Shown here: positions 1 to 32,000 of the stretch, one piece after another
Layout of the letters: each line of letters starts with the position of its first letter
Position numbering within the stretch: the first letter of the stretch is position 1
From: Methanobrevibacter sp.
GTDB lineage: Archaea > Methanobacteriota > Methanobacteria > Methanobacteriales > Methanobacteriaceae
DNA length: 32,000 nt
Direction of reading: 5' to 3'
Assembly (NCBI RefSeq): GCF_045120835.1
Contig: NZ_JBGVFE010000064.1
Coordinates: 9,131-41,130, forward strand
Position numbers and translations under genes: made by a program
Notes under the pieces: model-generated
Told to the model about the DNA's origin: nothing
What the model saw: only the letters and a program-made list of their open reading frames with translations
Database searches by the model: none

Positions 1-2031
1 GTTGCTTTATTGTCTGGAAGTGTTCCTTTAGCTAAAAAAACTGTTACTCTTACAGTTGATGGAAAATCATACACCAAAACCACTGACGATAATGGTATTG
101 TGTCACTCCCTATTAGTTTGCCTATTGGAAAATATACCATTTCATATACCAACAAGGCGGAATCCAAAATAAATTCAAAAACAGGCAGTACCACTATCGA
201 AGTCGTTGAAAAAGTCACTACCCTAAATGGATATGGATATTGGGTGTTCGGTTCAGACATGAAAAATGTAGACTTAAGTTCCCTTGCTTCTAAAGGAACT
301 ACTGATTTATTCCTGAATTACTACGCATTGGAAAAACATGGTCAAAGTGCTGTGGAATCATGGATTGCAAGTGCCAATACTTTAGGAATGAGAGTTCACA
401 TTTGGATGCAGGCATTTTATAACGATGGAGAGTGGGTAAATCCGGCAACAAACTCTAAAATTTGCACATCTAAGATAGCTGAAGCTAAAAAGTATGCTGC
501 AATTAAGGGAGTTGCAGGTGTTCACTTGGATTACTTGAGATATCCTGGAAATGCATATAAAACATCTGGAGGTACTAAAGCTATCAGCAATTTCGCAAAA
601 GATGTTGCAGAAGCGGTCCATGGCGTTAATTCTAAACTTATAGTTTCAGCTGCTTTAATGCCTGAAACCACAGATAATATTTATTATTATGGTCAGGACA
701 TGTCTGCGCTCAGTAAATATCTGGATGTTGTCATTCCAATGATTTATAAGGGAAATTATAACTCCGATACAAATTGGATCAAAACTACTACAAAATGGTT
801 TGTCGACAATTCCAATGGTGCCAAAGTTTGGGCAGGATTGCAAGGCTATGAATCTGATGATAATGTCGTGAAATTGTCCACATCTGAAATAACGAATGAT
901 GCACAGGCTGCACTTAACGGTAATGGTGCTGGAGTAATCGTATTCAGGTGGGGTCAAACCAATTTCGTAAATTTCAATTCATTGACTGCTAAATCTACAG
1001 CCTCATCCTCAACTGCGGCAACAGGTACTACAGCAGTTCCATCAGGCACTACAATATCCATTAAGAACATCATTGCAGGTGCAAATACCGTAAAATCATA
1101 TTATGCATCAATGGGTAAAGTTCCGGATACTGTAACTGCGGGAGGAATTACTTTTACAGCTTCTGAATTTTTATATGTTATGGCCAAGGCGGTTTATCAG
1201 TTGGGCAATTCCAACACTGCGGATATAGCTGTTCTTAAAGGAGTTTCAGCCCCTTCATCTCCATCCGGAGATAATATTTATTCAGAACAACTGTTGCAGG
1301 CGGATTATTTGACTGTAGCTAAAAATCTTGTTTCATTCATTGAAACAAACAATAGGGCTCCAAACTATTCCTCCTCTGCGGTAGGAAATATTATATTTGA
1401 TGAAGTGGTTGATGCATTTGCACGTACATTGTCATTTTACGGTACTGAGTCTAGATTATCCAATTACTGTACTATAACTTACATTGATTCAAGCAGCAGC
1501 AGTAGCAGTAGCAGCAGTAGCAGTTCCTCATTTTCAATAACCGGTGCGGGTTTAAATGAGAAGAACACTATAAAAGATTTAACTAATTACTATAAATCTT
1601 CTTCTAACTGTCAGGTTGGCGATTCATCTATTAAATCAATTGTTAACTCTTTAACTAGTGGTTTAACCAGTGATTCAGCAAAAGCTAAAGCAATATTCAA
1701 TTATGTGAGGGATAAAATTTCATACAGTTTCTACTATGATACAAAATATGGTGCAAAAAATACCTTATCTTATAAATCAGGTAATTGTGTGGATCAATCA
1801 CATTTATTGGTTGCAATGTTTAGAACTGCAGGCCTTGCGGCAAGATATGTTCATGGAGTATGTAAGTTCAATAGTGGAAGCACTTACGGACATGTTTGGA
1901 CTCAAGTATTAATCGATGGGGTATGGGTTTGTGCAGACCCGACCAGCAGCAGTAATTCTTTGGGAAAAATTAATAATTGGAAAACCAGTTCATTCACATT
2001 GAATGCAAGATATTGTAGTTTGCCGTTCTAG
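1..2031 (+). CDS. Surface (adhesin-like) protein, 5'-truncated by the window edge: GHL-type TIM-barrel-like region, 2 pseudomurein-binding-like repeats, poly-Ser linker and transglutaminase-like cysteine protease core
   Basis: The frame is open from nt 1, so the TTG at 10 is not a real start. GHL/DUF4015-like motifs are VHLDYLRYPG and VIPMIYKG (about 223-963). Two PMBR-like segments lie at about 1051-1210 and 1286-1443. A 14-Ser linker follows. The C-terminal transglutaminase-like triad is Cys 1786-1788 (GNCVDQSHL), His 1891-1893 (YGHVWTQV) and Asp 1936-1938 (CADPT). Confidence 0.8.
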   Translation, partial: VALLSGSVPLAKKTVTLTVDGKSYTKTTDDNGIVSLPISLPIGKYTISYTNKAESKINSKTGSTTIEVVEKVTTLNGYGYWVFGSDMKNVDLSSLASKGTTDLFLNYYALEKHGQSAVESWIASANTLGMRVHIWMQAFYNDGEWVNPATNSKICTSKIAEAKKYAAIKGVAGVHLDYLRYPGNAYKTSGGTKAISNFAKDVAEAVHGVNSKLIVSAALMPETTDNIYYYGQDMSALSKYLDVVIPMIYKGNYNSDTNWIKTTTKWFVDNSNGAKVWAGLQGYESDDNVVKLSTSEITNDAQAALNGNGAGVIVFRWGQTNFVNFNSLTAKSTASSSTAATGTTAVPSGTTISIKNIIAGANTVKSYYASMGKVPDTVTAGGITFTASEFLYVMAKAVYQLGNSNTADIAVLKGVSAPSSPSGDNIYSEQLLQADYLTVAKNLVSFIETNNRAPNYSSSAVGNIIFDEVVDAFARTLSFYGTESRLSNYCTITYIDSSSSSSSSSSSSSSFSITGAGLNEKNTIKDLTNYYKSSSNCQVGDSSIKSIVNSLTSGLTSDSAKAKAIFNYVRDKISYSFYYDTKYGAKNTLSYKSGNCVDQSHLLVAMFRTAGLAARYVHGVCKFNSGSTYGHVWTQVLIDGVWVCADPTSSSNSLGKINNWKTSSFTLNARYCSLPF
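1489..1530 (+). repeat. In-frame (AGC/AGT)n trinucleotide tract encoding 14 consecutive Ser
   Basis: The sequence reads tca agc agc agc agt agc agt agc agc agt agc agt tcc tca. It sits between the PMBR-like and transglutaminase-like parts. Confidence 0.95.
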
Positions 2032-2034
2032 TTA

Positions 2035-2063
2035 TTATTTTTTTCTTTCTTTTCTTTTTTTTT
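2035..2063 (+). terminator. Oligo-T terminator region after the surface-protein gene
   Basis: Runs of T6-T9 (tttttttctttcttttcttttttttt) start directly after the stop at 2029-2031. Archaeal termination uses oligo-T tracts. Confidence 0.5.
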
Positions 2064-2070
2064 ACAAAAT

Positions 2071-2098
2071 TTTAAATATTTAGGTTAATCAAAACTTT
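2071..2098 (+). promoter_or_regulatory. TATA-like box (TTTAAATA, 2071-2078) abutting a DtxR/IdeR-box-like half-site (TTAGGTTA, 2080-2087)
   Basis: The element lies about 50-80 nt upstream of the DtxR-family gene. Positions 2080-2098 match the 19-bp consensus TTAGGTTAGCCTAACCTAA at 13/19. The left half is 8/8 and the right half is poor. Confidence 0.3.
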
Positions 2099-2149
2099 TT
2101 TATACTCTAAAATATATAATATCTAATAAGATAAAATTAGGTGACTTTC

Positions 2150-2863
2150 ATGGCTGAAGGTAAAATTAGTGAAAATATTGAAGAATACCTTGAAGTTCTC
2201 TATCGTAATGGAAGTAACGGAGAACAGGTATCTACAACACAATTATCAAAGGATTTGGGGATTGCACCAGGTAGTGTAACTCAAATGCTTAAAAAACTGG
2301 AAGATCTTGGTTATATTTCATATACTCCATATAAGGGAGCTACCTTAACAGAGGAAGGAATGAAGATAGCTCGAAAAATCACAAGAAAACACAGAATTTT
2401 AGAGAAATTCCTGCTGGATATCTTAAAGGTTAAAGAGGAAAATATTCATGAACAGGCTTGTGAGATGGAGCATACCTTGTCCGATGAAGCTGAAAGGGCA
2501 ATATGTACTATGTTGCATCATCCTGATTTATGTCCTGATGATAATGTGATTCCTGCCTGTGACTTTGAATTTAATAGTTGTCAAGATTGTTTTTCACAAA
2601 AAGACTTTGACCAGGTAATGAATAGAAAATTTAACTTGTTGTCAATTTCTGAATTAACCGGAAATACTGAAGGTACAATTTCATTCATCCGTGGAAATTC
2701 TGAACTTTTAGATGAAATTACAGATGCGGGCATTAAAGTCGGCCAACATCTTAAATACGAATTCAATGAAAACCGTGTAGGCAATCATTACCTGGTAGTG
2801 ATTGATGATGAAGAGTTAAACATTCCAACAGATATGGCTAATAATATTTTTATTAGAGTTTAA
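2150..2863 (+). CDS. Iron/manganese-dependent transcriptional repressor, DtxR/MntR/SirR family, with C-terminal FeoA-like domain
   Basis: N-terminal wHTH motifs are IEEYLEVLY and STTQLSKDLGIAPGSVTQMLKKLE. The metal-site region reads HHPDLCPDDNVIP. The C-terminal FeoA/SH3-like segment reads GTISFIRG...GIKVGQHL. I prefer the ATG at 2150, which has AGGTGA 8 nt upstream, over the track GTG at 2141. Confidence 0.88.
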   Translation: MAEGKISENIEEYLEVLYRNGSNGEQVSTTQLSKDLGIAPGSVTQMLKKLEDLGYISYTPYKGATLTEEGMKIARKITRKHRILEKFLLDILKVKEENIHEQACEMEHTLSDEAERAICTMLHHPDLCPDDNVIPACDFEFNSCQDCFSQKDFDQVMNRKFNLLSISELTGNTEGTISFIRGNSELLDEITDAGIKVGQHLKYEFNENRVGNHYLVVIDDEELNIPTDMANNIFIRV

Positions 2864-2956
2864 CTTTAACCTTCTTTTTTTTACAAAAATTTTAAATAAT
2901 ATTTCCTTCAAACTTATTAGCATTAAATATAATTTATTTCTTTTTACGGTGTTTTA

Positions 2957-3472
<516 letters not shown>

Positions 3473-3570
3473 GTTTAATCAAAGAAATCATTTATATTTT
3501 AACATGTTCTTATAGTGACTATAATAATTTTTAATCAGGAATTTAATTTAACATTAATAGTGGTGAAAAA

Positions 3571-4668
3571 ATGGCAGATTTAATTGATCCATGGGCATCA
3601 TTTAGCCTAGATTATGACAAGTTGGTAAATCAATTCGGTATTGGAAAAATTTCAGATATTATTGGTGATGTTAAAAGCCCTCAAAGATTGATGAAAAGGG
3701 GTGTTATCTTTGGACATAGGGAATTCAATGAGATAGTTAAGTTAATCAATCAAAAAAAGGAATTTGCAGTTGTTACAGGTATGATGCCGAGTGGACAGAT
3801 GCACATTGGCCATAAGATGGTGGTTGATCAAATCAAATGGTATCAGGATATGGGGGCAATGCTCTCCCTGCCGATTGCTGATTTGGAAGCTTATGCCGCA
3901 AGGGATATGAGTTTTGAAAAAGGCCGAGAAATTGCCGTAAATGAATATTTGACAAACTGGATTGCATTGGGTCTTGACCTTGAAAAGGACAATGTCAATG
4001 TCTATCTGCAATCCCAAAACAATCTGTTGAAAAACTTGGCATTCAAAGCTTCAATTAAAACCAATTTCAGCCAGCTTAAGGCCATTTACGGTTTTGAAAA
4101 TTCAACCAATATTGCACACGTTCAGGCACCTCTATTTCAGGTTGCAGATATTCTGCTTCCGCAAATTGAGGAATTTGGAGGTCCAAAAAAGGTTGTTGTC
4201 CCTGTTGGAATCGACCAGGATCCCCACATCAGACTGACAAGAGATATTGCACACAAACTCAATGAGGAAGAGGGATTCATGTCTCCTGCTTCCACCTATC
4301 ACAGGTTCCTTACTGGCTTGACCGGCGATAAAATGAGCAGTTCAAAGCCTGCCACTGCGATATATCTCAATGATGATACTAAAACTGCGGTCAAAAAGGT
4401 CAAATCAGCCAAGACCGGAGGAAGGGAAACTCTGAAAGAACAGGAAGAGTTGGGTGGAGAAGTGGATAAGTGTGTAATATACGAAATGCTGCTGTACCAC
4501 TTCATCGATGACGATAAGGAGCTTGAAAAAATCAGGCAGGACTGTTTGAATGGAACTTTGCGCTGCGGTGAGTGCAAAGTCAAAACTGCCGAGCTTATGG
4601 AAAAGTTCATGGATGACTTGCACGAAAAACAGGTGGAAGCATCAGAAATTGCCAAAACATTGATATAA
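3571..4668 (+). CDS. trpS: Tryptophan--tRNA ligase (class I aaRS)
   Basis: Carries a HIGH motif (MHIGHKM), a KMSKS-type motif (KMSSSKP) and GIDQDPHIRLTRDIA. The 365-aa length fits archaeal TrpRS better than TyrRS. Confidence 0.8.
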   Translation: MADLIDPWASFSLDYDKLVNQFGIGKISDIIGDVKSPQRLMKRGVIFGHREFNEIVKLINQKKEFAVVTGMMPSGQMHIGHKMVVDQIKWYQDMGAMLSLPIADLEAYAARDMSFEKGREIAVNEYLTNWIALGLDLEKDNVNVYLQSQNNLLKNLAFKASIKTNFSQLKAIYGFENSTNIAHVQAPLFQVADILLPQIEEFGGPKKVVVPVGIDQDPHIRLTRDIAHKLNEEEGFMSPASTYHRFLTGLTGDKMSSSKPATAIYLNDDTKTAVKKVKSAKTGGRETLKEQEELGGEVDKCVIYEMLLYHFIDDDKELEKIRQDCLNGTLRCGECKVKTAELMEKFMDDLHEKQVEASEIAKTLI

Positions 4669-5285
4669 TGTTAGAAGAAGTCAAGCTAGCTTTCAGCGAA
4701 AATAAAATGGCCATTTATACTTCAATTGCTATTATGGCCATATCTCTAGTTTTAGGTTATTTTCTAGAACCTTATATGCACAGCTATCTGAATCCTGTTG
4801 TGGAGGATTTAACCCAAAAGGTTCAGACCGGCGTTATAACATTAACATTTCAAAGTATCTTTTTAAACAATATCAGAATAGTCTTTGCAATGTTTATTTA
4901 TGGAGGGATATTCTGTTTTTCAGCGGTGATTCTTGGATTCAACGGATTTTTTGTTGGATATTATGTTGCGACAACCGATGATTTCGTTAAGGCATTGCTC
5001 CTGATAATGCCTCACGGAATTTTTGAGTTTTCTTCATGCATAATCGCATGCGCTTCAGGTTTTGTTTTATTCAATTCCCTGGTTAAATTTCTTAAGACGT
5101 TGTTAAAACAGGAAAATAATTCAATTAGGGATAGGCTATCCATATCATTCGATACAGGTTTTGGCAAATTAAAACAGGCCTTTGTTCTGTTTGTTGTTGC
5201 TTCAATTTTAATGGCAATTGCAGGTTTCATTGAAGCTTATCTGACACTGCCGATTGCAGAATTCATATATCCATTTTTGAGTTAA
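4668..5285 (+). CDS. SpoIIM-like (DUF95) integral membrane protein
   Basis: Contains several hydrophobic helices and an MPHGIFEFSSCIIACASG motif typical of the stage II sporulation protein M family. The start overlaps the trpS stop (TAATG), which suggests translational coupling. Confidence 0.7.
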   Translation: MLEEVKLAFSENKMAIYTSIAIMAISLVLGYFLEPYMHSYLNPVVEDLTQKVQTGVITLTFQSIFLNNIRIVFAMFIYGGIFCFSAVILGFNGFFVGYYVATTDDFVKALLLIMPHGIFEFSSCIIACASGFVLFNSLVKFLKTLLKQENNSIRDRLSISFDTGFGKLKQAFVLFVVASILMAIAGFIEAYLTLPIAEFIYPFLS

Positions 5286-5329
5286 ATTTTATATAGATAT
5301 ACTTGACAAAATATATATAGTGATTTTTT

Positions 5330-6526
5330 ATGATTAGATGTGTTTCATGTGGAGAAGAATATGATGACGATGAAGTAATCTACACTTGTAAAAAGTGCGG
5401 ATCAGTTCTTGAACTCGTCAATGAAATAGACGTTTCAAAAGACATTTTTGACGGTAGAAGAGATAATTTATGGAAATTTAAAGAATGCATTCCAGTGGAT
5501 GAATCTAAAATCGTTTCACTTGATGAAGGTGGAACTCCATTCTGCAAATGTGATAAGCTGGGAAAAGAGCTTGGAGTAAACTTATACGTTAAGGTTGAAG
5601 GTTCCAACCCAACCGGAAGTTTCAAAGACAGAGGAATGACTGTCGGTATGACAAAAGCAATGGAATTGGGAGTGGACACTGTAGGATGTGCTTCAACTGG
5701 AAACACTTCCGCATCACTTTCAGCTTATGCTGCACGTGCAGGCCTTCGATGCATCGTATTTTTACCTTCAGGAAAGGTTGCACTTGGAAAATTGGCCCAG
5801 GCAATGTTCCATGGTGCTGAAGTAATGTCTATAAATGGAAACTTTGATGAGGCTCTTGAAGCCATGACTGCTCTTGCATTGGAAAAACATCTTTACTTAC
5901 TAAATTCAATCAATCCTTACAGGTTGGAAGGACAAAAGACAATAGGATATGAAATCGTTCGTGATTTGGGTTGGCAGGCTCCTGACAGGATTGTCTTGCC
6001 TGTCGGAAATGCAGGTAATATTTCAGCCATCTGGAAAGGTGTTAAAGAATTTTATGATGCGGGATTCATTAAGGATTTGCCAATGATGACTGGTATTCAG
6101 GCGGAAGGTGCATGTCCTGTTACAAATGCATTTAAGAAAGGAGATAAAAGGGTTGTGCCTGTTGAGAATCCAGAAACAATTGCAACCGCTATACGTATTG
6201 GTGCTCCGGTTAGTGATATAAAAGCTTTAAATGCTATTTATGATTCGAACGGTTATTCTGAAACAGTAACTGATGAGGAAATCCTTGATGCACAAAAATT
6301 GCTCGCAAGAACTGAGGGCATTGGTGTTGAACCAGCTTCAGCAGCTTCTATTGCAGGTCTTAAAAAACTTGTTGACGAAGGCGTGATTGATAAAGGTGAA
6401 ACAATTACCTGTGTTGTAACTGGACATTTGCTTAAAGATCCTAACACTGCTATTGATGCATGTACTCAACCTACTGAGGTTGATGCAGATATAGACACTT
6501 TAAGAGAGATTTTAATGAACAAATAA
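5330..6526 (+). CDS. thrC: Threonine synthase
   Basis: Has an N-terminal Cys4 ribbon (CVSCG...CKKCG) and the PLP-Lys motif GSFKDRG, followed by GCASTGNTSASL and VGNAGNISA. Confidence 0.92.
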   Translation: MIRCVSCGEEYDDDEVIYTCKKCGSVLELVNEIDVSKDIFDGRRDNLWKFKECIPVDESKIVSLDEGGTPFCKCDKLGKELGVNLYVKVEGSNPTGSFKDRGMTVGMTKAMELGVDTVGCASTGNTSASLSAYAARAGLRCIVFLPSGKVALGKLAQAMFHGAEVMSINGNFDEALEAMTALALEKHLYLLNSINPYRLEGQKTIGYEIVRDLGWQAPDRIVLPVGNAGNISAIWKGVKEFYDAGFIKDLPMMTGIQAEGACPVTNAFKKGDKRVVPVENPETIATAIRIGAPVSDIKALNAIYDSNGYSETVTDEEILDAQKLLARTEGIGVEPASAASIAGLKKLVDEGVIDKGETITCVVTGHLLKDPNTAIDACTQPTEVDADIDTLREILMNK

Positions 6527-6718
6527 ATTTTGCTTTAAATCTCTTTTACTTTTTATTTTTTCTTTTAATTCTTTAATATTCAAACAAAAGTTATACTTTT
6601 TTTGTTTAAAGTAAGGTATGAAAAACATTTTTAAAGATATTAATGTCACTATTTATGTTAAAATATCATGGTTTGATATGTTGAAATTTTTGAAAATTAA
6701 CCGTGCAAAACCAATATA

Positions 6719-6726
6719 TTTATATA
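6719..6726 (+). promoter_or_regulatory. Archaeal TATA box (TTTATATA) for the histone gene
   Basis: A consensus TTTATATA lies about 50 nt upstream of the ATG at 6776, with an A-rich BRE-like stretch upstream. The SD GTGAGGTG lies at 6762-6769. Confidence 0.45.
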
Positions 6727-6775
6727 TAAGCAAATTATAACTATTATTAACAAAGTTAAATGTGAGGTGTAATAT

Positions 6776-6976
6776 ATGAGTGAATTACCAATAGCTCCTG
6801 TAGGCAGAGTCCTCAAAAATGCTGGTGCACAAAGAGTAAGTGATGACGCAAAAATCGCTTTAACCGAAGCTATCGAAGACTACGGTAATGAAATCGCACA
6901 AAAAGCAGTAGGATTTGCTCGCCACGCAGGTAGAAAAACCGTAAAAGCTGAAGATGTAAAATTAGCAATCAAATAG
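6776..6976 (+). CDS. Archaeal histone (HMf family)
   Basis: The 66-aa product reads [23 protein letters not shown]...[17 protein letters not shown]. This is a canonical histone fold sequence of methanogen histones. Confidence 0.95.
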
Positions 6977-7000
6977 ATTCGTTCAATGATCATTTTCATG

Positions 7001-7062
7001 GATAGTAATTATTCATTACTATCGCTTTTACAATTTTTTTATTTTTTGATTTTATTTTTTTT
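7001..7062 (+). terminator. Hairpin plus oligo-T terminator after the histone gene
   Basis: A perfect 9-bp inverted repeat GATAGTAAT/ATTACTATC (7001-7023, 5-nt loop) is followed by T7, T6 and T8 runs. Confidence 0.5.
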
Positions 7063-7386
7063 GTTCAAAGTTAACTAATTTTAAGCTATTTTTGCAAACA
7101 TTTATATACTATACTAACTAATTTAATATTGTCTAGTTCTCTAGAATTATTTCATTGATTACTAAATTTTTATTTTTAGTTTTGCTAAAAATTATATGAA
7201 ATTCAGAAGTATTTGTATTGAAAGTCTAATCCCCCTATTTTTTCTTATGGGATTATATTTAGTGATATATGAATTGTTCAAGAATTAGTATTATTAAAAA
7301 CCATGTTAGATTGCTCTATAAAAAAATTTGAGTAGTTTAATTGGTTATAATTAAATAATATTATGATTCAAAATGGATTATAATAT

Positions 7387-7422
7387 CTGCCGATGGATGG
7401 CAATGCCAGATGAAAAAGGAGG
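7387..7422 (+). promoter_or_regulatory. Putative k-turn/k-loop RNA element in the L7Ae mRNA leader, adjoining the SD
   Basis: G7396-A7397 is followed by a 4-bp hairpin UGGC/GCCA (7398-7401/7405-7408, loop AAU). A 3-nt bulge GAU (7409-7411) and G7412-A7413 follow. This matches the k-turn consensus of C helix, 3-nt bulge and tandem sheared G.A/A.G. CUGCC (7387-7391) can pair with the SD GGAGG (7418-7422). Confidence 0.45.
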
Positions 7423-7430
7423 TATATATT

Positions 7431-7799
7431 ATGGCAAACATTTATGTAAAATTTGATACACCAGAAGAATTAGCTAAACAAGCTGAAGAAGCATTAGAAA
7501 CCGCACAAGCTACCGGTAAAGTAGCAAAAGGTACTAACGAAGTAACCAAATTCATCGAAAGAGGAGATGCAGCATTAGTTGTAATCGCAGAAGATGTTGA
7601 TCCTGCTGAAATCGTTGCACACATTCCTGTTCTCGCTGATGAAAAAGAAATTCCTTACGTATACTTACCAACCAAAGAACAAGTTGGCGTAGCTGCTGGT
7701 TTAACTGTTGGTACTGCTTCCGCATGTATTGTTGATGCTGGTGACGCTGAAGCTGCTGTAACTGAAATCGTAGAAAAAGTTGCTGAATTAAAAGAATAA
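7431..7799 (+). CDS. rpl7ae: 50S ribosomal protein L7Ae (k-turn binding)
   Basis: Motifs MANIYVKFDTPEEL, KGTNEVTK and LVVIAEDVDPAEIVAHIP match archaeal L7Ae. I prefer the ATG at 7431, which lies 8 nt after AGGAGG and gives an N-terminus like other L7Ae proteins. The track start at 7410 lies inside the k-turn motif. Confidence 0.93.
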   Translation: MANIYVKFDTPEELAKQAEEALETAQATGKVAKGTNEVTKFIERGDAALVVIAEDVDPAEIVAHIPVLADEKEIPYVYLPTKEQVGVAAGLTVGTASACIVDAGDAEAAVTEIVEKVAELKE

Positions 7800-7833
7800 A
7801 TAAATTCTTTTAAGGATTTTTACGGTGATTTAA

Positions 7834-8040
7834 ATGGAAGAAGGAACTCCTGCTGAAGTCATTGAAGTTTTAAAAAGAACTGGTATGACTGGTGAGGTAA
7901 TGCAAATTAAATGCAGAATCCTCGATGGTAGAGATAAAGGAAGAATTTTAACAAGAAACATTATGGGTCCTGTAAGAGAAGGCGACATTTTAATGTTACT
8001 TGATACTATTAGAGAAGCTAAAGAAATTAGAACTCCTTAA
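7834..8040 (+). CDS. rps28e: 30S ribosomal protein S28e
   Basis: The 68-aa product reads [48 protein letters not shown]. Confidence 0.93.
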
Positions 8041-8054
8041 GAAGGTGTAAAAGC

Positions 8055-8216
8055 ATGAGAACTTGTTCATTCTGTAATAAAGAAATAGAAGAAGGTACAG
8101 GAAAAATGTACGTTAAAAGAGACGGTTCAATTTATTTCTTTTGTAGCAGCAAATGCGAAAAAAATATGATTAAACTCGGAAGAGTTCCAAGAAAAGTTAA
8201 ATGGGTTAAACAATGA
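8055..8216 (+). CDS. rpl24e: 50S ribosomal protein L24e (not in the supplied ORF track, 53 aa)
   Basis: Hand translation gives [53 protein letters not shown]. This is the Cys4 zinc-ribbon L24e signature. The stop overlaps the ndk start (ATGA at 8213-8216). Confidence 0.9.
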
Positions 8217-8665
8217 TTCAAAAAAGTTTTGTTATGATGAAACCAGACGCTGTTCAAAGACGTCTCATGGGTAAAATATTATCTCGTTTTGAAGAAAAAG
8301 GTCTTCAAATCGTTGCATGTAAATTAATTCACATTGATGAAGATTTAGCAAAAACTCATTATGGAGAACACGCTGAAAAACCATTTTTCCCAAGTTTAGT
8401 TGAGTATATTACTTCTTCACCATCCCTTGCAATGGTAATTCAAGGAGAAGAAGCTATTACTACTATCAGGAAAATTGTTGGTGCAACCAATCCTTTAGAA
8501 GCAGATCTTGGAACTATTAGAGGAGACTTTGGTATGGATACCGGTAGAAACATTATTCATGCTTCAGATGCTCCTGAATCTGCAGAAAGAGAAATTGGCC
8601 TTTTCTTTAATGAAGATGAAATTTGCGATTATCAGATAGTCGATAACGATTTAATTTATGAATAA
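8213..8665 (+). CDS. ndk: Nucleoside diphosphate kinase
   Basis: Motifs are [20 protein letters not shown] and the active-site region NIIHASD. Confidence 0.93.
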
Positions 8666-8703
8666 ATTTAGAGTTTAAAAATTTTATTATTAAAGAAGAT
8701 ATT

Positions 8704-10494
8704 ATGAAAATCAGATCCCCAATTGTATCAGTTTTAGGGCATGTAGACCATGGAAAAACTACATTGTTAGATTACATTAGAGGAAGTACCATTGCTGATA
8801 GAGAAGCAGGAGGTATTACACAACATATTGGTGCTACAGAAATCCCAAACGATACCATTGAAGAAATCTGTGGGAATTTTATATCCAAATTAACTATCAA
8901 AGATTTAATTCCAGGATTATTCTTTATTGATACTCCAGGGCATGCCGCATTTACCAGTTTAAGAAAACGTGGTGGATCTTTAGCTGATTTAGCTATTTTA
9001 ATTGTTGATATTAATGATGGTTTTAAACCACAAACATATGAGGCATTGAATATTCTTAAAATGTATAAAACTCCATTTATTGTTGTTGCAAACAAGATAG
9101 ATATGTTATTCGGTTGGGAAACACATGAAGGAGTTTCCTTTAAAGAATCTTTCAATCAGCAAGCTGCAAGTGTACAGCAAAATCTCGACACTAAAATTTA
9201 TGAGATTGTAGGTACACTTCACAAGGAGGGCTTCCAGTCTGAAAGATTTGACAGGGTAACAAATTTTGCTTCACAGATAAGTATCATTCCAATTAGTGCT
9301 AAATCCGGTGAAGGCATCATTGAGGTTTTAGCAATGCTTTTAGGACTTGCCCAACAGTACTTGACAGAGCAGCTTGAGATTAATGAAGATGCTCCGGCCA
9401 AGGGTACAGTATTGGAAATCAAGGAAGAAGTTGGCCTGGGTCTTACTATTGATAGTATTATTTATGATGGTGTTTTGCGAACTAATGATGAAATCGCTTT
9501 AATGACCTCTTCAAATGAGGTTTTAACAACTAAAATCCGATCTATTCTAAGACCGCTTCCACTTGAGGAAATGAGAGATTCTAAAAAGAAATTCCAAAAA
9601 TTTGATGAAGTGGTTGCAGCTGCAGGTATTAAGATAGCTGCCCCTAATTTAGATGATGTCGTTTCAGGCTCTCCGCTTAGGGTATTAAGTGAAAACGAAA
9701 ATGTGGAAGAGGAGCTCTTGAAAGAAATTGAGGACATCACTATCAGTACTGAAGATGAAGGTGTTTTAGTTAAAGCGGATACATTAGGTTCTCTTGAAGC
9801 TATTGTAAAATTGCTTAGAGAATTGGATATCCCTATTCGTGAAGCAGATATCGGTGATGTAAATCGTAGAGATATTATTAATTCATCAATTGCATTAAAT
9901 GAAGATGATGCACATGGAGCAATTATTGCATTTAATGTTAATGTTAATCCTAATTCAGTTGAGGATTTGGAAAATTCTGATATAAAACTCTTTCAGGGCG
10001 ATGTAATCTATCAGATTATTGAAGATTACGAAGCATGGATTGATGAAATGGAACAAGCTAAAAAGAAAGCGTTTTACGATGCCATTATCAAGCCTGCAAA
10101 ATTCATGTCATTGCCTAAACTCGTTTTCCGTCAAAGCAAACCGGCTATTATTGGAATCGAATCCATTAGCGGTACAATCAAACAAGGTCAAACATTAATT
10201 AATAAAAATGGCGAATATGTTGGTGTAATAGCAAGTATGGAAGATAAAGGTGAAACATTGCCTTCCATCCCTAGAGGTCAAAGGGTTGCTATGGCTATTA
10301 AAGATGCTATTGTTGGAAAGCATTTCGATGAAGGGGACGAATTATATGTTGATGTTCCTGAAAAACATTATAAGTTCATTGAAAGAGAGTTCAAAGAAAA
10401 ATTAACAGAAGATGAATTTGAAACTTTATATGAGTTTTTAGAAATCAAACGTAAACAAGATCCAGATTGGGGTAAATTTGGTCTTTTTGAATAA
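8704..10494 (+). CDS. infB: Translation initiation factor aIF5B (IF-2)
   Basis: The GTPase motifs are [17 protein letters not shown] and NKID. The 596-aa product has the domain order typical of archaeal aIF5B and no intein. Confidence 0.93.
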
Positions 10495-10528
10495 TAAATT
10501 ATTGTTATAAAAATTATGGAGGAATACC

Positions 10529-10912
10529 ATGGCATTCAAAATTGTTGTGTCTCAAAAAGCTGAAACTCATCAAATGGAAGTCGAAGATACTAAAGCTTTA
10601 AACGGTTTAGTTATCGGGGATGAATTTGATGGTGCTATCGTTGGTTTAGATGGTTACACATTAAAAATTACTGGTGGTAGTGATAAAAATGGTTTTACCA
10701 TGAAAAAAGATGTTTCTGGTACTAGAAGAATAAAAAGTTTATTAACTGGTGGTACCGGTTATCATCCTAAAGCAGATGGTGTAAAAAGAAGAAAAACCGT
10801 AAGAGGAAACACTATTGCTGATGATATTGTACAAATCAACACTGTAGTTACTGAAGCTGGAAGCAAATCAATAGCTGAAATTCTTGGTGCTGGTGAAGAA
10901 GAGGAAGAATAG
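10529..10912 (+). CDS. rps6e: 30S ribosomal protein S6e
   Basis: Motifs are FKIVVSQK, ITGGSDKNGFTMKKDV and GVKRRKTVRGN, followed by an acidic tail. Confidence 0.9.
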   Translation: MAFKIVVSQKAETHQMEVEDTKALNGLVIGDEFDGAIVGLDGYTLKITGGSDKNGFTMKKDVSGTRRIKSLLTGGTGYHPKADGVKRRKTVRGNTIADDIVQINTVVTEAGSKSIAEILGAGEEEEE

Positions 10913-10972
10913 TTCTACTATTTTCCTTATTAACTTTATGTTGAATTAAAATTATAAAAAAGGTGGTTATCT

Positions 10973-12187
10973 GTGAACGTACAGTCAGATGTTAACATAG
11001 GTTTGGTTGGTCATGTAGACCATGGTAAGACTACTCTTACTAAAGCATTATCAGGTGTTTGGACTGATACTCACAGTGAAGAAACAAAAAGAGGTATTTC
11101 AATTCGTTTAGGTTATGCAGACATTGAATTTAGAAAATGTCCTGAGTGCGATGAACCTGAATGTTACACTACTTCTGAAAAATGTGAAAACTGTGGTAGC
11201 GAAACCGAATTGATAAGAAAAGTATCATTTGTTGATGCTCCAGGTCACGAAACTCTTATGGCAACTATGTTATCTGGTGCTGCAATTATGGATGGTGCAG
11301 TGTTAGTTATTGCTGCAAATGAGTCTTGTCCACAACCACAAACTAAAGAGCATCTTATGGCACTTGATGTAATCGGTGTTAAAGATGTTATCGTAGTTCA
11401 AAATAAAATTGACATTGTTTCAAAAGAAAGAGCTATTGAAAGTTATAATGAAATAAAGGAATTTGTTAAAGGTACTTGTGCTGAAGATGCTTTAATAATA
11501 CCAGTATCTGCTCAACAAGGCGCTAACATGGATATATTAATTGAAGCTATGCTTAAGCAAATTCAACCTCCTGAAAGGAATGTTGATGATTCTGCTTTAA
11601 TGCATGTTGCAAGATCATTTGATATTAACAAGCCAGGTTCAGGCGCTGACAAGATTAAAGGCGGTGTTATTGGTGGTACATTAGTCCAAGGAACTTTCAA
11701 ACTTGGCGATACCATTGAAATTAGACCTGGCCCTACCAATAATGGTAAAAGGGTTACATTAAAATCAGAAATTATAGGTCTTGAAGCTAATGGTAAGCAA
11801 GTTGATGAAATAGGTCCAGGAGGTCTTGTTGGTATTGCAACCAAATTGGATCCATCTCTAACCAAATCAGATTCATTGTCTGGAACCGTTGCAGGTGAAG
11901 AGGATTCTTTACCTGAAGTGTTGGACAGTTTCACAATGGAAGCCAATTTACTTGATCGTGTTGTAGGTACTAAAGAAGAAAGAGATGTGGCTCCAATAAA
12001 GATTAAAGAGCCATTAATGATTAATTGCGGTACTACAACTACCATTGGTGTTGTAACTTCTGCAAAGAAAAATGACGTTGATGTCACTCTTAAATTACCT
12101 GTCTGTGCAAGTCCGGGTGATAGAGTCGCTTTAAGTCGTAGAGTCGGTGCTCGTTGGAGATTAATCGGTTACGGTATTATTAAGTAG
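10973..12187 (+). CDS. eif2g: Translation initiation factor aIF2 gamma subunit
   Basis: A GTG start follows AGGTGG. Motifs are [10 protein letters not shown], a zinc ribbon [10 protein letters not shown]...CENCG, DAPGHE and QNKID. Confidence 0.93.
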
Positions 12188-12196
12188 AGGTAAATA

Positions 12197-12589
12197 ATGA
12201 ACTCTAAAGAAGTTGTGATTGATACCAATTTTTTTATGGTTCCTTTTCAGTTCAATGTTGATATAATCGATGAACTTGAAAATTCATTACCTTCTTATAA
12301 ATTAACTACTCCAAGCTTTGTTATCAATGAATTGAAGGGTTTAAAAAATAATAATAAAGGAAAGATAAGGCAAAATGCAAATTTGGCCTTAAAGTTAGCT
12401 AATTCTTCAAAAGTTGAAATAAAGGATATTTCATTACTTGAAAATGAAACTGTGGATGATGCGTTACTTAGAGTTTCAGAAGTTTTAGCTACAAACGATA
12501 TTGAATTAAAAAATCGTGCAAAAAATAAAGGAATAACGGTCGTATATCTGAGGCAAAAAAGATATATTGCTGTTGATGGTAATATATAA
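12197..12589 (+). CDS. PIN-domain protein (Fcf1/Utp23-like, COG1412-type), conserved partner of aIF2-gamma
   Basis: Shows the VIDTNFFM N-terminal acidic PIN signature and DDALL and ATND motifs. The position between eif2g and rpoE' is conserved in archaea. Confidence 0.7.
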   Translation: MNSKEVVIDTNFFMVPFQFNVDIIDELENSLPSYKLTTPSFVINELKGLKNNNKGKIRQNANLALKLANSSKVEIKDISLLENETVDDALLRVSEVLATNDIELKNRAKNKGITVVYLRQKRYIAVDGNI

Positions 12590-12625
12590 TATTAATTAAA
12601 CTTATTAAAAAAATGAGGGATTATT

Positions 12626-13204
12626 TTGTATTATAAAACAAAAATTAAGGATACTGTAAGAATACCACCTTACAGATTTGAAAGTCCTCTCGAAGAGGTT
12701 GCTATTCAGACTTTAAACGAAACCTATGAAGGTCGTTTAGATAAAAAACTTGGTTTACTTATTTGTGTTAATGCAATAGATGAAATTAAGGAAGGAAGAC
12801 TCATTATGGGTGACGGTGCTTCATATCATAATGTAACTTTCGAAGCAATTTTCTTTAAACCAGAGCAACATGAAATCTTTAATGGTGAAGTGATTGATAT
12901 TGTTGATTACGGTGCTTTTGTAAGAATCGGAGCTATGGATGGTTTAATCCACGTTTCTCAAGTTACTGATGATTATATCAATTATGATGCTAAAAGAGGA
13001 GCTTTAATAGCAAAAGAATCTAATAAAACTTTAGATGTTGGCGATTTAGTTAGAGCTCGTGCAGTTAGTGTTTCTATTAAGGACGAGTCTACCAATAATA
13101 TTGACAATAGTAGGAATTCTAAGATTCCTCTTACTATGAGGCAAAACAATTTAGGTAGATTCGAATGGATTGAAGAAGCAAAACAAAAAAGTAAGAAGGC
13201 TTAA
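12626..13204 (+). CDS. rpoE: DNA-directed RNA polymerase subunit E' (Rpo7), S1 domain
   Basis: A TTG start follows GAGGGA. The S1 fold segment reads [27 protein letters not shown], and the N-terminal Rpb7-like domain is present. Confidence 0.88.
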
Positions 13205-13206
13205 TC

Positions 13207-13383
13207 ATGAAAGCGTGTACAGTTTGTAAAATGATTTCAAGTAAAGATCATTGTCCTAGTTGTGGGAATCCTACCTCCGATAACTGGAGCGGTCTTTTAA
13301 TAATAACTGATCCTGAAGAGTCTAAAATTGCTCGTGAATTGAATATTGAAATTCCAGGCGAATATTGTTTAAGAGTAAGATAG
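13207..13383 (+). CDS. spt4: Transcription elongation factor Spt4 / RNAP subunit E'' (not in the supplied ORF track, 58 aa)
   Basis: Hand translation gives MKACTVCKMISSKDHCPSCGNPTSDNWSGLLIITDPEESKIARELNIEIPGEYCLRVR. This is a Cys4 zinc ribbon plus the W.G..II.DP.S.IA motif of archaeal Spt4. Confidence 0.88.
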   Translation: MKACTVCKMISSKDHCPSCGNPTSDNWSGLLIITDPEESKIARELNIEIPGEYCLRVR

Positions 13384-13394
13384 AGGGGTTTTTG

Positions 13395-13910
13395 GTGTTA
13401 CGTTTAGATGCAGAATTAAATAAAGATATAATAGCCGAGCTTAAAAAGCCTTTAGGTAAATTATATCCTGACTTTGAAGATGCTATTGATGAAATTAAAT
13501 CTTCTGAGTTTTTAATTTCTGTTGGTGATGCAACTTTTGCCAATCTTACCAAATACAAATTATATCCTAATATAGGTATAATAGATAATCTAATTCAAAG
13601 AAAAAATCATACTCATGAAATTATACGTGCAAATCATATTCTGAAAGTTGATAATCCTGCCGGAACTATTACTGATGATCTATGGGAAACCATAGGCGAA
13701 GCTCTTCGATTATCTGACAGTGGCGAATGTTATGTAATTGAGGTGGCAGGGGAAGAAGATCTTGCAGTTCTTCCTTGCATCTTAATGGCAAATCCGGAAA
13801 CTACCATTTTATATGGTCAGCCTAATGAAGGATTAGTGCTTTTGAAAGCTTGTGATTTGACAAATAAAGCTCAAATGCTTATTGACGGATTTATTGAAAT
13901 AAACGAATGA
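13395..13910 (+). CDS. DUF359 / COG1909 protein, archaeal GTP-dependent dephospho-CoA kinase family
   Basis: Motifs are ISVGDATFANL, GIIDNLIQRK, VDNPAGTIT and EVAGEEDLAVLP. I prefer the GTG at 13395, 6 nt after GAGGGG. The track ATG at 13365 would overlap spt4. Confidence 0.7.
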   Translation: MLRLDAELNKDIIAELKKPLGKLYPDFEDAIDEIKSSEFLISVGDATFANLTKYKLYPNIGIIDNLIQRKNHTHEIIRANHILKVDNPAGTITDDLWETIGEALRLSDSGECYVIEVAGEEDLAVLPCILMANPETTILYGQPNEGLVLLKACDLTNKAQMLIDGFIEINE

Positions 13911-13919
13911 GGTTTTATC

Positions 13920-14243
13920 ATGGAAATTGAATTTATTGAAGAAAAAGAAAATAAATTATTTAACAGAAAAGAAATTAAATTTTATGTTGATTATGATGGA
14001 GAAGCAACTCCTAAAGTGTTAGACATTAAATCAAAATTAGTTGCTTTATTAGACACTAAAAAAGATTTAATCGTTGTTGACAATGTACAACCACACTACG
14101 GCGAACCTAAAGCATTAGGTTATGCTAAAGTTTATGGAACTGTTGATGATTTAGCTTACATCGAAACCGAACATGTAATCGCTAAAAATGCTGAACCTGA
14201 AGAAGAACCTGCGGATGAAGAAGAAGCAGAAGCAGAAGAATAG
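13920..14243 (+). CDS. rps24e: 30S ribosomal protein S24e
   Basis: Motifs are NKLFNRKEIKF, VVDNVQPHYG and GYAKVY, followed by an acidic C-terminal tail. Confidence 0.9.
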   Translation: MEIEFIEEKENKLFNRKEIKFYVDYDGEATPKVLDIKSKLVALLDTKKDLIVVDNVQPHYGEPKALGYAKVYGTVDDLAYIETEHVIAKNAEPEEEPADEEEAEAEE

Positions 14244-14252
14244 GTGATTTTA

Positions 14253-14405
14253 ATGGTAAAAAAATCTGATTTATACGAAGTAGATGGAGACAAAATTGTA
14301 AGAAAAAACCAAATTTGTCCTCGTTGTGGTGAAGGTGTATTCATGGCTGACCATGGTGACAGAGTTGCTTGTGGTAAATGCGGATACACTGAAATGAAAA
14401 AATAG
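14253..14405 (+). CDS. rps27ae: 30S ribosomal protein S27ae (not in the supplied ORF track, 50 aa)
   Basis: Hand translation gives [50 protein letters not shown]. This is the Cys4 ribbon typical of S27ae. Confidence 0.88.
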
Positions 14406-14460
14406 ATTTATTATAAATCTTCATTTCTTTTTTTATTATTTTTTATTTTTAATTATTTTT
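14404..14460 (+). terminator. Hairpin plus multiple oligo-T runs ending the ribosomal superoperon
   Basis: A 7-bp stem AGATTTA/TAAATCT (14404-14420) is followed by T7, T6 and T5 runs up to 14460. Confidence 0.5.
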
Positions 14461-14474
14461 AAGAAGGGATTTTC

Positions 14475-15896
14475 TTGGATAATATTAGAAATGGTCGTTT
14501 TAAGACTGGAATGACTGATGAAGCAGCTGAATACACTTCATCTTTTGATGCTGACAAATATCTTTTTGAAGCAGATATTAAAACTAATTTTGCACACACT
14601 TCAATGTTGAAACATGAGGGCATCATTGACGGCGAAATTGCCGATAAAATTTTATGCGCTCTTGATAATCTTAAAGAGGAAGGTTTTGATGCATTGGTAT
14701 TTGACCCCTCTGTTGAAGATGTTCATATGGCTATTGAGAATTATGTGACCTCTAAAATAGGTCCTGAAGCCGGTTTTATGCATACTGCAAAATCACGTAA
14801 TGATCAGGTTGCCTGTGATGTCAGGCTGGTTTTACGTGAAATGATTGAGGAAATTCAGATTGGCATTTTGGAATTTATTGAGGGTCTTGTTGAAATGGCT
14901 GGAGAACACCTTGAAGATGTGTTCATCGGTTTTACCCACCTGCAGCATGCTCAGCCAATTACGATTGCTCATCATTTGATGGCTCATGTTCAGGCATTAA
15001 AAAGGGATTATGAACGTTTGGCAGATACATATAAACGTGTCAATTTGAATCCTTTGGGTTCTGCTGCAATGGCCACAACCAGTTTTCCAATCAACAGGCA
15101 GTTAACCACCGATTTGCTCGGTTTTGATGCATACTTGGAAAACTCTATGGATGGCGTATCAGCAAGGGATTTTATTTCTGAAACAGTCTTTGACCTGGTG
15201 GCGCTTTCATCAACACTTGCCAAAATCTGTGAAGAGCTGGTATTGTGGAGCACTTATGAATTTGGCGTTATTGAAATGGCCGATGAGTATTCATCAACTT
15301 CTTCTATTATGCCTCAAAAGAAAAACCCTGATGTGGCTGAACTTGCAAGAGGAAAAACCAGCATCGCTACCGGTGAGCTGATGACCATATTGACTATCCT
15401 TAAGGCCATTCCTTATACTTACAATAGGGATTTGCAGGAAATCACTCCTCACTTGTGGAATGCGGTAAATGTTACTCGTGACACATTGTCCATCGTAACC
15501 AAAATGATGCTGTCCGTTGAGTTTAAGGTTGACAGGTGCGCTGAACTTGCAGGCAAGAACTTTGCCACTGCAACTGATCTTGCAGACATTATGGTTCGTG
15601 AAAAGTCCATTCCTTTCAGAACTGCTCACAAGATTGTCGGAAGGATTGTCAACGAAGCAACTGCCAATGATATGGCAGAGGAAGACATTACATCCCAATT
15701 CATTGATGACATTGCAGTGGAGTTAGGATTTGATGAATTGAATCTCAATGATGATTTGATTCAAAGGGCTTTAAATCCTCGTGAAAATGTCAGGATTAGG
15801 GCTGTTCCGGGCGGTCCTGCACCGGAAATGGTTGAAGTTGCTCGAGATAACATTAAAAATTTCTTGAATGAAGAGTTTGAGAAAAAGGGAATTTAA
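14475..15896 (+). CDS. argH: Argininosuccinate lyase
   Basis: TTG start. The fumarate-lyase signature is [11 protein letters not shown]. Motifs SRNDQV and HLQHAQP are also present. The product is 473 aa. Confidence 0.92.
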
Positions 15897-16100
15897 CTAT
15901 CCCTATATTTTTTCTTTTGAAATTATTTAGGCATACCTAAACTTTAAATACTTTGTCAGACAATATACTATTGCTGATATACTTTTTGATAATTCAGTAT
16001 GATTGATGGTTTGACATTAGTGGAAACTTATTGTTTGTTACTCAACGATTAAATAAGTATAGCTCAGCTTCCATTATTGTCATTTTCTATTAATCATATC

Positions 16101-17114
16101 TTATTTTGTCTTATAAAAACTCCAAATTAGGTCAAGAGCCTCGCCGGGTTCAAGTGCACCTGAACGGGTTTCTCTAAGTATTCGTTGGATGGAAAATTTC
16201 TTCATATGGGGGAACTTTCTGTGAACCTCATAAAGAAGCGGACAGCCGAATCCCTTAAATGTCATTAAATCATAGTTTTTGATTAAGGATTTTATCTCTT
16301 GTTTGCCAACACTTAAACTTGCCGGAAGGTTCAGTCGATATAATGAATCCTCCTGTAAATTTATGCATTGGCTGCCAGTTGCAAGCATATCACCAAAGAT
16401 AATTATTGGAATTTTGTTATCTTTTGCATATTTTTTGACTAGCTCTCCGGTGCTTTTGGAACATCTTCCGCAAGGGTGGACGCTGCCGGCAAATGATTCG
16501 GAAATAACCTCTGAATAGTCTGCCGCTATATATTCATGATTAATCTCAAGGGTTTCAGTAACCAATTTGATATTTTTCTTAAATTGGTTAGGCAGAATGA
16601 TAGTTCCCGGATCAACCGTAACGGCAACAGGATTGAAACCTAACTTTTTAGCCAAAATAAGCGAAAAGCTACTGTCAACGCCGCCGGATAGTGCAACAAC
16701 AGCTTCAGTCTTTTCAGATTCTTCAAATGAATTTTCACTAAAATATGCATCAAAATTAAAGCTGTAAATGTTGTCAAGTTTATTGGCAATAGTAAATTCC
16801 AGGTTTCTAAGTCCAACCAAATCCAAATCGAGATTATGGATAGTTTTTTTGGATAATTTCAACTTATAGTTCTTGTTTAAAAAGTCCCCATAGCTTTCAA
16901 CATGTATGCTATTGAGGCCTAATTTTTCACGTAGTTTCCCGACTACCCATCCACCCTTTCCAATAATGGCTGATTTGTCGGGTCGGTCTTCGGTAATAAT
17001 CCACAGTTCATTATTTTCAAAGTAAATTTCCTCAATGGAAATATTTACTTTGTCATGGCCGATTTCCTCCCTTATGAGGTTTACTTCACTTAAAATAAAT
17101 TCTTTGGTGTACAT
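16101..17114 (-). CDS. KH-domain + PP-loop ATP pyrophosphatase family protein (predicted RNA-modifying/thiolation-type enzyme, specificity unknown)
   Basis: The N-terminal KH GXXG motif is IIGKGGWVVGKLREKLGL. The PP-loop is ALSGGVDSS. Downstream Cys motifs are HPCGRCSKS and GFGCP. Confidence 0.75.
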   Translation of the reverse strand: MYTKEFILSEVNLIREEIGHDKVNISIEEIYFENNELWIITEDRPDKSAIIGKGGWVVGKLREKLGLNSIHVESYGDFLNKNYKLKLSKKTIHNLDLDLVGLRNLEFTIANKLDNIYSFNFDAYFSENSFEESEKTEAVVALSGGVDSSFSLILAKKLGFNPVAVTVDPGTIILPNQFKKNIKLVTETLEINHEYIAADYSEVISESFAGSVHPCGRCSKSTGELVKKYAKDNKIPIIIFGDMLATGSQCINLQEDSLYRLNLPASLSVGKQEIKSLIKNYDLMTFKGFGCPLLYEVHRKFPHMKKFSIQRILRETRSGALEPGEALDLIWSFYKTK

Positions 17115-17213
17115 TATACATCTAATATTAATTTTTGTTTTTTTTAGTATAAATGATTAATCAAAGAAAATTTTAAGAATTATTTTGACAAATATAATGG
17201 TGAGGGAATTTAG

Positions 17214-18362
17214 ATGAAATATAGAAAATTGGGCAGTACAGGAATTGAAGTATCTGAAATAGCATTCGGAGCTGAATTTTTGGTTGAGAGGCCTTATGAA
17301 GATACTGAAGAATTAATAAGGGCATGTGAAGAAAATGGAATTAACTTTGTTGACTGCTGGATGAGTGAACCGGATGTGCGCTCACATTTGGGCCGTGCAA
17401 TCAGGGACAATCGTGAAAATTGGGTTATTCAGGGCCACATAGGATCAACATGGCAGAACAATCAGTATGTAAGAACACGTGAAATGGATAAGGTAATTCC
17501 GGCATTTGAAGATTTTATGGAACGTTTTCAAATAGATACGCTTGATTTCGGCATGATACATTATGTCGACCAGATTGAGGATTATAATGAAATAATGGAA
17601 GGGCCATTCATCGAATATGTTCGCAAGCTAAAGGAGGAAGGGACAATCGCCCACATCGGACTGAGTACACACAATCCGGACATTGGAATCCTTGCGGCTG
17701 AAAACCCTGAAATTGAACTTCTGATGTTTTCAATTAATCCTGCATTTGACTTATTCGGACCCATGGATGATATTGAGGAATATCGAAAAGACAATGCATA
17801 TGATAACGATTTGTCAGGCTTAAATCCCCTCAGGGCTGAAATTTATGAAACATGCCAGGCAAATGGTACAGCACTGACAGTAATGAAGGGATTTGCCGGA
17901 GGCAATCTATTGTCAGATGAAACTTCGCCCTTTGGAGTTGGCCTAACGCCGATTCAATGCATTCATTATGCACTGGAGCAGAAAGGAGTATCAAGCATAT
18001 TTGTCGGTGTAAAAACTGTTGCTGAGCTGATGGAATCCTTGAAATATTGTGATGCAACCGATGCAGAAAAGGATTATGCGGAAGTACTGAAAAATGCTCC
18101 AAAACATTCATTTGAAGGGCAATGCACCTACTGCGGGCACTGTGCTCCATGCACTTCAGAAATTGATATTGCAATGGTCAATAAACTGTTTGATTTGGCA
18201 AAAAATCATGATGAGGTTCCTGCAAGTATTCAGGAGCATTATAATAATCTAAAATTCAATGCAACTGATTGTATTGCATGTGGAGACTGTGAACCAAGAT
18301 GTCCGTTTAATGTCCATATTGTGGATGTAATGCTTGATGCACAGGATTTATTCGGGTTTTAG
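17214..18362 (+). CDS. Aldo/keto reductase family oxidoreductase with C-terminal 2x[4Fe-4S]-type Cys clusters
   Basis: The AKR-like N-terminus reads YRKLGSTGIEVSEIAFG. The C-terminal clusters are CTYCGHCAPC and CIACGDCEPRCP. Confidence 0.85.
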   Translation: MKYRKLGSTGIEVSEIAFGAEFLVERPYEDTEELIRACEENGINFVDCWMSEPDVRSHLGRAIRDNRENWVIQGHIGSTWQNNQYVRTREMDKVIPAFEDFMERFQIDTLDFGMIHYVDQIEDYNEIMEGPFIEYVRKLKEEGTIAHIGLSTHNPDIGILAAENPEIELLMFSINPAFDLFGPMDDIEEYRKDNAYDNDLSGLNPLRAEIYETCQANGTALTVMKGFAGGNLLSDETSPFGVGLTPIQCIHYALEQKGVSSIFVGVKTVAELMESLKYCDATDAEKDYAEVLKNAPKHSFEGQCTYCGHCAPCTSEIDIAMVNKLFDLAKNHDEVPASIQEHYNNLKFNATDCIACGDCEPRCPFNVHIVDVMLDAQDLFGF

Positions 18363-18421
18363 GAAAAAAAATATCTGATAATTTAATATAAATCATATAA
18401 CAAATACTTTAAGTGATTATT

Positions 18422-19708
18422 ATGGCGTATGAAATTAAAAACAAAAAAAATATATCAACAATTGGTGTACATGCGGGTCAGGAAGAGGTAGATGAAACCG
18501 GTTCAAGGGTAACACCGATTTACCAGACAACTTCTTATGTATTCAACAATCCGGAACAGGCTGCAAACAGATTTGCACTTAAAGAGGGAGGAAACATTTA
18601 CACAAGATTAACAAACCCAACAACAGATGCATTTGAAAAGAGAATGGCTGCAATCGAAGGAGGTTCTGCGGCTTATGCTACCGCTTCAGGAATGTCAGCA
18701 ATATTTTATGCAATAATCAACCTGACTCAGGTCGGAGACAATATCGTATCTGCGGATAATCTGTATGGTGGAACCTATGAGCTTTTTGAAAATACTCTCG
18801 AAGAGTTGGGTCGAAGCGTTAGATTTGTAGACTCACAGTCTCCCGAAGAGTTTGAAGCGGCAATTGATGATAGGACAAAAGCGATTTATGTTGAATCAAT
18901 CGGAAATCCAAAATTGGATATTCCTGACTTTGATAAGATATCTGAAATTGCACATTCTCATGGCATCCCGTTGATTGCTGACAATACTGTAGGTATAGGT
19001 TCAGTTCGTCCGTTTGACCATGGTGCGGATATCATTTCATCATCTGCAACCAAATACATTGGAGGTCATGGAACCACTTTAGGTGGAATAATCATTGAAA
19101 AAGGTGACTTTGACTGGATGAACGGAAAATTCCCGACATTGTCAGAGCCTGATGAGACATATAATGGTCTGGTATTCGGTGAAACCTTTAGGGGTGTTGC
19201 ATTTACAACAAGAATAAGGGCAGTTGTCGGAAGGGATACCGGTGCAGTGCCGTCTCCATTCGGATCATTTTTGCTGTTGCAGGGCCTTGAAACATTAGGC
19301 TTAAGAATTGAAAGGCATGCAGAAAATGCTATGGCAGTTGCAAAACACCTTGAAGCTCATCCAAAAGTGGCTTGGGTAACCTATTCCGGTTTGGAGTCTT
19401 CACCAAATCATGAAGTGGCAAAAAAATATGCTGAAAAGGGTTATGGTGGAATCGTTTCATTTGGACTTAAGGCAGGTTATGACGGCGCCTTGAAATTCAT
19501 TGAAAATGTAGAATTGTTGTCTCTGCTTGCAAACATTGGAGATGCAAAATCTCTTGTAATACATCCGGCATCAACCACTCATTCTCAATTGTCTAAAGAG
19601 CAGCAGTTGTCTACTGGTGTGACTCCTGATTTGATTAGATTTTCAGTTGGTATTGAAGATATTGAAGATATTTTGGCTGATGTGGACCAGGCTTTAGATA
19701 AAATTTAA
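18422..19708 (+). CDS. metY: O-acetylhomoserine/O-acetylserine sulfhydrylase (Cys/Met-metabolism PLP enzyme)
   Basis: The PLP-Lys motif is SSATKYIGGHGT. Motifs NPTTDAFEKRMAAIEGG and IRFSVGIED are also present. I prefer the ATG at 18422 over the GTG at 18413. Confidence 0.9.
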   Translation: MAYEIKNKKNISTIGVHAGQEEVDETGSRVTPIYQTTSYVFNNPEQAANRFALKEGGNIYTRLTNPTTDAFEKRMAAIEGGSAAYATASGMSAIFYAIINLTQVGDNIVSADNLYGGTYELFENTLEELGRSVRFVDSQSPEEFEAAIDDRTKAIYVESIGNPKLDIPDFDKISEIAHSHGIPLIADNTVGIGSVRPFDHGADIISSSATKYIGGHGTTLGGIIIEKGDFDWMNGKFPTLSEPDETYNGLVFGETFRGVAFTTRIRAVVGRDTGAVPSPFGSFLLLQGLETLGLRIERHAENAMAVAKHLEAHPKVAWVTYSGLESSPNHEVAKKYAEKGYGGIVSFGLKAGYDGALKFIENVELLSLLANIGDAKSLVIHPASTTHSQLSKEQQLSTGVTPDLIRFSVGIEDIEDILADVDQALDKI

Positions 19709-19784
19709 TTATTTTGTCTAATCCCTTTTCAATAAGAAAAGATATTTTAACCTTCAAAACAAATATAACAATATTGGTGATAGA

Positions 19785-20270
19785 ATGGATTTTGATGAAA
19801 GGCGTATAGATTTGGTTAAAACTTCTATTCAAAATGTAAATTCCGGTCAAAAAATCATTTCAAAGGTATTGGATAACAAGGTACATGTTCACTGGCCAAA
19901 GGAAGATGAATATTTGGGAAATGAATCCATTTTGGATCATTTGACCTGTGATGATGCTAATTGGGCTTATGATGAAGGCGGACAAATTGTTGTAGAGCGT
20001 GAAATACCTGGAGATGGGCAAATTTCTAACAAATCCAGTGATGATGTGAAAAAAGAGGAAGTTACTGTTGTCAAGCTCAAGGTGCATACCAGAAAGGATG
20101 AGGCATCATTGGTTGATTTGGCTTTAAATCATCCGGAACCTCATGTGAGAATTGCAGCTATTAAAAAAATTGAAAACAGCAATGTTCTAACCAATATAAT
20201 TGTCAATGATGAAGATAAAACTGTTAAACAGGCCGGTTTGGATAGATTAAGTGAACTGTTCGTTGAATAG
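19785..20270 (+). CDS. Hypothetical protein with C-terminal HEAT/PBS-lyase-like repeat
   Basis: The ORF follows GGTGAT. The C-terminal segment reads LALNHPEPHVRIAAIKKI...DKTVKQAGLDRL. I recognise no catalytic motif. Confidence 0.6.
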   Translation: MDFDERRIDLVKTSIQNVNSGQKIISKVLDNKVHVHWPKEDEYLGNESILDHLTCDDANWAYDEGGQIVVEREIPGDGQISNKSSDDVKKEEVTVVKLKVHTRKDEASLVDLALNHPEPHVRIAAIKKIENSNVLTNIIVNDEDKTVKQAGLDRLSELFVE

Positions 20271-20314
20271 GTCTTAACTCATTGATTTTTCGTGAAGCTT
20301 ATCAAGTTTCAAAC

Positions 20315-20354
20315 TTTTTTTAAAAATAGAGGAATAAGAGTTTCAACTCTTATT
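20315..20354. terminator. Bidirectional terminator between convergent genes
   Basis: T7 then A5 (20315-20327) is followed by a perfect 9-bp hairpin AATAAGAGT/ACTCTTATT (20333-20354, 4-nt loop). The hairpin overlaps the stop of the minus-strand gene. Confidence 0.45.
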
Positions 20355-20922
20355 CGTTTTCAGATTCAGAAAATGTTTCCTGTTTAAGGGCATGCCTTTT
20401 TGTGGAAAGTATTTCCATGCAGGCAAATGCGAATCCGGTCACTACAAAGGTTAAATGAAGAATCACTCTCCAAAATTCAGTGGTAGGATCAATTGACGGA
20501 GCATTTAAAAAGTCCTGCAACAATTCAATTAGGGAAATTGCCACAACAGAACCGATGATTTTAAGTTTGAGTCCTGAAAAGTCTAAATGACCCATCCATG
20601 ATGGTCTGTCAACATGTTCTTCGGCAACGCCAATTTTTGATATGAAATTTTCATAACCTGAAAAAGCAACGATTAAAACCAAATTGGCAACCAGTGTCAA
20701 GTCCAATAGTTCCAAAACACGCATTATCCATTCATTATAGGTCAATGTTTGCATAACAGAAACAAAATCTGCCACTTCGAATACAAATCTGATTAAAATC
20801 AGTATCAGAACAAAAATTAGTAGGAAGTACATTGGGGATAATAACCAACGGCTTACAAAAAGGATTTTCTCATTATAATTTTCGATTTTATCCAATATGT
20901 CATTAAGTGAAATTTTTCTCAC
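20350..20922 (-). CDS. UPF0114 / YqhA-family membrane protein
   Basis: Carries the family signature ILFVSRWLLSPMYFLLIFVL near the N-terminus and 3-4 hydrophobic helices. The product is 190 aa. Confidence 0.75.
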   Translation of the reverse strand: MRKISLNDILDKIENYNEKILFVSRWLLSPMYFLLIFVLILILIRFVFEVADFVSVMQTLTYNEWIMRVLELLDLTLVANLVLIVAFSGYENFISKIGVAEEHVDRPSWMGHLDFSGLKLKIIGSVVAISLIELLQDFLNAPSIDPTTEFWRVILHLTFVVTGFAFACMEILSTKRHALKQETFSESENE

Positions 20923-21110
20923 CTCATTAATTTAATTTTATAGATTTGATTGTTAAAATAATTTTTTAATTTTTTATGTGATAATGCATTGATTTTAAGT
21001 TTGAGTAAAGTTTTTTCTTTAGACAAGTTAAATATTATCAAAGTATAAACATATCATTAAAGTCAGTTTGCGAATTGAACGAAAGATTAGTTAAATTAGC
21101 TGAAATAAAT

Positions 21111-21144
21111 TATTTATATTTGTTAATTCATATAGTTAATTAAC
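21111..21144 (+). promoter_or_regulatory. TATA-like box (TTTATATT, 21113-21120) followed by GTTAATT repeats and a 10-bp palindrome GTTAATTAAC (21135-21144)
   Basis: The element lies 10-45 nt upstream of the wHTH-FHA start. The GTTAA(A)TT core occurs at 21090, 21122 and 21135. Its position over the expected TSS fits an archaeal repressor operator, but the sequence background is AT-rich. Confidence 0.25.
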
Positions 21145-21154
21145 GGGGTTTATC

Positions 21155-21949
21155 ATGAATGATTTAAAAACAGTGATTTTAGATGCCTATGATTCAGATA
21201 TGTTATCTATTAAATTGGCTGCGATAAACAATAAAGTCAGATTTTCGATATTGGAAATTTTAAGAGATTTTGAAAAGATAAATAAGGCCGAGGATGGTTC
21301 ATTTAAAAAGGAACCATTATATTCTCGTGAAATCAATTTAATACTTTTAAATAACTACAATATAAATATCACTACTCAAATGTTGGGTCAACACTTCAAA
21401 CAGCTTGTTGAAGCGGATCTGGTTGAAGAGGTTGTTGTAAAAAAAGAGGTGCCCAATAAAATCGGTCGCAGAAGTGTTAAGGCATATGTATTAAAGGAAT
21501 GTGCCTTTGAAAGTCTGTTTTTGGATGTCAGTTTCCTGTCTGATGAGCTCCTTACGTTTTTTGATTTATACAAATCAAATCAAAGATTTTCTGATGGTGA
21601 GCATTGTGTTTTAACTATTTTCAACGGCGTTGACAAAGGTAAAACATTTAAGGTTCACAAACAGGAAAAGGTTTTAATTGGAAGAAAAGCTAATTTCAAT
21701 GCTAATGACTTGTCTTCATCTACTATACTTTTAGACAATAGCTATTCAACGGTTTCAAATGTTTCCAAACCCCATTTGAAATTATTCTTTAAGGATGATG
21801 GATGGTATATTTTGGATAGCGGAAGCACTAATGGAACATACATTGGAGATATAAAGGTTCCAACTGGAGTCGAAACAAAACTTAAGGCAAATTCATTCTT
21901 AAAATTATCTAAAGGTAATGGTGGAGCGGTTATTTATTGTTCATTTTAA
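21155..21949 (+). CDS. Winged-helix (ArsR-like) DNA-binding domain fused to a C-terminal FHA (phospho-Thr-binding) domain
   Basis: The wHTH segment reads NNKVRFSILEILRD...QMLGQHFKQLVEADLV...GRRSVKAYVL. The FHA signature residues are IGR, S-x-x-H (VSKPHLKL) and DSGSTNGTYIGD (about 21602-21946). Confidence 0.8.
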   Translation: MNDLKTVILDAYDSDMLSIKLAAINNKVRFSILEILRDFEKINKAEDGSFKKEPLYSREINLILLNNYNINITTQMLGQHFKQLVEADLVEEVVVKKEVPNKIGRRSVKAYVLKECAFESLFLDVSFLSDELLTFFDLYKSNQRFSDGEHCVLTIFNGVDKGKTFKVHKQEKVLIGRKANFNANDLSSSTILLDNSYSTVSNVSKPHLKLFFKDDGWYILDSGSTNGTYIGDIKVPTGVETKLKANSFLKLSKGNGGAVIYCSF

Positions 21950-21980
21950 TTAGATTTTTTCAAATCTAATTGGTGGTTTC

Positions 21981-24900
21981 GTGGACTTTGATGATGCAAA
22001 ATACTTAATTGAAGAATTTTTCAATGGTAAGTTCGAAGTTAAAAAATTTCTTGGAGAAGGGTCATTTGCAAAGGTGTATTTGGTAAACCATAACTACTTA
22101 GATATCTTAATGGCCATGAAAATCATCAAAGAGCCCTTAAGTGCCGCCACCAACAAAAAAGATATTTTTCGAGAAGTTACTCTAGCTTGTCAATTGAGGC
22201 ATGAGAACATAATCAGCATTTATGATGCTGCAGAGATATCCGATTTTGAAGATGGGAAAAGTCATGCTTATTTTGTAATGGAATATGTTTCTGGAGGGGA
22301 TTTGGAGAGATATTTAAATTCATTCAGCGAGAACAACATATTCATGCCAATAGAACGGTGTTTGGATATAATCAGACAAATTTTAAGTGGTCTGAATACT
22401 TTGCATTCTGCAAATCCTCCTATTGTTCATCGGGATTTGAAACCGCATAATGTTTTGGTTAGTTTTAATGATTTTGGGAATATAATTATTAAGATTTCAG
22501 ATTTTGGATTTGCAAAGGAGATTACAACCAAAGTTTCCGACATTGATATTGCAGGTACAAGACCTTATATGGCTCCGGAACTATTTGAAAAGTCGGTGTC
22601 AACGAGAAGTGACATATATGCTGTTGGAGTCATTTTCTATCAGTTGTTGACAAATCATTTCCCCTATGATGTTGAAGGATATTCCAATTCCGAGTTAATG
22701 GATTTAAAACCATGGAGCAAAGAGCTAAAGGCTCCAAGCCACTATAATGGCCAGGTATTTGACGAGTTGGATAAAATTGTGTTGAAGTGCCTTGATGCCA
22801 ATCCATCTAACAGATACGGGGATGCAGATGACCTTTTGAGGGATGTTCAAAAAGCGATGGATAAATATAAATCTAAACGGATCGTATCTGAAATCAGCCT
22901 CGACAATGACTATCATGATGATTATCATGAATATATTGTCAATGATTCAATAAAAAAAGCTTTTCAACTCGCTAAATGTGAGAATAGGCTTGGTGAAGCT
23001 ATTGAAATATTGGAAAATGAGGTATTGGCTGATTATGACATTCGAAAGTGCTATTCCGAAACTCTTAGAATATGGAAATCCAAAAGGCCCGATTTGAAAT
23101 TAATTTCTAAGGCATTCACTATCAATCTTAAGGGAAATAATTATGACCTGTCATGCAGCTTACTAAAAGAGGCAATTGCTTACAATCCTTCCATTGGAAA
23201 TAAATATCGTCATTATTTAGATTTGTGGGAAATTTTCATTGATTTGCAAAAGCATGGAAGTTTATTTAAGGCAGTCGTTTTGCTTGAAAACTTAATGGAT
23301 TCAAGCAGTGAAATAAAACAGATTTATAAAGATATAATTCCAGTACTTAAAACATATTCGGTTGAAGACATTGTCCCGGAGGCAATTCGTCTGGTCAATT
23401 CAAACAATTTGTCTGCCGGAGCAAATCTGATGGAATTTGCGGTTGTTCTTAATTCCCAAATCAGGGACAGATATGCATACGGAATGTCATTGTGGAAGCA
23501 GAATATGAAGATGCATTTCAGGGCTTCAAATGAAATCAAGGAAAATACTATTGATTATGCAATCGATTTAGGAACAACGGATTCATTAATATCTTATTTT
23601 AATAAGGGAAAACCCATAATTATTAAAAATCATGTTACTGGAGATCTGTTTACTCCTTCTGCTGTTTTAATAGAGGGAGATGATGTGGAAGTGGGTGCAA
23701 ATGCAAAAGAGGCCATCTTGGAAAACAATCCCAATGCGGTATGTGAATTTAAACATGAAATGGGATTTTCCATTCCATTCAATTTTGAAAAATCATCAAG
23801 GGTAATGTTTCCCGAAGACCTTTCGGCAGAGGTTTTAAAAGATTTGAGAGTTTCGGTTCATGATGAGATGGGAATAAATATTGAACATGCTGTAATCTGT
23901 GTTCCTGCAAATTCAAATCCTATTAAAACAAGGGCGGTTAATGAGGCAGCTAAACTTGCAGGATTCAAATCACATGGGCTTATTTTAGAGCCTATTGCAG
24001 TTTCTCTTGCATATGATCTTAAAAAGAAAAATGGAATATGGATGATTTATGATTTGGGTGGGGGAACATTCAATGTTACTTTAATCCGGGAAAATGATGG
24101 CGAAATCGAAAAGGTTGCAACCGATGGGCTGGAAAATCTGGGAGGAAATGCGTTTGACTGGAGGATTGTAAACGACTTATTTTCGCCCAAAATTGCTCAT
24201 GATTTAAGTTTGGATGATTTAAGAAGGGACAATACAAAATACCTGAAAATATTCGCTCGACTAAAGAATGCTGCCGAAATTGCCAAAAAAGATTTGACAA
24301 ATCATGATGAAGCGAAGATAGAAATTGGGGATATTTTTGAAGGATATGATTTCAGATACACTTTAACCAGAGAGGAATTTGCACACATCATTGAACCGCT
24401 GATTAAATGCACTTTCAAGTTATCAAGAAATCTTCTCGATAAAAACATGCTGTCTGAAGGTGATATTGACAGGATCATTCTTGTTGGAGGCTCATCACTA
24501 AGTCCAGTTGTCCAGGACATGATTTTGAAAGAATTTGATATTGAAATTGAATCCAGCATAAATCCATTAACAGTCGTATCAAAAGGTGCGGCCATTTATG
24601 CGGGAAGCCTTGAAAAACCTCCAGTGGAAGTCCGAAGAAAACCTCTGTCCGTACTTATAAATAATGAAAATGGTGAAATTAAAGGCAGGGTATTTTCACA
24701 AGATTTATCATATTCCTTTTTGGGTTATTCCATAGAATTTATAAACCGTGAATCCTCATTAAAATTTCCTTTAAAAATTGATGGTTCATTCAAATTTAAA
24801 TCTGGTAAAAATGATTATGAAATAAATGTTTACAATGAAGATGAAATGGTCAAACTTGATGAAAAATCACCTCATGTATTAAAGGGGCAGAATATTTTCA

Positions 24901-25493
24901 TACCTTACTTCAATGAGTATTTTTCCCTGAAAGATGAATTAATTTTCAATGATTTGATTAGCCGCTACAATAATGCTCTTAAGGATATTGAATATCTGTG
25001 CGAATTCTTGAAATTTAATGAAACTGAACTTCAGCGGTATATTGAAAGTTTACTTGAAATAGCTAGAAGAGACAGTATCGCTTTAAATCATGCTGATATT
25101 TATATTGGCCATTTAGAAAGTACTGTAAACGATGCAAAAAGGAATTTGAGATTTTCGATTCTCATGGAAAATGTTTTAAATAAAATAGAACTCATTGAAG
25201 ATGAGGCACTGTTTGAAATCGGAAGCGTTGCAGAAATTGAAGAAAGCAAAAATTTGGAGGAATTGGAAGGATTTTACCGGGATATTGTTGAAAAATATGT
25301 CTTGTTAAATAAAAATGAGGTTATAATTGAATGCTTTTACAACTTAAAGTATGGGGGCATATTTACTAATAATAAAAAACATTTTGAGGAGTTGGTGGAT
25401 AAAGCGCATGATGCCATAAGCAATCATGATTACAGGAGTCTATTTAATATTGTAAATTTATTATATGAGCTGGACGAACGCACGGATAAATAA
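21981..25493 (+). CDS. Fusion protein: Hanks-type Ser/Thr protein kinase (N-terminal), helical linker, Hsp70/DnaK-like ATPase with a divergent substrate-binding-like C-terminus
   Basis: A GTG start lies 4 nt after GGTGG. No in-frame ATG occurs before the kinase Lys. Kinase motifs (about 22029-22850) are GEGSFAKVY, AMKII, HRDLKPHNVL, DFGFAKE and YMAPE. Hsp70 NBD motifs (about 23547-24608) are IDLGTTDS, ILEPIAVSLAY, YDLGGGTFNVTLI, ILVGGSSLSPVV and NPLTVVSKGAAIYA. Confidence 0.88.
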   Translation: MDFDDAKYLIEEFFNGKFEVKKFLGEGSFAKVYLVNHNYLDILMAMKIIKEPLSAATNKKDIFREVTLACQLRHENIISIYDAAEISDFEDGKSHAYFVMEYVSGGDLERYLNSFSENNIFMPIERCLDIIRQILSGLNTLHSANPPIVHRDLKPHNVLVSFNDFGNIIIKISDFGFAKEITTKVSDIDIAGTRPYMAPELFEKSVSTRSDIYAVGVIFYQLLTNHFPYDVEGYSNSELMDLKPWSKELKAPSHYNGQVFDELDKIVLKCLDANPSNRYGDADDLLRDVQKAMDKYKSKRIVSEISLDNDYHDDYHEYIVNDSIKKAFQLAKCENRLGEAIEILENEVLADYDIRKCYSETLRIWKSKRPDLKLISKAFTINLKGNNYDLSCSLLKEAIAYNPSIGNKYRHYLDLWEIFIDLQKHGSLFKAVVLLENLMDSSSEIKQIYKDIIPVLKTYSVEDIVPEAIRLVNSNNLSAGANLMEFAVVLNSQIRDRYAYGMSLWKQNMKMHFRASNEIKENTIDYAIDLGTTDSLISYFNKGKPIIIKNHVTGDLFTPSAVLIEGDDVEVGANAKEAILENNPNAVCEFKHEMGFSIPFNFEKSSRVMFPEDLSAEVLKDLRVSVHDEMGINIEHAVICVPANSNPIKTRAVNEAAKLAGFKSHGLILEPIAVSLAYDLKKKNGIWMIYDLGGGTFNVTLIRENDGEIEKVATDGLENLGGNAFDWRIVNDLFSPKIAHDLSLDDLRRDNTKYLKIFARLKNAAEIAKKDLTNHDEAKIEIGDIFEGYDFRYTLTREEFAHIIEPLIKCTFKLSRNLLDKNMLSEGDIDRIILVGGSSLSPVVQDMILKEFDIEIESSINPLTVVSKGAAIYAGSLEKPPVEVRRKPLSVLINNENGEIKGRVFSQDLSYSFLGYSIEFINRESSLKFPLKIDGSFKFKSGKNDYEINVYNEDEMVKLDEKSPHVLKGQNIFIPYFNEYFSLKDELIFNDLISRYNNALKDIEYLCEFLKFNETELQRYIESLLEIARRDSIALNHADIYIGHLESTVNDAKRNLRFSILMENVLNKIELIEDEALFEIGSVAEIEESKNLEELEGFYRDIVEKYVLLNKNEVIIECFYNLKYGGIFTNNKKHFEELVDKAHDAISNHDYRSLFNIVNLLYELDERTDK

Positions 25494-25551
25494 AAATCTT
25501 TGTTCTGTTTAAATCGGACATTATTATAAACTAACTAATGGTGGTTATCTC

Positions 25552-25683
25552 ATGAAAAAGCAAAATTCAGTAAATGGGACAGTAATACTGAAAAAAGATT
25601 CTTCAGATGGTTTTTTGGATTTTAACTATCCTGGAGAGCTTTCTGAAGTGTTGAGAATACTAAATAAAATAATGAATGAATAG
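25552..25683 (+). CDS. Candidate 43-aa micro-protein (not in the supplied ORF track)
   Basis: An ATG lies 7 nt after GGTGG. Translation gives MKKQNSVNGTVILKKDSSDGFLDFNYPGELSEVLRILNKIMNE. It is on the same strand, between the kinase-Hsp70 and HD-RyR genes. I recognise no homology. Confidence 0.35.
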   Translation: MKKQNSVNGTVILKKDSSDGFLDFNYPGELSEVLRILNKIMNE

Positions 25684-25796
25684 GTGTAATTCTATGGAGG
25701 ATTTAATTGTTGGTGTAAAACTTCCTGTGAAGTAAGCAAACTAATTGGAAATAATTTTATATTTTAAATAGTATACAATTTATTAAAGGTGTTCTT

Positions 25797-28052
25797 ATGG
25801 GTGACAGTAATTTAAAGAAATATATTGATGATTTTTTTGATAATTTGGAGTTATATGATGATAAACACAATGGTCATTATTATAAAGGGCTTTTAAAAGC
25901 AGGAATTGATGTATTTTTAGAAACTGAAAATACATATAATGCATATGAAATCTATCAGACATTTTTCATGATTTATCAAATCACTGCGGAAAATAAATCC
26001 GATAAGGTAACCGAAAACAGTGCAGTTAACGAGCCGAACACATTATTGGACCTGGTTAAGATAATGAAAAAATATGAGGAAAATACTGGGGACTTAATTG
26101 AAAAGCAAAGGGATCACTTCATTCATTCAGTTAATGTATTTCTGTTAGGTTTGGCGATTTACTCTCAAAATAAAAGTTACCGTGATGCATTTGAGACATA
26201 TATACTCAATACTCCTTATAAAAAATATTACAGAATCAATAAAAAATTGTCTCACGAAGAGTTCTTGTACCGCTGGGGTGTGGCGTCACTCTTCCATGAT
26301 ATAGGATATCCCGTTGAAATTATCGGAAAGCAACTTAACAAATTCATAAATGATGGGGTAAAGTCCATTTCAAGTTCATACAGTGCAGATACTGCAATAG
26401 ACTTTAAGGATTTCAATGAATTCAATACCATTATGAAGATAGAGCCCGATTTTGCAGATAATTATACTGCACAATATCCTAAGGCAAAATTCCTGAATTT
26501 ATTTAAACCTACAGACATTATGGCCCATAAGATAGCTACGGATTTTTCAGGCGTTGACGTCAACATGGTGGTAAAGCATTTGGATGATTTTGTAAACATC
26601 ATGGGAGACAACGGATTTATCGACCATGGATTTTTCTCAGCGATACTCGTTTTGAATTCCTATGGTTATTTAATTCAAAAATATGCCAAAAACCATGATT
26701 TCTTCTTTTATCCTATTGTCGACAGTGCCACAGCAATCTTATTGCATAACTACTACAGAAATGTATTGCAAAAAGCACCTTTCAACTTAAAAGCGCTTCA
26801 TCCATTACAAAGTCCCCTTGCATACTTGCTCATATTATGTGACGAACTTCAGGAATGGAACAGACAGCCTTTCGGCATTAAGGACAAAAAAAGAAGCCAC
26901 GTAAATGACTTGAAGCTTGTGGTCGATGATTCCAAACTTGAAGTTGACTACATTGTCAAAAGCGGTTCGATGGGTCTTGGATTTTCCGAAGATAAACAGG
27001 AACTGCTTAAAAATGTTTTGTCAATTCCAAGTATTTTCGAAAGGAATTTCCTGATTTATACTGATGTAAAGCAGGACAGCAACATCATGAGAGAAATCGT
27101 TAAATCAGAAATCCAGTCCCCTAACACCTTGCTTAGAAATGTTGAAAAGTTGGCGCTTCAGATTCACGAGCAGTATATTGAAACCACTAAAGTTCAATTT
27201 GAGGCAAAAAAAGCCAAAGGCGAGGTTGATGAGGATGCCATAAGGGATTTCGAAGAGAAGACCAAACCGTTTAATGAGTTGTCTTCACATCTCAAGCTAG
27301 CAAATATCCGTCAGGCAAGGTCAATTCCTAAAAAGCTAAACATGATTGGCTGTGAGCTTGCAAGCAAATCAGATAAACGTGAGGCAATAACCGAATTTTC
27401 CCAAGAGGAAGTAATTGACTTGGCTATTTTCGAACATGATGAATGGTGTGAGGAAAAAATAGGTCAGGGTTGGACCTATGGGGAAGTGAGAGATGATTCC
27501 CAATTGATACATGACTGTCTGGTGCCTTGGGATGATTTGACACCTGAAATCCAGCAGTATGATATCGATCCTGTTAAAAACATCCCGGGTCTTGTTGAGT
27601 CTATAGGACTGAAAATCGTCAGAAGTAAAATCAGAATGCTTACCGTTGAGATGCATAAGTTCTACCAATCAAAAGAGGAAGGAACCAAGGACTTTGATGA
27701 TTTGCCTGAGTATATTAAATATTCAAACTACAAGCAGGCGGATTTCTTGGTTAAAATATTGGCCGAACTTGGATATGATGTGGTTGACGTTCAGTCACCC
27801 GGTGAGGCAATTGAATATTTCGATGAGGATTCCCTTGAATATCTGGCCAAAAGAGAACATAATGCATGGTATAAGCTTAAAGTCAATTTAGGTTGGAAAT
27901 TTGGTTCTGTTCGTGATGATGCCAAAAAATTAAATCCTAATGTCGTTGAATGGGAAGAACTGGACATAACAAAAAGGGATTCTAACAAAAGAACATTTAG
28001 AAATCTTCCGCAAATGTGCAACAATGTCGATTTAAAAATTGTCAAGAGCTAA
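25797..28052 (+). CDS. HD-domain (metal-dependent phosphohydrolase superfamily) protein with C-terminal RyR-like repeats, paralogue 1
   Basis: The HD motif set (about 26094-26876) is QRDHFIHSVNV, LFHDIGYP, IDHGFFSA, LLHNYY and LILCDELQEW. RyR-like repeats read LAIFEHDEWCEEKIGQGWTYGEVRDD..LVPWDDL (about 27399-27620) and LAKREHNAWYKLKVNLGWKFGSVRDD..VVEWEEL (about 27822-28043). Each is preceded by an LP..K.SN..QA....KL...G half-repeat. Confidence 0.8.
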   Translation: MGDSNLKKYIDDFFDNLELYDDKHNGHYYKGLLKAGIDVFLETENTYNAYEIYQTFFMIYQITAENKSDKVTENSAVNEPNTLLDLVKIMKKYEENTGDLIEKQRDHFIHSVNVFLLGLAIYSQNKSYRDAFETYILNTPYKKYYRINKKLSHEEFLYRWGVASLFHDIGYPVEIIGKQLNKFINDGVKSISSSYSADTAIDFKDFNEFNTIMKIEPDFADNYTAQYPKAKFLNLFKPTDIMAHKIATDFSGVDVNMVVKHLDDFVNIMGDNGFIDHGFFSAILVLNSYGYLIQKYAKNHDFFFYPIVDSATAILLHNYYRNVLQKAPFNLKALHPLQSPLAYLLILCDELQEWNRQPFGIKDKKRSHVNDLKLVVDDSKLEVDYIVKSGSMGLGFSEDKQELLKNVLSIPSIFERNFLIYTDVKQDSNIMREIVKSEIQSPNTLLRNVEKLALQIHEQYIETTKVQFEAKKAKGEVDEDAIRDFEEKTKPFNELSSHLKLANIRQARSIPKKLNMIGCELASKSDKREAITEFSQEEVIDLAIFEHDEWCEEKIGQGWTYGEVRDDSQLIHDCLVPWDDLTPEIQQYDIDPVKNIPGLVESIGLKIVRSKIRMLTVEMHKFYQSKEEGTKDFDDLPEYIKYSNYKQADFLVKILAELGYDVVDVQSPGEAIEYFDEDSLEYLAKREHNAWYKLKVNLGWKFGSVRDDAKKLNPNVVEWEELDITKRDSNKRTFRNLPQMCNNVDLKIVKS

Positions 28053-28074
28053 TCGACATTTTTATATTTTTTTC
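28024..28074 (+). terminator. Hairpin spanning the stop codon plus oligo-T after paralogue 1
   Basis: An 8-bp stem ATGTCGAT/ATCGACAT (28024-28031/28052-28059) is followed by TTTTATATTTTTTT. A second 8-bp palindrome TTATGTAA/TTACATAA lies at 28080-28103. Confidence 0.35.
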
Positions 28075-28168
28075 ACCAGTTATGTAAAATATTTATTACA
28101 TAATATGTTAACCTTATTTAATGGTGTTGATATATCTATAATTAATATGGATTATAGGTGTTATTAAT

Positions 28169-30661
28169 ATGGCTCAGGAAAGCACACAGGTTGAAAATCG
28201 AAATCGGGATTCTAATTTAAGTCATTATATTACTAATTTTTTTGACATGGTTGAATTGTATGATGATAAAATCGAATTTAAGGATAATCATGGAAAAACC
28301 CATTTTCATGATTATAAAGGTCTTTTAAAAGCATCAATTGATGTTTTTTTAGAATATGAATCATCATATACAGCTTATGAAGTTTATGAAACATTTTTAA
28401 TGATTTATCAAATCACTCCAGAGGACAAAAGTGAAGTTGATGAAAACAGTCCTAAAATTCTCATAAGTGAACCAAATAATCTTCTTGATTTGGTCAATAT
28501 CATGAGAAAATATGAAAAAAACACAGGCGATTTAATAGACAGGCAAAGGGATCATTTCATTCACTCCGTCAATGTATTCATTTTGGGTTTGGCGATTTAT
28601 GCTCAAAATGAAAATTATCGCAGATTCTTTAAAAACTATATTGTGGGCAATAAAAACTATACAAAATATTTCAGGGATAAAAAGAACAACAACGAATTTT
28701 CCCATGAGGAATTTTTATATCGTTGGGGAATTGCAGCTCTGTTCCATGATATAGGTTATCCATTTGAGATTATTGGAAAACAATTAAATAAGGTTATTGA
28801 TGAGACCGTTGAATCTATTTCCGTCAGTTATGATGTTAAGGCCAATATTGACTTTAGGGATTTCAATGAATTCAACTCCATTGTTAAATACTATCCATAT
28901 GATTATGCAGATAACTTTAGAAACACCTATGGACGTACAAAGATTCTGGATCTGTTCAAACCTACAGACATTATGGCTCATAAGATTGCTTTGGACTTTA
29001 ATCTTAATGATAATGAATTCAAACAGTTGGTTAAACATCTGAATGGATTTGTAAAAGACATGACTGCCAATGGCTTTATAGACCACGGATACTTCTCAGC
29101 CATTTTGTTATTGAATTCATATGGTAAACTGATTCAAAAGTATGCTAATAAAAATAATGATTTCTTCTTCTATCCTATCGTAGACAGTGCAACGGCTATT
29201 TTGCTACATAACTATTACAATAAAACTTTGCAGGATGAAGACAAACCATTCAATCTTGGAAAATTGGATCCGGAAGATTCCCCTATTTCATACCTTCTGA
29301 TATTATGTGATGAACTTCAGGAGTGGAACAGGCGTCCTTACGGTATTTTGGATAAACAGAAAAATCATGTAAATGATTTTGAAGTTGAAATATCCGACAA
29401 ATATTTCAATGTAACCTACATTTTAAAAAATGGGTCTATGGGTCTTGGCTTTGAAGAGGATAAGGAAAAGTTCATTAAAGATGTTTTAAATATTAGGAAA
29501 GTATTTTCCAGAAGTTTAACAATTAATCCCGAAGTTGTTTTAGATGATGTTCAAAGAGAAATCCTGATGGATAATATTCAATCTCCAGATGTGCTTTTGA
29601 GAAATATAGAGCGATTGGCTATAGAAGTTAATGAACAATACAATCAATCTCTCAAACAACAGCTAGAACAGGCCAAAAAGGATAATGATGATGAAAATAT
29701 CAAAAAATATGAGGAAAAGATAGCTCGGGCATGTGATTTTGAAGATTTGCCTGCAAGCTTAAAAATGTCAAATATCCGTCAGGCAAAGTCCATTCCAAAA
29801 AAATTGAGCATGATTGGTTGTGAAATAGCTCATAAAACTGAAGAGGAAATGGCGGATACAAAAGATTGGGAAGTTAAAGTAAAGGAATTTGAAGACAAAA
29901 TTGAAGACAATAGGCCTCCTATTGAAAAAGAAGAGGAATCCTTTGAGGATTTCAAAAAAAGGCAGGAACTGCTTGAACGGGATGGCAAGATTGTAAGGGT
30001 CATAAGATTTAGTTCAGACGATATTGATGATTTGGCCATTTATGAACATAGGGACTGGTGCAGGGAAAGAAGGGGTACCGGTTGGATTCATGATGAAGAC
30101 AATGATGACAGAATCAATAAAGTCAATCCAAATCTGGTTAAATGGGAAGAGCTTGATGAACCGACTAAACAGTTTGATAGGGATGCCATCAGTAACATTC
30201 CAAAACTTTTGGATAAAATTGGCCTAAAAGTTATCAGAAGCCGCCTCAGGTCATTGACTTATAAGATGAATCAGTTTTATGAGACAGGTAAATTGGACAG
30301 CAATTCCAGTGGTGAAGAAGATTTTAAGAGTTTGGATAAACATATTCAGTTCTCTAATTTAAAACAGGCAGACCACTTAGTTAAAATATTAAAACATAAG
30401 GGATATGAATTGGTTTCTATAAATGATTCCGGCGATCCTATTGATGGTTTTTCAAAGGATGAAATAAATCACTTTGCTAAAATGATGCATGAAAGTTGGT
30501 ATAAACTTAAACTCAATTTGGACCAGACTACAAGTAAAAATTTTGTTGAATGGGATAAGCTTAGGGAAGAGGTTAAGGAGGATAATAGGAATACCTTCAG
30601 ATATCTTCCTGAAATGTGTAAGGATGAGTATGTTGGTTTGAAAATCGTTAAGAACGAATAG
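28169..30661 (+). CDS. HD-domain protein with C-terminal RyR-like repeats, paralogue 2 (with a charged insertion and a degenerate last repeat)
   Basis: It is collinear with paralogue 1 through QRDHFIHSVNVFILGLAIY, LFHDIGYPFE, IDHGYFSAILLLNSYG, FFFYPIVDSATAILLHNYY and LLILCDELQEWNRRP. It also shares MSNIRQAKSIPKKLSMIGCE and LAIYEHRDWCRERRGTGW. Confidence 0.8.
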   Translation: MAQESTQVENRNRDSNLSHYITNFFDMVELYDDKIEFKDNHGKTHFHDYKGLLKASIDVFLEYESSYTAYEVYETFLMIYQITPEDKSEVDENSPKILISEPNNLLDLVNIMRKYEKNTGDLIDRQRDHFIHSVNVFILGLAIYAQNENYRRFFKNYIVGNKNYTKYFRDKKNNNEFSHEEFLYRWGIAALFHDIGYPFEIIGKQLNKVIDETVESISVSYDVKANIDFRDFNEFNSIVKYYPYDYADNFRNTYGRTKILDLFKPTDIMAHKIALDFNLNDNEFKQLVKHLNGFVKDMTANGFIDHGYFSAILLLNSYGKLIQKYANKNNDFFFYPIVDSATAILLHNYYNKTLQDEDKPFNLGKLDPEDSPISYLLILCDELQEWNRRPYGILDKQKNHVNDFEVEISDKYFNVTYILKNGSMGLGFEEDKEKFIKDVLNIRKVFSRSLTINPEVVLDDVQREILMDNIQSPDVLLRNIERLAIEVNEQYNQSLKQQLEQAKKDNDDENIKKYEEKIARACDFEDLPASLKMSNIRQAKSIPKKLSMIGCEIAHKTEEEMADTKDWEVKVKEFEDKIEDNRPPIEKEEESFEDFKKRQELLERDGKIVRVIRFSSDDIDDLAIYEHRDWCRERRGTGWIHDEDNDDRINKVNPNLVKWEELDEPTKQFDRDAISNIPKLLDKIGLKVIRSRLRSLTYKMNQFYETGKLDSNSSGEEDFKSLDKHIQFSNLKQADHLVKILKHKGYELVSINDSGDPIDGFSKDEINHFAKMMHESWYKLKLNLDQTTSKNFVEWDKLREEVKEDNRNTFRYLPEMCKDEYVGLKIVKNE

Positions 30662-30899
30662 TTTACTTATTTGTTCTTCCTATTTTTTTAACCGAATAGC
30701 TCAACATCAATTAGTTGGGATTTAATGTGACTCGGCATCAATTATTTTAACACTTACCATCTCCACTTCTATTTTAATAATTCATATTTTCATTTTAGAC
30801 ACGTTGCTTATTTCAATCACAATGTTGTGCATGATGCATGTAGTCAAATCTTAAAAATTTAAAAAGAATGCATGATAAATAGATACATAAGTGATTATT

Positions 30900-31706
30900 A
30901 TGTCTAAAGAATGGGAAGATATTAAGGTCAACAGACGAAAAGGGGATAAGGCAGTTTTTGAATCTCCATTGGTTCAATCAATATATGATAGAATTGGATA
31001 TTTGCGAGAAGAGACTACCGATATACTAAGAGAAATGGATTCAACTGAATTCAAACAGCGCATTGACGAATTTGATATTGAGGAGTTTGGTGAAAATGCA
31101 ATTGAGCAGTTTTCAGATATTGCATATGATTTGTCAAGCTTCAAGGATGAGGTCATTTCTAGAGAAGATGTCCCGGACATTTTGAAAAAAACTTCAAAAG
31201 ATGCAAAAGTTGCTTTAAATCGTGATGAAATGTATTTAAGACAAGCAAAAAGAAAATTGGATAGATTTGATGAGGGGTTGGCAACTAACGGGTATGATTT
31301 AAATACTCGTGTTATTGGTCTTTGCGACAAGTCAATTTATTTAAATTCTGAAAATCACGAGGCATATTATCTAAAAGGGTTGGCGCTTATCAACTTAAAA
31401 AATTATGACGAAGCAATTGAAGAATTAATCAACTGTTTGGCTTTAAATGAAGAATATATTGATGCAAGATTGGCAATTGCAAAGGCAAATAGATTAAACA
31501 AGGATTATGAGGATGCAATAAGTGTATATGATTCTGTTTTAAGAATGGATGACGATTCATTTGAGGCCTTCAAAGGTAAAGCCTATACCTATTATGATTG
31601 GGAGAAATATGGAGAAGCCAGTAATTTCTTCAAAAAAGCAAATTCAATAGAATTTTTGGATGAGGAATCCCAAAAAATGTGGGATGAGTGTTTAGGATTT
31701 GATTAA
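30900..31706 (+). CDS. TPR-repeat protein
   Basis: C-terminal 34-aa repeats read AYYLKGLALINLKNYDEAIEELINCLALN, ARLAIAKANRLNKDYEDAISVYDSVLRMD and AFKGKAYTYYDWEKYGEASNFFKKA. I prefer the ATG at 30900 over the GTG at 30891. Confidence 0.75.
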   Translation: MSKEWEDIKVNRRKGDKAVFESPLVQSIYDRIGYLREETTDILREMDSTEFKQRIDEFDIEEFGENAIEQFSDIAYDLSSFKDEVISREDVPDILKKTSKDAKVALNRDEMYLRQAKRKLDRFDEGLATNGYDLNTRVIGLCDKSIYLNSENHEAYYLKGLALINLKNYDEAIEELINCLALNEEYIDARLAIAKANRLNKDYEDAISVYDSVLRMDDDSFEAFKGKAYTYYDWEKYGEASNFFKKANSIEFLDEESQKMWDECLGFD

Positions 31707-31715
31707 ATATTATTT

Positions 31716-32000
31716 CTACACATCATCTGATTGGGAATTCAGGGTATTGAAATAATATCCTTTTAGGGCCAATAGCTCTTCATGTGTTCCCTGTTCGATT
31801 ATTTTGCCATTGTCAATGACAATTATCTTGTCGGCATTTTTAATTGTTGATAATCTATGGGCTATGATAAAGCTTGTACGATTTTCCATCACTTTGTCCA
31901 TAGCCTTTTGAATCAATTTTTCAGTCATTGTATCAACGCTGGATGTTGCTTCATCTAAAATCATCACCTGCTTTTTGGATAAGATTGTTCTTGCAATTGT
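31716..32000 (-). CDS. ABC exporter ATP-binding domain, C-terminal end only (gene continues beyond the window)
   Basis: The reverse strand stays open to nt 32000 ([12 protein letters not shown] precedes MILDEATSS). It carries Walker B ILDEATS, the H-loop IIAHRLSTI and a GTHEELL tail typical of MsbA/MdlB-type exporters. Confidence 0.85.

Follow-up and report, generated by a model that had tools for sequence, protein, structure and literature searches.

A predicted phospho-signaling gene set and a candidate Thoeris-like HD-like-RyR pair lie side by side in a Methanobrevibacter genome

We conclude, with a probability of roughly 0.58, that five plus-strand genes in the 32-kb stretch of Methanobrevibacter DNA analyzed here (the window) fall into two separable, neighboring modules: an independent phospho-signaling set (module A), consisting of an FHA protein, a kinase::Hsp70 fusion, and a 43-aa protein, and an orphan pair of Thoeris-like signal-sensing effectors (module B), consisting of two large HD-like-RyR proteins. 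The five ORFs, with gaps of 31, 58, 113, and 116 nt between them, were confirmed on recheck, and the coordinates and gap sizes in an earlier account made from the letters of the DNA (here, the sequence-only reading) are all correct (Table 1).

Table 1. Features of the two modules (coordinates are positions in the window)
Feature	Residues	Coordinates (nt)	Strand	Basis or remark
Module A: 264-aa protein, probable N-terminal winged-helix domain and C-terminal FHA domain		21155..21949	+	Pfam FHA; weak wHTH matches
Module A: 1170-aa kinase::Hsp70-like fusion		21981..25493	+	Pfam Pkinase and HSP70
1170-aa fusion, Hanks kinase domain	18-283	22032-22829	+	Pkinase E 8.9e-55
1170-aa fusion, helical linker	300-525		+	No Pfam match
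1170-aa fusion, Hsp70-like nucleotide-binding domain	528-878	23562-24614	+	HSP70 E 5.2e-67
1170-aa fusion, C-terminal region	C-terminal 290 aa		+	No family assigned by Pfam
Module A: conserved 43-aa protein		25552..25683	+	ORF of 40-49 aa at the same position in 16 loci
Possible own promoter of the 751-aa gene, AT-rich, TATA-box-like element		25750..25770	+	aataattttatattttaaat, ~30 nt 5' of SD/ATG; sequence only
Module B: 751-aa HD-like-RyR protein		25797..28052	+	RyR E 1.8e-30; family conservation
751-aa protein, all-alpha HD-like domain	1-~430	25797-27086	+	
751-aa protein, canonical RyR repeat	538-610	27408-27626	+	
751-aa protein, second RyR repeat	679-751	27831-28049	+	
Possible archaeal terminator, T-run immediately 3' of the 751-aa gene's stop codon		28059..28073	+	tttttatattttttt; from the letters alone
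Module B: 830-aa HD-like-RyR paralogue		28169..30661	+	RyR E 7.6e-12

The sequence-only reading had made the five genes a single pathway, in which a sensor kinase acts through a pThr reader on HD-RyR effectors. Comparison of gene neighborhoods argues against this. FHA and kinase::Hsp70 genes are absent from 40 of 40 bacterial HD-like-RyR loci (2 of the 40 have a generic kinase only), and an HD-RyR gene is present in none of four distant kinase/Hsp70-like modules, those of M. oralis, Dehalococcoidales, Pyrinomonadaceae, and Amycolatopsis. Within Methanobrevibacter, 11 HD-RyR loci whose available upstream sequence is 6 kb or longer also lack FHA and kinase::Hsp70. Each module occurs alone at the same syntenic site: locus L078 has FHA, kinase::Hsp70, and a 46-aa ORF without an HD-RyR gene, within the same flanks as the window (aldo-keto reductase and O-acetylhomoserine sulfhydrylase upstream; MatE, TPR, and ABC downstream), and three other loci have HD-RyR at this site without module A. 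The view of the locus as accessory and variable among relatives is supported.

A single integrated system, in which kinase::Hsp70 would sense stress or an invader, the wHTH-FHA protein would read its targets, and the HD-like-RyR pair would be dedicated effectors, possibly controlled by phosphorylation, is in our view unlikely. In 16 species-level loci of Methanobrevibacter, module B adjoins module A with gene order and strand conserved, and most of these loci have a phosphatase gene between the two. In locus L003 the kinase module is followed directly by an orthologous HD-RyR array that includes a TIR-TIR fusion. The conserved order and the short gaps make co-transcription or a lineage-specific functional link possible. 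In Methanosphaera BMS the two modules are also near each other, but they are 5 kb apart and on opposite strands. The shared direction of the five genes, which the sequence-only reading had stressed, weighs little because the genes of the window are nearly all on the plus strand. In addition, the spacers between the genes hold TATA-like and T-run sequences (Table 1), including a further TATA-like sequence, seen by inspection, 3' of the T-run and ahead of the 830-aa gene. The modules co-occur in one archaeal family and were not seen together outside it, and nothing beyond genus-level synteny supports modules A and B as one integrated system.

The two module B proteins are 51% identical from end to end, in agreement with their description as paralogues. 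Both exceed the PF02026 (RyR) cut-off of 27.4 bits, with 105.4 bits for the 751-aa protein and 45.8 bits for the 830-aa protein, in which an acidic/lysine-rich insert precedes the first canonical repeat. Matches to solved RyR repeats in the PDB reach E 1.2e-25 (751-aa protein), and the RyR assignment holds. The HD assignment fares less well. In 28 diverse members of the HD-like family, which has 1160 representatives, the residues H107/H110, H167-D168, D276-H277, H317, and D349 are invariant, and the 830-aa paralogue retains all of them. Sub-threshold PF01966 matches (E 0.017-0.23) are found in 6 of 28 and 5 of 10 family members and always align profile positions 2-40 over the H...HD stretch. 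However, no window protein matches PF01966 above its 22-bit cut-off, and a search by sequence for a solved structure matching the HD-like domain found none. The AF2 model of the 751-aa protein is confident (pLDDT 87.9, pTM 0.90), but Foldseek finds no significant match to it in the PDB (best E 7e-3 with a TM of 0.12), and HD-fold proteins are only weak matches (PPX, probability 0.72; PDE1B, E 1.1). We conclude that the N-terminal domain is probably a very divergent HD-like, metal-dependent hydrolase.

In phages, RyR domains use a set of H, W, H, and D residues (PMC13232231; 10.64898/2026.06.04.730250) either to bind 2'/3'-cADPR or to cleave it. A residue comparison finds that the repeat at positions 538 to 610 of the 751-aa protein keeps this ligand tetrad of the anti-Thoeris glycosidase RyDEP and the sponge RyR-Tad, H-x-x-W...H...D, with identical spacing. 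The pocket is degenerate in second repeats and in the 830-aa paralogue, where the corresponding residues are H-W-N-D, and bacterial members of the family have HWSD or HWTD. These residues suggest that the RyR repeats of module B may be nucleotide sensors, and we infer a ligand of the adenine/ADP-ribose type. Unlike the phage proteins, which are only ~140-180 aa long and as homodimers break down signals or sequester them, those of the window are cellular and much longer, with two or three repeats per chain and a 430-aa HD-like domain. The HD-like-RyR family is a large, cellular one and is nearly absent from viral contigs (2 weak matches in 2.9 million).

In 29 of 40 related bacterial loci, the gene next to HD-like-RyR encodes a TIR or DUF4062-STAND protein, and a TIR or TIR-like gene shares the operon in 7 of 37 archaeal ones. 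The 29 bacterial loci comprise 20 with an adjacent TIR gene, several of them with 4-bp overlaps, and 9 with an adjacent DUF4062-STAND(-TPR) gene. The two activities are also found in one polypeptide: four family representatives are TIR(-TIR)-HD-like-RyR fusions (TIR_2 E 1e-20 to 1e-27), and another locus encodes an HD-like-RyR-TIR fusion. Within Methanobrevibacter, besides the L003 array, HD-like-RyR is paired with two TIR genes in each of four loci and with a DUF4062+STAND gene in one. SLOG/SLATT-like neighbors occur in 5 HD-like-RyR loci. The suspected link to conflict systems is therefore upheld for the HD-like-RyR genes, whose upstream partner, taken to be the kinase in the sequence-only reading, is indicated by comparative genomics to be a TIR-type NADase instead. 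No such partner is present in the window, where neither TIR nor DUF4062 queries gave a tblastn match; most Methanobrevibacter HD-like-RyR loci are likewise without any TIR gene. The HD-like-RyR pair is thus an orphan here, and Thoeris-like logic is not demonstrable for this genome.

For the family as a whole, a Thoeris-effector-like mode of action is the most likely one, because the partner in most relatives is a TIR protein or the TIR-like NADase DUF4062. Infection would lead to production of an NAD+-derived signal, the signal would bind the RyR pocket, and the HD-like domain, with its conserved His/Asp cluster, would be switched on as the output. In the window, the orphan pair may answer a producer encoded elsewhere or may be the decaying remnant of a larger array. 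This resembles Thoeris (a ThsB TIR protein plus an effector such as ThsA; types I-XI) in that module B relatives form two-gene TIR operons or TIR fusions and in that HD-like-RyR joins a putative nucleotide-binding sensor domain to a putative enzymatic domain, as ThsA joins SLOG to SIR2. It differs in that the sensor would be RyR (R12-type) rather than SLOG or Macro, that the output is an uncharacterized HD-like domain, and that the window has no TIR gene; we found no RyR effector in the text and supplements of the Thoeris catalogue. The DUF4062 neighbors bring in a second known type of system, since DUF4062 is a TIR-like NADase that occurs in Avs-type defense proteins (10.64898/2026.05.01.722283; 10.64898/2026.09.04.749371). 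Proteins with the DUF4062-STAND-TPR architecture of Avs-type STAND proteins (N-terminal DUF4062/NIR NADase) are encoded directly beside HD-like-RyR in 9 bacterial loci and in 1 from Methanobrevibacter; none is in the window. Avs proteins as described are sensor and effector on their own, and the searchable literature yielded no description of a conserved HD-like-RyR partner. We tentatively propose, at somewhat below even odds, that HD-like-RyR proteins are cellular receptors/effectors for TIR/NADase-derived ADP-ribose-type signals and thus a new Thoeris-like, RyR-sensing effector class in bacteria and archaea, which would also make them the prokaryotic antecedent of cADPR-RyR signaling.

The same neighborhoods bear on whether these proteins might instead be host enzymes that clear ADPR-type signals or metabolites in the manner of ring nucleases, and not toxic effectors. 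The RyR domain would act on cADPR isomers as RyDEP does, by binding or cleavage, the HD-like domain would hydrolyze the product, and the pair would set a threshold for TIR/NADase signaling or detoxify its products; in this methanogen it could serve as nucleotide housekeeping. Equivalents of the RyDEP catalytic dyad (H75, D117) are present in both window paralogues (PMC13232231), the NAD+-depleting DUF4062-STAND proteins that the family adjoins need no second effector (10.64898/2026.09.04.749371), and the genes persist in the many Methanobrevibacter loci that lack TIR. However, a two-gene operon of TIR and a partner, in which the stop codon of one gene overlaps the start codon of the next, is the classic arrangement for a producer and its effector (10.64898/2025.12.03.692087), a TIR domain in the same polypeptide fits a producer and receptor better than a degrader, and the majority of tested phage RyR homologues bind the signal without cleaving it (PMC13232231). 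We consider signal clearance rather unlikely.

The rest of the window consists of core metabolism and translation genes, no composition anomaly was seen in the stretch, and a search for tRNA or mobile-element marks found none. These observations would suit a plain synteny, kept by vertical descent, among housekeeping genes that are unrelated to one another, in which neither module takes part in conflict or signaling. Such an explanation is very unlikely given that module presence varies at one site, that the number of paralogues ranges from 1 to 4 (tandem HD-like-RyR pairs are the rule in Methanobrevibacter loci), and that two domains of life commonly show TIR fusions and TIR, DUF4062-STAND, and SLATT neighbors. 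Within Methanobrevibacter and Methanosphaera the domains, which the sequence-only reading had called unusual in methanogens, are not rare: more than 100 clusters of close homologues are found there.

In 2026, phage RyR-type domains, which counteract immunity, were shown to bind cADPR isomers. The HD-like-RyR family suggests a host-side use of RyR, as an effector sensor paired with TIR or TIR-like NADases. If this is true, TIR signaling would gain one sensor domain and one output domain that are new to it and would extend to gut methanogens. The family would also offer a simple prokaryotic model of whether RyR repeats are genuine cADPR/ADPR receptors. In animal channels, the status of the RyR repeats as cADPR/ADPR receptors has long been disputed, and the repeat 3-4 region is controlled by phosphorylation. 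The fullest version, in which the RyR effector class was also rewired in Methanobrevibacter under a kinase::Hsp70/FHA sensor, with phosphorylation gating or replacing TIR and all five genes forming one archaeal immune pathway, strikes us as decidedly improbable.

The domain assignments for module A are largely sustained. In the 264-aa protein, Pfam places an FHA domain (PF00498, E 5.5e-9) at residues 174 to 251, and the pThr-binding residues GR, SxxH, and NG are visible in the translation. Its winged-helix domain is weakly but consistently indicated, with sub-threshold HxlR, HTH_20, ArsR, and MarR matches in 4 of 7 orthologues (best E 0.0013) and an HxlR-type regulator as the top PDB profile match (E 0.35). 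In 16 loci an orthologue of this protein directly precedes the kinase. The fusion of a kinase to Hsp70 is likewise real, and the same fusion, 1133-1209 aa in length, is found in 17 loci, with a split version in M. oralis. All kinase motifs are present (the Lys of AMKII, HRDLKPHN, DFG, and APE), by which the Hanks kinase is judged catalytically competent. The Hsp70 part is a nucleotide-binding domain without a substrate-binding domain, because the Pfam match spans only profile positions 4-376 of 599. We rejected a DnaK-type Hsp70 chaperone, since the substrate-binding domain is not matched and GrpE-like genes occur only in split relatives (weak matches, E 1.8e-4 and 6.9e-3). We also rejected PADLOC matches of the kinase protein to MADS mad6, PD-T4-6, and Mokosh, which span the generic kinase domain only (aa 9-330); the other four proteins match no PADLOC defense system. 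The 43-aa ORF is a real, conserved small gene. Its homologues of 40-49 aa are 41-64% identical across 16 loci, follow GGTG-like ribosome-binding sites, and share the motif TV[IVL]LNK..NSDGFLDFN...DL..V.K.LNK; searches that included Pfam and PADLOC found no family for it.

From their motifs, the Hanks kinase and the FHA domain fit a Hanks kinase/FHA/phosphatase signaling module, and module A would be a Ser/Thr phospho-signaling unit. The kinase would write pThr marks that the wHTH-FHA protein reads, changing transcription, while the fused Hsp70-like ATPase may be a client- or nucleotide-controlled switch and the 43-aa protein a cofactor or substrate. A Metallophos phosphatase gene follows the small ORF in most module A relatives (15 related loci) and is present in M. 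oralis, and in these relatives the phosphatase would reset the system. No Metallophos or PP2C homologue was found in the window, and we take the gene to have been lost here. In one locus a Metallophos gene adjoins the HD-RyR gene with the kinase absent, and the phosphatase's membership in one module or the other is therefore blurred. Like bacterial Hanks kinase/FHA/PP2C modules, module A combines a kinase that is active by motifs with an FHA reader, and with a phosphatase in relatives; unlike them, its FHA protein also carries a probable wHTH, its Hsp70 part has no substrate-binding domain, the archaeal phosphatase is of the Metallophos type, and no module A member has been characterized. A kinase+HSP70 architecture, similar to the fused or adjacent kinase and Hsp70-like ATPase of module A, was noted in Pirellula (Krupa & Srinivasan 2005, PMC1262709).

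The association of FHA, kinase (with or without phosphatase), and Hsp70-like genes is supported as a recurrent one across bacteria and archaea, and the kinase/GrpE-like/Hsp70-like/phosphatase/FHA module may represent a second widespread, uncharacterized signaling system. The M. oralis locus contains Clp_N, ClpB-like AAA, kinase, a 457-aa protein, GrpE-like, Hsp70-like, Metallophos, and an FHA protein that is 65-74% identical to that of the window. In Dehalococcoidales the order is FHA-Trans_reg_C, PP2C, Clp_N, FHA, and kinase, then GrpE-like and Hsp70-like, and the Pyrinomonadaceae locus has a similar set.

Five plus-strand ORFs occupy positions 21155 to 30661 of the window and are separated by gaps of 31, 58, 113 and 116 nt, just as the sequence-only reading had placed them. 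That reading took them as one candidate phospho-signalling or conflict system. The best-supported reading of the five genes is instead two separate modules (probability just under 0.6): module A, consisting of a wHTH-FHA protein (264 aa), a kinase::Hsp70 protein (1,170 aa) and a 43-aa micro-ORF, and module B, a tandem pair of HD-like-RyR proteins (751 and 830 aa). The co-directionality of the five ORFs is real but carries little weight, since nearly all genes in the 32-kb window are on the plus strand. The remaining genes are housekeeping genes (IF2, eIF2-gamma, TyrRS/TrpRS, tRNA intron endonuclease, NDK and argininosuccinate lyase), and a pseudomurein-binding protein is also encoded; by this gene content the window belongs in Methanobacteriales. 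The window shows no composition anomaly, and scanning it for tRNAs and Rfam families as integration sites or RNA elements gave no match. On inspection, TATA-like and T-run sequences lie between the genes of the cluster, which would be compatible with separate transcription.

Coordinates of features in the window and in loci of other genomes (L numbers) used for neighbourhood comparison
Locus	Coordinates	Strand	Feature
Window	19785-20270	+	161-aa ORF
Window	20350-20922	-	UPF0114 (TIGR00645) gene
Window	21155-25683	+	Module A
Window	25684-25796		Interval lacking the Metallophos gene
Window	25797-30661	+	Module B
L002	12305-12922		UPF0114 gene
L014	397		UPF0114 gene
L003	9188-20244		Orthologous four-gene HD-like-RyR array
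L036	9100-12375		Metallophos and HD-like-RyR genes
L049	10001-11900		Apparently disrupted HD-like-RyR frame
L079	5827-7933		Standalone Hsp70-like gene context
L081	5965-7971		Standalone Hsp70-like gene context
L082	5961-8017		Standalone Hsp70-like gene context
L083	5585-7932		Standalone Hsp70-like gene context

Most of what the sequence-only reading described is confirmed. Profile searches with Pfam back the FHA, kinase, Hsp70 and RyR assignments. The FHA domain of the 264-aa protein is matched at an E value of 5.5e-9 and keeps the pThr-contact residues in translation. In the 1,170-aa protein, the Hanks kinase (E value, 8.9e-55) has every catalytic motif, and the Hsp70 match (E value, 5.2e-67) is limited to the nucleotide-binding half of that profile. 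The proposed wHTH of the FHA protein is less secure: over the first 150 aa of this protein, four of seven orthologues give consistent but sub-threshold matches to HxlR, HTH_20, ArsR and MarR (lowest E value, 0.0013), and the best match to PDB profiles is an HxlR-type regulator (E value, 0.35). The micro-ORF is a genuine, conserved gene, with an ORF of 40 to 49 aa at the same position in 16 loci that share a motif and a ribosome-binding site. A PADLOC search returned only generic kinase-domain matches. The GTPase/Hsp70 conflict systems of Kaur et al. (2020) were rejected as a home for module A, as their components (GTPases, tubulin) differ.

The two large proteins of module B are paralogous (51% identity over the full length), and both carry Pfam-supported RyR repeats. 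Their N-terminal ~430 aa match no Pfam family, and the claim that this part is an HD domain is weakly but consistently supported. The domain family (1,160 representatives at 50% clustering) has an invariant set of residues, R105, H107, H110, H167-D168, D276-H277, H317, D349 and R356, and some members match PF01966 (HD) below threshold, with profile positions 2 to 40 always falling on the H...HD stretch. Profile searches against PDB sequences gave spurious matches only. Single-sequence structure prediction was unusable (pLDDT, 35.7), and we used an alignment-based AlphaFold model instead, which is confident (pLDDT, 87.9; pTM, 0.90). Even with this model, a Foldseek search of PDB and BFVD gave no significant hit; only PPX and PDE1B, both of HD fold, surface, and weakly. 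Because the PF01966 match is sub-threshold and Foldseek gives nothing significant, we use the label "HD-like" for what is probably a very divergent metal-dependent hydrolase rather than a demonstrated HD domain.

Scanning a single genome for each species yielded 37 archaeal and 40 bacterial loci with a relative of the HD-like domain. The usual Methanobrevibacter order is RtcB, SIS, wHTH-FHA, kinase::Hsp70, small ORF, Metallophos phosphatase, one to four HD-like-RyR genes, two membrane proteins, MatE, TPR and ABC. The window contains a reduced version of this order: RtcB and SIS, which lie 5' of the FHA gene in relatives, are not in it, and the Metallophos (calcineurin-like) phosphoesterase of ~258 aa, encoded next after the small ORF in 15 relatives, is missing as well. 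Locus L005 has the same phosphatase loss. The idea that the micro-ORF is what remains of this phosphatase gene was rejected: tblastn with the 15 Metallophos orthologues gives no match in the window, and in relatives the small ORF is conserved separately, 5' of the Metallophos gene. At L036, where the kinase module is absent, Metallophos lies directly 5' of an HD-like-RyR gene that is fragmented; from this layout, the phosphoesterase may belong with the RyR genes and not with the kinase.

The kinase module is directly 5' of the RyR genes in 16 Methanobrevibacter loci; the 40 bacterial loci all lack it. It is also not upstream of them in 11 loci with enough upstream sequence, three of which (L012, L027 and L030) are at the window's syntenic site. 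Conversely, L078 has the window's flanking genes together with FHA, the small ORF and a kinase::Hsp70 gene whose Hsp70-like half shows 52% identity, and no RyR gene. In Methanosphaera BMS, the two modules are on opposite strands, 5 kb apart. Since A-only and B-only loci occur at one site, each module can exist there without the other. The sequence-only reading was thus right that the locus is accessory and variable, with A-only, B-only and A+B arrangements among relatives, and its wiring from kinase to HD-RyR effector is not supported, given this separability and the bacterial loci. Conservation of the A-B adjacency is limited to one archaeal family, where it may reflect synteny inherited within a variable island. 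The two modules may be functionally linked in this lineage, although none of the findings requires such a link.

The Hsp70-like part of the 1,170-aa protein falls in a family whose members are ~830 aa long ("Hsp70 family proteins"). The genes for those of Dehalococcoidales and Pyrinomonadaceae are clustered with genes for Hanks kinase, FHA, FHA-Trans_reg_C, PP2C, Clp_N or DnaJ_C proteins, a ~500-aa protein without a known family and a small protein (167 aa and weakly GrpE-like in Dehalococcoidales, 193 aa in Pyrinomonadaceae); in Amycolatopsis, the three-gene core alone is left. M. oralis has a split version (kinase plus linker, 457-aa protein, GrpE-like, Hsp70-like, Metallophos and FHA) whose FHA protein is 65 to 74% identical to that of the window. 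None of the Hsp70-like loci in these four groups has an HD-like-RyR gene. Based on these split and related clusters in bacteria and M. oralis, module A is, as judged from sequence comparison, a fused and trimmed representative of a phospho-signalling/chaperone-like system that is widespread but unstudied. It would act as a kinase/FHA signalling unit with the Hsp70-like ATPase as a switch, its dedicated phosphatase presumably lost in this genome. A kinase-HSP70 fusion in Pirellula was noted in 2005 and has not been characterised since (Krupa & Srinivasan 2005, PMC1262709). The four standalone Hsp70-like genes in the table have a constant 5' context, always a ~460- to 565-aa protein without a family and a ~170- to 200-aa protein; the small proteins of L081 and L079, the two scanned, are weakly GrpE-like (E values, 1.8e-4 and 6.9e-3). 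The window's fused gene has lost both companions.

The most interesting result, outside the framing of the sequence-only reading, is a cellular RyR-domain family coupled to TIR-type immune enzymes. With neighbours assigned by domain HMMs (DUF4062-STAND checked by Pfam), a TIR gene adjoins the HD-like-RyR gene in 20 of the 40 bacterial loci, with a 4-bp stop/start overlap in L050, L072, L073 and L076, and a DUF4062-STAND(-TPR) gene adjoins it in 9 more. Work from 2026 showed DUF4062 to be a TIR-like NADase of Avs-type and other defence proteins (10.64898/2026.05.01.722283; 10.64898/2026.09.04.749371). L066 encodes a fusion with the order HD-like-RyR-TIR, four family representatives have the fused architecture TIR(-TIR)-HD-like-RyR, and five loci have SLOG/SLATT-type membrane proteins as neighbours. 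Within Methanobrevibacter, a DUF4062+STAND gene is directly 3' in L034, and two TIR genes are 5' in L015, L016, L021 and L052. In L003 (Methanobrevibacter RUG13973), four HD-like-RyR paralogues lie directly 3' of the kinase module, and the 1,070-aa paralogue has two TIR domains at its N-terminus. The 32-kb window contains no TIR or DUF4062 sequence, and its module B pair are orphan members of this TIR-linked family. The conflict-system claim therefore stands for the RyR genes, given these partners and fusions, but not for their wiring to the kinase.

Two 2026 preprints report that phage RyR (R12-type) domains bind 2'/3'-cADPR through residues H-x-x-W...H...D that are common to animal RyR repeats (PMC13232231; 10.64898/2026.06.04.730250); one such phage protein, RyDEP, cleaves these nucleotides (PMC13232231). 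When 183 repeats are aligned by HMM, the repeat at aa 538 to 610 of the 751-aa protein has exactly this tetrad, H-W-H-D, while the 830-aa paralogue has H-W-N-D and bacterial members have H-W-S/T-D. The fusions, operon structure and pocket conservation lead us to predict that an adenine nucleotide produced by TIR/NADase enzymes is most likely sensed through RyR in this family, which would act via the HD-like domain; in module B, the repeats would be the sensor and the HD-like domain the output. The action may be that of a toxic effector or that of a signal-removing regulator. A viral origin or anti-defence role was rejected, with only two weak matches in IMG/VR. Thoeris effectors of 29 types are listed in a systematic catalogue dated December 2025, and neither RyR nor PF02026 occurs anywhere in its text or supplements (10.64898/2025.12.03.692087). 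The link of a cellular RyR family to TIR-type immune enzymes is apparently undescribed in the literature searched.

Several further features accompany these loci. In Anaerolineales (L038, L040, L041, L044, L045 and L068), the next gene after HD-like-RyR encodes a ~590- to 610-aa protein that also has RyR repeats but whose N-terminal domain differs and has no assignment; these proteins form a second partner family with RyR repeats. The N-terminal ~270-aa unknown domain of the 1,021-aa paralogue in L003 occurs as a gene of its own in L024, L025 and L026. In L049 (a Peptococcaceae MAG), the HD-like-RyR frame looks disrupted, with a tblastn match but no long ORF; it lies between a DUF4062-STAND gene that is intact and a SLOG/SLATT-like gene, and either pseudogenisation or misassembly may explain it. 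The 161-aa ORF of the window has no confident family (weak HEAT-repeat matches; E value, 0.003) and has a homologue in L007. A UPF0114 membrane protein gene lies beside the cluster in the window, in L014 and in Methanosphaera (L002), where it sits directly 3' of the RyR pair.

Follow-up and report, generated by a model that had tools for sequence, protein, structure and literature searches.

A Hanks-type Ser/Thr kinase joined to an Hsp70-type ATPase in Methanobrevibacter, within a conserved gene cassette

A "Kinase + HSP70" architecture was tabulated two decades ago for a protein of Pirellula sp. (gi|32474490; Krupa and Srinivasan, 2005, PMC1262709), and our literature search for a functional characterisation of any kinase/Hsp70 fusion found none. 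In archaea, precedents for kinase/FHA regulators exist in Sulfolobus (ST1565/ST0829 and ArnA/B/C/D), and Ser/Thr phosphorylation in methanogens was essentially unstudied as of a 2016 review (PMC5007285). The protein described here, from the rumen methanogen Methanobrevibacter, joins a Ser/Thr kinase to an Hsp70-type ATPase in 1170 residues and belongs to a family annotated at NCBI as "Hsp70 family protein". Its gene and neighbours (Table 1) were analysed in a window of 32 kb, the whole stretch of DNA under study.

Table 1. Coordinates of the fusion gene, the domains it encodes and the neighbouring genes of the cassette (positions within the window).
Feature	Position	Strand	Basis
Fusion gene, one ORF, 1170 aa, GTG start	21981..25493	+	Read from sequence
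Fusion-gene RBS GGTGG (21972-21976) and start codon GTG (21981-21983)	21972..21983	+	Direct sequence reading
Hanks-type Ser/Thr protein kinase domain, aa 18-283	22032..22829	+	Pfam Pkinase E 9e-55; catalytic signatures intact
Disordered variable linker, aa 290-316	22848..22928	+	AF2 pLDDT <50, model residues 1-27
Alpha-alpha helical-repeat (TPR-like) domain, 12 helices, aa 322-506	22944..23498	+	AF2 pLDDT >90
Hsp70-type nucleotide-binding (ATPase) domain (NBD), aa 520-879	23538..24617	+	Pfam HSP70 E 5e-67
Family-specific beta-sandwich insert domain, aa 889-982	24645..24926	+	AF2 pLDDT >90, about 10 strands
C-terminal helical-bundle domain, aa 989-1164	24945..25472	+	AF2: 8 helices, pLDDT >90
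wHTH-FHA upstream partner, 264 aa	21155..21949	+	Pfam FHA E 5.5e-9
Conserved micro-protein gene, 43 aa, MKKQNSVNGTVILKKDSSDGFLDFNYPGELSEVLRILNKIMNE	25552..25683	+	ORF; own GGTGG RBS
RyR-domain protein 1, 751 aa, two RyR domains	25797..28052	+	Pfam RyR E 1.8e-30
RyR-domain protein 2, 830 aa, paralogue of protein 1	28169..30661	+	Pfam RyR E 7.6e-12

The first-pass annotation had described a single polypeptide carrying both a kinase and an Hsp70 ATPase domain, and this was borne out: Pfam matched both within the one ORF (Pkinase, aa 18-283, E 9e-55; HSP70, aa 528-878, E 5e-67). All the motifs that it quoted were found, in the kinase (GEGSFAKVY, AMK, HRDLKPHN, DFG and APE) as well as in the ATPase domain (DLGTT, EPIAVSLAY, DLGGGTF, LVGGSS and NP..V..GAAI), and so was the GTG start, 5 nt behind its GGTGG ribosome-binding site. 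The domain order is Hanks kinase, flexible linker, TPR-like repeat, NBD, beta-sandwich and helical C-terminal domain. Residue conservation was read from an alignment of 25 diverse homologues, 48-71% identical to the window protein, in which the catalytic residues of kinase and NBD are invariant; both enzymatic domains look catalytically competent and are under purifying selection. In the kinase, the invariant positions are G25/G27, K47, E65, D152, K154, D174-F-G, A198-P-E, D211 and R278, with N157 kept in at least 90% of the homologues; in the activation loop, T182 is invariant and has a hydrophobic residue at +3. The closest solved kinase structures are StkP, the PknB proteins of S. aureus and M. 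tuberculosis, and ULK1 (E about 1e-30). Between kinase and NBD lies a stretch of some 220 residues that had been annotated as helical and proved to be so, beyond a disordered linker whose alignment columns are variable and rich in indels. The top Foldseek matches of the 12-helix domain in the PDB are all TPR proteins (MamA, NlpI, KLC, SycD, Hip and SGT), none of them significant (E at least 1.2), and in unfused relatives this domain stays with the kinase.

A conserved cassette surrounds the fusion gene and is made up of a wHTH-FHA gene, the fusion, a micro-protein gene and then, variably, genes for a PPP-type phosphatase and RyR-domain proteins. The wHTH-FHA gene lies directly upstream in all 32 fused loci having upstream DNA. 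Its product comprises an ArsR/HxlR-like wHTH (about aa 20-115) and a C-terminal, phospho-Thr-binding FHA domain (aa 150-264). The wHTH assignment is weak, since its many matches are none of them significant singly: among 18 homologues, HTH_20 was matched in 14 (best E 1e-3), HxlR in 10 and HTH_5 in 6, and the only PDB matches of the N-terminal profile were ArsR/HxlR-type regulators, all sub-threshold (E 0.4-1.8). The FHA domain was matched in 18/18, and resembles those of Chk2, Rad53 and Sulfolobus ArnA (5a8i, E 1.4e-3). Its residues G176, R177, H207, N226, G227 and T228 are invariant, and the canonical phosphate-binding Ser (S204 here) varies among S, G, A and D. At the N-terminus, a K-T-V-I-L-D motif, with T6 kept in at least 90% of homologues, recalls the intramolecular switch of GarA and OdhI, in which a phospho-Thr is bound by the FHA domain of the same chain. 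A conserved operator was sought upstream of the cassette and none was found.

Downstream, an ORF of 40-68 aa homologous to the micro-protein was found at this position in all 29 fused loci whose downstream DNA is available, as against none of the 3 split loci, and these ORFs share an invariant Thr within x-T-V/I-I/V-L/I-N/K. The likeness between this stretch and the T-V-I-L of the FHA protein was noticed post hoc and was not supported by profile comparison (P 0.06; 15 of 100 shuffles scored as high). RyR-domain proteins follow in 23 of the 29 loci. RyR-domain protein 1 bears an H...HD-like motif in its N-terminal region, which is otherwise unassigned, and the paralogous protein 2, whose paralogy and conservation were seen across loci, gave a weak hint of an HD domain (E 0.2). 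A PPP-type phosphatase is encoded in 16 of the 29 loci and is absent from the window.

The fusion gene is very probably a signalling device. We tentatively propose, at a little less than an even chance, that in rumen and gut Methanobrevibacter this multidomain enzyme acts as an ATPase-gated kinase that signals via phospho-Thr and FHA recognition to a transcription factor. The ATP binding and hydrolysis cycle of the NBD would have dropped client capture and work instead as a switch of conformation or assembly, whose interaction surface is perhaps formed by the TPR-like and helical domains, and we infer that through this switch the NBD gates the kinase tethered to it. The kinase, itself active, would autophosphorylate its activation loop at T182, and might also phosphorylate the Thr of the T-V-I-L stretches in the FHA protein and the micro-protein. 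The FHA domain could then read phospho-Thr sites, either on its own chain, in the GarA/OdhI manner, or on the kinase, altering DNA binding by the ArsR-like wHTH and hence transcription. In loci having one, the PPP phosphatase would reset the state, which in the window would have to occur without a PPP gene, and the RyR-domain proteins may serve as targets or effectors.

Several of the findings above count against this regulatory model: the weak wHTH assignment, the T-V-I-L likeness unsupported by profile comparison, the varying phosphate-binding Ser of the FHA domain, the missing operator and the absence of a PPP gene from the window. It is also weakened by the neighbours found in related systems (TIR, ClpB-like AAA+ and STAND-WD40 proteins), which suggest a conflict-system context. 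We regard as less likely a role as an antiviral or abortive-infection type system in which the kinase/Hsp70-like module senses infection-associated proteins or proteotoxic perturbation and triggers effectors. In this reading, RyR/HD-like proteins (TIR in paralogous systems) would be the effectors, the kinase a Stk2- or PD-T4-6-like effector or amplifier and the FHA protein an adaptor. The kinase domain scored highly on PADLOC models (mad6, 1e-63; PD-T4-6, 3e-57; also MkoA), but these matches are limited to the generic kinase fold, and neither the Hsp70-like part nor any partner gave a PADLOC match. A paralogous Methanobrevibacter system (loci L091 and L095) encodes a ClpB-like AAA+ protein and a PPP phosphatase along with kinase-TPR-like and Hsp70-like proteins, and in L091 a TIR protein as well; after the split genes of L089 comes a DUF4062 (TIR-like)-AAA_22-WD40 protein of STAND type; and the N-terminal 243 aa of RyR-domain protein 1 are 42% identical to the middle of the TIR+RyR protein found in Methanosphaera sp. 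BMS (L090). In the window itself, however, no TIR, nuclease or other recognised effector was found. The cassette evolves much faster than the adjoining housekeeping gene (in L006, 95% identity for a Cys/Met PLP enzyme vs 54% for the fusion, 66% for the FHA protein and 70% for RyR-domain protein 1) and occurs in at least three different chromosomal contexts; yet the window is a housekeeping region (aIF2-gamma, aIF5B, RpoE and ribosomal proteins), and in several species the cassette is syntenic beside the same housekeeping genes. Hsp70-like ATPases do occur in other predicted conflict systems (DO-GTPase, PMC7159879; CoCoNuT CnuD, PMC11090510). Against this, DNA-binding FHA proteins are commoner in regulation than in immunity, no relatives were found on viral contigs, and our literature search found no report of experimental defence by such a system.

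The fused protein was recovered in 113 clusters, 44-100% identical (NCBI, ENA, JGI and Logan assemblies), below which scores fall from 1040 to 250 bits. Among GTDB species representatives, about 27 genomes carry the architecture, every one Methanobrevibacter. In three split relatives (L088, L089 and L032), kinase-TPR-like and Hsp70-like genes are separated by several stop codons or a change of frame, each with its own RBS, and the boundary falls exactly at the junction between TPR-like domain and NBD. Neighbour-joining trees of kinase and NBD are congruent, placing the fused proteins in one clade with the split forms basal, followed by the archaeal paralogous system and bacteria. On this phylogenetic evidence, the fusion arose once, from adjacent kinase-TPR-like and Hsp70-like genes. 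Domain comparisons likewise place the origin of its Hsp70-like half in a widespread family of about 830 aa, composed of NBD, beta-insert, peptide-binding SBDβ and helical domain. The kinase/TPR-like/Hsp70 link recurs in bacterial operons (L035, L037 and L038), and in L099 a kinase-AAA gene adjoins an Hsp70-like gene. Independent fusions were also found, in the order kinase-NBD-SBDβ (P0159 and P0191) or NBD-SBDβ...kinase (P0231, P0244, P0262 and P0265), with a faint TPR match in P0231. The earlier view of the fusion as an unusual device is only partly right: the architecture was already tabulated in 2005 and has evolved independently in bacteria in both domain orders, and the family already has an NCBI annotation. 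The literature searched held no functional characterisation.

The tail beyond the NBD had been read as a beta-rich then helical region resembling a divergent SBD plus lid. The first part of this description agrees with the AF2 model (pLDDT 92.8), whereas the second was rejected. The best Foldseek matches of the beta-sandwich are FN3/Ig-like sandwiches (E 0.01-0.1), with the DnaK SBD (1dkx) at rank 32 (TM 0.14-0.18; match probability low, 0.15), and by hhalign it maps onto the insert between NBD and SBDβ of the ~830-aa family. The whole tail aligns with that family (probability 99.5%, E 4e-22) with the SBDβ columns skipped, and the C-terminal bundle, which ends in a conserved LYELDER motif, is homologous to its C-terminal helical domain (HMM matches, E 1e-5 to 1e-16). 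In the ~830-aa family, SBDβ clearly corresponds to the DnaK SBD (probability 96.7%, E 3.6e-10), and its HMM matched the three split forms (1e-24 to 1e-27) as well as paralogues, the bacterial members and the other kinase/Hsp70 fusions, but 0/113 fused proteins. On these profile comparisons, the fused lineage has lost the peptide-binding SBDβ.

This loss bears directly on the idea of a chaperone-type client sensor, in which a divergent SBD plus lid would bind unfolded or specific client peptides and thereby exert allosteric control over the fused kinase, much as BiP does with IRE1/PERK. A genuine SBDβ in the parent family and the unfused relatives, GrpE-like proteins encoded immediately ahead of the Hsp70-like gene at L096 (E 0.001) and at L091 (E 0.0096), and a DnaJ+TPR protein after the bacterial fusion P0191 suggest that the ancestral module may well have used client binding. 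Moreover, when full-length profiles are aligned, the match to DnaK continues beyond the NBD with a plausible register (PLSV/PLSL, KSP/KSL). Against this, the fused clade lacks SBDβ, the tail-only profile was not significant against the DnaK SBD (P 0.2-0.4), and Foldseek detected no SBD-like fold (TM below 0.2 for 1dkx). Neither the hydrophobic NBD-SBD linker (VLLLDV in DnaK) nor the J-domain contact residues (R167/N170/T173), elements with well-known roles in DnaK, are conserved in profile alignments of the family. Across the 32-kb window neither dnaJ nor grpE was found, and the earlier placement of the gene outside a canonical dnaK operon was upheld. For the fusion protein, the client-sensor model is largely refuted by these comparisons and we consider it quite improbable; with SBDβ lost, the protein looks like a phospho-signalling switch.

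The same dismantling of the canonical Hsp70 cycle, through loss of SBDβ, allosteric linker and J-domain contacts, suggests another reading, in which the NBD is an inactive relic or pure scaffold for oligomerisation or localisation of the kinase and ATP turnover is irrelevant; some Hsp70-like domains elsewhere are indeed predicted to be poor ATP hydrolysers (CoCoNuT CnuD; PMC11090510). However, no other part of the protein is as well conserved as the NBD, and D529, G531, T532, K591, E670, D691, G693, T696 and G836-G837 (the GG of LVGGS) are invariant among the homologues, which is hard to explain without a catalytic function, and we judge this pseudo-ATPase very unlikely. The Pfam match spans profile positions 4-376 of 599, that is, the NBD only, and alignments to the closest solved structures, the BiP and DnaK NBDs (E about 1e-50), end at about aa 877-897, none reaching into the SBD. 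Finally, although unfused versions occur in related organisms and one MAG copy (L023) is frameshifted near aa 783, an assembly, frameshift or ORF-calling error merging two genes is ruled out, as the first-pass annotation had argued, by the same unbroken frame in 113 clusters from independent assemblies and about 27 species-level genomes, by the start position kept in 29 related loci (GTG in 16, TTG in 7 and ATG in 6, each preceded by GGTG(G/A)) and by conservation running continuously through the junction: the fusion is genuine.

Compared with known systems, the fusion protein shares with DnaK, BiP and HscA a homologous ATPase domain with all nucleotide-binding and catalytic residues, but lacks SBDβ, the hydrophobic linker, conserved J-domain contacts and nearby dnaJ/grpE; the NCBIfam DnaK and HscA models match its NBD only, far under their cut-offs (221 vs 648 bits), and it adds the beta-sandwich insert and a kinase. 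The direct parent is the ~830-aa group of non-canonical "Hsp70 family proteins" found in bacteria and Methanobacteriaceae (among them WP_112123259.1 from Methanosphaera sp. BMS, P0131, P0144 and L035), for which we found no published characterisation. Its members share NBD, beta-insert and C-terminal helical domain, and their genes often lie next to those for a closely related Hanks kinase and for a PPP phosphatase, an AAA+ ATPase and a GrpE-like protein; unlike the fusion, covalently linked to kinase and TPR-like domain, the members keep a genuine SBDβ and mostly stand alone. The Pirellula protein, known here from the 2005 table alone, and the six bacterial fusions likewise combine Hanks kinase and Hsp70 NBD in one polypeptide, in P0231 with the faint TPR match lying between the two. 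Nevertheless, they represent independent events with another domain order or no TPR-like spacer, retain SBDβ and, in P0191, precede a DnaJ+TPR gene; none is archaeal and none is known to have been functionally studied.

Hsp70-type ATPases serving as regulatory or thresholding modules for signalling or effector enzymes are also found in the DO-GTPase/tubulin/Hsp70 systems (Kaur et al., 2020, PMC7159879), CoCoNuT CnuD (Bell et al., 2024, PMC11090510) and BiP-IRE1/PERK, but the likeness is one of concept, the homology seen here being confined to the NBD: their partners are GTPases, McrBC and ER stress kinases, and in none of them is there a fused Hanks kinase with an FHA output. StkP/PknB kinases with FHA partners (M. 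tuberculosis PknB/PknG-GarA and Corynebacterium OdhI) are the closest solved kinases and, as here, an FHA gene lies beside the kinase; in contrast, the fusion has no transmembrane or PASTA sensor but an Hsp70-type ATPase as accessory module, and the cassette FHA protein, unlike GarA and OdhI, bears a wHTH DNA-binding domain. The Sulfolobus ArnA/ArnB-ArnC/ArnD and S. tokodaii ST1565/ST0829 systems resemble the cassette in that archaeal Hanks kinases phosphorylate FHA transcription regulators (PMC5007285), and differ from it in belonging to Crenarchaeota, in their zinc-finger or vWA partners and in having no Hsp70-like domain.

The fusion gene was found to be one open reading frame encoding 1170 amino acids, which starts at a GTG located 5 nt downstream of a GGTGG ribosome-binding site (RBS). 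This start position is kept in 29 related loci, where GTG (16), TTG (7) or ATG (6) is used, always behind GGTG(G/A), and the first-pass annotation, which had placed the start at this GTG behind GGTGG, was thus right. A search of 5.8 billion proteins retrieved 113 clusters with the fusion architecture (44-100% identity), originating from NCBI, ENA, JGI and Logan assemblies; below them the score drops abruptly from 1040 to 250 bits, and kinase-only matches follow. Among GTDB contigs, with one genome per species, the full-length gene is present in approximately 27 species-representative genomes, all of them Methanobrevibacter and mostly rumen or gut MAGs. These clusters and genomes, along with the conserved start, bear out the earlier statement that the fusion is not an ORF-calling artefact. 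An NCBI entry 100% identical to the window protein is named 'Hsp70 family protein [Methanobrevibacter sp.]'. Two copies of the gene, 71% and 58% identical to that of the window, occur in the Methanobrevibacter MAG CAMVPN01; the first carries a frameshift near aa 783, which marks a pseudogene or else an error of assembly, and appears in NCBI as a 783-aa protein (P0098).

The N-terminal domain is assigned to the Hanks-type Ser/Thr kinases by its Pfam score and by the catalytic signatures GEGSFA, K47, E65, H150-R-D152-L-K154-x-x-N157, D174-F-G, A198-P-E200, D211 and R278. In an alignment of 25 diverse fused homologues these residues are either unchanged or conserved to at least 90%, as are the catalytic residues of the Hsp70 nucleotide-binding domain (NBD), D529, T532, K591, E670, D691, T696 and G836-G837, so that the intact motifs previously reported for both domains are present and conserved. 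The nearest solved structures are StkP, PknB and ULK1 for the kinase (E about 1e-30) and BiP and DnaK for the NBD (E about 1e-50), the latter alignments stopping at approximately aa 877-897, none of them extending into the substrate-binding domain (SBD). An actin/MreB-like cytoskeletal role was discarded, the Pfam MreB match (E 7e-18) being far weaker than that to HSP70 (E 5e-67) and attributable to the fold common to both families. The NCBIfam equivalogs were not reached either for DnaK (221 bits, cut-off 648) or for HscA (207 bits, cut-off 709), and DnaJ and GrpE domains were not found anywhere in the window, which upholds the view that this is not a canonical dnaK operon gene.

Location of the fusion gene, its domains, its neighbours and related features (window positions unless a locus, L, or amino acids are indicated)
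Feature	Location	Strand	Description
Fusion gene	21981..25493	+	1170 aa, GTG start
Kinase domain	aa 18-283		Pfam Pkinase E 9e-55, 186.3 bits, cut-off 31.7
Hsp70 NBD	aa 528-878 (Pfam extent)		HSP70 E 5e-67, profile positions 4-376 of 599, i.e. NBD only
wHTH-FHA gene	21155..21949	+	
Micro-protein gene	25552..25683	+	43 aa, unannotated, own GGTGG RBS, directly 3' of fusion gene
RyR protein 1	25797..28052	+	751 aa
RyR protein 2	28169..30661	+	830 aa, paralogue of RyR protein 1
Inverted repeat	21094..21128		AT-rich, imperfect, 17-nt arms, 76% complementary
PLP enzyme	18413..19708		Cys/Met metabolism
Pseudomurein-binding repeat protein	10..2031	+	673 aa
PPP/Metallophos phosphatase, example	L009:9691-10464		motifs DLHGN, GDLIHG
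CAMVPN01 fusion-gene copies	L023:6001-9507; L033:3122-6679		
P0111	L001:10001-13897		1298 aa, fused homologue
P0191	L093:1249-5051		928 aa, bacterial; Zn-ribbon-kinase-NBD-SBDbeta, then DnaJ+TPR protein
P0231	L092:7001-10804		1267 aa, one bacterial gene; NBD-SBDbeta-kinase, faint TPR between domains
Paralogous system	L091:1-11755; L095:1621-11297; L090		Methanobrevibacter-type metagenome contigs (L091, L095); Methanosphaera sp. BMS CP014213 (L090)
DUF4062-AAA_22-WD40 protein	L089:10499-15097		1532 aa
Weakly GrpE-like genes	L096:7450-7983; L091:7364-7975		E 0.001; E 0.0096

The region between kinase and NBD (aa 290-525) was modelled with AF2 from an 87-sequence alignment (pLDDT 85.6); aa 290-316 appear as a disordered linker and aa 322-506 as a run of 12 helices. 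Its Foldseek matches in the PDB are all TPR proteins, none of them significant, and the domain is termed here TPR-like. In the most divergent fused homologue, P0111, a low-complexity insertion of about 60 aa with repeated NSA(S/D)VG(E/D) lies exactly at the junction between the TPR-like domain and the NBD (alignment columns 560-615), which would fit a flexible linker left at this junction by gene fusion. The C-terminal region (aa 879-1170, pLDDT 92.8) was predicted by AF2 to fold into a beta-sandwich with some 10 strands (aa 889-982), after which eight helices form a bundle (aa 989-1164). This beta-then-helical topology had prompted the earlier reading of the tail as a divergent SBD plus lid, which did not hold. 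Foldseek comparison of the model with the PDB gave nothing at E 1e-3 or better, FN3/Ig-like sandwiches ranking first; the DnaK SBD (1dkx) appeared 32nd, with a probability of 0.15 and a TM-score below 0.2, a meaningless match. An apparent extension into the tail when the full-length profile was aligned to DnaK does not constitute evidence for an SBD, since the tail-only profile showed no significant similarity to the DnaK SBD in hhalign. Neither Foldseek nor tail-only hhalign detected significant similarity between the helical bundle and the DnaK lid (SBDalpha). In the profile alignment with E. coli DnaK, the position of VLLLDV, the hydrophobic interdomain linker, is occupied by EKPPVEVRRK, with no counterpart of the DnaK motif, and R167, N170 and T173, the J-domain contact residues, align to G, L and I in the window family.

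The affiliation of the Hsp70 part became apparent when 1.84 billion representative proteins were searched exhaustively by HMM, with domains mapped locally. The top non-self matches of the Hsp70 part are members of a large family of non-canonical 'Hsp70 family proteins' of approximately 830 aa, occurring in bacteria, Methanosphaera and Methanobrevibacter, to which the Hsp70 half is assigned by homology. Alignment of 44 members of this family revealed, after the NBD, a beta-insert, a peptide-binding domain (SBDbeta) and a helical C-domain. Its SBDbeta is genuine, as judged by hhalign with the E. coli DnaK SBD (probability 96.7%, E 3.6e-10). The tail of the window family aligned to the same post-NBD region with a probability of 99.5% (E 4e-22), the SBDbeta columns being skipped entirely. 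The beta-sandwich corresponds to the beta-insert of the ~830-aa family, and the helical bundle to its helical C-domain, with which it is homologous. HMMs of the insert and the helical domain matched the fused proteins. The SBDbeta HMM detected the DnaK SBD (1e-13), three unfused relatives (1e-24 to 1e-27), archaeal paralogues, six other kinase/Hsp70 fusions and every full-length (~830-940 aa) bacterial member tested, missing a shorter bacterial paralogue of 606 aa; in the fused Methanobrevibacter proteins it found nothing (0 of 113, best E 0.85 with filters off). The skipped columns and this negative search indicate that the fusion protein is an Hsp70 engine devoid of a client-binding domain and, SBDbeta having been deleted in the fused proteins, a derived, truncated offshoot of the ~830-aa family and not a typical member.

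Three relatives (loci L088, L089 and L032) carry the two halves as adjacent genes, the first encoding kinase and TPR-like domain (520-536 aa) and the second the Hsp70-like protein (703-818 aa), the gene boundary coinciding exactly with the junction of the fusion protein. The splits are genuine: five stop codons and a separate RBS are present in L089, a TAG followed by a GGTGAGGTG RBS in L088, and a different reading frame is used in L032. The kinase and NBD neighbour-joining trees, built without bootstrap, agree in placing the fused proteins in one clade, the split forms just outside, then a paralogous archaeal system, and then bacteria, which indicates a single fusion coinciding with the loss of SBDbeta. 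The association of kinase and Hsp70-like protein predates the fusion and has recurred. Closely related kinases lie 5' of one or two ~830-aa genes in Verrucomicrobiota, Acidobacteriaceae and an unclassified bacterial MAG, with a Sel1-repeat protein between kinase and Hsp70-like gene at one of these loci. A related kinase was found in Lentisphaeria behind an AAA+/M41 protein, the Hsp70-like gene being absent from the stretch retrieved, and a gut metagenome locus encodes a kinase-AAA fusion directly 3' of an Hsp70-like gene. Independent single-gene fusions were also detected, in the order kinase-NBD-SBDbeta (P0159, P0191) or NBD-SBDbeta followed by kinase (P0231, P0244, P0262, P0265). The bacterial genome loci had been picked via kinase peptide patterns and are therefore unfit for estimating how frequent kinase adjacency is. 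A metagenome scan with the ~830-aa alignment returned ordinary DnaK in 73 of 80 loci, owing to the generic Hsp70 patterns chosen; among the informative ones (L094-L100), about 4 had usable flanks and 2 of these an adjacent kinase, a sparse sample of the wider family.

The fusion gene is embedded in a conserved cassette. Directly 5', co-oriented and separated by 6-40 nt, a gene encoding a protein of 256-302 aa with a C-terminal FHA domain was found in all 32 loci. The FHA residues of the window protein, G176-R177, S204-K-P-H207 and N226-G227-T228, are invariant in 18 homologues except S204, which varies among S, G, A and D, and the best PDB matches of the domain include Chk2, Rad53 and Sulfolobus ArnA. 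Many weak, concordant matches point to an ArsR/HxlR-type wHTH in the N-terminal region, its PDB matches (HlyU, YtcD and an ArsR-family protein only) being all sub-threshold. Adjacency and the presence of the phospho-Thr-binding residues, S204 being variable, are those expected of a putative kinase/FHA phospho-signalling pair. No conserved operator or inverted repeat was found 5' of the FHA gene, the upstream regions being non-homologous between contexts; elsewhere, a SIS-domain gene ends 40-60 nt before it. The only inverted repeat observed in the window, within a divergent intergenic region of 232 nt, is not conserved.

On the 3' side, all 29 fused loci, and not one of the three split loci, encode a micro-protein of 40-68 aa. 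It shows the motif x-T-V/I-I/V-L-N-K-x-x-S-D-G-F-L-D-F...EL..V..IL, in which the Thr is invariant. Its T-V-I-L resembles the K-T-V-I-L-D at the N-terminus of the FHA protein, a resemblance without statistical support (15 of 100 column shuffles scored as high). Between the micro-protein gene and the RyR genes, a PPP/Metallophos phosphatase of about 257 aa is present in 16 of 29 loci; no trace of it was detected in the window by tblastn, which therefore contains a variant of the cassette without dedicated phosphatase. Further 3', 23 of 29 loci encode one or two RyR-domain proteins (750-830 aa). In the two of the window, the large unassigned N-terminal region contains an H...HD-like motif (FIHS...LFHDIGYP), with a Pfam HD match of only E 0.2.

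The gene content of the window is archaeal (aIF2-gamma, aIF5B, RpoE/Rpb7, ribosomal proteins, tRNA-intron endonuclease and a pseudomurein-binding repeat protein), and tRNA and Rfam scans of the window returned nothing. The pseudomurein-binding repeat protein, unrelated to the fusion, combines this repeat with a transglutaminase-like core and a putative glycosyl-hydrolase, and is a cell-wall-associated enzyme typical of Methanobacteriales. In three related loci (L006, L005 and L025), identity to the window is 92-95% for the PLP enzyme, 66-77% for the FHA protein, 70-83% for RyR protein 1 and only 51-54% for the fusion protein.

The architecture of the fusion and its evolutionary history are considered secure. 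As to its mode of action, an intact ATPase without client domain, tethered through a TPR-like spacer to an intact kinase, would most plausibly serve that kinase as a switch of conformation or assembly driven by nucleotide. Many FHA domains favour pT-x-x-I/L/V, and GarA and OdhI are switched by binding of their own N-terminal phospho-Thr to their FHA domain. Candidate phospho-acceptors and FHA ligands would be three threonines. T182 in the activation loop is invariant and mostly has a hydrophobic residue at +3 (I, V, L or F, with Ser in 2 of 25 homologues). T6 belongs to the K-T-V-I-L-D motif of the FHA protein, and the third is the micro-protein's invariant Thr, with L or I at +3. An archaeal precedent for kinase/FHA control of transcription exists in Sulfolobus (PMC5007285). 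Given the statistically unsupported motif resemblance and the inferred inter-domain arrangement, this switch mechanism is put forward tentatively, at somewhat below an even chance.

The main rival explanation is a role of the cassette in biological conflict. Over its first 243 aa, RyR protein 1 shares 42% identity with part of a protein of Methanosphaera sp. BMS in which TIR and RyR are fused, a homology that ties the RyR-protein family to TIR effectors. In the split locus L089, the Hsp70-like gene is followed by one for a DUF4062 (TIR-like)-AAA_22-WD40 protein of the STAND type, typical of conflict systems, and a paralogous Methanobrevibacter system includes a ClpB-like AAA+ protein and, in one of its two loci, a TIR protein. 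The cassette has also diverged far more rapidly than the housekeeping gene beside it (54% versus 95% identity) and is found in several different genomic contexts. However, no recognised effector is present in the window, and a DNA-binding output protein is predicted in the cassette; PADLOC-DB v2 matched only the kinase fold, leaving the Hsp70-like part, the FHA and RyR proteins and the bacterial relatives without match, and a viral contig scan detected no relatives. On balance, a conflict-system role appears unlikely.

The paralogous system consists, in order, of the TIR protein (L091 only), a ClpB-like double-AAA+ protein, a kinase with TPR-like domain (585 aa), a 545-aa protein, a weakly GrpE-like protein (203 aa), an Hsp70-like protein of 838 aa with SBDbeta, a small TPR protein and a Metallophos phosphatase, and has the appearance of a kinase-regulated system, chaperone-like or for conflict, that has not been described. 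Weak GrpE matches directly 5' of ~830-aa genes were observed at two loci, which suggests that the family may have its own divergent nucleotide-exchange factor; no GrpE-like gene accompanies the fused form. In the broadest reading, the window gene would be a streamlined branch of an undescribed, widespread prokaryotic signalling or immune module, in which an Hsp70-like ATPase, with a divergent GrpE-like exchange factor and ClpB-like or other AAA+ proteins, monitors aberrant or foreign proteins, and a dedicated Hanks kinase, a PPP phosphatase and FHA proteins relay to transcription or to TIR and RyR/HD-like effectors; the fused clade would have dropped the client-binding domain and turned the ATPase into a built-in kinase switch. 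We regard this reading as improbable; if true, prokaryotes would possess their own equivalent of the stress and immune kinases guarded by Hsp70, such as BiP-IRE1/PERK.

The domain combination itself is already known at the level of catalogues and database annotation, 'Kinase + HSP70' having been listed for Pirellula in 2005 (PMC1262709). The earlier claim of an unusual architecture is thus only partly sustained, since the combination also recurs in bacteria, although no functional study of it was found in the literature; overall, the first-pass observation stands except for the SBD, and its interpretation only in part. As far as searched, the new elements are the fused clade's loss of SBDbeta, the single origin of the fusion from an operon of kinase and Hsp70-like genes, the conserved cassette with its FHA-wHTH protein and micro-protein, and the wider module of kinase, Hsp70-like, GrpE-like, AAA+ and PPP proteins. 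Hanks kinases, TPR/Sel1 repeats and ~830-aa proteins have been fused or placed side by side repeatedly and independently, with GrpE-like, ClpB-like, PPP and TIR proteins among the neighbours, a recurrence that suggests a functional module of broad scope, as yet uncharacterised. In the rumen and the human gut, Methanobrevibacter dominates methane production, and a conserved kinase/FHA-transcription-factor cassette would offer a concrete entry into its regulation. Ser/Thr phospho-signalling in methanogens is almost unstudied, with a single study cited in a 2016 review (PMC5007285).

Compared with canonical Hsp70 proteins (DnaK, HscA, BiP), the window protein shares the actin-fold NBD with its Hsp70 catalytic residues, but SBDbeta, the hydrophobic linker and the J-domain contacts are missing, as are dnaJ and grpE in the window. 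It thus represents a natural experiment, in which an Hsp70 ATPase without peptide-binding domain or allosteric linker has been welded to a kinase, and a role of the ATPase cycle in the fusion would reveal how the Hsp70 engine is reused as a signalling switch. With the ~830-aa family it has in common only the NBD, the insert and the helical C-domain, whereas that family keeps SBDbeta between the last two.

Follow-up and report, generated by a model that had tools for sequence, protein, structure and literature searches.

Two neighbouring genes of Methanobrevibacter sp., here called A and B, encode paralogous cytoplasmic proteins of a large prokaryotic family that has had no name so far. Each consists of an N-terminal domain that, judged by its conserved residues, is most likely a divergent metal-dependent phosphohydrolase, followed by two genuine RyR units. 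Relatives of the two proteins are frequently encoded beside TIR genes or fused to TIR domains. Our favoured explanation, which we hold tentatively and at somewhat under an even chance, is that the RyR part senses an ADP-ribose-derived or adenine ligand and controls the HD-like enzyme, so that A and B would serve as sensor and effector in signalling of the Thoeris type. The genes and their parts lie in the analysed window (the whole stretch of 32,000 nucleotides) as follows.

25797..28052, + strand: paralogue A, 751 aa, HD-like domain and two RyR units (RefSeq WP_405295017.1, exact match)
25797..27086, + strand: A N-terminal HD-like domain, aa 1-430, from conserved residues and an AF2 model
27270..27626, + strand: A RyR unit 1, aa 492-610, Pfam RyR stretch 541-607, with a complete tetrad H547, W550, H572, D589
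27693..28049, + strand: A RyR unit 2, aa 633-751, PDB matches to RyR2 repeats at query 680-731
28169..30661, + strand: paralogue B, 830 aa, architecture as in A (RefSeq WP_405295019.1, exact match)
28169..29578, + strand: B N-terminal HD-like domain, aa 1-470, five motifs intact (aa 127-133, 192-198, 304-307, 345-350, 379-388)
29738..30238, + strand: B RyR unit 1, aa 524-690, Pfam RyR stretch 619-688
30323..30658, + strand: B RyR unit 2, aa 719-830, degenerate, found as a second BLAST segment against A and not detected by Pfam

The initial annotation had described the two genes as collinear tandem paralogues in an archaeon. The coordinates and lengths proved correct, and A and B aligned from end to end in BLASTP with 51% identity and 68% positives (E=0). 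The near-identical blocks named there, FFFYPIVDSATAILLHNYY, LLILCDELQEWNR and SNIRQA.SIPKKL.MIGCE, were all found in the sequences, and the archaeal host is borne out by genes for eIF2-gamma, Rpb7/RpoE and DUF359 in the window. In RefSeq both products carry the name “RyR domain-containing protein [Methanobrevibacter sp.]”. Upstream of A there is a TATA-like element as well as a ribosome-binding site, AAAGGTG; an oligo-T run follows the gene, and a second TATA-like element with an AGGTG ribosome-binding site stands before B. The alignment of the paralogues could not be extended to a dN/dS value, because synonymous sites between A and B are saturated (pS=0.78); the usable measure is the comparison between orthologues, in which pN was far below pS for both paralogues and in every domain.

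The RyR domains were confirmed by HMM, by sequence search of the PDB and by fold. Against the gathering threshold of 27.4 bits for Pfam RyR (PF02026), A scored 105.4 bits (1.8e-30) and B 45.8 bits (7.6e-12), with one of the two units of B detected. In the PDB sequence search, the repeats of RyR1-3 and the Bacteroides protein 3NRT matched the RyR units of A. The model of the C-terminal part (pLDDT 90.9) shows two equivalent units, each of about 120 residues arranged as helix-strand-helix-loop-helix-helix-strand, and in Foldseek it matched Repeat12 of RyR3 and RyR1 with a probability of 1.0 and E values of 2e-8 to 1e-6 over 240-260 columns. Among these matches were RyR3 Repeat12 structures in complex with AMP-PCP or ADP. 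The whole two-unit model superposed poorly on Repeat12 (TM 0.3-0.5, rmsd about 19 Å). The internal duplication that had been recognised from the letters is evident both in the two modelled units and in the second BLAST segment, which aligns A 492-611 with B 719-830. The separate short half-repeat and the A-B-A-B arrangement proposed at the same time gave way to a simpler picture, in which the “half-repeat” corresponds to the helix and strand with which each unit begins. With its two Repeat12-type units in tandem, the C-terminal part achieves in one chain what single-unit RyR proteins achieve by dimerising, a two-unit arrangement.

The statement that the function of prokaryotic RyR domains is unknown has been overtaken by two 2026 preprints, in which the phage proteins RyDEP and RyR Tad bind or cleave 2'/3'cADPR, isomers of cyclic ADP-ribose (PMC13232231; 10.64898/2026.06.04.730250). 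The residues concerned, H75, W78, H100 and D117 of RyDEP and H129/W132, H154 and D171 of RyR Tad, are conserved in animal Repeat12, and most of the RyDEP homologues tested that carry the same residues bind without cleaving (PMC13232231; 10.64898/2026.06.04.730250). Unit 1 of A has the ligand-type spacing H-x2-W-x21-H-x16-D (H547, W550, H572, D589), which is identical to that of both phage proteins. The other three units are less complete. Unit 2 of A keeps H688 and W691 and has Asn at the third and fourth ligand-type positions (N713, N730). Unit 1 of B keeps H627 and W630; its Asp is present but shifted by a one-residue insertion, the third position is not His, and a Glu/Lys-rich insertion of about 60 aa follows the first helix-strand. 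Unit 2 of B keeps H774 and W777 and has lost the GWxYG loop, a deletion common to the B-type genes of six further loci. Nearly all homologues retain H, W, the GW loop and the D.D motif in their unit 1. Where RyDEP has His as its third pocket residue, the bacterial homologues linked to TIR carry Ser or Thr.

The family of the N-terminal domain comprises more than 1,100 cellular representatives at 50% identity. The domain occurs alone, with one RyR unit in bacteria, with two in Methanobrevibacter and Methanosphaera, and in fusions with TIR; the A/B pair was found across many Methanobrevibacter species and in Methanosphaera. A TIR gene or TIR fusion was present at 19 of 40 bacterial loci and at 7 of 35 Methanobrevibacter loci. 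Among 110 immediate neighbours at the 40 bacterial loci, TIR_2 was found in 18, DUF4062 in 10, NACHT in 7, LRR_5 in 6 and WD40 in 6; DUF4062-NACHT proteins are frequent neighbours, and DUF4062 has been reported to be a TIR-like NADase producing ADP-ribose. In some relatives a TIR-LRR gene starts at, or a few bases from, the stop codon of the HD-like-RyR gene. Fusions were seen in both orders, as TIR-TIR-HD-like-RyR (four proteins and the B-orthologue of locus L010) and as HD-like-RyR-TIR (two cases). The N-terminal extension of the A-orthologue of L010 showed no similarity to the TIR region of the B-orthologue. At one locus a DUF4231 (SLATT-type) gene abuts the family gene. Operons of Anaerolineales also encode a 2TM-RCK-RyR channel-like protein.

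A scan of IMG/VR (2.9 million contigs) returned no phage-borne relative, which argues against an anti-defence role, and phage records gave only two weak, metagenomic matches. The distribution of these sequences suggests that the family is host-side rather than phage-side. A literature search found no paper that connects RyR domains of cellular proteins with TIR, HD or archaea, and RyR is absent from those parts of the text and supplements of a systematic 2025 survey of TIR systems that were covered.

In the window itself, the pair is flanked by the following genes.

21155..21949, + strand: FHA-domain protein, 264 aa, Pfam FHA 5.5e-9, first gene of a recurrent input module
21981..25493, + strand: Ser/Thr kinase fused to an Hsp70 nucleotide-binding domain, 1170 aa (WP_405295013.1), Pkinase 8.9e-55, HSP70 5.2e-67
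30891..31706, + strand: TPR-repeat protein, 271 aa, Pfam TPR families, downstream of B

The kinase module that had been noted beside the pair is, by Pfam, a Ser/Thr kinase-Hsp70 fusion, and the proposal of a “regulated effector” was a reasonable reading. At least 15 Methanobrevibacter loci have the kinase-Hsp70 gene upstream of their HD-like-RyR genes, the FHA gene is conserved upstream of kinase-Hsp70 in loci of Methanobrevibacter, and a TPR gene is found near the pair at six further sites, one of them in Methanosphaera. Methanobrevibacter clusters are of two kinds, those with FHA and kinase-Hsp70 genes, to which this window belongs, and those with TIR genes. The 32 kb contain neither a TIR nor a DUF4062 gene, and by tblastn the window also lacks the metallophosphoesterase of the sister clusters, their two membrane proteins and their N-terminal extension.

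The proposed mechanism builds on what is directly observed, namely the domain identities, the conservation of residues, the gene neighbourhoods and the fusions. The intact pocket in RyR unit 1 would take up an adenine-containing ligand, most likely an ADP-ribose-derived compound (a cyclic ADP-ribose isomer or ADP-ribose) made by TIR or TIR-like NADases. Binding would then switch the HD-like enzyme on or off; the ligand, the direction of this control and the substrate of the enzyme are inferred. A and B would in this way represent the sensor-effector arm, and a candidate new variant, of Thoeris-like signalling. In the present Methanobrevibacter, which lacks the TIR genes of its sister species, the FHA, kinase-Hsp70 and TPR proteins probably supply or modulate the input.

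Several observations count against this explanation. The window has neither TIR nor DUF4062, the third pocket residue is replaced in the bacterial homologues that are linked to TIR, the HD match is below threshold, and the model of the N-terminal domain has no significant structural neighbour. Such proteins are also missing from the models of PADLOC and NCBIfam and from the 2025 TIR survey as far as it was covered. A common adenine nucleotide could be the ligand, given that human RyR3 Repeat12 binds ordinary ATP or ADP. Furthermore, in several species the pair occupies a conserved chromosomal position beside aIF2/eIF2-gamma/RpoE/ribosomal protein genes, which looks more like vertical inheritance than a mobile defence island.

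The same domains could also serve to remove a signal rather than to respond to it. In such a scheme, RyR would open cyclic ADP-ribose isomers or capture ADP-ribose and the HD-like enzyme would cleave the pyrophosphate, either as a host off-switch akin to ring nucleases or as a barrier to the rebuilding of NAD+ from ADP-ribose by phages. RyDEP is a precedent for an RyR fold acting as a cADPR glycosidase, and its catalytic His/Asp dyad is equivalent to H547/D589 of A; against this stands the finding that most of its tested homologues bind their ligand and leave it intact. The presence of TIR, HD-like domain and RyR in one chain fits substrate channelling better than signal amplification, and DUF4062 and many of the TIR neighbours can be complete NADase effectors alone. 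The two-gene operons with TIR-LRR contain no other effector, which speaks against a destructive role. Most Methanobrevibacter clusters have a metallophosphoesterase gene immediately upstream, and ADPRibase-Mn is a member of the metallophosphoesterase superfamily, but we know of no HD enzyme that acts on ADP-ribose. We consider signal destruction unlikely.

A role outside immunity was also considered for this methanogen, in which the RyR tandem would sense the ATP/ADP energy charge, as proposed for animal Repeat12, and would tune an HD-like phosphohydrolase that works in the metabolism of nucleotides or second messengers, with FHA and kinase-Hsp70 exerting control by Ser/Thr phosphorylation. 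The synteny with translation genes, the spread of the pair across Methanobrevibacter species and Methanosphaera, the strong purifying selection, the ATP analogues or ADP in crystal structures of RyR3 Repeat12 and the TIR-free window are all in line with such a function. However, the orthologous cluster in sister species exchanges FHA and kinase for TIR genes or gains TIR fusions, and in bacteria the relatives show a strong association with TIR, DUF4062-NACHT, LRR and SLATT-type genes. On this balance we regard a purely housekeeping function as quite unlikely.

The explanations set out so far treat the N-terminal domain as an HD-type enzyme. The AF2 model of the domain in A (pLDDT 87.4, pTM 0.89) shows an all-alpha fold and, at aa 365-425, a small beta-alpha-beta subdomain. 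The motifs RDHFIHS (105-111 in A), FHDIGYP (166-172), IDHG (275-278), LLHNYY (315-320) and LCDELQEWNR (347-356) are present in both A and B, and an insertion of about 85 residues separates motifs II and III. Across family alignments of 26-65 diverse sequences each, R105, D106, H107, H110, R159, W160, H167, D168, Y171, P172, D276, H277, H317, D349 and R356 are invariant or nearly so. Within this set, H110, D168, H277 and D349 are invariant in all alignments, H167 and H317 show no less than 90% conservation where they vary, and together they follow the collinear H...HD...H...H...D order of HD ligands. This part of the initial annotation, the H...HD...H...D pattern of HD phosphohydrolases, was therefore upheld at the level of residues, but it found no significant counterpart in profile or structure matches. 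Pfam HD (PF01966, gathering threshold 22 bits) matched A and B below threshold, at 14.1 and 12.6 bits, and was weakly matched by 4 of 26 family members (best E 0.017). A consensus trimmed of insertions reached E=8.8e-4 and 20 bits over HMM positions 2-93, still below the cut-off. Pfam HD was the sole family to recur among the weak matches of the domain. A weak match of the trimmed consensus to Lysine_decarbox (LOG/SLOG) was dismissed as an artefact, because the alignment spans the artificial splice point. NCBIfam and PADLOC scans of A and B gave no match.

The structural comparisons were similarly sparse. A PDB profile search with the family alignment returned, at E<=10, only three spurious matches to complex I (E>0.2), and Foldseek searches of the PDB and BFVD with the model gave no match at E<=0.001, the best being zinc transporters with a TM of about 0.1. 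A comparison with SAMHD1/dGTPase-type and Cas3-type folds had been suggested at the outset; neither search lent it support, and no chain of these types is among the Foldseek matches listed. Since neither sequence nor Foldseek yields a relative in the PDB, no HD subfamily such as SAMHD1-type or Cas3-type can be assigned. Alignment by hhalign to a three-sequence profile of canonical HD domains (CCA-enzyme type) was confined to 17 columns around LFHDIGxP, with a probability of 65%. These results, given a model of such confidence, would fit a new all-alpha fold with a convergent or structural-metal His/Asp cluster, in which the protein would be a scaffold or sponge acting through its RyR units; we find this improbable, since the motif order and the local signatures (HS..V, L.HDIG.P and a D in a hydrophobic helix) are of the HD-protein type, Pfam HD is collinear from the first His to the third motif, PPX (2flo), which we take to have an HD-like domain, is a weak Foldseek match (probability 0.54), and Foldseek performs poorly when an all-alpha fold has large insertions.

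Beyond animal calcium channels, the RyR fold had for years no assigned function. If the sensor-effector explanation is true, the HD-like-RyR family would be the missing host-side counterpart of the phage RyR proteins that act on the cyclic ADP-ribose signals of TIR immunity. TIR signalling would gain both a sensor domain and an effector enzyme that are new to it, the latter in a domain of about 430 residues that has no Pfam, NCBIfam or PDB representative, and it would reach the methanogens of the gut. There would also be a testable evolutionary route to the long-debated connection of cADPR with RyR in animals. A wider proposal, which we think rather unlikely, is that cellular RyR domains of archaea and bacteria are the natural receptors of TIR-made ADP-ribose signals, that HD-like-RyR proteins are a new and widespread type of Thoeris effector, that phage RyR proteins are stolen host sensors, and that the link between cADPR and RyR in animals is an inheritance from prokaryotic immunity.

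The proteins may be placed among known systems as follows. They share PF02026, the H, W, H, D spacing of A unit 1 and a four-helix unit with an extra N-terminal helix with RyDEP and RyR Tad. In the phage proteins two units pair two-fold as a homodimer, whereas A and B carry two units in tandem. RyDEP and RyR Tad are small, phage-encoded, single-unit dimers that counteract defence as anti-Thoeris proteins, whereas A and B are cellular, 750-830 aa long and fused to a 430-aa HD-like domain, and their relatives have TIR genes as partners, not as adversaries. The standalone “putative ryanodine receptor” of Bacteroides thetaiotaomicron (3NRT, 4N05, 6UAG) is about 45% identical over the core and has the identical H/W/H/D pattern, but it is a 103-aa homodimer that has neither an enzyme domain nor the extra N-terminal helix-strand. 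Repeat12 of the eukaryotic RyR1-3 offers the best fold and sequence matches, likewise has two RyR repeats in one chain and conserves the residues of the adenine-nucleotide pocket. A and B differ from it in having no channel, in the extra N-terminal helix-strand of the archaeal units and in the modelled orientation of the units, which superposes poorly.

With the HD phosphohydrolases (PF01966; SAMHD1/dGTPase, Cas3 HD, HD-GYP, PgpH), A and B have in common the H...HD...H...H...D order and the motifs RDHxxHSxxV, LFHDIGYP and LCDELQ, and they are set apart by their sub-threshold Pfam scores and by the long insertion between motifs II and III. In comparison with Thoeris (ThsB with the effectors ThsA and ThsC-ThsL), there is no TIR gene in this window, the candidate sensor is RyR instead of SLOG, Macro and the like, and the enzyme is an unannotated HD-like domain. 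The likeness lies in the relatives, whose tight two-gene operons of a TIR gene, often TIR-LRR, and a small-molecule-binding, enzyme-like protein follow the logic of ThsB and ThsA.

The window is an archaeal chromosome segment of low GC content (~34%), with genes for eIF2-gamma, Rpb7/RpoE, DUF359 and argininosuccinate lyase. It also carries two paralogous genes, A and B:

25797-28052, plus strand, A, ORF of 751 aa, verbatim match to RefSeq WP_405295017.1
28169-30661, plus strand, B, ORF of 830 aa, verbatim match to RefSeq WP_405295019.1

The ORF check returned exactly the coordinates of the initial annotation. Its proposal of collinear paralogues also holds, since A and B are 51% identical end to end and the near-identical blocks it cited were recovered in the alignment. 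RefSeq titles both proteins 'RyR domain-containing protein [Methanobrevibacter sp.]'; their RyR annotation is therefore already public, and the N-terminal domain is without annotation there. Methanobrevibacter and Methanosphaera together hold more than one thousand close relatives. Selection was estimated from orthologue comparisons; A against B gives no computable dN/dS. In every domain pN (0.08-0.3) was far below pS (0.56-0.84, saturated), which shows that both copies are under purifying selection. A and B have separate TATA-like elements and ribosome-binding sites, and an oligo-T run lies 3' of each.

The RyR assignment was borne out by Pfam PF02026, which scored 105 bits on A and 46 bits on B (cut-off, 27.4 bits), and phmmer against the PDB matched Repeat12 and Repeat34 of RyR1-3 plus the Bacteroides protein 3NRT. 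AlphaFold modelled residues 434-751 of A with confidence (pLDDT 90.9, pTM 0.80); the model contains two equivalent units, each running helix-strand-helix-loop-two helices-strand, with the second helix beginning with 'EH..W'. A separate 'short half-repeat' (LP..LK.SN..QA..IP.KL..IG), proposed earlier, is instead the helix and strand that open each unit. Because an LP..LK.SN..QA-type motif also precedes the RyR core of unrelated bacterial RyR proteins, this helix-strand motif is part of the prokaryotic RyR module. In unit 1 of B, a Glu/Lys-rich insertion of ~60 residues (aa 552-612; window 29822-30004), which A lacks, separates the first helix-strand from the EHxxW helix. Foldseek aligned the C-terminal model of A with Repeat12 of human RyR3 and RyR1 (probability 1.0, E ~1e-8, 240-260 columns), including complexes with AMP-PCP or ADP and dantrolene, although rigid-body superposition of the two units on Repeat12 was poor (TM 0.3-0.5).

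Two 2026 preprints on phage proteins alter the background on RyR-domain function. RyDEP, a mycobacteriophage RyR-domain glycosidase, opens 2'cADPR and 3'cADPR; other phage RyDEP homologues are nanomolar sponges for these molecules, and animal Repeat12 keeps the RyDEP ligand residues H75, W78, H100 and D117 (PMC13232231). RyR Tad, encoded by a Pectobacterium phage, sequesters cADPR as well as 3'cADPR and 2'cADPR through contacts at H129/W132, K147/H154 and K170/D171 (10.64898/2026.06.04.730250). The spacing H-x2-W-x21-H-x16-D is common to both, and the four units of A and B compare with it as follows:

A unit 1: H547, W550, H572 and D589, all four present at the exact RyDEP/RyR Tad spacing
A unit 2: His and Trp retained, Asn in place of the other two residues (N713, N730)
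B unit 1: His, Trp and Asp retained, third position other than His
B unit 2: His and Trp retained, GWxYG loop deleted

From these residues the ligand pocket is predicted to be intact in these proteins, and comparison of the four units suggests that each protein probably has one working pocket, that of unit 1. The GWxYG-loop deletion is common to B-type orthologues of other species and is thus an old, maintained state. Nearly all bacterial homologues with one RyR unit keep H, W, GW and D.D; the third position in this group is Ser or Thr. Unit 2 would act as a built-in partner of the kind that single-unit proteins gain by dimerising.

An exhaustive HMMER search with residues 1-450 (E<=1e-3; representatives clustered at 50% identity) gave 1,160 cluster representatives of the N-terminal domain family, in four architectures:

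Standalone, ~405 aa: Syntrophomonadaceae, Methanofastidiosa, Methanobacterium
One RyR unit, ~580 aa: Clostridia, Chloroflexota
Two RyR units, ~750 aa: Methanobrevibacter, Methanosphaera
Longer proteins carrying TIR domains

The initial annotation had read this domain as an HD phosphohydrolase, a call that stands at the level of residues. The order H...HD...H...H...D is present, and alignments of 26-65 sequences show R105, D106, H107, H110, R159, W160, H167, D168, Y171, P172, D276, H277, H317, D349 and R356 to be invariant or nearly so, together with the HD-typical signatures HS..V, LFHDIG.P and a hydrophobic helix bearing the last Asp. Formal tests, however, were weak. Pfam HD scored 12-14 bits on A and B and, as the sole recurring family, matched 4 of 26 members (E>=0.017); only after the ~85-residue insertion separating motifs II and III had been trimmed from a consensus did the score rise to 20 bits (E 8.8e-4, HMM positions 2-93). 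Searching PDB sequences with the family profile gave no match. The domain model (window 25797-27146; pLDDT 87.4, pTM 0.89) is confident and its family exceeds 1,100 representatives, yet Foldseek against PDB and BFVD turned up no significant structural neighbour; the sole suggestive match was E. coli exopolyphosphatase (probability 0.54). The domain closes with a small beta-beta-alpha-beta subdomain of ~60 residues, weakly like the MamM/CDF C-terminal domain. Because the formal tests were weak despite the HD-type residues, we use the name 'HD-like' for this domain, which is probably a highly divergent enzyme of the HD superfamily, a candidate member with no assignable subfamily.

Gene context was analyzed for 76 of at least 558 loci (L-numbers) found by scanning one genome for each GTDB species. 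Methanobrevibacter clusters are modular, with an input module followed by one or two HD-like-RyR genes. In at least 15 loci the input module pairs an FHA protein with a Ser/Thr kinase-Hsp70 fusion; these pairs precede the HD-like-RyR genes and represent at least 15 species. Elsewhere two TIR genes take their place, encoding standalone 295-aa proteins in L022, L023 and L060, and L028 has a single such protein. TIR is fused to the HD-like-RyR protein itself in L042, L043 and the L010 B-orthologue (1070 aa, two TIR domains). Many clusters also hold a gene for a 255-aa calcineurin-like metallophosphoesterase, many have a pair of paralogous multi-pass membrane proteins, and some have a TPR protein. 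The window cluster, FHA / kinase-Hsp70 / A / B / TPR, has the same form as L012 and lacks both the metallophosphoesterase and the membrane-protein pair. Near A and B lie:

20350-20922, minus strand, UPF0114 membrane protein gene
21155-25493, plus strand, FHA gene, then kinase-Hsp70 fusion gene (1170 aa)
25552-25683, plus strand, 43-aa ORF (MKKQNSVNGTVILKKDSSDGFLDFNYPGELSEVLRILNKIMNE) with a GGTGG ribosome-binding site

The fusion, 'Hsp70 family protein' only in RefSeq, joins a Ser/Thr kinase to an Hsp70 nucleotide-binding domain and has a tail of ~280 aa. The 43-aa ORF lies in the 303-bp gap between the fusion gene and A, where sister species have the 255-aa metallophosphoesterase gene; no remnant of that gene was detectable. 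In another species an input module is missing and the HD-like-RyR pair lies directly 3' of the same housekeeping genes. In Methanosphaera the pair has FHA, kinase, TPR and UPF0114 genes nearby (the last at L001:12305-12922 in Methanosphaera sp. BMS), with a TIR-DUF285 gene ~10 kb off.

Several loci carry further components. The paralogous membrane proteins at L015:10946-12522 (259 and 266 aa, 7-8 transmembrane helices, common motif SNAFTSNGYxVLG) had no Pfam match; such a pair also ends the clusters in L016, L027, L029-L032 and L036. A ~270-aa domain of unknown family, with no similarity to TIR, is fused N-terminally to the L010 A-orthologue (L010:5188-6027), recurs in 1020-aa proteins (cluster representatives P0033, P0037, P0060) and stands as a gene of its own in L031 and L032. 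In the archaeal locus L033 (5006-5980), a DUF4231 (SLATT-type) gene stops 3 bases short of the HD-like-RyR start. At L003:8001-11933, a standalone 403-aa HD-like protein without RyR is convergent with a CBASS-like operon (SMODS nucleotidyltransferase, Cap17-like protein).

Among 110 immediate neighbours at 40 bacterial loci, Pfam matched TIR_2 (18), DUF4062 (10), TIR (10), NACHT (7), AAA_22 (7), WD40, LRR_5, TrkA_N and ThsB_TIR (6 each). With a purpose-built TIR HMM, TIR was found in or beside the family gene at 19 of the 40 loci, two of them C-terminal fusions; DUF4062 was recently reported to be a TIR-like NADase producing ADP-ribose. Recurrently, a TIR-LRR gene starts at, or a few bases from, the HD-like-RyR stop codon, or a 1,400-aa DUF4062-NACHT-WD40 protein lies upstream. 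In Anaerolineales, a 2TM-TrkA_N-RyR gene follows directly 3', with TIR genes alongside (close by in L051 and also in the sister loci L045 and L054):

L047:2096-3874, 2TM-TrkA_N-RyR gene
L048:2484-4247, 2TM-TrkA_N-RyR gene
L051:6937-8775, 2TM-TrkA_N-RyR gene

Its product, a putative RyR-regulated channel, has a pair of transmembrane helices and a pore-like loop at its N-terminus, then TrkA_N (RCK) and a C-terminal RyR module. The HD-like-RyR family was essentially absent from viral sequences; it is cellular, not viral.

The ADP-ribose/adenine binding of the RyR fold, the apparently intact pocket, the TIR/DUF4062 partners and the cellular host together best support a sensor-effector, in which the RyR module would bind an ADP-ribose product made by TIR and, once bound, would control the HD-like enzyme. 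We hold this reading at slightly less than even, because the window has no TIR, the HD-like activity and its substrate are putative and animal Repeat12 also binds ATP/ADP. The catalytic dyad in common with RyDEP and the TIR fusions would also fit an enzyme that degrades the signal or ADP-ribose, which we consider unlikely, at roughly one chance in four. Somewhat less likely again is a housekeeping energy-charge sensor controlled by the kinase/FHA pair, for which the conserved chromosomal position speaks. That the N-terminal domain is non-catalytic or non-HD is the least probable.

The HD-like family, its TIR/DUF4062 linkage and the alternation of TIR with FHA/kinase-Hsp70 input modules in methanogens were not found in Pfam, NCBIfam, PADLOC, PDB or the searchable literature. 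We view the finding as a candidate case of TIR/NAD-derived signalling in which RyR is the sensor and the HD-like domain the enzyme. The sensor-effector would parallel ThsA, where SLOG controls SIR2, with RyR controlling the HD-like enzyme; and the Anaerolineales 2TM-TrkA_N-RyR protein, in joining a channel-like part to RyR, is a prokaryotic parallel to the ryanodine receptors.
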